Shown: piece by piece, positions 1 through 64,000 of the stretch
Numbering within the stretch: the stretch's first letter is position 1
How the letters are laid out: each line of letters starts with the position of its first letter
DNA from: Carcharhinus longimanus
Lineage: Eukaryota
Direction: 5' to 3'
Length of the DNA: 64,000 nt
Assembly (NCBI GenBank): GCA_030264375.1
Contig: JASCQW010000098.1
Coordinates: 57,155,864-57,219,863, forward strand
Made by a program: the position numbers and the translations under genes
The notes under the pieces: generated by a model
Databases searched by the model: none
What the model was told of the DNA's origin: nothing
The model's input: only the letters and a program-made list of their open reading frames with translations

Positions 1-290
1 GGGGACAACCACAGGGGATCCCTTCACTGACTGCTCTCTCCCCTCCCCTCTCCTGTCTGTCACCCAGCCCTTACTGTTAAAGGAGACAGCCACCGGGATA
101 CTCTCTGGTACATGACCCTTATCCTTCCTAATCGTGACCCACGTGGCTTCCTCCCGTGGCCCTGGTGTGACTACCTGCCTGTAACTTCTCTCTATTAATT
201 CCTCACTCTCCCTGACTAGACTAAGGTCATATAGCCGCAGCTCCAGTTCCCTAACGCAGTTCCTCAGGAGCTGCAGTTTGACGCATTAAC
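1..290 (-). mobile_element. CR1 LINE ORF1 fragment
   Basis: Minus strand reads LQLLRNCVRELELRLYDLSLVRESEELIERSYRQVVTPG, the coiled-coil segment typical of CR1 ORF1. Confidence 0.75.
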
Positions 291-454
291 GAGATGCGAT
301 TGAGGTTCACGTTGGCCTTTGGCAGGTTTTCTTTCTTTTCCTAGCTGGGCACCAGTGGAAGGTCCCGCTGTCAATTCAGGCTAGTGTGAAATCAATTTTG
401 CCTCCCAATCTTGCCATCAAACCCACCAGCAAAGTTTTGGGACAATTTGCTTAA

Positions 455-655
455 TTTATTCATAGGATGTGGGCACCACTGGTTAGGCAGCATTTGCTGC
501 GCATCCCTAGTTGCCCTTGAGAAGGTGGTGGTAAGCTACTTTGAATCACTGCAGTCTACATGATGTAGGTACACCCTACATCACATAGTGCTTTTAGGGA
601 GGAAATGCCAGGATTATAACCTCGCAACTGTGAGAGAACTGTACTATATTTCCGA
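455..655 (-). mobile_element. LINE 3' end fragment sharing its terminal ~60 bp with the SINE family at 1870/3060
   Basis: ggatgtgggcaccactggttaggcagcatttgctgcgcatccctagttgcccttga resembles the tail of the SINE copies, then diverges into different (LINE-like) sequence. Confidence 0.55.
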
Positions 656-1104
656 AAGCATAATTCCAGATCTCTTTGCCTCAGGCATGGAATGAAGTGA
701 TTGTTACTGTGACACTCGGATATCTCCTGCTGTATCAGCAGAATTCAGTCAGACAGCCAAACCAAGTTAAAGAACATCAGGGGGGTTTTCACTAAGGGAA
801 CAAAACTAACTGGTATTTTGTCATTTTGGATTTATTTTCTTCTTGCATTTAAATCACATCACTTCCTTCAAAATCAGCAGCAGGCTTTAACAAGTGGATA
901 CCAATAGCTTGAAGCCACAAGTCTCAGGGTGGTGTGGACCAAAGTGATCTATTAGCAGAACTTCCAATCTGATAACACAACATGCTTCCTTTCTCTGCTC
1001 TTCCTTTGCCTTCAATGAATGTAAGCTATTTCTTTCTCGCTGGATAAAATATCCAAAAAGTATTCAAACAACTGCTGAAATTTTGTAATTTTTGATAAAT
1101 ATAT

Positions 1105-1421
1105 TAGAATTATAGAATCCCTGCAGTGCAAAATGAGGCCATTCAGCCCATCAAGTCTGTACCAACCACAATCCTGCCCAGCCTCTATTCCTGTAACCCC
1201 ACATATTTACACCGCTCATCCCCCTGACCCTAGGGTCAATTTAGCATGGCCAATTAACATAACCTGCACATCTTTGGACTGCAGGAAGAAACCAGAGTAC
1301 CCAAAGGAAACTCATGCAGACACGGGGAAAATATGAAAACTCCACACAGACAGTGACCCAAGGTTGGAATTGAACCCAGGTTCCTGGCACTGTGAGGCAA
1401 CAGTGCCAACCACTGTGCCAC
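1105..1421 (-). mobile_element. HE1-type V-SINE (CR1-type tail)
   Basis: On minus strand: tRNA-like head gtggcacagtggttggcactg...gggttcaattcc, V-SINE core gggtttcctttgggtactctggtttcttc, tail ...cactgcagggattctataattcta. Homologous to 11 other copies in the window. Confidence 0.88.
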
Positions 1422-1869
1422 ATACACATCTATCATGTGCAAAACCCAATAGAAAACAGGAAGTAATCAGTTTAAAGACAGGATAGAATGCAAGATCCTT
1501 CCTTGGCTTGTCATGGCAGATTTTTAAAAAATGCTGCAATTTTGCACCCACATTCACCATGAATGCAAACAGCAACATGGACGCAAAGTATTGCAAGTCT
1601 TGGAAAACATGACAAAGATAGGGGTGTGAGCAGATTAGGCTGCACCTGAGGCCTCAACAATCTCACCAGAAGGGTAGCGGGTAATCCCCTCCAACATTCA
1701 ATCATCTTGGATTTACCTAAAGGAGTCTCGAGATTTCCAATTGGCAACCTCAGCAGCGAATACCTGTCCCATCAATTTTTGTGCACATGTAATTATCATG
1801 TGACCTTGCAGTGGAATATATCCTACATGATATATACAAATGCAATTTGTATTTAGTTGGTGAAATTCT

Positions 1870-2265
1870 TTTCCAGGATATGGGCATTGCAATATTTATT
1901 GCCCACGGCTAATTGCTCTTAAACTGAATGGCGTATCACGGCATTTCAGGGGATATTTTCAGAGTCAATCACATTACTGCAGATCTGGAGTCATGTGTAG
2001 GCCAGACCAGGTAATGATGGCAGATTTCCTTCCCTCAAAAATACTAGTGAACCAGATGGGTTTTTGCAGCTATTGACATTGGTTTCATTGTCATCATTAG
2101 CTTTTAATCCCAATTTTTTAAATTCAAATTCAAATTAGCTTTTAATCCCAAATTTTTTTTATTCAAATTCAAATTCCACCATCTGTCGTCTTTGAACTTG
2201 GGTCCCCAGAGTATTTTCCTGGGTCACTGGATTATCAGTCCAATACCAGTATGCCACCACATCCC
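1870..2265 (-). mobile_element. Second tRNA-derived SINE family, copy 1 (internal ~38 bp tandem duplication at ~2097-2175)
   Basis: Reverse complement of 3060-3430 (B-box ccaagttcaaa, ggaatttgaattt, aaggaaatctgcca..acctggtctggcct..atgactccaga). Confidence 0.75.
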
Positions 2266-3059
2266 CCTTGTCCAAGATGGGTCAAAATGGACATAGGTTG
2301 CCATTGCCATATGGACCTGCATAAGTAATGGACTCAACTCCAATTTTGGATCCATACCCTGGGTACCAACTGAGCAGCCAGATCCAACACGGAAAGCGGT
2401 GAATTCCCAGCACATGTGCATACTTCGCGTCACGTTGAACCCTCAGGCTCCAGTTTGCAACACAGTGCAATCAAATTTCAAGACTTCCAACTATTTGCTC
2501 TGTCAAGTGTGCAAGTACTAGCAGCAGCCAAACAAACCACAAGCAATCCATTTTTGATACTGTATACATTGTAATGTGACTCTCGTGTTGACACAGGGAC
2601 TGCATTGAACAAATTGCGAGTAATTTGAAACTATTGTCTAAGGGCAAAACAAGTGTGAATTTAATTTGCATAAAATAGAATGTTTCACCAACTGAACCAT
2701 TGTATTTGTATATGTTATCATGGCGGATACACTCTGCTGAAAGGTCAAGTTATAATTACATGTGCACATTGACTGACATATGCATGATGATATTTATTAT
2801 AAATCAGAACAGCTAACAGCTTAACAATATTGTATATTCCTCACTTTCCAAAAGATGTTTAATTTTTCTGTCAGTGTTCAGCAGATTTGAGAAAATTAGA
2901 TAATATCCCATAATTAAGCGGCCAATCACAATTAAATTTTGTATCAAGTCCAAGAAACAAGATTGTCAGAGAGAATAAACATTACTTACAGCAATTAATA
3001 TTCATATACTTCTCAATTGTTCATTAAACATAGTGGCTGCAATATTGATGCTAGGAATT

Positions 3060-3430
3060 GGTGCTTGGCATTATTGCAAAACTATTAATCCAGAAACTCA
3101 ACTAATGTTCTGTGGACCCAGGTTCAAATCCTGCCATGGTAAATGATGGAATTTGAATTCAATAAAAAAAATCTGGAATTAAAAACCTATTGACAATCAT
3201 GAAACCATTGTTAGTTGTCGGAAAAACCCCTCTTGTTCATTAAACAATGTCTTATACGAAAGGAAATCTGCCACCCTGACCTGGTCTGACCTATGTGTGA
3301 CTCCAGAGCCACAGCAATGAGTTGACTCTGAGCTGGCCCAGCAAGCCACTCAGTTCAAAGGTAACTAGGGATGGGCAATATGGGCTTGGCTGGCTGGCCA
3401 GCACTTGTCACAAGAATGAATAAAAAAAAT
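3060..3430 (+). mobile_element. Second tRNA-derived SINE family, copy 2
   Basis: B-box ccaggttcaaatcctgcc, body homologous to 1870-2265, A-rich end gaatgaataaaaaaaa. Confidence 0.75.
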
Positions 3431-3964
3431 TTTACATCCCCGTTTTTACTGCTTTTCCTTTGGGAAGTGAGGCCCAAGAGTTAATATAGCTGAGCCTCCT
3501 GTCAGAAGCAGGAAGTGAGTTTCCTTCTTGTCTTGTTATCCATCTTCCCAAAATCTGCCTGGAGTTCAAATCAGATTGCCTCGAGGAAAATCAATTCCAC
3601 TTGATTTGAAAAATACAGCAAGAGGAAAAGTTGCTATGATTGTGTATAATATCTTTATAATAAGCATTACATATTTGCTGTATTTTAAAATCTGCAAAAG
3701 TCATTCAATATTTAAATGTTGGAGGACTTTGAAAACCGTATGTTGTGAAGTTGAATAGATGTCGTTGTTGTGGGTTTATTTCAGATAGTTAATGTTCTGG
3801 CATTGAGCAACAATTTTGATAATTCTAATCTATGCTAATCAAAAGATACACATTTCCTCCCTCAGCATTCACAATAAAAAAGACTGTACAAGTTGTCAGC
3901 AAGTACCGGATCATTATTTCAGTATGGATGTCTTTAATCATATGTCCAATTTTGTGTCTTTCAG

Positions 3965-4220
3965 ATCACTTGGCCAATCCTCCACAGAATCATTCAATGC
4001 TCAGAACACCTCCACCTGCAATGACGCACACCCACACTCTAAACCACCCTCACGCCTCCTCAGTTAACTCATTGAACAGGGGGAACTTTACGACGCGTAG
4101 TAACCCCAGTCCCAGTCCAGCCGATCTCCCACCCCCTCCAGAACCACCTCCCAGCATACAGGAGCCTGCCCACATGCAGGACAACTGGCTGCTCAACAGT
4201 AACATCCCCCTGGAGACCAG
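3965..4220 (+). CDS. TENM4: Teneurin-4 coding exon (intracellular domain; phase 1 to 2)
   Basis: tttcag|ATCAC acceptor, ACCAG|gtagg donor. Translates (D)[17 protein letters not shown]...[18 protein letters not shown]...[21 protein letters not shown], matching the TENM4 intracellular domain as I recall it (human ...[18 protein letters not shown]...[21 protein letters not shown]). Confidence 0.96.
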
Positions 4221-5337
4221 GTAGGCTAACATACTGTGACCTAAACTGCTGTTTACTGCCAACATTCTTAAAAAATAATCAGACAGTGAACGTTTGTAAA
4301 TATAACATTGTAGAACATTTTCTACACCATATTGTTGAAATTGTTAACAAAAAAAAACAGAATTTGAATGTTTTCTGAGTAATACTTGATAATATAATGG
4401 CCTGGAGTTTTTAAGTAGGGGTGTAGCTGTAATCATGCACAAGGAACACGCTGAACATTGTACCCATTTTGTGAAGATGAGGTTATACCAAGCATAAAGT
4501 CTCCCCATGAATCAGCGCAAACGAACTACATTATCAGTAATAGTCGATTATTAACCAATTAAATTGAAAAGGTGTTCAAGTGATTGATGAAACTGAAGCA
4601 ACAGGTCATCCAGTGTTATCCGTTGAGTGCTGGTCACAGGTCTTGCATAGCAAGAGCAAATCAGTTGATGGAATTTGAACACGTTTGAGTTGAACTTAAA
4701 TATTTTATCTGTATGCAAAATAAACCTTGTGAGAGTGTAGTTGACTGCAGACCACTGACAATTGATTACTGTGACTCCAAGTACCTTTGCACTCAAAATT
4801 CTAGTCAAGTATTGTAAATACCACTGAGTGGATGCAATTGGAAATTTCATGTCCTGCTGACCTGGGGACCTGAACAGTTTGGAAGATGGGGATTGCTCTG
4901 GGTGAATTGACCTGTGAACCAACATAAAAGCCACAAGCATAAGTGGGGGTTGGGGTTAACACTCTTATTTTAGAAGTTCATCAATTTTTTGCACTAATCC
5001 AATAAATTCCACCCAGATTTTGTTGATATCTGAGTGGAGAATTTGCAGAGACTCCAGGCCAGTGGTGATGGGTTTTAGGGTTTAGGGTTCATTCATTTGA
5101 AGTAATTTTATCTTAGCCATTTTACATTATGCCTTAAACCTGTTAAACTGCTGATCTGAATAGCATGATTTAAAAAGGACATCAGCAGTTTCTCTGCCAC
5201 TTCTATTCCCACCATTACACTGATGTCTGATTTATAATTTGTTGGCCATTTTGCTGGTTTTGATTTTTGCTGTCTCCATTCACTATTTTATACACATGCA
5301 GCTCATTGGCTTCATTCATATTTCCATCTGAATGTAG

Positions 5338-5436
5338 AAATATAGCAAAGCAGACATTCCTAGAGACTTTGCAGGACAACCTAATTGAGATGGACGTTTT
5401 TTCCTCTGCTCGACATGAAGGTGGTTACAGTGATGG
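5338..5436 (+). CDS. TENM4: Teneurin-4 99-nt frame-preserving exon (phase 2 to 2)
   Basis: tgtag|AAAT acceptor, GATGG|gtatgt donor. Translates (R)[32 protein letters not shown](G), matching the TENM4 segment [34 protein letters not shown]. Confidence 0.93.
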
Positions 5437-6941
5437 GTATGTGATGCTTCTTGCTGGGAATAATGACTTCTTTGCTACGTTCTTCCTAGTTGAAAACTCA
5501 ATTTATGATGTTCCCTACAAATGTTTACACGCTATCAATGTTTATCAGACAATGATAAACTGCTATTATCTAAAGACTTATTTGTTGAATTTAATAGCTT
5601 TTGTTCTAATAGTGTTCTATCATTTGTCTGATTCCAACCAAAATCTGTCTTTACTTTAAGTGCTAAACAATGGGTTCAGAAATTTGTATATTTTACTGAT
5701 TAAGACAGACTTATCTATAATNNNNNNNNNNNNNNNNNNNNNNNNNGTTAGCTATAACTGTGGACCTGGCAAGAAACGATAATGACAGTGCAAATGTGTC
5801 TAATTACACATTTGAGCTTGTGAGTAGAAAGGTCTTAGTCAATTTGGCCTAATTGTAATATACTTTCTGCTGACTTCCTGTTCTAGTTTCTTTCACAACC
5901 CAATTTTGCTGACATCTATTTTGCCTGAACATATTTTAAAAATTCAAATTGTAACCCAGCTTACCTCTGATGTAGGAAAAAAGTAATCTAATTCCCAGTG
6001 AAATTTGGCTTAGCATGTTTTGCTGACATCAAAAACAGCTACAACCATCTTTGGAAAACACCATCACAATTCAAGCACACTGAATACCAATTGCCACATT
6101 TGCACCAAATATCTAAAAAGGCTTTATATAATGCTACAAAAACTACATTTCAGATGGCAGTTGTAAAGCACACAGGCCTCACCCCTGTGGTTTTATGACA
6201 TTTCCCGAGCCCTTAGGCTAAGTTACCTCTTTCCTAAGTATCCCATTAATCTCTATTTTCTCACCAGTATATTGAAGCCTGTGGGTTTTTTGCCACTTCC
6301 AGCTGGTCATGACTTATTCTGAATTTTTGATTCTTTTCAATTTATTTTTTAAAAACTGATATTTATTCTGCTGTCCTGTTTTTAATGCGCTATTGCACTA
6401 TGCTTCCATTTTCCTGTCACTTTAGTTTCTTTTCATCTTGACGTGCATTGGAGAATGTATACACCTCAATTGTACTGCTTATTCTCAAACATGTCACTAC
6501 TTATGATTTTGAGATCTGAAAGCTTCTGATTTGCATTTAGCCGTATTATTCACACAGAGCTGAGCTCACCATCAAGGTGATTTATTCTTGACTTAAAGTG
6601 TTTGCACTTCTATTCTGTCCTGATATAATCAAATATATATTCTAAATGTTTTTTCTATGAGTGCTTGAATGTGTAGAAATCCCTGCATTTTCTTGTTTTC
6701 ATATGTGTAGAAATGTCCGTCTGCTGAATCGTGTGCCTAATGTCAATTTCATTTTAAATATTATCTGGTCTAAAAAGAATGCAAGGGAAGAAAGAAAGAT
6801 CAAGTGCGTTTTCCTGCCTGTTAAAGAGATAAGAAATAAGAGCAGGGGACTGAACAACCTGCAAAGCTGTTTTGGGCTTCCATTAAATCAGGGCTGATCT
6901 CCTGCCTCAACTCCACTTGCTTCAAACTCTTTCGGATTTTC

Positions 6942-7990
6942 GCTGCCAGGAAGACACTACATTTCAGGGAGAGAGCCCTCACCGAATTTCTGCATGGTGA
7001 CGAAGAGAGGCGTGACAAGCTGTCCCCACGATTGGGCAAACATCCAGCGAGCGGAGCCACCAACCCCACTTGGGAGGCTGTGGCGGTGATTGTGAATGCC
7101 AGCTCACCCCGTAAGAGGACAGGGTTGCAATGCCCGAGAAGATGAATGACTTTCTTTGTGCAGCTAGGGCAAATCTGCCTCCTCACATCTCCCATTGCAG
7201 CCCTTAACACATCATCATACCTCCACAGTGTTCTCTCTCACAGCCATCTTATGGGGTCTCAACACTTATCATGCCACTCTCTCCCCCCAACCCCCGCACC
7301 ACTCCTGTGGTTCCGCCCCCAGTAGATAATCTGCTCCTTGCATCCTCACTCCCACTCAGCCACACGTGCATTACCAGACTTCACCACCATCTGACTGGGC
7401 AGGACTCCCGCCTACACTCCCCCTGTCTGTCTCATTGCGGGACAAACTCAAGCATGACTGGCAGGAGTGGGCAGAGCCTGCCAAAGTCTCGCTCAAGCTG
7501 AGAAGCCCGACACCTTATGACGACAGAACCCTTGAACTGGCAGACCAGGAGCAGGACCCCATCTGTGCAGAGAGTGGGATGGGGACAAGAGACAAAAGTG
7601 AGAACCTTCGACACATGCAGCCATGGTGCAAGCCTCATCTGAATTACTTTTCTCCCATCAGTCTGCCCCTGTGATGCACTAATATCATCTTGCTTCCCTT
7701 GCAGTCAGTCAGTCAATGAGCCTGGAACACCCTCACATCCTCTGGAGACCACAGACCTTGAGCATCTCTATGGAAGACATCTCAGAGACCACATTGAGAA
7801 GACATCACAGCTGTCACCCCCACCCTCCACCAGCACAGATAGGCACACCTCAGTGTGAATAACTAGTAGGCAGGTTGCTACATCATTCACTGGTTAGCAC
7901 CTCTCAAGCTGATGGGCCACAGCAGGAAAGAAGGAACATCCCAGAGATCCGGCACTTGAAGGGATGATGAATCCCAGGATTCCACTCAGT
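6942..7990 (+). pseudogene. Decayed intron-containing Myb/SANT-like (PIF/Harbinger accessory, NAIF1/MSANTD-like) gene
   Basis: 6942-7168 reads AARKTLHFRERALTEFLHGDEERRDKLSPRLGKHPASGATNPTWEAVAVIVNASSPRKRTGLQC/(frameshift)EKMNDFLCAAR, followed by a mutated donor (gcaa). A second exon from ~7441 reads DKLKHDWQEWAE...YDDRTLELADQEQDPICAESGMG. Confidence 0.75.
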
Positions 7991-9196
7991 CCCTGGCCGA
8001 TGAGGTGTCCCTGGGCCCAACCGTCCCACCCTGGATCAAGGTTGTAGTTTAAATGTAAAGGCCACCTTGCCAATCAGTCAATAAAATTAAATTTCTGGTC
8101 AGTTAATGGTTAATTAATTTAAATTGACTTCTTGATTATCGGCTAGCGTACTTACGACTCATGCTCAAGTCAACCGAAATAATGCAGTGGGCAGAATGAT
8201 GCTAGGATACATTCAGAGCAGACAAAGGTAATGATGGACAGAGTGTTTGAAGGTGAGGTTGTTCCTGAAGCCCGGGTATGACTCTGCACGGCCCTGGTGT
8301 CCGGGGGAGCTGCCACAATATTTCTGTCCTCAGCCACATATTCCTATAATGTACCTTGATCTAAGGAGTTCAGNNNNNNNNNNNNNNNNNNNNNNNNNNN
8401 NNNATATCCTCGATTGCAATTCTCCTCCTATTTGCTATACCGCATTATGCAAGGCACTGCAGATGACAAGAATCGAGGACTTGTTCTGTGGTACATGTGG
8501 TAAACTCTGCCAGACTGGTCAAGGCATCTAAACCACATTTTGAGCAATGCAATGATCTGTGCTATGATTGTCCTTGCTGAGCAGTGAGCAGCGATGTTGT
8601 ACTGCTCCTCCACATGGCTCTGGGAATGACTGGTCTCATGAGCCATGTTCTGAGAGCGTAGCCCTTGCCACCCAGGATCCAGCCCTGAATTTTGACAGAG
8701 GTCTCAAATACCTCTGGGGCTTCTTGAAGCTCAATATGTCATGAGAACTCCCTGGAAAATGAGCACACTCCTGGATGATTCTTCCTGTTGGTCACAGGTA
8801 ACTTCAACATTAAAGATAATTTACGAATGCAGCTGACAATCCCCAGGGAGTTTTCATGGCCATGTGCAGTCAGTTATACCCTGTACCTGTGGGAACCATG
8901 TGATGGCCCTGAAGCCATCTACTCTAGTGACTGGCAATCAGCATTTGTTTAAGAATCTGATGAATGCATTGGCCCATCTGAGCAGGGCATTGGTCATCAG
9001 CTATATCACCCATATAATGCAGCATGGTGCTTATCTTTGTGCCCTAAAATGAACATCTGAGATAGATATCTGGAGGTGGAATATAAACAGTATGGCATAG
9101 GAACAGGCCCTTTGGTCCACGATGTTGTGCCAAGCATGATGCCAAATTAAACAACTCCCTTCTCTGCCTTTGGTCCATATCCCTCTATTCCTGCAT

Positions 9197-10033
9197 ACTA
9201 CAACATAGGTAGAAAGAGGGATGAGGTCCTGCAAAGTGAATCTAGGGAATTAGGAAAGAGGCTGATAAGCAGGACCCCAAGGGTAGCAGTGCCGTGTGCT
9301 AGTGAGGCAAAGGATAGTAAGAGAGGACAGATGAATGTTTGGCTGAGGAGCTGGTGCAGGGGATAGCATTTCAGCTTCTTGGATCTTTGGGACCTCTTCC
9401 GGGGCACCAGAACAGTGGGACAGGCTGGAGGGGAACCAAGATCCTTGCAGGGAAGTTCATTAGTGCTATTCGGGACGCTTTAAACGAGAATGCCAGGGGG
9501 CTGGGAACCAGAGCAGCAGGTCAGCAAGTGGAGGGATTGAAGGGAAGGAAGATGTTAGGACCAGTAAGTCTGAAAGGAAGGACAGGCAGAAACCGGTTAA
9601 TGAAGAAAAGGGGATTTGTGGGCTGAAGTGTGTTTATTTCAATGCAAGGAGTATTGTGGGCAAGGCAGATGATCTTAGAACCTGGGATCAGTACATGATG
9701 ATGTTGTGGCCATGACAGAAACTTGGTTGAGAGAGGGATATTCCAGGGTTTCAATGTTTTAGACATGATAGAGAGGGAAGTAGAAGAGGGGGAGGAGTTG
9801 CGGTACTGATCAGGAAGAATGCCACACCTGCACTCAGAGTGAACATACTGGAGGGCTCATCCACTGAGGTAATATGGGTAGAGCTCAAAAATAAGGGTGC
9901 AGTCGCTCTGATGGGATTATACTATAGGCCTCCCAACAGCCTTTGGGACATTGAGGAACAAATATGTAGGCAAATTATGGAAAAGTGCAACAACAACAAG
10001 CTTATCATAATGGATGACTTTAACTTCCCCAGG
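9197..10033 (+). mobile_element. CR1 LINE internal fragment: ORF1 C-terminus plus ORF2 APE endonuclease N-terminus (degenerate)
   Basis: Reads LKCVYFNARSIVGKADDLRTWIST, EVIWVELKNKGAVALMGLYYRPPNS and DFNFP motifs, with stops and frameshifts. Preceded by an inverted CR1 3'UTR piece (~9090-9196). Confidence 0.88.
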
Positions 10034-10289
10034 TAGCTAGTGCAGATGTCGACAGGTCAATGTTGTTCAGCAATGAAGACAGCCCGGATTGGATTCCTTC
10101 TGACTTCCCATTCCCTTGTCACATGCCGAATGATGGCATGTCACCATTGCTTTTTTTATCAAATACCTTAACTTTGTGCCCTCTGATTCTCAATCCTCCC
10201 ATCAATGGGATTTTGAATGGCCCGATCAAACCCCCTCTATTTCATTTGAAAAAATGATATTTTGCTGCTTGTACTGCTTATGTACGAAC

Positions 10290-11146
10290 CTACTTTAGAT
10301 CTCGGTGCTGCCCCGCCCAACAAGTTCCCAACCCCGCACCATTCCTGGATCAGGNNNNNNNNNNNNNNNNNNNNNNNNNNNNNNNNNNNNNNNNNNNNNN
10401 NNNNNNNNNNNNNNNNNNNNNNNNNNNNNNNNNNNNNNNNNNNNNNNNNNNNNNNNNNNNNNNNNNNNNNNNNNNCCCATTCCCAGCCCACCCCAATTGC
10501 TGCCTCCATTCAGCCCAAACCAACACCAATGCAGAGTGGCAGTGGGTCCCTCCCCCACTCCCACTGATTGCCCGTAGGCTGCACTCACAATAGGCCCCAT
10601 CCCCTTGGCATTGCCTGGTGGGTGGTGTGAAGGTGCCCCTGGGCATGGGCACATTGCCCCTTGGTCAGTGCCAGGGGCACAGGCAGGCATTGCCAGGGTG
10701 CCAATACCCAGGGGGCATCAATCCACCCTTCCCCCCCCCGCCCCGGGTCACGCGACCCTCCGGGCAGAGGGGTGGGGGGGATGCCTAATTGCCTCCCACC
10801 TTCATTCCGGTGGGGCCTCCTGCTCGTTCCCCAAATGTGCGAAGCTATTCTAAACCCCACCGGAATGAAGTACTCTGGTGGGGTGGGAGATGCTATCGGA
10901 CCCAGCAACCATGCCAGGCCCAATAATCACATGCAAACTATATTTAAACTACATTTAAAAAAATTCAAATGACTTGCCTCCCTTCCCGCCAGTTTCCAGC
11001 GCGGTCTCAACTGCGACTGTTCCCTGGGTCTAGGAGACGGGCATGCATTCCTGGTGCATGCGCAAATCCTGCGAAATGGCCAACACGCGATTCTCCCAAC
11101 CGGATCCACCAGAAAATTTGTGGGTCGCAATGGGAGAATTGGGCCC
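10290..11146. mobile_element. GC-rich non-autonomous DNA transposon (Harbinger-like MITE), contains an assembly gap
   Basis: Ends ...tgggagaattgggccc. Internal C-rich segment tgcagagtggcagtggg...ccccttggca is homologous to 43230-43905, 51467-52470 and 57601-57978. Confidence 0.6.
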
Positions 11147-11149
11147 TAT

Positions 11150-11268
11150 GTTTCTATGACCATCAATCTGAAGTGCTTTTGCTCCCCAGGTGCTGGAGAC
11201 CTGCTCAGTATTTCCAACATTTCTGTTTTTATTTCAGATTTTTAGCATTCACGGTATTTTGCTTTTGA
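11150..11268 (+). mobile_element. Penelope-like element terminal fragment (family c)
   Basis: gacctgctcagtatttccaacatttctgtttttatttcagattt..gcattcacggtattttgctttt is homologous to 55866-55965 and 58785-58875. Confidence 0.6.
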
Positions 11269-11278
11269 ACCAGCATTA

Positions 11279-11598
11279 GGGGTGGCACAGTTGCACAGTG
11301 GTTAGCACTGCTGCCTCTCACTGCCAGGAACCCAGGTTCAATTCTAGCCTCGGGTCACTGTCTGTATGGAGTTCACAGATTTCCCTGTATCTGTGGGTGT
11401 TTCGTCCGTGTGCTCCGGTTTCCTCCCACAGTCCAAAATGTACGGGTTAGGTTGATTGGCCATGCTAAATTGACCCTAGTGGTAGGGGTATTAGCAGGGT
11501 AAATGTAAAGAGTTATGGGAATAGGGCCTGGGTGGGATTGTGGCCACTACAGACACGATAGGCCAAATGGCCTCCTCCTGTACTGTAGAGATTCTATG
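11279..11598 (+). mobile_element. HE1-type V-SINE, full length (CR1-type tail)
   Basis: A-box cacagtggttagc, B-box ggttcaattct, core gtgctccggtttcctcccacagtccaaa, tail ggccaaatggcctcctcctgtactgtagagattctatg. Confidence 0.9.
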
Positions 11599-12413
11599 GT
11601 TCATCAGAAATGCAAGTTTTGTAAGTGGCCTGGAAGATTAAAATTCTCTTCTGCCCCCATTCCATTTTTTCTAATGTGTAATCTTGTAGCTGAACTGTCA
11701 TAATTGTCAGCATGATCTTATATTATTTACAAATTTGTTTGCTCTTGTAACTATACCTCTATGAGTCTACCTCAACATAAATTGCAGAGCATTTGTTCAC
11801 AAGACTGAACTAATTGCCTCATTAAATATTGTTTGGGCTATGTTTTTATATTTTTAGATTTTAGCTTTAACTTTATGTCAGTTATTGGAATAAACTATTT
11901 ATGCTATCAGTAATGAAAGGCCCCAGATTTAACATTCTTGACAAAAGAATCCAGAGAATGGATGGAGAATTTATTTTAGGCAGTGAGTTGTTCAGATCTG
12001 AAATGCCTAAAAAGGTAGTGGGAGAAGTAAATGCAATAATAACTTCCAAAAAACGAATTGAAAAATATGTAGAACAATAAAGAGAAGCCACTGGAGTGGG
12101 ACTAATTGAATAACTCTTTCAAGGGACTTGCACAGATACAGTGGGCCACATGGATTGCATGCTGTATATTATTTTCTTATTCCACTCTTGCATTGCACCA
12201 GATGCACCTCATGCACTGCAGCCTTGGGAGAGCAAGTTCACTGCACTGCTCTTTTGCAGTCACTTTTCCGATTCACCACTTCCTATAAAACAGCTGCACG
12301 GTTTAGACTCTCTGCTCTATGGATGCATATATTATGCCACTGCGTAATATCATCACACACTATTGGGACACATAATCGTCACCACACCTCAGAAGTCCTG
12401 TCAATGAAACTGT

Positions 12414-12549
12414 GGCCAGAATTCTCTGACCTCACCCACAGCTGGGATAGTCTGCTCTTGCCGTTATGAATGGAGTTTTGGCTGATTACCAAATTCTCCA
12501 TTCCCGCTGGCAGCAGTGGTGGCACGTATGGTATCAAAGAATTCCAGCC
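12414..12549. mobile_element. Short MITE with GGCC/TGGAATTCTC-type terminal inverted repeats
   Basis: Termini ggccagaattctc ... agaattccagcc. Related copies at ~29150-29316, 32134-32304, 32847-33055, 38070-38200 and 47315-47440. Confidence 0.6.
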
Positions 12550-13494
12550 AGTGTGTTTAGTTGTCACAGGGTAACTGGCAGTAGCCGAGAAGACCCAGTA
12601 AAAGACAAAGCTTTCTTGGTGATAGCCTAAAAGACAAGATTGACATGTTTATGCCACTAGTTGTGTGAGTTACCCACTCAAAGAACTGTATTGGCATACA
12701 AATATTAGAGAACGTGTTGCCAATGTAAGCAAACACTACCAGTCCAGTAATCAACACTGAAAGTGAATTGATTCATGATCGTACAGTTAAACAAAGAAGA
12801 TCAACAGCATTAAGCTCTATACAGCGTAAAACATTCTGTTGGATGGTTTGTGGCTTTGCTAATGGGGAGTGCTGGAAATGGGATTCCCTCAGCAGTGATA
12901 GTACAGCTTAGGGGGCTATACCCAAGCACATTAAATTGAGAATGAATATCAAAACAGGAGTAGGCTGTTCCACCATTTAATTAGATCATGGCTGATCCAA
13001 ATCTCAAATCTATTTATCTGCCTTTGATCCATATCCCTTGATGCCCTTTACAAATAAAAAAAACAATTGATTCCAGTTTTGAATTTTTTTATTGATCCAA
13101 CATTCGCAGCTGTTAGTGAAGAGGTGTTTTGGAAATCAATGAAATGAAGTAGTCATACTCTCTATGGAGGTGCACGCAGGATGGTGACAATAATGATATC
13201 CATTAGCAGAGTGGTCAAAGATCATATGGAGACCTGAAAAGCAGGAAAAGTACTTGCAAGAGCATCATAGGAGCAAGAAAGAAAGGTTAGTAAGTTAGTA
13301 TGGTAATGTCAGAGAAGGAGGAGAATATAAGCTTGGGAAAAGCTGAGGATCCTTGGAAGGCAGTTGCTTTGTTAACAAAGGTCATTGATGTTTGGGGAAA
13401 TGTAATGATGAGCTGCGTTTTATTTTTGGACTTCTTTTGCAGAATTGGTGATTTTTTTTGTCTATTTATTGTTAATGTGGGAATGCCAAAGAAC

Positions 13495-13650
13495 ATAGCT
13501 TGAATATTGCTGAAAAGAGAGACATGTTGCCGAAGCTTTTCATCTTGCACTCATCAGGAATGCCAAATTTCAAACCATCACAATTTATACTGCAGGAGAA
13601 GGGGATGCTGATTCGTTGGAAAGTCAACTCTGGCTGAGGCATTACCATGA
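13495..13650 (-). mobile_element. Penelope-like element (family a), left inverted arm with hammerhead motif
   Basis: Reverse complement matches 14056-14101 + 14249-14286 + 16965-17042. Contains CUGAUGA-gugcaagau-GAAA-AGCU-UC-GGCAAC on the minus strand. Confidence 0.7.
13527..13559 (-). ncRNA. Minimal type-I hammerhead ribozyme motif (degenerate; stem I 5' strand appears lost)
   Basis: Minus strand ccCUGAUGA/GUGCAAGAU/GAAA/AGCU/UC/GGCAA: intact core boxes, palindromic AAGCUU stem III, UUC cleavage triplet. Confidence 0.6.
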
Positions 13651-13666
13651 CTTGCTAGAAAAAATG

Positions 13667-13930
13667 TATTAGTCACAAGAAAGGCTTACATTAGCATTGC
13701 AATGAAGTTACTATGAAATTCCCCCATTCGCCATAGTCCGCCGCCTGTTTGGGTCAATGCACCTTAACCAGCACGTCCTTCAGAATGTGGGAAGCAACCA
13801 GAGCACCCAAAAGAAATCCATGCAGACACAGGGAGAATGTGCAAACTCCACACAGACAGTGACCTAAGCTGGAATTCAAACCCGGGTTCCTGGCACTATG
13901 AAGCAGCAGTGCTAACCACTGTGCTACCGT
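13667..13930 (-). mobile_element. V-SINE, alternative-tail subfamily
   Basis: Same head and core as HE1 copies, but the tail reads ...catagtaacttcattgcaatgctaatgtaagcctttcttgtgactaata on the minus strand. Confidence 0.85.
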
Positions 13931-14101
13931 ACGAAGTGGCATACGTGTATATATATTCATAAGGAACCCTTCTCAGCAAACAAAAGGGATATATATTCAA
14001 GCCTTTTTTGAATTAGCCAGAGTTTGGGGTCCCTATAGTTTCTTCTTGCTTTCTCCATGGCAATGCCTCCGCCAATCAGAATCAGTTTGCCAACCAATCA
14101 G

Positions 14102-14248
14102 AGATAGATTATTTTTATTGATCAGGGGTATCAAGGGATATGGGCCTGGAACAGGTACATGGAGTTAGGCCCCAGATTAACCATGATCTTAATAAATGGC
14201 AAAGTGGACTCGAGAGGCTGAATGGCCTTCTCCTGTTCCTATGTTCCT
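14102..14248 (+). mobile_element. CR1 3' terminal fragment inserted into the Penelope arm, flanked by an aatcag duplication
   Basis: gagatagatt...ggctgaatggccttctcctgttcctatgttcct; aatcag occurs at 14096-14101 and 14249-14254. Confidence 0.75.
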
Positions 14249-15034
14249 AATCAGCTGCCTTTTCTCCTGTAGTATAAATTATTGTGTTATGGGCAGGAGA
14301 GAGATATAGACTGAAACACACAATTCCCTTTCCCTTGTGTCTACTATCAGTTTAATTTTGAGAAGGCTAGCATGTATTCCAAACACATTTTAGTATGCGG
14401 TCAATTTAAAAGTTGCCAGCAGCAGACTTTCCTGGATTTAATCAAAGAGTATTAATTATTCCCACACTCATCTTGTAAATTATACGCTACATCAATTGCA
14501 CAATATACACCCAAGAAAGATTTAATTAGAAAAGATGGTGCACTTCTACAGCAATTAAAACCATGAGAATAGATAACGGTTTGTGTGCCTTGAAGAACCC
14601 TGTGAAGGGGGTGAGCTTTTCTCACTCTGGAATTGAAGTTCAGATAAGTTCAGATGGCTGGCATCAACCCTGAATTAACTGCAGGATTCCTTCAAAGTAA
14701 AGGCTGTTCAGCAGTCTGTTCAGTAGGCTAGTCCTGATGGTTATAACTAGAGGTCTAATTTTTTATAGGCAAGCTCAGAACTGTTTGGAACAGTTTGGAG
14801 GAGGCTTTTGGAAGATTGTAAGCCTCATAGGTCTTCAAAAGGCAGAATGGCACAGCTTTTTGATGCAGCTGTGAAACTGTTGCTATTATTCTGCAAATTT
14901 GGACAAACAAATCTAAAAATCAGAGGACGGTTTTGATCACATGATGATTTGCCATTGCTACACAATAGAAGGCAAGTGATGGCCTTCCACAGAGAAGGAG
15001 TAGTTTCAGTCACATGGTCAAAAGCAATTAAAGT

Positions 15035-15657
15035 AAGACCATAAAACCATAAGATATAGGAGTAGAATTAGGCCATTTGGCCCATCTGAGTCTGCTCTGC
15101 CGTTCAATTATGGCTAATGTGATTCTCATCCCCATGCTCCTGCCTTCTCCCCGTAACCCTTGATTCCCTTATTGATCAAGAACCTATCTATCGCTGTTTA
15201 AAATCATTCAATGACCTGGCCTCCACAGCCCTCTGTGGCAATGAGTTCCACAGATTCGCCACCCTCTGGCTGAAGAAATTCTTCCTCATCTTAGTTTTAA
15301 AGGAACATCCCTTCACTCTGAAGTTGTGCCCACAAGTTCTAGTCTCTCCTACCAGTGGAAACATCTTCTCCACATTCGCATTATCTTGGCCTCTCAGTAT
15401 TCTGTAAGTTTCGATTGGACCCCCCCTCCCACATTTCAAAACTACATCGAGTATCGACCCAGACTTCTCATCTGCTCCTCATATGACAAACCCTTCATTC
15501 CTGGGATCTTTCTTGTGAATTTCCAATGGAACCCTCCAAGGATAGCACATCCTTCCTAAGGTATGGAGCCCAGGTATTCCAAATGGGGTCTAATCAGAGC
15601 CTTATACAGCCTCAGCAGTACAGTCCTGCTCTTATATTCTAGCCCTCTAGAAATGAA
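15035..15657 (-). mobile_element. CR1 LINE 3' fragment (end of ORF2 plus 3'UTR)
   Basis: ORF 15188-15439 contains GHNFRVKGCSFKTKMRKNFFSQRVANLWNSLPQRAVEA, the CR1 ORF2 C-terminus; (cataaga)n-type tail. Confidence 0.92.
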
Positions 15658-15786
15658 ACTTGAACAGCAGAACAACAGAAGGCAGTATTGTGACTCAGCA
15701 TAGGCGAGGTTCTCCAAAGTAGTTAATCTAGATGAGTCACCTCAACTTGTCAGTGTCCAGCTGGGATATAGGCCCCTTCCCCCAAT

Positions 15787-16634
15787 TGTTACATCCTGAA
15801 TGAAGGAGAATGGACTGGTTCCCTGTCTTTATTCAACCTCTTATGTTGGTCACAGCAAGATTTAATCTAAAAATGACCCCTTTTCACAGTTACCTTATTC
15901 CCAGACCCTATAAATATGTTTTCAGTGGAGCCAAATTAACCAGGATTTCTTGAGTTCAGATCGAGTGAATTTATTAATTACTGAAGGCTAGAAAATGGTA
16001 AATATATATGCATTCAGGTTAGGAGATACGAGATTCCAGTAGATTTGACCTCTGGAAGCAAATAGTCTGTTTCAAGTTTCCAGTAGAGTTGATTTCAGCA
16101 GGCGAATAGTTGGTTTTTCGATTCAAGTGCTCTGTAGTTCGGTGGAGAAGCTGCACAGTTCTCCTTTCAGCTGCGTCTTTGTTGGTTTGACTGACTTCCA
16201 CAACCAAAGTGTGAGAGACCAAGAATCACCTGCAAAATATTTGCAGGGGTATTGTGAGTATGCTTTCTGGCTTTTACATCTGTGTCAAATATCCAGCATT
16301 TGTCCTCACAGACAACCTGGGGCACCTTTTCAACTGGCTTTTAACCCATTTTTTTAATATCCAAACGGGAAGGCAAAACCACAAAAAAATCTGTCTGGGC
16401 ATTGCACAAGGAATCACTTGATGAGTTGGTCATTACGTCCCATTGTTTCCACCAGTGATAGTAATTAGTTTCTGGATGCTTTTAGAAGTACCTTGTCTCG
16501 TAAGAGAATGGAGTTCCATTGTCTTTTAGACAATTCAGGCAGCAGTTTGTGTGTCATTTAAAAAAAACTCAGGTCTTATTCCAATTCCAATATTTCCAGC
16601 ATAATGTGGTGTTTTTTCCTTCGTTATTATAACA
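15787..16634. mobile_element. Solo-LTR-like element nested in a larger LTR-like insertion starting ~14285
   Basis: About 850 bp with inverted termini TGTTA...TAACA. Its start resembles the element beginning tgttatggg at 14285. No matching TSD seen. Confidence 0.45.
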
Positions 16635-16991
16635 GTAGAAAATAATTTTTAATACTTTACTGTGCCTTTTAACCCTTTTTTATGTGGTGGACCTGGAGTC
16701 AGAGGGTCTATCATTTTGGAATAAACCTTGACAACAGTGGATGTGAAATAACATAAGAATGCTTTTTAAACATGTCCATTCAAGTGAAGCCCCTATCTAT
16801 TGTAATCCAATTTGAAACTTCCCAGAAAGCTTGCTAGACAAGCTTTGAAGTGCTAAAGTCAGATGACCCCTTGGCAGCCAGTTCATTGGAGTCCATTTTA
16901 AAAGGAATTCCCTTGTTAGAAAAATGCTAATAACTTCATGCCTGTACTGGCAAAAACTTGTGTTTTTGTTTGAAATTCTGTATTCCTGTGT

Positions 16992-17027
16992 TTGTCCCGA
17001 TGAGAACAAGATGAAAAGCTTCAGCAA
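16992..17027 (+). ncRNA. Minimal hammerhead ribozyme motif (family a, right arm; core mutated)
   Basis: UUGUC-CcGAUGA-gaacaagau-GAAA-AGCU-UC-aGCAA: stem I UUGUC/(G>A)GCAA, palindromic stem III, U4>C substitution in the core. Confidence 0.6.
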
Positions 17028-18607
17028 CATGTTTTTCTTTTGGGCAAGTACCAGATTGAGTGACAGAAGGGCAACCAGTAGCTTTTGACACCTGTGATTG
17101 AAATAAATGATTATTTGAGCCAGTCAGGAAGTGACTTTTTTGTTACCTTGGTACACTCGTAGTGTGATGGTCAGCATCTAAAATGTTCATTCATCCATGA
17201 ATAGACCACTAGGATGAATGTTCATACTTTTCTACACTCATGTTGTCCCCATAATTTTGCAGGCCAGTCACTTCCCTGTTAGGCATGTTCCTCGGCTGCT
17301 GATGCTGACCAATGGTGTCAGAGCCCTGAGACTAGCATAACAGGAAAACAAGGGCTAAAGAGCTTTCTTACAGTACGATAAACAGGATAAACTGCAGAGA
17401 GCTACTCAGTATCCTTTGTTTATGCAACTAATGTATCTGAAGCAATTTTTATAATGAAATTTAAAGTGACTCAGACCATGCAAAACATGGAGCCTTAATA
17501 CTTTGCAAATTAATGCAAGACGGGTTTCAGCACTCTTAAAGCCAACATTAATGTAGCAGCTTTGGCAGTTCGAGCTTTCAAATATTAGTTTAGGCAGAAC
17601 ATCTCTCCTGGGGTACTCTGCGGAAGCTAATACATAACATACTTAATGTGTTCCTAAAGTACTGCATCTGTAAGGAAGTTCCTTCAGAGGGAACATTGAG
17701 AAGAGTTATTCTTCCTAATCGTGCGTGGAAATCAGCATCTGGACATCAAAAGATGCCAGAACCCAGTCACTGTAAGGAACACTGGTTAAAGACAGCCTGA
17801 CAAAGTATATCTGCTAAAAGAGTGTTTCCGCTATGCCGACAGTCAACAATTGAAGCTCAGCAGGTCCACACTGGGCACAAATGGAACTATTTGCTCTGAT
17901 AGCAGAGACGTTGCAATCTTGTTTTAACATCTGGGCACCCACCTGTTCCAGGAGTCATATCTCTCTTTTATAGTTGGTTCATCACATCAAAGGTCATAAA
18001 ACTGGTAAGAATATCATGTATCGTATCTTTTCACTTGTAACAGGCACCATCTCCCCACAAAAAGCAGGCTTACAACTTAGGTGCTTGTTGTACATTACAT
18101 TTCATACATTACAACAATGACTAGATGTCACAACACCTTTTAAAGCACTTTGGAACATCCTGAGGTCATGAAAACCCTATGTAACGGCAAGTTTTCTTTT
18201 GCATGACAATTTGAGTACAGGTAGATTTGAGGCGATTTGTGTGTGATGTGGTATATTGCATTCAAAATAAGCATAAAGCTATTGTACACACAAAATACAA
18301 AATTATGCAGTAAATGCTAGCAAAGTTGGGTTTATCCAGGTCCAAGTACCAGTTAACTGATACTTTAAAATTCAATTATTTTTTGAAAAAATGTAACAAA
18401 ATAAAATTCAGAGACACATATTCATTGTTTTGAATTATTGCCTATTGTAATTCAAACCTAATTTTTGCAGTTCTTTAATTTGTAAACATTTTAATACAAG
18501 TAAGAGTGAAAGTGTAATAACATTTGGCAGCAGAAAAATCAATGAATGGTCGCGTCCAGAGCCTCTGGAGTCAGACTTCTGATAAGTAATCTGTCTTAAT
18601 TCATCAG

Positions 18608-18846
18608 GCATTTCTTATTTAAACCGGGATCTGGATCTTCTCCACTTTTTTGTACAACTGGTCCTGGTTACCCCCTCACTTCAAGCACTGTGTACTCGCC
18701 GCCACCTCGACCTTTGCCACGCAGCACTTTCTCAAGGTCTGCATTCAATCTGAAAAAGCCACACAAGTACTGCAACTGGAAGTGCACTGCCTTGAGTGCC
18801 ATCATCATTTCTGTAACACTGGTGATTCTGCTCGCCTACTTCATTG
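18608..18846 (+). CDS. TENM4: Teneurin-4 exon: end of intracellular domain and most of the transmembrane helix
   Basis: catcag|GCATTTC acceptor, ATTG|gtaag donor. Translates [79 protein letters not shown]. Confidence 0.97.
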
Positions 18847-19297
18847 GTAAGTTGCTAAGTATATTTATTTTCCTAATTTTGATTTTTTTTAAGCGTAATT
18901 TCTCTGAAATAAACCGTTCCCATTTTGTTTTGTTTTGCTTTACTGTGGCCTGAGTTTCTTGCCTCTTGTTGAGCACTCCCGGAGTTTGGACCCAAGGTCA
19001 ACTTCTGGAAAGGACATTAAAAACATTGCTGGAAGTACATTGACTCAGATGTGTGTGGCTGTCTTCAGAGTTAGGAGCTGACCAACTCTCTTTTTGAGTT
19101 TGAACTTTCTTTGGAATCAGGCCACTTCTAACATAGTTGCCTTTTGCTCTGAAGTAAACCTGTAGCTGTCACAGATTTATATCTTAAATGTTAATACTTA
19201 TCCCATAATATTCTAAGGGGGAAATATAGAACGAAAAATATTATCTTACTTTATTCCTTTGCATGATATCTTAAAGATTGGAAATAAGTTAGCATCT

Positions 19298-19670
19298 CTG
19301 TGGTGGCTTAGTGAGTGAATGCGTGATGCGGTGAGATTATCAGCCATGTGGAGAGAAAGGTCTTAGTCCCTCGTCTGGGCTGAGTTAACAGATCTCAGCC
19401 AGGTGATAGTTGATATGTGGCAATTGGTCTTAGCAGCTTCTCTCCCAGGTTTATAAAAGGAAAATTAACTAAAGTGCCCTCTCCTGATGGCTCGCCAGTA
19501 TTCCCTACTCGAGAAAGTAAGCTCCCGTAAGTCAGGTAAAAACTGAATCGAGATTGGTGGTGTAGTTATCTATGATTGAACAGCCCCTTAAACTCATCTT
19601 GTCGTCTGCCTCATGAAGAAAGTTCACAGGGTGAGGTACCAGAGGAATTGTGGCATTCATGGAATCAGCA
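19298..19670 (+). mobile_element. Old, diverged SINE resembling AmnSINE2-type ancient vertebrate repeats
   Basis: Motifs gctgagttaacagatctcagcc, caattggtcttag, ctcctgat, catgaagaa...gggtgaggtaccagagg occur in the order I recall for that family; identification is from memory. Confidence 0.5.
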
Positions 19671-19709
19671 CTTCAGAAGAGGAGAGAAGTAGACTGAGGA
19701 CATTTACCG

Positions 19710-20860
19710 AGGAACATAGGGATAGGAGGAGGCCATTTGACTCATCAAGCCAGTTCTGTCATTCAGTGAGATGAAGACTGATCTGTGATCTAACTTCATA
19801 TACCCATCTTTACCCTGAGCCTTTGGTTAGTAATTATATCCTTAATGAAGCCAGTCTGTCATTCACTGAGATGAAGGCTCATCTGTGATCTAACTGCACA
19901 TACCCACCTTTACCCTCTGCCTTTGGTAAGCAATTATATCCTTAATGCCTTTGGTTAGCAAAAAATTATTAATTTCCATTTTAAAATTAATAACTGATCT
20001 ATCATCAATCATAGTTTGCAGAAGAAAGTTTAGTACCTCTCCCTCCCGTTGTGCTTGGAAGCATTTCTTGGTTTCACATTGGAGGGGTCTAACTGTAATT
20101 TTTTTAGACAATCCCCGTTAAGTCCTATCTACCTATCTGTTCACCTTAATGTCATGGAAACTTTGATTAAATCATTCTTAGTCTTCTGAAATCAGAGAAT
20201 ACAATCCTTGTTTGTGTAATCTCTCACGATAATTTAGTTCTTGCAGTCCTGGTATAATTTGGGTAAATCCAAGCTGTACTCCCTCCAAAGTCAGTGCATT
20301 CTGCCTAAGCCGTGATGCCTGAATTGCTTTAATACTCAAGGTGTTGCTTAGAGCTTTGTAAAGCTGAAACATGGCTGTTATGCACTGGTACTCTAGTCCT
20401 ATAGACATAAAGGGCAGCATACCACTAACCTTGTTTCTTATTTTATGTACTTGTTCATGACATTTCAGTGATCTATGTACCTGGGCCCCAAATCCCTTTG
20501 TACCTTCACTATTTCTAGCTNNNNNNNNNNNNNNNNNNNNNNNNNNNNNNNNNNNNNNNNNNNNNNNNNNNNNNNNNNNNNNNNNNNNNNNNNNNNNNNN
20601 NNNNNNNNNNNNNNNNNNNNCTGGGCCCCAAATCCCTGTGTACCTTCACTATTTCTAGCTTCTCACCATTTAGAAACTTCTCTAGCTGTTTTAAATCTTT
20701 TGGTAGACAAAGTGAAAGACCTGACACTTGGCCCACATTGAAATTCATTTACCATAGTTTTGCACATTCCTTACTCTATTCATTTTATGCTTTCACCTGC
20801 ACCGCTTGCAATGCTGCTTTTGTGCATCATTGACACATTTAGATATGTGGCTTTCTATTT
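19710..20860 (-). mobile_element. Old CR1 LINE 3' portion (RT C-terminus to 3'UTR), spans a gap
   Basis: Minus-strand ORFs read LEGVQLGFTQIIPGLQELNYRERLHKQGLYSL and FKMEINNFLLTKGIK. Confidence 0.85.
19747..19947. repeat. ~100 bp tandem duplication (2 units) within the CR1 3'UTR
   Basis: aagccag(t)tctgtcattca...aattatatccttaatg occurs at 19747-19847 and 19848-19947 with several substitutions. Confidence 0.9.
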
Positions 20861-20866
20861 TTTAAT

Positions 20867-21095
20867 TTGATTTGATTTATTATTATTGTCACACGTATTA
20901 ACATTCAGTGAAAAGTATTGTTTCTTGCACGCTATATAAACAAAACATACCGTTCATAGAGAAGGAAATGAAAGAGCACAGAATGTTGTGTTACAGTCAT
21001 AGCTAGGGTGTAGAGAAAGATAACAATGCAAGGTAAGTCCATTCGAACGTCTGACAGCAGCATGGAAGAAGCTGTTTTTGAGTCAGTTGGTACCT
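20867..21095 (-). mobile_element. Rex1/Babar-type LINE 3' end
   Basis: Reverse complement of 56650-56951; ends ...gtgacaataataataaatcaaatcaaa and encodes an LKNSFFHAAVRRSNG-like C-terminus. Confidence 0.75.
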
Positions 21096-21775
21096 ATCCT
21101 AAATGTAATGAATAGTTGAAACTCCCAATTCCAATCCTTGCAGGGCACCAGTAGTCACCACTGGCAATTACAGTAACTGTCCGTTCGCCTGACTTTCTGT
21201 CGCTGGAATAATAGATTAAGGACATTTTTTGATACTTCAATTGTAATTATAATCAGTATTATGATGAGGGATGAGGCATTGTACTGTCACCTTCTTAAAA
21301 AATATTGATTCCTCATTTTTAACAAAACTGACAAATTTAATTCAAAGTGAAAAAGAAATATTGGTTCTTTCAATTCCAAAGGATTCTAGAAATAGGAGCA
21401 CAAATGCCCACTTTTGAATCGAAAAAAAGAATCGCAACATACTGATAGCATCCAGAATTGAAGCATTGCTTTTTAAGGAATTCTAAATTTGATGCTAGCC
21501 GAGAAATTGACTGCAATCTCCTTTCATTGATCTCAGTTGAGGCTTATGATTGCACTGAGCTTTTCCAATCTCTCTGGATGTTTCAGTAAACAGGAGTGAA
21601 TCCCAAATCTGACTCTCATGTAGAAGTCCTGGCACCTGAAAGGTCTGGCTTGAAAGCAAGGAAGGAAGGTTAAATTCTCAGTCCGCTCCTGAAGCTACAC
21701 AATGTGGGCAATGAGATAGAAATGCTGCTGTCCTGTGCAAACTGGAATTTTGCCCGCTGCTTAATCAAAGCACTA

Positions 21776-22075
21776 ATCATAGAATCCCTACAGTGCAGAA
21801 GGAGGCCATTTGGCCCATTGAGTCTGCACTGACCACAATCCCACGCAGGCCCTATTCCCGTAACCCCACATTTTTACCCCGCTAATCCCCTGATACTAAG
21901 GGGCAATTTAGCATGGCCAATCAACTTAACAAGCACGTCTTTGGACTATGGGAGAAACCCATGCAGACACAGGGAGAAAGTGCAAAATCCACATAGACAG
22001 TGACCCAAAGTCAGAATTGAATCCAGGTCCCTGGTGCTGTGAGGCAGCAGTGCTAACCACTGTGCCACCGTGCCG
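21776..22075 (-). mobile_element. HE1-type V-SINE (CR1-type tail)
   Basis: atcatagaatccctacagtgcagaaggaggccatt ... gctaaccactgtgccaccgtgccg. Confidence 0.9.
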
Positions 22076-25029
22076 TCCAGAATACAAAATAAAATTATTT
22101 TTCAGTAGCAATCAATTCTTCCTGAGATTTTTAATGCCACTTATATTGAGGTGAGCCCACAAAACCCCAAATGTGGGTTATCTTTACTAAATCAGCAGAT
22201 AGAGCAATTTTCATGCAAATGCATTGAAGGTTAATTACTGGTATAATGTAGCATAATTTCAACACCTAACAAATTTGGAAGCGGCGTAACTCTTGAAAAA
22301 TAGTACACGTGTGGCTAAAGAATAAATAATTAGATTGGTATTTTTATGTATATTTGAAGCAAATTGAACTGGGTCTGCTTTTTCTGCTTTTGGATATGGC
22401 TGATTTGAGAGGTGCCTTCACACTAGGGTCTGTATAAGATCACCACTGGAAAGCTGCCAGAAATGTTCACCAGATTAAATCACTGTAATTACTCGATGTA
22501 ATTACTGGAACATTGAAACTATTAAATTATTAAACTAAAATTAATCAGCCTATTCCACTGCAAACATATTTAAAATGAATTTTCAATACCAGGACAAATG
22601 ACGTGATATGATAATTAATTACCCAGTCTTGAAAGAGAAAATGCCATGAAATGCGGCGCTGCTCTTTTTTAATAAGGGGGTGAGGCCTGAATAAATGCAA
22701 GTGGTTTAATCAAACTGATATCCTCTACTGACTGCTCTGAATCTGTGTCATGAAAAATTTTAAGTGTAACATCCATTAGTACTTTCAACTAAAAAGTTGG
22801 GTGTTAAAATAAAATAGCAAGTTCTGTTCTGTGCTCAAATTGATTTATTTTAGCGATGATTATATCCAGGAAACAAAATGTCATGTCCTCATGATTCATT
22901 ATCCCACAACCTGCATAAAGAAATTGCTTTTGCTTCCTGCTGAATGCCTGAGGTAGAGCAATGCCAGTGCAGGGTGGGTTGCATCTTTCCAGAAAACTAT
23001 AATTAACAGTTGAGCCAGATACTTATTATCATTAAGAGCTCTAGAGATAATGAAATAATACTAACCTGGACATAAAACGTATGTCTTCCTACAACATTAC
23101 TGATTCTTTTTTTTATGGGGTTGGGTGGTGCTATAATTATTGTGATCAGGGGGATCCTAAATTTTGCACATGAGAAATGTATTTAAGGGGAAATAGAAGA
23201 ATTCACTCAGCCTGAATCTCTTACATGAGTTAGGAATTTAGCATGTATCAGTTCAAGTGATTAGCTATCAGATTGTTCTGAGAAGCTTCTGTGTTACTTT
23301 AGCAGAATAATGTGTTATTTTTCTACCACTCAATAAGCTACGAGCAACTTCTACTAATGGTGCCGGCACCAGTATGGTCACAGTGTCTTGTTGAGAAAAA
23401 TCAATTTGATCTGCCCACTCAGCATTCAGTGTTGCTGTAAAGATGTCAAGCATTGTCCTGAAGTTCAAGAATGTACTCCACTGGGTACAGTTAGCCTTTT
23501 TTTGTACTGATTCTTCGAAATTTTTCAATCACACTCAGACTTCCTGTCGTTAAAAGGTCAACAAATGTTGGTTAATTATGTTGGTTAATTATGGAGCACA
23601 AAGCTCCTGACCTTCAGTAGGAAGGAAAAAAACTGAATGAAAATCGTCGTTCAGACACAAGACCATAGTTTGAAGATAATATCCTCTGAGGGAAAGAGAC
23701 CAGGAGAAGCTAACAATAAAAATAAATCAACTGAACAATTATTGACCTATTATTTCAAGTAAACAAACCCCAGTGAACCTAATGCAAATATGAATTTCCA
23801 AAGAGAATGTTTAAAAAGTAGTATTAGTATTTGTTATGAAATTTCAGAACAAATCAACTTCTTTAGTATGTTTAAACACAGAAATTTGAAGACTTGAAGC
23901 CAGAATGTTCTCTGCAATTGTCACTAAAATAGAGATGAGACATAATAAATATCTATCTATCTTCATAAGAAAATCACTGCAAGCTTGCAGTTGAAGGATG
24001 CCTATTAACTTGTTGCAAGAGATTGCGACAATTAAGCTAAAATCTATACCTATTTATACTTTGGTCACATGGACTAATTAAACACACACATAACTGCAGA
24101 TTCTTTGATGGCTGTGTGGCTGTATGGTTGTTTCTTGATTACATGGTAGGAGATTGCTTGCATTTTATTATTGAAATATGAAAAGCTTAATGATTAGGAT
24201 TTGAATAGTTTCAAATGACAGTCTTCCAATTATCGATGTTTGGCAATGAAAACTGTGGATTTGAAAAAATAAGAGTAGTCGTTGAATTAATGATTGACCT
24301 AAAGTGAGACTTTTGTTCATTTGTGTTCCATTTAGTTATTAAAGCTGTGTTATCAAATCTACAAATCCTAACTCTGGTGACATTGATAATTTAATAAACA
24401 CTCCCAGCCACATTTGATCAACCTTTAAACTTCTTTGAAACTGCTTTGATCAATTTAATGCTTTCTCAGTGTAGGAAGCTCCTTCTCCCCATTCCATCTA
24501 TTGTATGAACCAGTCTCTTAACAGAAAGACAAAATGGTAGCTCTCTTTGACCTCAAATAAGCTTGAAGTAACAGTGGACCTTCCATTACCTCTCCCACAT
24601 CACCACCCACCACCTTGCCCCACCACTTTCACACCCCTAAACTCCAGATGGGTGGTTTTTTCATGTCGACACATTGCATTACAGTTTCTAGAATAACTCA
24701 GTTGTCTTGATTTTGCTTCAGTGAGTTCCCCAGTTGCAGGACAATTCATGTTTAAATACAAGTAAAACCTCTTCAGCAATGGTATGGAGAGAGCAGATGG
24801 AGCCTTGGCCACTGAAACCATCCTGTTTTAGATTGCCAATAAGACAAAGGCAAAGAGTTGTCTCACTACCAGTAATGTGGGGAACACCGGCTTCAGATTA
24901 ATTTTGACAATTCAGGTAGATGGAGATTTGCAGCAAAGAAAGGCAGATTAGGATCAAATTAATGCATTTTATTCCTACTACAAGCACAAGGGTCCTGCAT
25001 TTTTTTTTCCGAATGAGGATGGCGATCAG

Positions 25030-25290
25030 TTCGGACTGAGATGAGGAGAAACTACTTTTAAAAATTGGTAATCTTTGGAATTCCTACTCCAGAGGGTTCT
25101 GGATGTTCCATTTTTGAATGCATTTAAGCCTGAGATAGATGGATTGTTGATCTCTCTGAATCAAGTGTTATGGGGAATGGGCCACAAGCCTGAGTTGAAG
25201 CCTGAGATCAGCCATGGTCATATTGAATGGCGAAGCAGGTTCAACAGGCCGTGTGATCTAATCCTGCCCCTATTTCTTGTGTTCTTGTAT
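25030..25290 (+). mobile_element. CR1 3' end fragment (old)
   Basis: actgagatgaggagaaactac...tggaattc...gagatagat...gatcagccatg...gaatggcgaagcagg. Confidence 0.75.
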
Positions 25291-27585
25291 CATCAGCAAC
25301 TTCATTTAATAGTGCCCTTGCAAATATTTCCCCCTGTTTAAATCCCAGACATGGAAATATTCATTTTTTTCACGCTTGCAAATTGAATTCCTTTTTACAC
25401 TGTTCACAATGCTGATGGACTTTAATTCAAAATCCTTTATATTATTGGTTAATGGGATTTAGTCGGTGTTGGTGAAACTACTTTGAATGCCCAGAGAAGA
25501 TGCTCATGAGTCTTCTGAACTGTTACAATGCTTGCAATTATCGTGCCCTCACAGTGGGGATTCCACTTATTGAACTAAAACAATGATGAAAGAATGGGAT
25601 ATTGATCTGAATTTAATTCACTCAGTAATGCAGTGCAAATTTCAAACAGTATCACAGACTGTGACTTCTGAGCTCCGGGGCAGTGTACCTGGGGCTACCT
25701 CAAAGATGCGTTGGCTGCTTCCCCAGCCTCCAGATGTTCCTAGGTGAAGCTCAGCATTTGTCTGGGAAACTCAGACTTCATTGGACAATATCCCAGCGCT
25801 GGGAACCATCCATAAATGCAATTTAAATCACAAACCTTACACCTTACAGCAGTAACTACTCAGAAAAAGGTAGAGGAATTCAAACCACTGCTAGCTTCTA
25901 ACCATCTATAACAGTGACCTCCTCAAACCCCTCACCCTCCACAGGACTCCCTTCAACCCCATGGAACTCTTCCCAGATCCCCCACTATTGCTGCCTGACT
26001 TTGTCCACACCCACTACCCCTCCTCTGACTACTCACTGACCCCTGCCCAAGTGGGATTCCTCTCCCCGCCCCACTCCCTACCCCCCCACAACAATCCCTT
26101 TATCCCTCCCCCCTCCCCCCCAACATCTCCACAGATTTCTGTCCGTTTTAGTGCTCAGGTTAAAGGAATAGATCATAAATAAATCACATCAGATTTCATT
26201 GAAGTGCAAGTGGGCTATGTGTACAGAAGTTTCATAAGATTAACAATAACTGGGGATCCATAGTGACCAGAGGTGAAATCAGAGGTGGAGGCAGCTTGCT
26301 GACTGGTTGATCCTGGATGAACTTGATCCCTGTCCCTGCGCTCTGAAGGCAAGAATCCTGGAGGGCCCTGGCTTACTTTGACTATCCTGCTCTGGGCAAC
26401 TGCTCCCCCTGCCGCCGTCACAGAAGGCAAAGCTGAATGGGTCAGTGACAAAGGGGATCAATAAGGACCAGGCACATTCAGGAGTCCTGAGTGGAGTTCC
26501 CAACGGTTTTTGACAGATGCTCCTCCTTCCTTTGGGTGCCTGAGGGCCCCTGTTTGATTACTTGAGGCGTGGGTGCACCTGGAGGGAGCTTAAGGTGCTG
26601 CATTCTCCTCTCACATCGCCACTGCAAGAGCTCATGCATAGTTACCATGGTGGAGCGTCGGTCTGCATGCACCTCGGCATGAACTGGGTATTCAGGGGCT
26701 CCATGGCATCCGCCACTTACCCCATGAAGATGTCACTATTTCGTCAAAGAGCAAGTGGATAGTCTCCTCCACCTCATGTGCCAGTCTATTGAGGGCCTTT
26801 GACACATCTGTCTGATGATCCCCCCCATCTCTGGCAACTTCCCCAACATCTCATGAATCATCATCATCATCATTCAACTTGGATGTTGTAGACTCCTCTT
26901 ACCAGAAGTTTTCTGAGTGCTGGTGAGTTTAGCTGACCTGCTGAACATGACCCTCAGGTTTCTACATGACTACATTATGCATGGATCCTTACTGGGTCGA
27001 GGTGGCCTGCTGCCCTCTCTATCTGCACAGGCTCAGTCCGGCCTTTCCCTGTCCAGCTCAGCTGCCTGCCTTTTGAGCTCAGTAAGGTTCTTGCGGTCAG
27101 GCCAACCCACTCCTGTATTCTCCCTCTCTTTCTATTTCTATTTCTTTCTCTCTCTGTCTCTCCCTCCCCTGTTCAGCCTTAATTTGGGAGTGAGAGCAAT
27201 TGAGTATTAGGTTTATTTCTCACACTTCCAAATAACCCACTCGATTGTGCACCATGTGACCGATGCACAGCAGCTTTTCCACAAGTATTCTGGCAGCAGC
27301 CTCCAGAGTAGTGATTTTATGCAGATAGAAGGATAAGGCTGATAGAGGCATGTCATTAGAGATGTTTCTTGTTACCCTCAATGCCTAACCCCCACACCAG
27401 TCAGCATTGGGTGGAAGAGTCAGGAACTTAGAGGTGTCTCCACCTGCAGACTAGATGGATTGCAGTGGGGCAATGAGGCATCATCTTACCATATTGAGTA
27501 GCTCTTTTATGCATAGGGTGCACAGATGGTGCCCTTGTCACTGAGGCCTATGTCCCTTCTACCATTCAGTGAGATGACCGCGAGC

Positions 27586-28139
27586 ACAGAATCCATACAG
27601 TGCAGAAAAAGGCCATTTGGTCCATCGCGTCCGCACCAACTCTCTGAAAGAGCATCCCACCCAGACCCACCCCTCCACCCTATTCCTGTAATCCCACCCA
27701 TTTACCGTGGCCAACCCACCTAACCTGCACATCTTTGGACTGTAAGACAAAGTAAAAAGTCTGACAACACCAGGTTTTAGTCCAACCTATTTATTTGATA
27801 ATATACTCACTAGCTTTCGGGNNNNNNNNNNNNNNNNNNNNNNNNNNNNNNNNNNNNNNNNNNNNNNNNNNNNNNNNNNNNNNNNNNNNNNNNNNNNNNN
27901 NNNNNNNNNNNNNNNNNNNNNAACCCGAAAGCTAGTGAGTATATTATCAAATAAATAGGTTGGACTAAAACCTGGTGTTGTCAGACTTTTTACTCTGTAA
28001 GACAAAACCAGAGCAACCAAGGAAACCCACAGAGACGCAGGAAGAATGTGTAAACTCCATATAGTCACCGAAAGCCAAAATCGAACACGAATCTCTGGCG
28101 CTGTGATGCAGCAATGCTACCCTCTGTGCCACTGTGATG
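27586..28139 (-). mobile_element. HE1-type V-SINE split by a Penelope-like insertion
   Basis: Tail half 27586-27750 and head half 27995-28139 rejoin seamlessly at the duplicated ctgtaagacaa. Confidence 0.85.
27751..27994. mobile_element. Young palindromic Penelope-like insertion (family b) with 11-bp TSD; centre in a 100-N gap
   Basis: 27751-27821 is the exact reverse complement of 27924-27994. ctgtaagacaa flanks both sides (27740-27750, 27995-28005). Arms are homologous to 60091-60155. Confidence 0.8.
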
Positions 28140-31100
28140 CCTTTGATCAGTTGAGGATTCACTTAGCCTGGCAGTGCGGATGAGATCGTTCATGGGTTTG
28201 TGGCATTACGAAGCAGCCTCTGGCCCTGCACACTGACCTCTCTGGAGACATCATCCAATGCTAGGTTGCTATGAGAGCCCAGGCTCCTCCTTCCATCCTC
28301 TGGGTAACCCTGGTCTCCCCTGCATTGAGAAGGACCTCCAAGGATGTGTCACAGAATTTGTGGGCCAGAGCTCCCTGTGATCGGTAGGCCACCTCCTCCT
28401 TCAACAGTGGGAAAGTTGATGTCCGGGCACTTTTTAAATATGGTGCCCAGATATGGTGGCAGGGCATGTGCCATTCAACCTGCCCTGCCACGGGAAAAAT
28501 GTGGGGAAACTCCCAACTGTATAATGAATGAGGTTGGGGCCATGGAATTTAGGCTCGGAATGGACAATGCCCCCTGTAATCTTTACTAAACTACTACAGG
28601 AGCGTTCTCAACCAAAGGTCTGAACCAAACCACAGCCAGTGACAATACTTGGTATGTCTCCTAAGATGTAATTCACAGAAGGACATTGGTTTTAATGTTG
28701 TGACACAAAACATGGTCTCCTGGTAAGTATTCACAATTCCAACAATGAGAGGGGAAGGATGAAAAATGAACTAAAATGGGGGAAAGCAGATCATTTAAAT
28801 TCCTTGTTGCAGTTCTGGGTTTTAAGAGTAAATATATACACATAATATAAACAAAATAGTGTTATTCTCACATGTGAATTTACCTGAGTGTGTATAAAAT
28901 ATTACTATACAGTGTGATGTACTTTACCTGTCATCTATAATTGATCACTTTCTGCTGAATGCAATATAGGATCATCACGCTACATTGACATTTAAAACAT
29001 TTTGATTTTGTCCCAATATTAGACATCTTAATGTTTGATTTGCAATATGCACCATGCCATTCCAAGTCCAAGGTGGATGTGATTTGGGAAAAGTTTACAT
29101 TTCATCACACCAACTTTCAGGAATTCAATGGTCGTGATCTACCGCCCCATGACGTGTTTTCCAGTGGCAGAGGCAACTCACCGTTGGATTTTCCGGTCCT
29201 TCTGAAATCTGTGGCGTTTTCTATGGTTTGCCTGCCCACCACCAGGGAACCTGTCTTTGGGGGTTGCTTTTGGTGGGACCGGAAGATCCTGCGAGTAATA
29301 AAGGCTGGAAAATCCCTCACAATGTTTCTTTTATATTGTAGATCAAGTACCTGACACAAAAAGAACACTTCTTTGGCCTGCAAGTTGTTTTGAAGTGGAA
29401 AGAATAAATTAGTTAATTTTGCAGTTCTTTTAGTGATCTGCAGGCATTTTCAATAATGTTGTAAAATTGTTTCCTTAACTATATAGTCAAGGTTAGCCAG
29501 CTTTCACCACATCTCTGCAAAAAGTAATCATCCAGATAAGATACTCGCATCTATTCAAAACTCAATGTAACGGCGCAGGTCAAAAACTGAGGCATAAGTT
29601 GATGTTGCCCATAGATTTTTTATTATAAATTTCTGTATAAATCAATTATTCTGCTTTTCTCTCAATAAAAGGTATGCTGTAAACATTAAAGACAATATTT
29701 AGGGCCATGTGCTGAGATAGAAAATACCCAATTGGCTTCAGTTGGCAGATGCTTAACTCAGTTGCCGAATCGCTGCAGTTTGTTCCAAGGTTCCCAGAAT
29801 GGAATTCTCCATTAGAGTTGGGCAAGATTTTATGATTTAGCCAGAGTGAGGCCATAAAATCCCACTGATCTGTTGCTGTCACCTCACCTCACCACACCCC
29901 TTCTCCCCACAGTGTTTTCCCTGCTTGCTGCCTGAGAAAACACTGACTAATTCTTGCTCGCAGTGCTGGAACTGCAAAATAACATTGAAGTAAGATGCAT
30001 GGATGACACTTCTTTTTTTTAATATATTTTATTTTGTCTTGTGTTAGTTTTTACTCTTTGTATGCATCACCTATTTGAACCATAATACAGCTACATCATA
30101 TTCATGTCTTGCCAAATTGTCTCCAGCTGTGGTAACATGACAAGATCTAATTACTGCAGCTATTACTGGACTCTGGGCCAAACTAACTTGAACATTTTTA
30201 TGCTTCATAGATTAGAATGTCACATGCAGCCAACTGCAAAAGGCAGTTCATGTTACGTTGTTATGATCCAAGTGGAGTAGTCAGCCTCTCACTGATGTAA
30301 TTTGCTCTAAGCTGCCTTATCAGAGATAAGGCTTTGAAAATGATAGGCTGATGGTGGATTATACTGGTCCAAATCTATCTATTTAAACGTATTTCCAATC
30401 ACATTTTATTCTTTGCATCTCCTAGCAGCATGAAACATTATTTTCAAGTTAGCCTGCACTGAGGTACATAGCCATTTGCTGTCACATAGAATATTGCAGT
30501 GTAGCTTTTCTTCATCCCAAACTAAGGTTAATGTCAAGAGCCATAATAAGCCAAGCACAATTGCCACCAGCAAGCAAAACTTGAGTCTTTTCAATCTTAA
30601 ATTTAATTTCACACATTCTAATTGATTTGGCCAGAAATTTATTATTGTAATACTGTGGCCAAATCACCAGTAAGGTCTCGGAAGAAATTTAATGTGAATA
30701 TTTTTCTGTGCCGAGTTTTGTTTGTTAGGGTATATGCTTCACTAACTGCCTGTCGCTTTCTTTTCTTTTCCTCACAATCAGTTCTGCTTTTCTCATCCTA
30801 AGCACTCTTTCTCGTTCCATCAATCTGTCCCAAAGGGCCTTTTTTTTCATTGACCTTGTGGATCATCATTTTGTTGGTCTTCTTTTTAGCCTTCCCACAC
30901 TTCTCTTTTCCTGCTGAGTGCAGTAGTTGTCCTGCCTATCCAGCTGTGTGATGAATTAGTAAGGTGATAGGGCTAACAAAAGAACAAAAGATTCCCTCAA
31001 GTCAGAACAGATTGGTGTCTAATGTACTATTTTAAAATTAGAAATAAGATTCACATCAGCCTATTCCCTCATGCACTGAAAAAAATAACTCGTCCCCTTC

Positions 31101-32133
31101 AGCAAGTAACTTTTGATTAACAGAGTCACATTGTTGCTGTATTACTTACAATGCTGGGGGAGTCCCACCATGGTGAAATCCCTTTTGATTCCAGTTCAAT
31201 TAGTAAATTAATGTCAAAGGTGTGTGATAGTACATTCTGGGAGGTACGTTAATAGCCCGTGAGATAAAGGTGTGACAAATATTCATTTTCTTTGTTGCTT
31301 TCTTATACAGCTACACAACCTTACATAAGCATATGCAAAACCCAAGTCACCACAAGCTGAGAATGTAAAATGAAGCATGGTGTACTATTTTCTGAGCGTT
31401 TTCTGAAGTTGCTTCAAATTGGAACATGCTTGTCTCATAGGAATCTGCACTACATTTTATCTTGCCTTGTTTAGGTGACATCTGCTCTTCCCAAGATGCA
31501 AGTCCATTACTTGCTGTGACTTTGCCAAAAAGTAATTTCTTATACCATAAATATTAGTGGCCTGTTTGCAAGACAGCAATCATATGCACATCTTAGGAAA
31601 GCACTTCCAACTGCCACTACATAAAGAGTAATTTCTTTAGGCCCAAAATTAAATGTACATTTCTGGCAGGATCAGGAATGTTCACTTGATCTGCTGGTCT
31701 CTATAATTCCAGTACTGAAGTTAGTCTTTCAAATTAAAAGGGTTAATATTTCTTTCAAAAATAGGGGAGGTATTTCAGATAAAAAAGATAAATGTACATG
31801 AGGTAACATCACACAGTATAATTTCATGGATAGAACATGTCATGATAAAATATGATAGAATATTCCATTCAATTATTGAATTTTGAATTTATACCCCATA
31901 CAAGGCAACCTTACACAATTTAATCATGAGTTGAGTTACTGATGGTCCTGACTTGGAGATTGACTCTGTAGATAACCAAGAAACATTGACTATTCTTAAC
32001 CTCTCATCCCTGTTTACTTCGAAAGTGTCAAGAACTGAAATCACCCAAAATCAAACAGGAACCAAATTCTTTTCTTGGAAAGATCATAATAAATATTTTC
32101 TGTAAGTATTGGATATTGAGAAGTGTAGTCAAT

Positions 32134-32304
32134 GGCTGGGATTTTCTGGCCCCCTTGTGATGGGGTTTCCAGTGTCGGAGGTGGCCCACCATTGACCCGC
32201 AGCGGGATCTTCCAGTCTTGCTGAAGGGAATGGCACTTTCCATGGCCTTGGCCACTGGAAAATCTACCATGCTGGGGGATATGGAGGTATGCAAAATCCT
32301 GGCC
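32134..32304. mobile_element. Short MITE (Harbinger-like TIRs)
   Basis: ggctgggatttt...aaaatcctggcc inverted termini. Confidence 0.6.
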
Positions 32305-33619
32305 AACATAACTGTTTCTACATAACCAAATAGACTTCAATTGGCTGTTATTCAATGTCACATTTTTGAAAAGCAGCACTTAATATCTTCGAGACACAGA
32401 AATAATGCTGAAAATAACTTTGACACTATCATGATTGATCACTGCAAAGTACAAAGAAGAAACACAACAACTTCAGTTCTAAAATTAAATAGTTATCAGC
32501 AACTCCTCTGTGACAACTAGAGAAAAATAGAATATAAATGGGAAGATGTCATCCTATTTTTACTTTTGGCTTGTAAAATAATCATTTTTGTCAATATCTA
32601 ATAAGATCACATCCCTAAACATTTCTCCCACACAAGGAAGAGTTTTATAAGTTCCGTTACCCAGCCTTGGTTATCAGTACTGTAGGCAATGTTTTAAACA
32701 TGTTGTAAATGCTATCACAAAATTTTTAGATTGCTTCACAGATAGTACAAATGGACAATAAGATAATGCACTTACTTGGCCACTGTATGATAAATCCGAA
32801 CATTGTTTCCAGATGAAATTTACTCTACAAAATTCGTTCACTGCCAGGGTGGAATTTTCCTGCCCTGCCTGCCCACCACGGGAATTGTAGCAGGTGGGAA
32901 AGAAAACTTGACGGACCACAGAAAGGTCTGTTGAACTTGGGTTGGAATTTCCAGTTTTGGGGCACACAAGGCTGGAAAACCCTGCCCATGAAGTGCAAAA
33001 TCCAACTTCAGCAGAAGTACAAAATGGGTACCGGCAGACCATACAACATCCTGCCCAATTTCCCCTCGCATTCAAGGTGGTGGCCTGCTGCCACCAAATG
33101 TGGGCCCCTCCAAAAGTTAAAATGAACTTCTGTAATGTACCACATTACACATTGGTGAGGCTGCCCTTTTCAGTAGGAAATGATTGGACAAAAGTGCACA
33201 AGCTGTACGACTGTATAAGCTTTGGTGCATCTGCATAAGTGCAGTGACATGCACGATACCAAGTAAAATGTCATTACCAATAATAAAAAGAAAGCTACTA
33301 ATAATTTAATGCATTGAACACAGATCTGTAACCGTCGCAATATGGCTTTGTAGCCTCGGTAAGGAATTAATTTCAAGACTGAAACCTGCACATTATTACA
33401 CCATATATGATAAAGATCCAGTTTTCTACAATTTTGCACTGCAACTTTGTGGAGATAACTGGATTGGAACATTTGTGTGCGATCTGCAAATAATCACTTA
33501 AAATACAGAAAAGTCCTATTCCAGGCCGCCTCACTGTACTGTACATCGCTGCCTGACTTATCCAGAACTCCTGCAGTGATCCAGCCAGAAAAAGATGACT
33601 TTTCTCATTGCTATCACAG

Positions 33620-33790
33620 CCATGCACCTGTTTGGCCTAAACTGGCACCTGCAGCCGATGGAAGGGCAGATGTATCAGATCGGTGAGGACAAAGCCAGCA
33701 GTTGGCCAGTGCCAACGGACGTCACATTGTCTCCCTCTGGTGGCACAGGTTTAGGCTTGCCTGAAAGGAAAGGCAAAGGACCCAGTGAAG
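33620..33790 (+). CDS. TENM4: Teneurin-4 exon: end of TM helix and extracellular juxtamembrane linker
   Basis: tcacag|CCATG acceptor, GAAG|gtatgg donor. Translates (A)MHLFGLNWHLQPMEGQMYQIGEDKASSWPVPTDVTLSPSGGTGLGLPERKGKGPSE; the linker is diagnostic of TENM4 over TENM1-3. Confidence 0.97.
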
Positions 33791-34421
33791 GTATGGTCTA
33801 CTGTAAACATAATCAATACTATGAAACTGCTTTGAAATCTGCAGTGTACTTTATGTTTAATATACAAGGCTTTATTTGTAAATGATATTTTTAGAACTGT
33901 ACACGCAATGTTCCCTTTTAATATTTTTCTGTCTTCTCGTTATTAGGAAGCGAGTTTGCTCATTCTCGAACAATTCTATGATCTCATGTGAGCTTTAGTC
34001 AAATGAATATACACTGTATTTTGTGTATATTACATTGTGGTGGATTACGTTTAAGCAGAGTTATTTGATGACCATGACTTATACACATAAACAAAAAGAC
34101 ACTGCACAATGACATGGAGTCAGATATAAATTTTTGCAATAACCATACATTCCCAAAAAATGTTCCGATATGAAACCTCTTCAAAAGCAGTGGCGTGAAA
34201 ATTTTAATACCCTCCATGGCTGACACTGACTTGGATAACCTTCAAATTGGACCCATTCCTACGTTCCAAACTTGCAATATACACCCACAATGTGTTAATG
34301 AATGCATGTAGGCAGCCTATCTTTTTTTAATCTGCTGTCTGTGCTGTGATCACAGACCTCTAGGTATTAAATTGAGAATTTTGATTTGTAATTCAAAAGT
34401 TCTTGCTGTTATTTTGATTTT

Positions 34422-34747
34422 ATGATTCACAGAATCCTACAGTGCAGAAAGAGGCCACTTGGCCCATCAAGTCTGTACCAACCATAATCCCACCCAGATG
34501 CTATCCATGTAACCCCACATATTTACCCTGCTAATCCCCCTGACACCAAGGGACAATTTAGCCTCGCCAATCAACCTAACCCGCACATCTTTGACTGTGG
34601 GAGGAAACTGTAGCACCCAGAGGAAACCCACACAGCCGCAGAGAGAATGTGCAAACTCCACACAGACGGTTATTTGAGGCAGGAATTGAACCTGGGTCCC
34701 TGGCGCTGTGAGGCAGCAGGGCTAACTATTGTACCACCATGCCGCCC
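34422..34747 (-). mobile_element. HE1-type V-SINE (CR1-type tail)
   Basis: Full-length homology to the 11279 copy, in reverse. Confidence 0.9.
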
Positions 34748-34914
34748 ATAAATTCATTGTCAGTGAATGTCACTAAAGGGGACTGTGCTTAAATAACTGT
34801 TCGTTAGGTAGGTCGTTGTTAACCCATAGCTTAGTCCGATGAATAGTAAATAGTGGTCAAGAGGCCAGAAGAAGTTCCCTACTTACCTTTGAATAGTTCA
34901 ATAGATTCTGAGAA

Positions 34915-35040
34915 AGCAGGTGGCACTCAGCATCCCTGAAAAACTGAAGTAAAGTGTCAGCCTAAATCTAGCACTGAAGATTCTGGAGTGGGACTTGAAC
35001 TCTGACTGAAAGGTGAGAATATCCGTTGAATCCCACCCAA
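34915..35040 (-). mobile_element. DeuSINE (SacSINE1-like) head fragment
   Basis: Minus strand ctcacctttcagtcagagttcaagtcccactccaga...ttaggctgacact. A matching L2-type tail fragment (aaagcactttggaacatcctgaggtcatgaaa...gcaagttttcttt) lies at ~18100-18200. Confidence 0.5.
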
Positions 35041-35186
35041 CTAAAATATGAGGATTTTTTTTTTGTTGCATTATCAGGGCACATGGATTGGCAAATTCTT
35101 TAAGGACAGGAGAGCAAAGCCCTTGTGCTCTGTGTTATATATGGATACTTTCCATACACACAACTGGAACTTGTGAAGTGTCATTT

Positions 35187-35453
35187 AAGTTTATTTATTG
35201 GTGTCACAAGTAGGGTTACACTGCAACAAAGTTACTGAGAAAATCCCCCCAGTCACCACACTCCGGCACCTGTTCAGGTACACTGAGGAAGAAATTAGCA
35301 TGGCCCCAATGCACCTGACCAGCACGTCTTTCAGACTGTGGGAGGAAACCGGAGCACCCGGAAGAAACGCCACATGAACACTGACCCAAGCCGGGAATTG
35401 AACCCACGTCCCTGGCACTGTGAGGCAGCAGTGCTAACCGCTGTACTACTGTC
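35187..35453 (-). mobile_element. V-SINE, alternative-tail subfamily
   Basis: aagtttatttattggtgtcacaagtagg...gaaattagcatggcc...gctaaccgctgtactac. Confidence 0.88.
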
Positions 35454-37445
35454 ATGATGAATGTTGAAGTTGTGAAAAATTTGAGCAGAGGCAAAGTTGA
35501 TGGATTTTAGTGCGTTTTAATAAAATTTCAGAAGTTAATTTCAAATCTTAACAAGGTTAGGACAACAAAAAAGTATGAATTTAGGGAGCTGACCAAGAGA
35601 TCAATTTTAGCTGTAAAGAATTAAAGTTAACTGATCCAAACAGCCAGCAGAATGGCTTCTGGAGTGTTAGGTTCTGGAGTTCCTTCTCTAATCATCCCCC
35701 ACTTCTCTAGCTCTCCCTCCTCCTTTAAAATGTTCCTTAAAACTTGTCTCTTTGACCAAGTGTTTCTTAGCTCATCTGTCCAAATATCAAATTTTGTTTG
35801 ATCACACTCCTCTTGGGATATTATACTACATTTAAGTATGTTACAGAAAGCAAGTTGTTGTTTTGAATGACCATTGGAACCTTTCTTTTGAATTGGCACT
35901 TTGGGAGTATGGAAGGGGGAAAAAAACGAAGGGAAAAGAATGAGGAAGAGATTAAATTAAATGTCAGTGAGAAACAGAAGATGAGGATATCAAAATTGAA
36001 ATTCAAGGAGATGCTACAAGTGCTGTAGTAGTGCAAGTCAGAGGAGGAAGTAGCTGCACCAGGCAGAGGATGGGATGTCTTTGAGGCAACAGCAAATTAA
36101 ACAGCTTTGGCTTCTGCTTGAAAATAATTCATATTGATAGATGTAAAAGTCACCATTGTAACATGTTGTTTACCTTGTGGCCTTTCTACACCCCCTTATC
36201 AGGCATTTATACTTAAAATAAGGAGATTATGGATTATGCTATTAATTTACGGACGTAGTGTATTTATAATACTATGTTATATTTTGCAGTTATCTAAAAA
36301 TGACAAAAAGTCAGATGCTTGTCTTGGTAATCCATGTGGATGTACTGAATTAACTGTAATCACACCAAAAGACTCTATAAGAGATTGAATAAGAGTGTTT
36401 TGATAACCCAGGCATTGATCCTATTGACTGGTCCACTCCTGTTTAATGCGTTGTAGAGGTTTTAAATCTCTGGTTGGAACAAGACTTCTGGATGCTTTTC
36501 AATGTCTATTTACACAGGGAAATTTACCTGGAATGCATGCTCTTTGATTCAAAGCAACTTTTATCATTCATTTTATATGGAAGAGAATATGATTCATTGT
36601 GCAGCTACAAGTCAGCTCAGGGTCCAATTGAACTAATCGATTGATAGTCTTCCTCATGCATGGGAAGGTAGCTTCGAGACCCAGAATTTCTAGTCAGCAG
36701 GAAGAAACAATACTCACTACTGACCTTGAAGAAAGCTTGCCACAAATATTTAGCGATCAGTGTGTATTTAGTGTGGATTTCCCTTTTTCTGACGTTAGTG
36801 AGAATCTGGTACCAAATCCAAGGGATCTTCTGGTGTTCAGCAACAGTGAAGGGAATTTTTGTAAGCCTGCGAAGGTGGAGTCAGAGGTGAGAGGGTCAGG
36901 AAAATTAGAAAAAATGCTCTTGAGAAGGTATGTCAAAGCGTTGCTCTTTCCTCTCCACTTATCTGGAAGTGGCACAAGTATGCTGTTGGTAAATCACCCA
37001 ATGAGAAGCAAGTTGAACTTGTTGATGATTCAGCTAATAGCCATTTTGCCAGGACAATGGAATCGTGCCCACATCTTACAGGACACTGCCATGTCTGCAA
37101 TTTGTCAACTCACAGGAGGCGAGTGTACATCAGGAGGTTGGAGTGGTACGAAAGCGCTGTACAATTGCAGCATTAAATGGGAAAAGTAACAAGCCCAGAG
37201 GTCATCTGCAGGCAGCCAGGTCATCTACTTGCCATTGTAATGAAGTTGCTAGAGACTTCTTTGAGGGATAGTGCTGGGGCTGAAGAACTGGCTTTAGTCT
37301 TATACTGCCTCCGTTTCATCCCACCATTATCTCAGCAGCAACCATGCTTAATGCAACCATGGTGAAGGCTACAGTCTCCCTTTCAATAGTATATGTTGTT
37401 TTTCCTTCTTCCCCATCCCCTTGATGGACCTAATTGGATGGCAAT

Positions 37446-37786
37446 ATCATAGAAATCATAAAACCCTACAGTACAGAAAGAGGCCATTCGGCCCATCGAG
37501 TCTGTACCGACCACAATCCCACCCAGGCCCTACCTCCATATCCTACATATTTACCCACTAATCCCTCTAACCTATGCATCTCAGGACACTAAGGACAATT
37601 TTTAGCATGGCCAATCAACCTAACCCTTTGGACTGTGGGAGGAAACCGAAGCACCCGGAGTAAACCCACACAGACACGAGGAGAATGTGCAAATTCCACA
37701 CAGACAGTGACCCAAGCTGGGAATCGAACCCAAGTCCCTGGAGCTGTGAAGCAGCAGAGTTAACCACTGTGCTACTGTGCTGCCCC
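37446..37786 (-). mobile_element. HE1-type V-SINE (CR1-type tail)
   Basis: atcatagaaatcataaaaccctacagtacagaaagaggccattcggcccatcgag ... ccactgtgctactgtgctgcccc. Confidence 0.9.
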
Positions 37787-38859
37787 ATATCAAAGCCAGG
37801 TTCTTAATTGAACAAGTTCGGAAGGATTGAGCCAGAAATGTACAACTCTCAGCTCCAGGAAATAAAGCTGCCAAACATTTAAAAATATGATGGGGAAATG
37901 CATCTCAATGATTTCAGCGATTCAGATAAGCAACTAATCACACTGAAGTATTGTCACAGACAACAAAGCAGGAAGTAAAATGACTGAATTGTTCACTTTT
38001 AATGAAAAATTTCCAAGACAGCAAAATCAATTATTGAGCCATACATATGGAATTAAAAAGATAAGGATCATAATTCTCTAATGTTGTATACTCTGCCACC
38101 AGTGGCAGCAAAACTGGAGAATTTGGCACTCAGCCAAAACCCCATTCACTGCAGTGGGACTGGAGAATCCCATATACAGGTGAAATCAGAGAATTCAGGC
38201 TGAGATCTCATAATCAAACTTTAACTTTTTTAAAATGTGAATTATTTTATCAAAATGGAAAATACTGATATTCTGTAAACATAAAATTAGATATTCAGGG
38301 TCAGGGGAGTTTTTCAGAAGTAATTATGAATTTATTATGCAAATAAAATCCCAATTGAATCTCATTCAACAAACAGGAAACTTTTTCAAAGGTTTTACAG
38401 CAAAACTAATAGCATCAAAGGCCAATTTCTCATCAGTTTAATGATTTCTACTTGATTGCAGTCTGGGAGACTTTCATGAATCCTAAGGTAAAGTGTAGAA
38501 TAACTGACAGCAACACATCTACTTCCACATTTAACTGTACCTGTGCATATTCCAGAAGTTGTGGTCAGTTTCAGTGGAGCAATGAGTGTGAATGCTGATT
38601 GTTTCACTATCATTACTAACAATTGTGTCACATTAATGATGAAAAAATAATAGGAGGAAAAATGGATTAGATTAGAGGGCATGCATGAAAGCACCAATCA
38701 ATGGGTAAGAGATATGAGAGAAAGGTTGTTCCAGATGGGCGAATCTGGAGAGTCTGGGAGAGGTCAGAAGTCTTAACGGGTGAAAAAGTGGTGATTAATG
38801 ATTAAAGAAAGGGAGAAAAAAAAGCCCAAGGAGTGCATGTAATGAATAGTTTCAGAATA

Positions 38860-39132
38860 AAGGGATGTCAATTTAAGACTGAGTTGAGAAGGATTTTCTT
38901 CTCTTAAGAGGGTTGGTGAGTCATTGGAACTCCATGCCACTGAGAACTGTGTGGGCAGAGTCCTGGTATATCTAAGGCTGAGATAGATACATTTTTGATT
39001 AGTAAGAGAATTAAGGGTACAAAGAATGGCCAGGAAAGTGGATGTGAGGAGTCAACCATGATTCTATTGAATGGCAGAAGAAGCTCGAGGGACTGAAAGG
39101 CCTGCTCCTGATCCTATTTTTTATGGTCTTAC
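38860..39132 (+). mobile_element. CR1 3' end fragment
   Basis: tttaagactgagttgagaaggattttcttctct...gctgagatagat...cctgctcctgatcctattttttatggtctta. Confidence 0.8.
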
Positions 39133-40516
39133 GGAATGGAACATATATTCCAGGGTGTACGGATGGGAGAAGAGGATAATCCTGTGGAGGTATTTGGAAG
39201 CAATGACAAATATCATGAAATGAGTTTGCTGGGGCATGGCCAGTTAGTGGAAGGTAGAGGCGATGGGGATCCTGCAGATTAGGAAGCAGTCGTATGAATA
39301 TGTTGAAAGCTCTGGAGGTTGGAGAGGGATATGGGGAGTGAAGATTTTAAATGGTTGATTGAGCATTAGTTCTGGAATTTGCTGCCCAGTTTAAAAATCA
39401 GTTCATAAAAGAACTGCAGTCTGTGCCGTTAAGTGCAAAACTTCTTATTTGATAACTAATTTTCATTGGATTAAATTCATCCCCCCCCAATCCCCCCCGC
39501 CACCCCGCTGCCTTCTTTATATTATGTAATTCTTAACATGTTATGTGTAAACTGCATCTGTAAAGCTTCAAATAAAGCTTTAAAGTATGATCCATTGTGA
39601 AAAACCAAACTGTTTTCTTGAAGACCATTTATTTGCCCAACTCTTATTGAAACATTTATGTCAATCCAGAAAAGCTAAGCATCAACACATTAATCAAAAA
39701 TCACTACAAACTTCATTGGAAGGCAGAGGTATATTAAAAGGGTATCTTGTGTGATATTGTTTCTGGTTACTTAAAAAAAGATGAATCTAATAACAAAAGT
39801 TTGGTCATTTTGCTGATTATAACTGACAGCACGAAACAGCAGAGCAAAAGACTGAGTTGAATGTTACCATTAAGTGAGTTATAGATGTGCTCACTTTGTT
39901 CTGAATCACACAATAAGACTACAGAGAGAATTCTTTAGCCGAGGATACGAAACGTCAAGGCAAATGTTGGCCTGAGTGGCAGATAGTTAGCCTCCCAAGA
40001 GCTCTATATTAAAAAGGCAGTCATAGCAGTTAAATGTTGTTATAGGTAGACCGTAATGTGATCCAAAATCAATAACCTTCAGATAGCAAGCCACAGGATT
40101 ATTCATGAGATTAGCAGAGCTAAATTTAGGGGAAATAAAATGTAATTTCACCAATCTGTAACCGGTAGCATTCAAACCTCATTATCTGGGTATGTCCATT
40201 TTTCGGAACAATTTGCCTCAGATTTTGGAAACTCTCAATTTGCAGATTACTTTTAAAAATGCTTTTGAAGTGATATGTGAAAGTGAGATAGACTAGCCCA
40301 GTTTCTAAGATCATTACATAGATCCGGATAGTAAATACTGCATTTGGTTTTTTGCCTCTGCACATTATGATTTTGCTTTCCCCCCTCTTTCTCCACTTTC
40401 TTCTCTACTGCTCTAAACTTTGATTAATCTTGCGTAGTTTGCTTCTTCCGATAGCGATGCAGCAAATTTCTCGTTGTTGAACAATTAAGTACAAATCTTT
40501 TGCTATATTTTCACAG

Positions 40517-40731
40517 GAAAAACAGATAATTTAATCCCAGAAGATAGCTATATAGATTCAGGAGAAATTGATGTTGGCCGGAGAGTCACCCAGAAGATAC
40601 CACCTGGCTTATTCTGGCGAACTCAAGTGTTCATAGATCACCCGATGTATTTGAAATTCAACGTGTCATTGGGAAAGGATGCTCTTGTTGGGATTTATGG
40701 TCGACGTGGTATTCCACCATCTCATACCCAG
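40517..40731 (+). CDS. TENM4: Teneurin-4 exon: N-terminal half of the extracellular Ig-like domain
   Basis: tcacag|GAAAA acceptor, CCCAG|gtaagc donor. Translates (G)[71 protein letters not shown]. Confidence 0.97.
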
Positions 40732-40991
40732 GTAAGCACGATTGCACAGGAACTCAATCTTTTGAGTAAAGGAACACAATTTTGTATTTTGAATGTGAAA
40801 CCTGATTTCTCTTAGGTGGGTGCCTCGATCTTCCATTTTTTTCTAAGTGTAACCATCAGCAAACTATCTTCTAGTTTTAAGAACTTGCAACAGTGGCATT
40901 TGGAGCAGCGAGCCTGTTTCACTTCCCATGATAATGTTATCATTGATAGGGATAAGAACAATATTAAGGTAGTATCCACCTTTATCACCTA

Positions 40992-41527
40992 AATTTTGTG
41001 CCCCATATCTAAGGAAGGATGTACTGGCCTTGGAGAGGGTCCAGAGCAGTTTCATGAGAATGATCCCAGGAATGAAAGGCTTTTGGCGTATGTGGAGCAT
41101 TTGAGGATTCTGGAGCTGTACTCAATGGAGTTTAAAAGAATGAAGGGGATCTCATTGAAACTGTCTGAATATTGAAAGGCCTGGGTAGAGTGGATGTGGA
41201 GAAGATATTTGCATTAGGAGACGAGGCTAGGATCAGAGAGCACAGCCTCAGAATAAAGGGACAAGCCTTTAGAACCTAGATGAGGAGCAATTTCTTCAGC
41301 CAGAGGCTGGCGAATCTATGGAATTCATTCTTACAGAAAGCTGTGGAGTCCACTTCATTGAGTGTATTTAAGACAGAGATAGATCAGATTTTGGTAGGTA
41401 AAGGAATCACAGGTTATGATATAAAGGCAGGAGAGTGGGAATTGAGAAACATGTCAGCCACAATCAAATGATGGAGCAGACTCAATGGACCAAATGGCCT
41501 AATTCTGCTCCTATATCTTATGGTCTA
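40992..41527 (+). mobile_element. CR1 LINE 3' fragment
   Basis: Reads APYLRKDVLALERVQSSFMRMIPGMKG... and MRSNFFSQRLANLWNSFLQKAVES; ends cctatatcttatggtct. Confidence 0.92.
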
Positions 41528-43229
41528 TCTCAGTTAATATATTAAAAGCTCAAAAATTGCAACATTAAAAAGCCATCAGGACCATTCTGTTCAATGTCCT
41601 CATCCCAACAAGAAGTCACCCAAATTATTAGGTCTAAGGTCAAGTGCTAAGATCCTGAACTTCCAGCATAGAAGTCAATATAATATCACCTAATATCATT
41701 TAAATTATTCTTAAAAATGGCTGAAAGCTTTTAACTTACCATTGTATTGTGATGAAAACTGCTTTTCAATAGGCTTTAGTCTTGTGTTTCCCTTTAATGT
41801 ATAAGGAATCCATATGACCAATTTGAAAAGTTACTCCAATACACTAATGTTTATGAATCAGAAAAGTTCTCTGGGTCCAAACAGGTCATTGACCTTTTCA
41901 GAGATCAACCTCAGAGCCCTGCTTATTCTGCAAATTTTCCCCAGAAATTTATCCCATGCTTCTTGAACACATTCTTGCTGTTTTCTTCACAAGTCTTGCC
42001 TTGTAATTTATTCTGCAAGAAAAACCTTCCTCAAAACTTTAGTGCGAGTGAGATATGCAGCTTTATAACATTTCCATATTTAAATCTCTTTTAAATTAGT
42101 CAATTATATCCTGTTCAAATGCAAATTGCAATGAGAAATTCAAGATTTAAATTCCAATTTAATACCATTTCTTACATGCAGAAAACAATTTGGTTTTAAT
42201 CCTCTTACATCAACTGCACTCAGACCAAGTACAGAAAACAGCAACTGAAGGAACCTGGAGCAAAAGAAATGTTGCCTCAAAAGTTTGGCTTTTGTGGTCA
42301 AGTGAAAGTATATTGAGAAATTATAGAGAGCACCAGAGACTTCCTGTGCACACTAGGGTAGCAAAATCATTTATCATGGCCAAATAAGAGATTTCTCACA
42401 ATTTAAAGAATGGTTCAGTAATCAGGTTCAGCAATTCATGATAAACTCTGAATTTAAACTTGCTTTGTTCAATGTAACGGCATTGTCTGAGTGATAGAAG
42501 GAAGATGCATAGGTTAGTGACTGCAATGCTGAATTGAACTCTAAACCACAAATCAGTGATTTAAGTTTGGATTGATTTACTTCAACCCCTCAAAATACCA
42601 ATTTTGTGTGTTGAAATCTATGGCCCAGAGCTTTCGATCACTATGGGGAGGGGGCAACCTACCTGGGAGTACCCAAGAGAATTGGCTGGAGGATCTTTGG
42701 ACGCGCCCAGAAAATACTGCATGGCAATTGCCCAGGAAGTTCAATCTGGGAAATTACCCTGCACTGAGAACCATCTGATATGCCGATTTAAATTGGAGGT
42801 TTCAGATGGTTATGAATCTCTTAGCAGAATCGTTATCCAGGAAAAGTTAGAAAGATTAAAACCATCTCTAATTCCTGGGTAACGATATTACTGACCCACT
42901 CCCAACTCCCGAATACGCTCCCAACTGCTGACTATCCCCTCACACCTGACCCATTCTAACCCTCCCTGAGCCACCCTCTCCCCAACTCCTCGAGCCACCC
43001 TATGCCTTCTGGTCCACCTGACACCCCCAATCCATCTTCCATGCCTCTACCTCATCCTACGTTGTCCCGACCCCATCCTTTGTGTTGACACATCCTGCAT
43101 CCCATCGACTTTTCCTACTGCCTCCTCCAACCCATCCCACCCACTTCCCTAACACACTTACCCCAACTTCTCAATGTGGCAGTGAACTTAAATGCAAGTG
43201 ATTTGGGGCTGCTAATCCCATAAAAAGTA

Positions 43230-43905
43230 GGTGTGAGATTCTCCCAAAAAAATTCTAAATCTAAATCAGCAGTTTAGAAATGAATCTCCTACATCCGTAC
43301 ACTGCTGAGTCCACTGGCATAAATCACATTAAAATTCAATGGATGGGGCTATTCCTGCTGGAGAGGCCAGCAACACAGCACGCAGTGGGCTACTGCGCAT
43401 GCGCCAATTTGTCAGCATGCGCTATAGTCCCACACTGCTAGCCTCCCAATTGCAGCCTAGCTTGATCGCTGGCCAGCCCCGCGATCTCGCAACACCAGCC
43501 ATGTAACCCCTCCACCCCTACCCACAGCCCAATTGCTGGCCTTCAAACATGCCCAGGCCAGCCTCAACTCCCTGCCCCCACTGGCAGTCCTGATCTCTTC
43601 CACTCCCACCCTCACCCCTTCCTCCCATCAGCAGTCCCAAACCCTCACGCACACCCCACCCAGTGCCGACCCCTGCCAAATGGGCTGCTGCATTCCCCAC
43701 CATCCCCCTCTCCCAATGGCCAGGCTCAATCACTGGCCTCCTTCCCCCACCGATCCCGACTGCAGAGTGGCAATGGGGCCCTGCCCCCTTGGCACTGCCC
43801 TAGGCCCAGGCATTCAGTGGGGAACCTGCAAAATGACCCCTGCAAGAGTCTCTTGGTCCACCACTAAAAAAGCAGTGCAGTGGAATGGGAGAATTGCCCC
43901 CGTGG
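43230..43905. mobile_element. GC-rich non-autonomous DNA transposon (Harbinger-like)
   Basis: gagattctccc ... gggagaattgcccc termini; internal homology to 10490-11146. Confidence 0.6.
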
Positions 43906-44139
43906 TGTGGCTTTAATCCCCCTCCCTCCCACCTGACATTGCTGCACTGCACAGAAGGGTCCCAGGAGCTATTACGCTCCACATTTCTTTCCAGTCCAAA
44001 TTGGAGGTTGGGTGAGAAATATACAGCTCCCAACTAAGGTAAGTTAAAAAAGGAATGATGTGGCAATCTGACTAAAATTGCCAAGCACCAGATGTTAGGC
44101 TTGAGCTTTTGGACATGATGTACTATAATCGTGAAGTAT

Positions 44140-44440
44140 GGAGGCCTTGTAGTACAGTGGATAGTGTGCCTGCCCCTGAACCAGAAGCTTTGGGTTCAAA
44201 TCCTACTCCAGGTCTTGATGGTGAGGGAAGGTGTGTTTATAGCATGGCCAAACAGGTTAAGTATCAACTTGTCAATCCTTCTAACGTACACCAGTGGCAT
44301 GCAATGAGAGGGGGAGAGATTCCTGGTCAACCATGTGATGGAAAGAAATTGGAGCTTCTACCATCAATATCCATAGCCCCAGACTACAACATGAATGGTA
44401 AAATGTATGTTGCTGCAGCAGATCAGACTCCTTGGGGAGG
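44140..44440 (+). mobile_element. Third tRNA-derived SINE
   Basis: A-box-like tagtacagtggatag and B-box gggttcaaatcct with tRNA-like spacing, followed by an unrelated body. Confidence 0.5.
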
Positions 44441-45441
44441 ATGTTTTCCTCATTTGGCTGGACAGGCACTGGGGTTCAATCCCCATTCTGGCTGGATTGG
44501 ATTTGGGCCTCCTTGCCCTCCCCATGTTGGAGGTTGTGGTGCTGTGAATCAGACTTGTTTTCAGGCAGAGAACTGAAGAAATATCATGGAATGGAAAAAA
44601 AATCAGGCCACATGAATTTCAGAACTTTGTCTTATTGTGAGCAACAAGGCAAAAATATCACTCAAATGGCCTGGGTTTTTTTCTCAACTGCAAATTGGTC
44701 TCTCAGCACAATTCTGCTGCAAATGGCATAACCAGCACAAAAGATCATGGAGTATTCAGCACAACATAAATTTCCACAATCTCTTGTGCTGGTTTTAAAA
44801 GCATCAAGCTGGAAGTAAGCCCCACCCACAAAATTGGTCAAATCCCAGAGTGAACTTGTCATCATTGGGAGTTTCCACATTCTGCATTCATATACAGGCC
44901 TTCAGGGAGACTTTAAAAATTAAGCTGCTTCCTGAGGATGCGAGGACACGAAAAGATTCATTTTCATAGAATCCCACCTCCATTTACTATTCCATATTGC
45001 ACCAAGATGGCTTCCTGTCACTTTGGCTTTGTTTTCAAAGTGTCAACCACACTGATACAAAGTAGTTTTTTTTACATCAGAAAAACATCATTGAGTTGAA
45101 TTCAACTGCAGACTTTTCATGTTGCAGTTTGAAGAAGTACCAGAATCATTAAAGCAAAACTGGAGCTGCCACAAGGAGAGGTTGAGTGCAATGATAGATG
45201 GTTTTAAAACTAAACAAGACTTTCAGAGGCAAAGGAATAGCCTGATTCAGAACATCAAACATTGCCTAAACAGAGTCAGCCATTGTCGGCTCTTGCCTAG
45301 TGGGCCCACGGGATTAGGATTATGTGCAGTATTTCTACAAAAGTTGATTCTATAGGGCAGGTGACATGTTGAGATTGATATGTACTGCGGCTAAAATGCA
45401 GCAATTACAGCAGTATGCTTTCTCATTTTTTGTTCTGATAG

Positions 45442-45652
45442 TTTGGCTTTGTCGAGTTATTAGATGGCAGACGCCTGCTAGCACAGGAAGTGAGAAGTCT
45501 GGAGGGATTCCACCACCAGCACAGAAGCTTGATCCCTCTGACAAATCGTGAGACAGGATTCATTCGATATCTGGATTCGGGAATCTGGCATTTAGCCTTC
45601 TACAATGATGGAAAACAGATGGAGCTGGTCTCCTTTATAACCACTGCCATAG
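45442..45652 (+). CDS. TENM4: Teneurin-4 exon: C-terminal half of the Ig-like domain
   Basis: ctgatag|TTTGGC acceptor after a pyrimidine tract, ATAG|gtaagc donor. Translates [70 protein letters not shown]. Confidence 0.96.
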
Positions 45653-46034
45653 GTAAGCTCTTGTTAGACCATAATGAAAAGATATTTTAAAAGACTGTAA
45701 GATGTGCCATCACAGATATACTGTGAAAGAGATGGGCTGTTAATTGCTCTGCAACTACCTAAAATATGACAGTTTCATAGCTCCAGTAGGTTCAAAATAC
45801 ATTATCCTCTGACCTATATTGTCTTAATTTTCTTAACTGCTCAAACTTTCCACCCTTCTATGTTATACTTATTTATGTATTGATCTCCTTTAATCATCAT
45901 CTGCCAGCTTGTGCAAGTTTTAGTTGAGAAATGAATAGAGAGAGACTCATTACTCTTTAAAGAATGAAGGTAATGTATTTTTAAAATGGAAATGTGCGGC
46001 TTCATTAACTGTTCTATTTAAACCACTGTATTAA

Positions 46035-47160
46035 TCACAGAATAGCAGAATGGTAACAATGCAAAAGAGGACATTCAGCCCATTGTGTGTGTGTGTTGGC
46101 TATTCAAAGGAACAATTCCATTAGTGCCATTCTTACTTTGTGTCCAGAGACCTGCACAGTCTTCCCTTTTCAACAATAATCCAATTCTCCCTCAAGTGTC
46201 TCAGTTGAACCTGCCTCCATTCAACTCTCAGGCAGTACACTCCAGATTATAACCGCTTGCTGTGTAAAAAACCTTTTACTCGTGTCCCCATTACTTCTTT
46301 TGTCATTCATCTTAAATTCTGCCCTCTCGTTCTCAACCTTTCCACCAATGGGACCAGATTTTCCCTCTCTACTGTGCCCAGACCCCTTGTGATTTTAAAT
46401 GCCTCTACCAAATCTCCTGTCAACCTTTCTTTCACCAAGAAAAATAGTCTGAATGGCTCCAATCTATCTACGTAATTGAAATTCTTCATCCCTGGGCCCA
46501 TTTTTGTGGCAGCCAGGACTGAACACTAAACTCTTCTTTACTATTCTTTACTATTTTAATATTAATTCTTTGATTTTGTACCCGATACCCTTTATTAATA
46601 AAGTCTAGGATGTTGTATGCTTTATTAACTACTCTCTCAACCTGTCCTGCCGCCTTCAATGATTTATATATTCCACAGTTGTGCCCTTTAGTTTATATTG
46701 TCTCTCCACATTTTTCATACCAAAATGAATCACTTCCAACTTCTTTCCATTAAATTTCAACTGCCACTTTTCCGCCTATTATCTGTGTCCTTTTCAAGTT
46801 CTACACTATCCCCCTCGGAGTTCACAATACTTCCAAGTTTTGCATTGTCTGTATATTCTGAATTTATATCCTATGCGCCAAAGTTAAATCATTAATGTAT
46901 ATCAGGAACAGAAGGACCCTAACACCAACCCTCGGAGAATTCCACAATAAACCTGCTTCCAGTCCAAAAAACATCCATCAACTGCTGCTTACTGTTTCCT
47001 TTCAGTCAGCCAATTTTATACTCGTGTTGCTGCTGTCCTTTTGCTCCATGGGCTATAGCTTTGCTCACAAGTCTATCGGATGGCATTTAATGAATGTCTT
47101 CTGCAACTCTGCGTACAACACATCAACAGCATTATCCTCATCAACCCTCTCTGTCATAAC
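46035..47160 (-). mobile_element. Old CR1 LINE 3' portion
   Basis: Minus-strand ORFs read VDEDNAVDVLYAELQKTFIKCHP (RT) and MKNFNYVDRLEPFRLFFLVKERLTGDLVEAFKITRG. Confidence 0.88.
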
Positions 47161-48845
47161 TTTCTTGCAACAAAAATAATCCTCATACATCTTATGATCT
47201 ACCAAACAATACTTTTGCATAAAAAGTTGAAGCCAATTAGAGGACGAAAATAAAAATGTTCTGAACACGAATCCTAGATTTGTCCTCAACATGTTAAATG
47301 ATGATTTATATGTTGGAATTCTATCGCCCCGCCCTCCACAGAATCTGAGCGGGCAAGGGGCAGACAACGGAAGTGTCCTTTGACCCCAGGCTGGAATTTC
47401 CATTCTCGCTCAAGCTCGCCTATCAAATCCCACCCATAATGCTTCATTAAAAATACTTTTGCTTTGCAAATGTTTGAGCTGTGGCAAGATTTTTTAAAAT
47501 TGCATTTCTTTCCCCCTTGTCATTAATCAATATTACTAAAATTACAAAATTGAAACATACAGAACTGGAAAGTCTTGATGAGTGAGAGTTTATTTGCCTC
47601 ATCTTTCGCACCTCCTCACCCCTCCCCCACTCTGCCAGATGAGCTAGCTGTGTTCTTCAATGCTACCTTCCCTAAGTTACACCTTGGAAAATGAGAATAA
47701 CTGATACCTTTAATCATTAGAAATAATTCAAACCATTCACATTTGTGAGAAGCATTTTTATATTTTACAGCTACCATTCATAGGATTTCATAAAATCACG
47801 CCATTCGTTTCAAATAGTCCATGCTAGGGATTATGTTCCATATGAGTCCATGCTCATCTTTTTGCATCTAAATCTACCATTGTAAGCATCTATTCTTTTC
47901 TCCTTCAAATGCTGGTCTAGTTTCCCCTTAAATGCACACACAGTATCCCACATTCTTATCACTCGTTGGGTGAAAAAATGTCTTCTGAATTCCCTATTGG
48001 GATTCAGGATGTTAAAAAAACATAAAATCGTTACTGCAATAAATGTAATGTTTCACATAATGGGCTGCTATTTTAACTTGGCATACTAAGTTCCAATTGG
48101 GTATCAAATCCAAAAATACCCCAAATCAGCCATCATGCAAAATAAAATGTTGTGTATTTATGTATTAGGGCAGATAGGGGAGGCTATAAATGCCTAACTA
48201 ATAATTAGCTTCAAATATTAAGCAGGTTTTGGCTGGCGTTACAATTTTGAATATGTTGAATTCTGTATTTGTCTTGCATTTGATTTATGTTTAAGCTGTG
48301 TTCCTTCTTAAGTTTTATTAAACTGAAAAAAGTGACTTGGGTTGACAAATAGAACACTGTCAAAATCTAGAAGGTTCCGTAAACATTTTGAAATGAATAA
48401 CCTCCAGTTGAATTGGGCCTTTACCTGGAGCAAGCTGCCCTGTTTGGATCCCAGGCCACTGCCAAATGTTTTTGAATGTTTTGTTTATTACTTGTAGGCA
48501 GTGCTTTCTTCCAAAACCCTTTCTAGTGGATTTTGCCTATTTTTTTTAAAAGCAGAATTACATCTAACAAGTCTGCCCTAGTTGTATTACTTACCACCCT
48601 TGGTATATCCCTCAATCCACTTTCCTGATGCATATTATGTTATTTGTTTGAGTTGTATTTGCATATGACGTCTTCTACAAGTCCATTCCTATTTTTATAA
48701 AGGAAGAATGCAATCCTCTCCTTAAAACAAATTCTTTAAATACATCCTCTTGAAATGTTTTCTTCAAAGAAAATGAATTCAGCTTTATTAACATTCCAAG
48801 ATAACATAAATTTCTGATATCCAAAATTAAGCTTTTAGATCATTT

Positions 48846-49160
48846 GGGTGGCATGGTGGCACAGTGATTAGCACTGCTGCCTCACAGTGCCAGGGACCCA
48901 GGTTCAATTCTGGCCTTGGATCACTGTCTGCGCGGAGTCTGCAGGTTGTACCATGTCTGCATGGGTTTTCGCTGGGTGCTCCGGTTTCCTCCCCTGGTCC
49001 AAAGATGTGTAGGTTAGATTGATTGGCCATGCTAAATTGCCCCTTGTCAGGGAGATTAGCAGGGTAAATACATGGGGTTACAGGGATAGGGCCTGGGTGG
49101 GACTGTTGTTGATGCAGGCTTGATGGGCCGAATAGCTTCCTTCTGCACTGTAGGGATTTC
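48846..49160 (+). mobile_element. HE1-type V-SINE (CR1-type tail)
   Basis: gggtggcatggtggcacagtgattagcactgc ... ttctgcactgtagggattt. Confidence 0.9.
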
Positions 49161-51466
49161 AAGTTCTGTCACTCCAAGGATTATAATACTCTCTATATTT
49201 CGGAGATAAAAATAGTTTCAGTAACCTAGACATGGCCTGGCCAATGGCTTTGCTAGCCATACTGCAACCTCTTCTAATTTGTCTGCTCATCAATCCATAT
49301 CTTGTTTGCCATTTTTCTTCACTAAAGGCAAGCACATAATTGATTAAACCCATAGTTCGCATCACACAGAAATTGTTTGGGGCCAGCCATTTAATATTAT
49401 TCAATATGTTACAATCTATAGAATCTTAAAAATGTAAACAAAACAGTTAACACAAATTGTTCTTTTTTAATTTCTTCATTTATTGACTATAGAGAAAGAT
49501 GCCAATTACCATTTCACTAGTGACTTAAGAAGACCATAAAGGCAAAGAGACAAATTGGCTCTTTTATATGTTATGCTTGATTTGGGCTTTAAGATGCAGA
49601 AGAAGGGCAATTGTCATTGTCAAACTATTATTTTTCTTGAAGAACTGGGCAATTTGAATCAGCTGAATTGAGTTAAAGTTCAGCGGTCAGGAGTTTCACA
49701 CACATCCAGTTCGGATTTGTTTGGATTCTCAATTTGATTCGAAGTTCACCCCTGGTTAACGGCCTTTTCATAAATCTGAGATGAAATGTAAGTTATGGGA
49801 AAAGGCACGCTGTTATCTCAGCCTTTGGAAAGCAAACTCTTCCTTTGTTGATGCTGTGAGAATGTGCGCCGTACCTTGTTCTGTGAATTTCCTCAGAGAC
49901 CTACCTGTGCAGCAAGATGATTTACACTCTCTCAACTCACTTGTTTAAATCCCAGGACCTGTGTTTAGAGCTTTTCTAATCACTCTTACAACAAATTTCA
50001 CTGAAGATTAACTCCGTGGAGAATGATAGGTCTGAACGCATTACACAATAAGTAGATTCTCTCTGCTGCAGGGTGGTCTCTCAACAGCTCGCTGTGGGAC
50101 AATTGACTCTGTTATAGAGTACATAAATACTTAGTTTCAGCAGATAATTGAGTATCTGCACCTTCTCCAGGATTTATCACAACAGGATCTTCTAACTCGT
50201 CAGTCAATTTTCTGAAGTGGGACAAAGGGGAATGATTGGCCTACTTTCTGTGTCTGAACTGCATTCACTGTTGGAATAATGGATTTCTTTGTATTTCTTT
50301 GAACAAAACTTAAATTAAGTCTAGGAGGACTGTTAAATTTAGCACTTTGTTCCATGCCCAAAAGTAATGTTAGACAGTGCAAGCTGTAAACAAGTAAAGA
50401 AAAGCTGAACAGTGGCACCTCAACTCTGAGAAAACAAAATTAAAAACTTTTCAGCAATCTCTAATCGCACTTTTTTTTTTAGCTCAGTACATTTTTCAAG
50501 TTATGCAGAAATGGTGGCTGGCCCAGATTTTTCACTGAAAGCTATTAAGAATAACCATGAGGCTAACACCACTCACCATTATTAAAGAGTAAATTGGACA
50601 TGAGCTACTGCCACTTCACATACGTCATTAGGTGTGTAAATCAGGAATTTATTGTCTTAAGTTACTGTGCTTCTGCAGAAGCTTCACTCTGCTGGTATCT
50701 TTCTAAGAGAAAAATCATTGAAATACATTGCAACTTGTGAAGTTACTTAACTAATATTACCCATTAACCAGAAAAGGTTAAAGATTTTACATAAAGGTCA
50801 ATTTTTAACTGACTGAAAAATCTTGATTAATAACACTCAACGCCTCTGGCACTGAAACCTTCACAAATGTGGAGCCTTATTCCTTCAGATTTTAATTATT
50901 GTTGGAGATTTTTTAAGAGTATATATTTTCCCCCTTTTTCTTGTCTCTTTTACCTCTCTCTTTTAATCCCATCTTTATTTCTCTTTATTTCACTTCCTGT
51001 AGTGTTCTGATTTGATATTGAATTAACATTCAGACTTCCCAGTTCAGATTCAACATGGCTTAGTAAGGACACTTCAATCTGATTGCTTGAAGAGGTACAC
51101 TATTTCTTACCCTGTTCAAACAGTTCCCAGACCTCCTATCAAGGGCACACATGTGAGAATATATTTCCAGAAACTGCCAATTCCAGTATAACAGCCCATA
51201 GAAGTCTGTAGATAAGTGTAAGAATAATGATAGGCTAACACCCTTCACTCATCACTGACTGCAAAACCTAGGCCAATGTTCCTCCCCGATTAGCCTTTAT
51301 TGAACTTCTCTTGAATGGAAAATGATCTATTCTCTTATACATAAGAAGAAATTAAACTTTATTTGATCCATTGTTTCCAATGCATTCTGGAGTTATCACA
51401 GATGTGATTCAGCAGTTATACAGTGAAGTCTCAGAACGATTCCCACTCAACCCAGACAAACAACTA

Positions 51467-52470
51467 GGGGCCAGTCTTACAAAAATTCTAAATGCTGAAT
51501 GAGCATGAAAGCGGGAGAGTTTCAGATCCTTTTTTTTGGCAAGGCCACAAATGAAATGTCATACAGCTTAGTGCAAAAATTGATGCATAATCTTTTTCCC
51601 ACCAGTAGAGGAGGGGGCAGGCACCAATGCCCTCTAGAAAGCCAGATGGTCACAGCAGAAGGTACAATTGTGCAGGCACAGATCTGTCTATTCTGTGCAA
51701 ATCTGGGCCTGGTAAGATCGCAAGAGGCAACAGAACAGGAATCTGCCAGTTACATCACATGCACCCTGCCCTGGATCTTCCTGCCTCCTCTGCCCGCGAT
51801 CTCTGGCTTCCCTGGACAATTAGCCCCTTNNNNNNNNNNCCACCCCCACCCAGGCCCAGCCCAGCCCATTGCCGTCCCAGCCTATTGGCAGTTGCAGAGC
51901 GCATAGCTCTCCCCCCCCTCACCCCCGCCCCTGATCCTGGTTGCAGAGTATGCGGCTCTCTCACTACCTGCCTCCTCTTAGGTCCTGCCCCATAATGACC
52001 CCACCCTTCCTCTTGGGTCCTCCCACTCAGACCTGTCCCCTTGGCACTATCCGATGCACAGTGGGCAGTGCCAAGGTGCCCAGCTGGCACTTCCAGGATC
52101 CCGAGTTGGCAGTGCCAGGATAGCACTGGCAGTAGCCACAGGCATCCTGCCCAGCGCTGCCACCGACCACCTAGGGAGTTTAATGGCCTCTGATTACCCC
52201 AGAGAGGCCCACATGTCTCCCCTATTGATGGGGACCATACATGATTCTCATCAGGAAGAACCTAGGCCAGTGAAGTAGAAAAGAGTAAGTGAGCCTGGAC
52301 AATAGTGTCTGGGACTCGTTAATGACATGCGAAGGGTGCAAAGCTGATCTCGCCAGCAAAACAGTGCCGGTACAATCTGGGGAGGCAAAAAAATGAGGAG
52401 CAAACCTCTTATTTCACCTTGCGCTGGATCTTACCGCTTTGCTGCACCAAAACTTGAGGCCATAACATTG
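51467..52470. mobile_element. GC-rich non-autonomous DNA transposon (Harbinger-like); related partial copy at 57601-57978
   Basis: Starts ggggccagtcttac; the related copy ends ggtaagattgcccc. Both share ccct.ttgatggggaccatacatgat and aaatctgggcctggtaagatc. Confidence 0.65.
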
Positions 52471-52484
52471 CGGCTGATGCATCT

Positions 52485-53800
52485 ATGAATACCTTGCATG
52501 AGTTAACAGAGATTGACTTGAATGTGGTGTTTGAGGAGATAGGTCTAGATTTTAAAATAGGGACTAAAAAGGCAAAGGTCATTAAAGTATTGATTCCACA
52601 CCTGAACATTGAAGAAGAAAAGAGTAATCTTGACAGCATGGAGGTTGATTTATCTAGAATTCAGTTGCAAATGAGGCAACTGGAATTTGAGAAAGAGGGA
52701 GAAATGAAAAACAACCTTCAATTTCAAGGGTATGAGAGGAAAAAGAAAGAAAAGAAGGAAAGGGGAAACCTAAATTTTAGTTTCAAAGAAAAAGCAAAAA
52801 GGAAATATTAGAAAGGGAGAGGCTTGAATTCCACGGGGAAAAGAAATGAAGGAAATTGATCTTGGCAAACAGGAGCTTGGATTACGTAAGCAGCGCGTGG
52901 CAGGAAGATGTAATGAAAAATCAGATTTAACTTCTCATTTTGGTATGGCAAGAAAGATTTGCTCAGTGCCTAAATTTACTGAGGAAGGGGTTGAAATGTG
53001 TTTTGTGTCGTTGAAAAAACTGCTAAAAAGCCGGAAAAAAAAGTTGGATGGCTTTAGTACAAATGGGGAAAGTGTTAAAAATATAATCATTTCTTTCAGT
53101 TGCACTATTTTATTGCAGGGCATGTTGGTGGGGAAAGCTTTGGAAATGTATTCATTTATTTCTGATATGCAATCCAGCGAGTCTGATACAGCGTTCTCAA
53201 TGCCCTGTGATTGAGTTCCAGAAGCTTACAGGCAGAAGATTAGAAATCTGAGGAAGGAACAGAATCAGACTTGTCTGAAATTTTGTAGTGAAAATGAAAT
53301 TACATTTGATAGGTGGTACAGACCTATAGGTACATAGGACCCAGGAGCAGGAGCAGACTATTCAGCCCATCAGTCCCATCTTGCCATTCAATGAGACCTC
53401 AGTTCCACCTCCTCCTCCCCCCGCCCCCCCCCCGCCCCGCCGCATAACCCTTGCTAGCCATGCCTATGGATAATATATTTAACTCAGCTCTGAATGAATT
53501 CAATGACAATGATTCCATTGCTTTCTGTGGCTGACTGAATTATTCTTTGCAGAGTTGGACATAAACAAAATCTACAGAGACAAAAGAGAGCAGGAGTTAA
53601 ATCAGTCCTAAAAGATCAGCATCCTAATGAGGATAGCGTGCCTGGTTTTAAACAACAAGGTGAGTTATTAAATCCAGAGGATCAGAAGCATTATGACAGC
53701 TGATTTCTCCTTGTTTTCAATTCACATCTGTCATTTGGAGAAACCTGGCTGTACCAAGTGTACAAGTTTCTAACCCAAGACATGGGAATGCTTTAAAGGG
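52485..53800 (+). pseudogene. Gypsy (Gmr1-like, SCAN-related) gag relic
   Basis: Glu/Lys-rich coiled coil, then VPKFTEEGVEMCFVSLKK...LLQGMLVGKALEMYS...*VPEAYRQKIRNLRKEQNQTCLKF...ITFDRWYR. Decayed zinc knuckle CTKCTSF*PKTWEC at 53750-53791. Interrupted by a CR1 3'UTR remnant (~53325-53530). Confidence 0.8.
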
Positions 53801-53905
53801 TATGCAGAATGAGAAGGGAGCTTTGCCAAGACAGGCGACGGAAATTGAAGCCACCAATCATAAAGTGAACCGTCATTCTTGAGAATTAGGATTCAAAGAA
53901 GTCAT

Positions 53906-54200
53906 GGGCAGCACAGTGGTTAGCACTGCTGCCTCACAGCGCGAGGGGCCCACGTTTGATTCTGGCTTGAGTCACTGTCTGCGGAATCTGCACGTTCTCC
54001 TGTGTCTGCATGGGTTTCCTCTGGGTGCTCCAGTTTCCTCCTAAAGTCCAAATGACATGCTGGTTAGGTGCATTGGCCATGCTAAAATTCTCCCTGAGCA
54101 GACGCTGGTGTGTGGCGACTGGGGAATTTAATGTTAATGTAAGCCTGCTTGTGATGCTAATAAATAAACTTAAACTGAACTTTAAATAAACTTAAACTGA
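53906..54200 (+). mobile_element. V-SINE, alternative-tail subfamily
   Basis: gggcagcacagtggttagcactgc ... taagcctgcttgtgatgctaataaataaacttaaactgaac (terminal repeat duplicated). Confidence 0.88.
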
Positions 54201-55865
54201 ATTGTAAAATGATGCCAGGGCAGATTTTTTACTGGTGAAATGTGATAACAAGGAAGATAATATTACTTATCAGGCATGTAGTAACTCAGTTGTTAAGGTG
54301 TTTGCAAAGTTATGTTTTGATAATGTTGTTAAAAAAATATTTTTTTTGCTGGGGGAGGTGTGATGATTTTGAGGTTTTATAAAATGGTTAAGTTGTTTTA
54401 AAGTGTCTTTTTAATTCAAAGTAAAATGTAGTAATCGAGGGGGCCATGTGATTGCCTGCTAGTTCTACCCAGGAGATTTCTAACTAGCTAATAAGAGTCA
54501 TAGGCAAAATGCAGTTTTTAAGAGGACAAAACATCAGTAAAGAGTTAAATGATTCTTAGACCAGCTAACACAAGCAGCTTATACATATGTGAAATCAGTA
54601 AGTGAATCAAAACAATGAGTTACAATTTTAAAACATATATACTGATGTTTTAAATGTATTTCAAGTACATTGTTCACTTTGTTCAGGGTAAGTTACCAAA
54701 AGGTATGGTGGTTGAAGTCAGTAGTTTAAAACCAAAGGTCTGGGAACAAGTCAGTCAGCAAGTCTTAACAGGTGACATTCCTAAGATGGTACGTATTATG
54801 CAACATTACGAATGGATGCATTCATTACCCAGACACTGGATAGATATGAACCTGGATGCAGGAACACATGTCTACTTAACTTGGCAGTGAGACAGTGGGA
54901 ACGTCCATTTTGACTTTGTGGTAACATTTGCCATTACCTAGCAACGGTGATGTAGCTAGTGCCAAGAGAGGAGGCTATGTCCTGAACTGGACAAATAAGG
55001 TATTACCATGCTATTTAGTATTTTAAGACTGGCTGAGGTATTTGATAAAGAATTGTATTGGTGTATAACTGTTAAGTGGAAATTGATTTTGAGTAAATGG
55101 AAGGCAAAATTATTGATTATGGAAAAGTATAATTGATCTGTATTTGACTTCATAAATCAGTTCTTCCAGAGAGGTTCTGTAGCTCTGTCCATAGAGCTGT
55201 TTAAGTCTCCATGAAGACTCTGGTCAGCTGTACATTTGTATTGTTTTTATGTTTCATGTTAAATAAATTAGTTACGTCTTTTGCACAGAGATATTTGCCT
55301 TGCGAGTTTTGAGCTGTCTTAGTTTAAGACCTAATTGGCCACCTCCTGAAATTTCCCCATAACACCAACAATACACCAATATGCCATGGAGACCTTGAGG
55401 CCCAGGTCAATTCCTAATGAAACCTGAGTGCTAGCTTTTATACTGAACTCAAAAGAAAGAACAGCTGTTCTTACCACTTTCAGCCTTACTGACTCAAAGA
55501 CCCTGGACAGAGAGAAAGAGAGCGAATCCTGAATTCAGCAAGAGACAAAAGGTCAACAGCCATTATGACCAGCAGAGGAAAAAGCTGTTCATTGTTTGCC
55601 ATCAAGCAGAACACAGGTTTAAGTACCTGTGTCATCAGAAGTACAAAGGACTAAGACACCATCCTGGCAGTGACATATTTCAATTACCAGGGACTTTGTT
55701 TTATATAAGACTGACATGAATCCTCATCATTTACAGAGCTCCCAGAGTTTATCCTGTTGGGTTATTGGTACATTGAAGTGGCATTTTTTCGCTCTGTTCG
55801 GGGAGTGGAGTGGGTTGTGGGGAGAAGGAGGCAGAAGTTGGTCTGGCCAAAGTAGCCAAATAATC

Positions 55866-55965
55866 CTCAAGGAGAGTCATACAGACTTGAAACATTAACT
55901 CTGTTTCTTTCTCCACAGATACTTCCAGACCTGCTGAGTTTTTCCAGCATTTTCATTTTTTCATT
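55866..55965 (+). mobile_element. Penelope-like terminal fragment (family c) with eroded hammerhead
   Basis: gagtc-ataca-gactt-GAAAC-att-aactctgtttctttctccacagat...gacctgctgagtttttccagcatttt; the CUGANGA box is no longer recognisable. Confidence 0.6.
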
Positions 55966-56649
55966 TTGCCAAATAACTCTACTATTGAGAGTCAAATGGC
56001 ACTGAATGCACTAATTATGCAATATACACACATGCATCAAGTAGGCACACTTTATTCAAGGTCGAATTGGTGGGTATTCCATCAGTCCTGCCTTCTAGTA
56101 CAATGTCATGATAAAGGGACTGCAGCAGAAGAAATGTTCAGATACCATTCTGCAATCCTTGCCCTGTATCAGAATTTCAGAATGTGGCCTGAAAAGAACA
56201 ACAATCAGCTGAAAAATAATTTTTAGGCCCTTGTTTTTATCACAGGCAGTTCTGTGATTGCAGATAGTTGCAAAAAGAACCAATTATCTCCAATTGCAGA
56301 GCTGGCCTTTGGAACTGGGCATAGAAGTTCTAATGCATGAATCCCTCTGGGTGAGATGTATGTGGCAGGGTGCCTGGCAACACTTGGCTTTGGGCATACT
56401 CCAGTGAAACAGACACTAAAAATTATGACCTGCTCATTGGATATCCTTGTGGGAGGCTGAAGTGATCCAATGGCAGAAAGATATCTTCAGTACAGCACGC
56501 ATTGCATTGAGGAAAACTGACTTGTCTTGTTAATCATTATCAGAACCTCCTGGATGTGCCTAATCCTCTTCACCCACCATGTTCAAATAGTTGAAACATA
56601 GGCTGACTAGGCAGTAGCTACAGCAAAGACATGTGCTCCTTTACTGTGT

Positions 56650-56951
56650 TCTCGACCGGTCTCTTCCTCTCTTCCACCTTTTTCTATTGGGAAAAAGTCA
56701 GATCACATACCAAACGACGTAAGAACAGTTTCTTCCCTGCTCCCATCAGATTATTGAATGGACTTATCCTATGTTAAGTTGATCTTTCTCTACACCCTAA
56801 CTATGACTGCAACACTACATTCTGCACTCTGTCCTTTCCTTCTTCCCTATGTACTCTATGAAAGTTATGTTTTGTCTCTACAGCGCAAGAAACAATACTT
56901 TTCACGGTATCCCAAAATATGTGACAATAATAAATCAAACCAAATCAAATC
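56650..56951 (+). mobile_element. Rex1/Babar-type LINE 3' end
   Basis: Encodes RRKNSFFPAPIRLLNG, then a 3'UTR ending tgtgacaataataaatcaaaccaaatcaaatc. Confidence 0.8.
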
Positions 56952-56959
56952 CTCCACCC

Positions 56960-57500
56960 TCTAGGGATCAGTTCTGGGACCTTTGCTGTCCATAGTATAT
57001 ATAAATGATTTGGAGGAAAATGTAGCTGGTCTGATTAGTAAGTTTGCAGGCGACACAAAAATGGGTGAATTTGCTGATAGCGAAGAAGATTGTTAAAGGG
57101 TACAGCAAGATATAGAGTGGTTGGAGACCTGGGGGGAGAAATGACAGATGGAGTTTAACCTGGACAAATGTGAGATAATGCATTTTGGAAGGTCCAATGA
57201 GTATTGACAAGCAGAGAGAGCTGGGCGTACATGTCCACCGATCACTGGATGTGGTAAAACAGGTAGATAAGGTAGTCAAGAAGGCATACAGCATGCTTGC
57301 CTTCACAGTTAGGGCATTGAGTATAAAAATTGGCAGGTCATGCTGCAGCTGCACAGAACCTTAGTTAAACCTCTTTTGGGATGTTGTGTACAATTCTGGT
57401 CGCCATGCTACCAGAAGGACGTGGATGCTTTGGAGAGGGTACAGAAGAGGTTTACCGGGATGTTGCCTGGTCTGGAGGGGATTAGCTATGAGGAGAGGTT
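56960..57500 (+). mobile_element. CR1 LINE RT fragment running into a gap
   Basis: Reads GSVLGPLLSIVYINDLEENVAGLISKFAGDTK ... MLQLHRTLVKPLLGCCVQFWSPCYQKDVDALERVQKRFTGMLPGLEGISYEER. Confidence 0.93.
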
Positions 57501-58302
57501 NNNNNNNNNNNNNNNNNNNNNNNNNNNNNNNNNNNNNNNNNNNNNNNNNNNNNNNNNNNNNNNNNNNNNNNNNNNNNNNNNNNNNNNNNNNNNNNNNNNN
57601 AAGGGGCATTGCCCCCCTGTTCCCGGCCTTCTTGGAGGCCTAAATGGCCTCCTGTCTTACCAGCAAGGCCATCACATCAAATCCCTGTTGATGGGGACCA
57701 TACATGATCCTCGTTGGTGAGGACCTTCACTGAAAAGGCCACTAAGGCAAGTGAACTCAGGTGATTGCATCTCAGGCTCCTAATAATATTTAAATCAATT
57801 TTTCAATAGATTTAAATATTGCACAGGAAGGGCGTGAGGCTGATCTTGCTGGAAATCTGGGCCTGGTAAGATCACAAGGGGAGAGAAACCAGGCACAAAC
57901 CTAATTTTTCACCTAGCAAGTGATCTCACTGGCTCAGTCTGCCCATTAACTGGATTGACATTCTGGTAAGATTGCCCCATAGTTTTGAATCAGAATCTTG
58001 TTTAAAAGTTTTATCTATTTGTTAGACAGAAATACGAAGGAATAAGCTGTTCCACACTGCAGTAATATATTTCCTAATGATCAGCAACTAAGAGTAATCA
58101 TGCTGCTGGTGAAGGAGAATGTAGATCAAAATAATCCTGCTCAACAGGACAGAAAATGTGAGGGAGAGGAGAGCTAACGCGCATGTAAGAGGTTTTTTTA
58201 AAAAGAATAAATATACCAATGTATTAACATATTATTGATCTTTTTGCTAATGTTATACTTTAAGAAAACATAATCTCAGCCTGTGGTTTCAATTCCCCTC
58301 AG

Positions 58303-58404
58303 AGTCTGCAGATGAATGTCCTGCTAACTGTTATGGGAATGGAGAGTGTATGGCAGGAAAATGCCACTGTTTTCTTGGCTACATTGGACCAGATTGTGCA
58401 CGAG
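58303..58404 (+). CDS. TENM4: Teneurin-4 exon: EGF-like repeat 1
   Basis: cccctcag|AGTCT acceptor, CGAG|gtaaaa donor. Translates (E)[33 protein letters not shown] (6 Cys). Absent from the ORF track; found by reading the sequence. Confidence 0.96.
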
Positions 58405-58784
58405 GTAAAAGCTCCTTGTCATTGCTGTGGGAACTTGTCAAAACCTGTTATTATCCTGATTAAATAACTGTGAGCTGAAATCTCTATATGTAGTTTATTT
58501 CAAAATTGATTCAGTTGAGGAACCAGATTTCACAGTTTTAAAGTGAAAGATGGTTATAGACCACCATAATTATGTTGAACGGTGAAGCAGGCTTAAAAAG
58601 CCAAATGGCCTGCTTGTGCTATTCCTTATGTTCTGACAATTAGCTGCCCAGCAGGTGGCCACACCATTGAGGTTCCTGGTAATGTCCAAAGGCAGTTGGA
58701 AGACTTTGGGCTCCCTTGGCAACGCTTTCTTCTGCCATGTTACCAGCCCATCTCTGGATGGTTAGTAAAATCCATTCCATTAAT

Positions 58785-58875
58785 CCTGTTCCTTTCTCTG
58801 GAGATCTGCCTGACCTGTTGAGTATTTTCAGTGCTTTCTGTTGTGATTTCCAGTATCCACAGTATTTCATTTTTG
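58785..58875 (+). mobile_element. Penelope-like terminal fragment (family c)
   Basis: ctgcctgacctgttgagtattttcagtgctttctgttgtgatttccagtatccacagtattt is homologous to the 11150 and 55866 copies. Confidence 0.55.
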
Positions 58876-60059
58876 TAGGATAGTAAACATAATCAGGGCA
58901 TGGGAATGTTGGAGCAAGAGTGATGAGCATTGTCTTTCAATGCATCACAAGGGGCTAGGAGATCACTCCAACTCTTCTTGAGTCCACAGTGAAGTAATTT
59001 AAAAGGTAGAAATTTCTCTTTCCCAAGGAGCCTGCAGCTGTCACTTTAATGTATGCTGGTATGCCTGCCAAGTCGCTGACATCACTGAAGTTTGCACAGA
59101 GTAAATAAACCTTGCTTGTATTACTCAATCCTGATAATCGATAGAGAAAATAGTCCCTGTTTTACAACAGGCTTTCCTGAAATACGAAATGCCTGTTCAA
59201 TGTCGCAGTCTAGTCTGCATGCTTAGAGTCAAGCTGATTTGACCTGACCTTTCTGTCTTCTCCAGTGTCTGACCCTGTTTCCTGAGGATCACAATGAACC
59301 TGTTGTCATTACTGTTAATACTCTTGCAATGTATTGAGCATATGCGTTTGCAACACGAAATGTGATATGACATTTTATCTGAAACTGCAATCTTCTTGCA
59401 GTTTAAGTTGCACATACATGTCAGATGTTTGGCATAAATGATGGGAAATGTAACAGAACTGCAGGAAATTAATTATAAATTTCACCCTTCACGTTATACA
59501 GGATAACCTTTAGTGTGGCTCAGCCAATACCTTTTCAAGTCAGCTGATTCCTCATATAAAAGATATCTGAGATCAAGTTGGAACAATGGCCCCCCTAGTT
59601 CTACATTACCTGCTCACTGTTTCTCTGTTAACTAATCAGATTAAGCAAGCTGTGAGCAGTGCAGGAGAGGAAACTGAGTTGTATAACCAACTCTCAGAGA
59701 TTGTCCTCCTTAAAAACGTTCCTGGACTCATTCCCAGTTCATTTCAAGCTGTATTTAGGTGGCTTAATTTTGAGCTCCATCTGCTAGCAGAATGCAAAAC
59801 AGAGGATGCTTTACAATGTACTTGGGTGTTAAAAATTGTGATTTATTACACCAGCGTTTTATGCTTAATATACAATAGATAATATGAATAGCCAACAAAT
59901 CTGTTAAAAGGAAGAAACACGTCACTTGGTTTCACTTTATTTTTTCGAGTCACAACTTCTACATGGACTTTTCTTCAGCTTAGCTAGGAAACAAGAGAAA
60001 GCCAGAAGGAGAGGTACAATTGAAGGGCCTGTAGGTTTGGGCCATTCATGTGTTTTTCC

Positions 60060-60191
60060 TAATAACACTCACCTGTTGAAGGAGCAATGCTCTGAAAGCT
60101 CGTGATGCCAAATAAACCTGTTGGACTTTAACCTGGTGTTGTGAGACTTCTTACTGTGCCCACCCCAATCCAACGCCAGCAATTCCACATC
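60060..60191 (+). mobile_element. Penelope-like terminal repeat (family b)
   Basis: gaaagctcgtgatgccaaataaacctgttggactttaacctggtgttgtgagacttcttact is homologous to the arms at 27751-27994. Confidence 0.78.
60069..60105 (+). ncRNA. Minimal type-I hammerhead ribozyme motif (one core substitution)
   Basis: UCAC-CUGuUGA-A-GGAGC(aau)GCUCU-GAAA-GC-UC-GUGA: stem I UCAC/GUGA, stem II GGAGC/GCUCU, palindromic AGCU stem III, CUC triplet. Confidence 0.7.
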
Positions 60192-60617
60192 GTGGCTTTC
60201 CTAACAAGCACTGCAGAAGTTTGTCACTGGGGCCTGAAATCAAGTTGCTTGCCTCTTGGCTGCAGAATGATGCTTAACTCGAGAGAGCTACTTGGCAGGA
60301 GGGAGAAAGGCCAGCAGATAAACGGTAAAGGGAGAAATGTTTAATTTGAAACTGCATAAATTAATTGACTCCACGGTATGGATGTGACGGAATTTGCTTT
60401 TATTTTCCCATTTTTCTGTTCTAATATTGAGTGGCTATATTTCTGGTATTTTAGCTCAAAATTAAAGAAAATACTAGAAACTAGAATAAAAGATGGTTGG
60501 TTGGGGGTGAATAAGCATCCTGACTTGGTTAGAATGCATCGGCGAAAGACTTAGCTAAGCTGCCTTCTTTCCAGTGTTTAATGGTCAGAATGACTTTCTT
60601 TTCATTCTCTCTCACAG

Positions 60618-60812
60618 CATCCTGCCCTGTTCTGTGTAGTGGCAATGGGCAATATGTGAAAGGACGCTGCCTGTGCCACAGTGGTTGGAAGGGAGCAGAA
60701 TGTGATATTCCCACAAACCAGTGCCTTGACCCAGCTTGTGGCAACCATGGCACCTGCATCATGGGGACCTGCATCTGCAATTCTGGCTATAAAGGAGAAA
60801 GTTGTGAACAAG
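60618..60812 (+). CDS. TENM4: Teneurin-4 exon: EGF-like repeats 2 and 3
   Basis: ctcacag|CATCC acceptor, CAAG|gtaggg donor. Translates (A)[67 protein letters not shown]2 has the teneurin-typical Tyr in place of the third Cys. Confidence 0.97.
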
Positions 60813-61853
60813 GTAGGGCCCAGTTGCATCATTAATCATTGATTGTCGAAATGTCTGAACTTACTCAGGATGAGAGGCAGAGAATTTAATCCTCTCTCAG
60901 ACTTCTTCACAAGAAAAATACTGAAAGGTTACAGCCAGTAGGGATAAGATTAACGTAACTATTGTGCTCGAGTTTGAAAGGGTTCATTATAGCATGAAAA
61001 AATAGGCTGAAGGTTATAGTAAAAGTGAATTCGGACTTGCATACTTCCCTATTATTTCCCCTGCATGAAAGCTAAGGCGACTTGATGTTCTGGTAGTTGC
61101 TGTTAAGCCAGGGCTAAAGTCTTCATGTTTTTCTTTTCAGTGACCTTCAGTCAGGATGATTAATTATGAGGAGGTAGCCTCTTGTCAAGTTAGTTTCTGA
61201 TCTTTGTTTCTGGGACCACAATCATCTATTAGCACAGAGGAGCAGTAAGCTCACTTTTTACAGCCTCTTCCTTTTCTAAACACTTTGTACCTCTGTTAAG
61301 CGATGGCATGACACATAGACCATGTAGAAAATGTTCTGTATGAAACCAGGTGCTCTGATGCTTTACTATCTGCTGGGCAGCATCATCCTTTGCCACTTGT
61401 CTGCTTGTGTAACTTTTAACAGATTTGGACACAATAACCGCAGGATAACTCTTCATGTGGGCCTTACATGTTTGAAAGTAATGCATGTTATGGCTTTTGT
61501 ATAAAGTTTTTGATGTGGGGAAGAAATAAATCACAACTGTCAGTTTGAGTGGTCACACGCCTTTTGTGGCACAGTTCAGGTGAAGTACACCACTTTGATC
61601 CTAAATTGGTGTCTACATTTTTGTTCATCTTCAGTCGCAGTTGCCAGAATTTTTGGAAGCTGCGGCACAGTTGGCGAACCATTGAAATCTGTATTCACAT
61701 TAGCAGGATCAGAAAGGCTGGAAAATTGCAACCTGTATTTCTGAATTACACCGCCTCTTCATTCTCCTTTCCACATACTCAGAGCACCAATTCATTTGGT
61801 GACATGGATTTTCCAGAAAAGGAGCAGAAAGTTGTCATTTCTTCCTGGCTCTG

Positions 61854-62041
61854 GTTTCCTCCCAGACTCCAAACATGTGTGGGTTAGGTTGATTGGCCAT
61901 GATAAATTGACCCTTAGCGTCAGGAGTACTGAAAGGGTAAACAGGTGGGGTTACGGGGATAGGGCCTGAGTGGGATTGTTGTTAGTGCAGGCTGTGGGCC
62001 AAATGGCCTCCTTCTGCACTGTAGGGATTCTACAATTCTAT
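61854..62041 (+). mobile_element. HE1-type V-SINE, 5'-truncated
   Basis: ggtttcctcccagactccaaa ... ccttctgcactgtagggattctacaattctat. Confidence 0.85.
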
Positions 62042-62163
62042 TATATCTATGCCTAATTGGTTTCCACTCTCACCATTCTGCACCCCACTCTGCAAATGGC
62101 ACCAGGAGTGAAGCAACATCATTAATATGGGTCTGCATATTATGTGCTATTATGAAATATTTA

Positions 62164-62461
62164 AGTGTTTATTTATTAGTGTCACAGTAGGCTTATACTA
62201 ATACTGCAATGAAGTTACTGTCAAAATCCCTAGTGGCCACACTCCAGCACCTGTTTGGGTACACTGAAGGAGGATTTAGCATGGCCAATGCACTAACCAG
62301 CACATCTTTTGGACTATGGGAAGAAACAGGAGCACCTGGAAGAAACCCACATAGACACAGGGGAGAATGTGCAGACTCCGCACAGGCAGTGACCCAAGCT
62401 GGGAATTGAACCCAGGATCCTGGTGCTGTGAGGCAGCAGTGCTGATCACTGTGCCACCGTG
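62164..62461 (-). mobile_element. V-SINE, alternative-tail subfamily
   Basis: gtttatttattagtgtcacagtaggcttata ... cactgtgccaccgtg. Confidence 0.88.
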
Positions 62462-64000
62462 TTAAATATGAAGACTTGTGTAAGAAAATATACAATTTGA
62501 TGTCTGGATTATACATGTGCATATAATCCTGATATCCAGCTATTTATATATTTTATGTATATTCAGATTTGAAGGGAGCATAATAGAATATGAAATAATA
62601 TATTTTTACAAACTATCTAAGGAACGTAACATTTAAATGTGAATAACATGCAGTTTCGATGTTCTCTCGTAATTTATCATCAGTGATGAATCTGTTCAGA
62701 TTCAGTCATAATAAACATCACATTGTGAGTGGGAGTCATTTAGATTTGGGAGCTAAATTGTTTGACAGCACTGACATTTTCTCATGCTCGCTCTTTGGCA
62801 GCAGAGAATGTTTACCACTGCTGTACCCTGCTGCTGTGCATTCTTCTTTACTTGCTAAGGCCAGCAGGTCTGGCAGTGGATTTCTGTACAGCCAGTTGGA
62901 TCAATTTTGCTTTAGGATTGGTAGTGTGGACTGGCAACTTTAAGTATTAGTCTGTGCTGAGCTTAGATGTGTCCAGGTTGCCTAGTAATTTTAACAGTAG
63001 AGAATTCAAGTCCCAGAGTCACTTGAAATTGACTGCATTGATGTGGGCAATTTAGCCAGTTCACAAGTGCTTTCTTAGATATGACAGTAGGCATCAGTGC
63101 AGAATGCCGGTGGGAATACTGCCAGAATCGATCACAATTTTCAAGTGCATGTTGGCATGTGTTCAGAATGTATTCTACACTTGTGCAGGTAAATGCGTGA
63201 AAGGTTGAGTCCAATAATTTTATTATGAATCTACAGAGACACTCCAACTGTTTTGCAAACACAAACGTGATCACAAATACAAGATGAATGCAGAATAAAA
63301 CCAGTTGATCCATTAAATATGCCCCATTGAGCCACACTGCAACTAAGCAACATGAGAGGCAGGTGAAGCGAGTAAGACACTGCCTTACCTCAAATTCTCT
63401 GTGTGATTATGAGAGTGGGGAGCTAGTGTCATCATTGGCAGCAATTCAGCCCATCCATGGCACGACCAGTGTCGAATGTCCCCTGTAGCAACTCACTTTG
63501 GCAGCCATCCTCTGAAGAGTCCTGACTTACTTTCTCTGGCCGATTTTGGGGCAACAGCTGCAGTCACAGATGACGAGGCTTAAGGGGTCACAAACAACGA
63601 GAATTTGGAAGGTTCAGACACCCTGAGAGTGTGCTGGGTGCAGGTCCAGAGATGTCCAAGTGCTATTCCTCCACCCTTTGGGTGCTCTAAGTCTCCTGAC
63701 ACTTTGAGGGGAAGGGACACCCGGAAGGAGATTAAAGTGACCCTTCTCCCTCTTAAATAGCCAGTGGAGAAGCTCACATGGCTACAGCATTGGAGTGCAA
63801 GTTTACGCACATCCCAGGCAGAATCTGCTGGAATAGGTTCTCCATAGAAGTCAGCATCTCTCAAAGTAATCTCCGTGCATGTACAGGTTGGCACCACTTT
63901 ATCAGCCAGAAGGCAGATGGCCTCCTCAGCCTCACATGCTATCCTCTTAACTGCCTACATCCCTGCCTGATATTCACCTGCCTGTCCAGTATTTCTTGGA

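Follow-up and report, generated by a model that had tools for sequence, protein, structure and literature searches.

A young Penelope-like insertion with inverted ends and hammerhead sequence in a teneurin intron of Carcharhinus longimanus

The window analysed here is a stretch of 64,000 nucleotides from Carcharhinus longimanus (contig JASCQW010000098.1, positions 57,155,864 to 57,219,863 of the forward strand). It contains part of a teneurin gene on the + strand, presumably the paralogue TENM4, and two later exons of this gene match teneurin-2/3 chains in PDB. The intron between the exons near 18.6-18.8 kb and 33.6-33.8 kb carries a repeat of the short interspersed type, which we take to be a SINE, and this repeat is interrupted by an insertion with inverted arms. 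A place within the TENM4 pre-mRNA had been proposed in a sequence-only reading of the window, and the flanking exons and PDB matches agree with an intronic position in a teneurin gene. The features of the locus, together with an older relative of the insert elsewhere in the window, are given below in window coordinates.

18600..18845, +, teneurin exon with the transmembrane region, upstream of the host intron (approximate bounds, from translation and short motifs)
27585..27739, +, 5' part of the host repeat, split by the insertion (the joined flanks align with about ten window relatives)
27740..27750, +, left copy of the target site duplication (TSD), 11 nt, present as a single copy at the empty site
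27751..27821, -, inverted arm, a tail-less 3' end of a Penelope pseudo-LTR and exact reverse complement of the right arm
27805-27821, -, 3' half of a hammerhead within the inverted arm
27822..27921, no strand, unsized assembly gap written as 100 N; its real content may be anything from tens of bases to kilobases
27922..27994, +, direct arm, with the last 2 nt of loop II, the 3' strand of stem II, GAAA, the palindromic AGCU, a predicted cleavage site after A27934 (CUA triplet), the 3' strand of stem I and a tail-less pseudo-LTR end
27995..28005, +, right copy of the TSD
28006..28140, +, 3' part of the host repeat (from the joined-flank alignment)
33610..33810, +, teneurin exon downstream of the host intron (approximate bounds, from translation)
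60066..60191, +, older solo pseudo-LTR end with a tail, a mutated hammerhead core and a 5-bp stem II

Comparison within the window confirms the earlier observation that the arm at 27751-27821 is, along all 71 nt, the exact reverse complement of the one at 27924-27994. Both are bounded by the 11-nt direct repeat CTGTAAGACAA, found at 27740-27750 and 27995-28005; a twelfth repeat base, A, coincides with the first base of the arm. When the insert is excised in silico the host repeat is restored with one copy of the 11-mer, as expected of the TSD that had been claimed, and the sequence across the junction aligns, with 65-78% identity, to about ten window relatives. The right arm opens with the 3' half of a minimal hammerhead (CCC at 27924-27926, GAAA at 27927-27930, GC-U-A at 27931-27934 and GUGAGU at 27935-27940), and the left arm mirrors it on the - strand, so that both arms begin as the sequence-only reading had them. 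The central gap is a placeholder of exactly 100 N, identical to placeholders at 20521 and 57501. Exact complementarity stands from the description of perfectly palindromic 71-bp arms, but 71 nt is not a biological length. In 26 of 30 sibling copies of the element the gap starts 65-78 nt into the arm, so the arm length measures the assembler's reach into a high-copy repeat. The window arms look symmetric because both begin at the same element position.

The insertion is genuine and young. Contigs of the runs X2, X6 and X7 carry host positions 27714/5-27739 directly before 27995, with one 11-mer and no insert; the left side of these contigs comprises just 25-26 letters of repeat sequence, below the 31-letter bridging rule. 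The filled right junction is present in run X1, where a contig spanning 27972-29137 shows 0 differences over 1166 letters, including 23 nt of the arm. The left junction is absent from the X1 rows shown, no contig in the runs compared spans the gap, and runs X5 and X8 hold nothing informative at the junction. Because other runs show an empty site with one repeat copy, the insertion is recent and its duplication is a true TSD, in line with the recent origin that had been proposed. In the flank, the empty-site contigs diverge from the window sequence at about 1-3% of positions (17/1606, 6/372 and 11/426), and the insert is thus either polymorphic or species-specific. Elsewhere in the flanks, a pyrimidine-rich simple repeat at 27116-27171 coincides with contig breaks, and at 28973 the sequence of run X6 contains 23 nt more than the window.

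The arm belongs to an abundant family. Its 64-nt core has 414 exact matches in the 2.68 Gb of genome searched, and the full hammerhead pattern with the core CUGACGA has 394; the control gave 0 for each. Upstream of the arm, three copies (L040, L024 and L113) continue through a 3' region of about 280 nt into the end of an open reading frame (ORF). Peptide searches from such ORF ends returned 22,730 and 3,087 candidates, and 150 were scored in each. The coding link is found inside single TSD-bounded inserts, with an endonuclease C-terminus in L024, the ORF stop in L113 and a reverse transcriptase (RT) fragment in L119. In the last of these, the RT fragment and an exact young arm lie within one TSD around a 100-N gap; the young arm therefore travels with a coding element, and a 100-N gap can conceal a long stretch of that element.

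The RT domain RVT_1 is recognised at the family level with E 7.7e-9, above the cut-off, in L080 and with E ~2e-6 in L079 and L086. A GIY-YIG domain with an internal C-x3-C and a CCHH motif is visible in family members L065, L070 and L084. The Pfam GIY-YIG model matched one of a first three endonuclease frames with E 0.0011, below the cut-off, and neither of two more, which makes one of five frames scanned; among Atlas neighbours at 0.96-0.97, GIY-YIG is present on 13-56% of the members. Between RT and endonuclease lies a C-x4-C-x2-C linker (PCHSNLCKTC and variants), for which the definition CX2-5CxxC was taken from the available text of PMC8557442. Copies with ORF sequence are also flanked by inverted arms. 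The 20 RT-bearing and 12 young-RT loci contain no intact full-length ORF, and the longest stop-free stretches (485-498 aa) occur in older copies. Long 'open frames' from the endonuclease search proved to be runs of N and were rejected. A Penelope-like origin had been proposed together with a search for RT and GIY-YIG frames, and both are linked to the arm sequence at the family level. By these sequence criteria the arm is assigned to the 3' pseudo-LTR end of an endonuclease-bearing Penelope-like element. The clade is likely Neptune, as judged from the linker motif, which Nematis shares; the choice of Neptune over Nematis is inferred from a statement in the available part of a preprint that vertebrate hits were Neptune or Poseidon. 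The literature search met no open paper on this Penelope family in sharks, and Repbase and supplements may already hold it. Beside one old Penelope copy, an uninterrupted frame (L064:3-1121, 373 aa) resembles, by eye, an actin-related protein.

Statistics on element ends were drawn from the 414-match set because the 40 scored candidates were biased to ends followed by C. Among the first 30 of the 414 exact matches, 17 have an inverted partner arm, and in 17/17 this partner carries a tail of 36-41 nt (16 identified by script, L120 by eye). The end asymmetry in these siblings (L092-L121) is strict, with one end tailed and the other tail-less in all 17, and TSDs of 11-13 nt were called in 14 of them. 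Gap-free inverted copies also occur, at L053 (~430 bp), L055 (~200 bp) and L102. The L055 copy (L055:1390-1600) is a gap-free palindrome of ~200 bp, tail-less at both ends, with a hammerhead on both strands. An inverted partner arm is thus the norm for this family and follows the published Penelope pattern, for which an inverted layout, a one-sided tail and trouble with short-read assembly are described in the available passages of PMC8557442 and PMC3846280.

Several smaller irregularities accompany these copies. The left junction of L055 has a short match to the inner tail, and this copy is the closest model for the window insert. Six siblings (L111, L112, L114, L115, L119 and L120) have 2-8 nt of tail sequence between the tail-less arm and the TSD, which makes the inner end slightly ragged. 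Short partial head-to-tail duplications of pseudo-LTR ends surround 100-N gaps at L093, L124, L014 and L029, either as real tandems or as assembly duplications. The sole close opposite-strand pair among the 100 matches listed of 414, L122, is tailed.

Any CUGANGA box of the window locus would fall within the gap, and the box is seen in family-level loose ends only. The core had been placed just upstream of the arm by reference to the older copy near 60069, which was said to show CUGAUGA. The placement holds for the family, whose core there is CUGACGA, but at 60073-60079 the older copy has CTGTTGA, in which the catalytic core carries an A6>U change, and it is no witness to CUGAUGA. An intact core is present in 15 of 41 stretches from ORF-bearing loci. 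For alignment, 15 of the 41 were excluded beforehand (misprojection, indels or a missing motif), and the remaining 26 were joined by one young copy and the 60069 copy. In these 28 rows, pairing in stem II is 88%, and 4/5 pairs show double changes; the covariation control (4/500 shuffles) ignores relatedness, and we treat this result as supporting only. Rfam returned no hammerhead family at E <= 1 in L061, L033 or L053, and its microRNA and HBV matches were rejected as generic hairpin matches below the gathering score.

Among four gap-free young siblings, two break off short of the core. The window gap probably contains at least one hammerhead core, and the chance that both window arms have one is slightly better than even. 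An isolated young copy is predicted to fold into stems I and II around an unpaired core; in L053 and L055, a long hairpin is predicted to enclose the ribozyme. The family hammerhead corresponds, by analogy, to the known minimal, dimer-dependent type. Such motifs are reported, in the available text of PMC4209133, to show no cleavage as monomers and low cleavage as dimers. One Penelope hammerhead that has been examined depends on the protein of its element, and insertion proceeds without that hammerhead (PMC11167929). Young-subfamily copies have a stem II reduced to 3-4 bp (L100:1480-1545). In a variant with the loop UCUAA, stem II can pair instead with a stretch ~30 nt downstream, which would dismantle the hammerhead, although the z-score is just -1.25.

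Two readings would change what the insertion is. The inverted layout could be a scaffolding artefact in which a single copy was written twice, in opposite orientations, around the gap. An unsized 100-N gap, an arm length dictated by the assembler and a left junction missing from the read rows shown are what such an error might leave. However, the two arms run into different flanks, each its own, and in three other runs those flanks adjoin with a single copy of the TSD between them. Inverted siblings without gaps exist, and inverted sequence joins direct arm sequence, at the family level, in contigs of all four runs used for this comparison. An artefact is consequently very improbable. The sequence-only reading had also offered a separate, little-described ribozyme system, and the insert might then be a dedicated non-autonomous retroelement, retrozyme-like or a miniature palindromic family, that moves as a unit. 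Most young copies do show the pseudo-LTR end alone, short gap-free palindromes such as L055 exist, no intact young ORF was found, and animal retrozymes are argued to descend from Penelope pseudo-LTRs in the available portion of bioRxiv 10.64898/2026.07.22.740005. Against this, 5' truncation occurs at many positions, in some copies within the hammerhead and in others as far up as the RT, and the coding-linked inserts L024, L113 and L119 weaken the case. Retrozymes are defined in the same portion of that preprint as head-to-tail tandems with a ribozyme per unit. The visible parts of the window insert are inverted and show no head-to-tail units with complete hammerheads, although the gap could conceal a tandem, siblings vary in their 5' ends, and the only tandems seen are short duplications (L093 and L124). 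We regard a dedicated element as very improbable: the arm belongs to an element with RT and GIY-YIG, and its inverted, TSD-bounded layout is already published for Penelope. The locus very probably holds a recent TSD-bounded Penelope-like insertion, likely of the Neptune clade, with a copy of the 3' pseudo-LTR at either end.

The origin and the effect of the mirror arm are less settled. Two-sided priming is modestly favoured. The RT-endonuclease would nick both target strands 11 nt apart, and the same RNA end would be copied from each nick, starting at two sites that bound the tail. Both copies would be 5'-truncated and would meet at their truncation points, inside the gap in the window. In the siblings, one end would start at the outer site and keep the tail, and the other would start at the inner site and lack it. 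A Penelope protein does nick and extend both strands in vitro, starting at two tail-bounding sites (PMC11167929). The same element could instead have formed the mirror arm by fold-back, or self-priming, of a single cDNA or antisense template, as proposed in the available text of PMC3846280 from palindromes at inverted Penelope junctions. The near-symmetric centres of L053 and L055, with loops of 4-7 nt, would suit this pathway and fit two-sided priming equally. The unequal arms of L102, L044 and L056, joined at unrelated points, speak against fold-back, and the pattern of one tailed and one tail-less end in 17/17 agrees with the in vitro findings of two start sites and of extension on both strands (PMC11167929); fold-back is possible but the less likely choice. 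The hammerhead would be a passenger, since it has no stem III of its own and needs a second sense copy. An active ribozyme might nevertheless act in the sense of the teneurin pre-mRNA, cutting or destabilising it. The right arm has the sense orientation of the gene, a hammerhead fold is retained in the family, with the paired and doubly changed stem II described above, and stems I and II form the minimum-energy fold of the isolated young copy. Yet the motif would be a monomer without stem III, stem II of young copies is merely 3-4 bp, pairing between the entire motif and the antisense arm is predicted, and minimal motifs are inactive alone (PMC4209133, available text) or dependent on the element protein (PMC11167929). 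Within the teneurin pre-mRNA, the hammerhead would thus be paired with the antisense arm and would likely not cut host transcripts. Cleavage by a minimal hammerhead locked in a perfect hairpin is unlikely on these models, ribozyme action on this gene is given very little credence, and the window copy is likely inert.

The window copy departs from its siblings in one respect. Neither of its ends has the ~35-nt tail that 17/17 siblings carry on one end, and it is the only tail-less pair among 18 comparable inserts. At the left target, 15 of the last 20 nt match the inner tail; matches to the inner end of the element tail lie in the last 4-5 nt of the left TSD and in the 8 nt around 27735-27742. 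No other site among the 24 compared attains the target/tail score of 21 seen here, and 1/20,000 random 20-mers reaches it, the score having been chosen post hoc, after the match was noticed. Three tailed siblings, L118, L098 and L114, score 18, 16 and 14, and two have equal or better duplex energy than the window; by this measure the window site is not set apart (269/20,000). Two-sided priming would accommodate the exception if the inner site was used at both ends, an outcome that pairing of the left target end with tail RNA would probably explain. These matches hint at homology-guided priming at this locus, as a lead from one case; later loss of the tail by deletion between short matches is possible too. 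More generally, and only tentatively, the Penelope RNA end may be copied from both nicks, at the outer and the inner tail boundary, with target-tail pairing overriding the choice and the window copy as a natural exception. Priming in vitro was reported to proceed without target homology (PMC11167929). If target-RNA pairing selects the start site, that published view would be qualified.

The window insertion is mostly ordinary, being one of hundreds of young Penelope insertions. The single locus matters little, except that its presence or absence can serve as a marker. Young, abundant and subject to a tight rule of one tailed and one tail-less end, with TSDs of 11-13 nt, the family offers a large natural data set. 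These copies bear on how Penelope elements form inverted ends, a step that the first in vitro study did not settle.

Three known groups of elements resemble the family. Pen2/Pen2a_Av of Adineta vaga, as described in the available text of PMC3846280 (scheme in PMC8557442), likewise combines a 5'-truncated copy with an adjacent inverted copy, a variable TSD, a tail of 30-40 nt at one end (here in the siblings) and short-read assembly gaps. Unlike the rotifer copies, the window copy is tail-less at both ends and its TSD is 11 nt rather than 8-10 nt. The Neptune clade, in the available text of PMC8557442, shares the order of RT, C-x4-C-x2-C linker and C-terminal GIY-YIG with an internal cysteine pair, and also a hammerhead within the pseudo-LTR. 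The sibling TSDs differ from the account of Neptune there in showing no microsatellite targeting. The Poseidon element PAc of Anolis carolinensis (PMC11167929) is similar in its two end positions bounding the tail, its hammerhead in the pseudo-LTR and a tail that adjoins the ORF start (here in L079). PAc belongs to the Penelope/Poseidon clade without the linker, which the present family has. Its start codon lies inside the hammerhead, whereas the ORF of the present family begins after the tail, and PAc primes without target homology (PMC11167929), in contrast to the pairing suggested for the window.

The hammerhead itself shares several features with the minimal type I motifs of metazoan Penelope elements in the available text of PMC4209133: an extra nucleotide after A9, the G10.1-C11.1 pair, a palindromic 15.2-16.2 without loop 3 and opposite-strand copies 100-700 bp apart. 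Stem II of the young subfamily, at 3-4 bp, is shorter than the 7-8 bp of the schistosome motifs. Non-LTR retrozymes, as presented in the available part of bioRxiv 10.64898/2026.07.22.740005, have in common with the family a type I hammerhead, short non-coding copies and kinship with Penelope pseudo-LTRs. The window insert is set apart from them by its inverted rather than head-to-tail tandem layout, and the family by 5' truncation that is variable and extends into the ORF.
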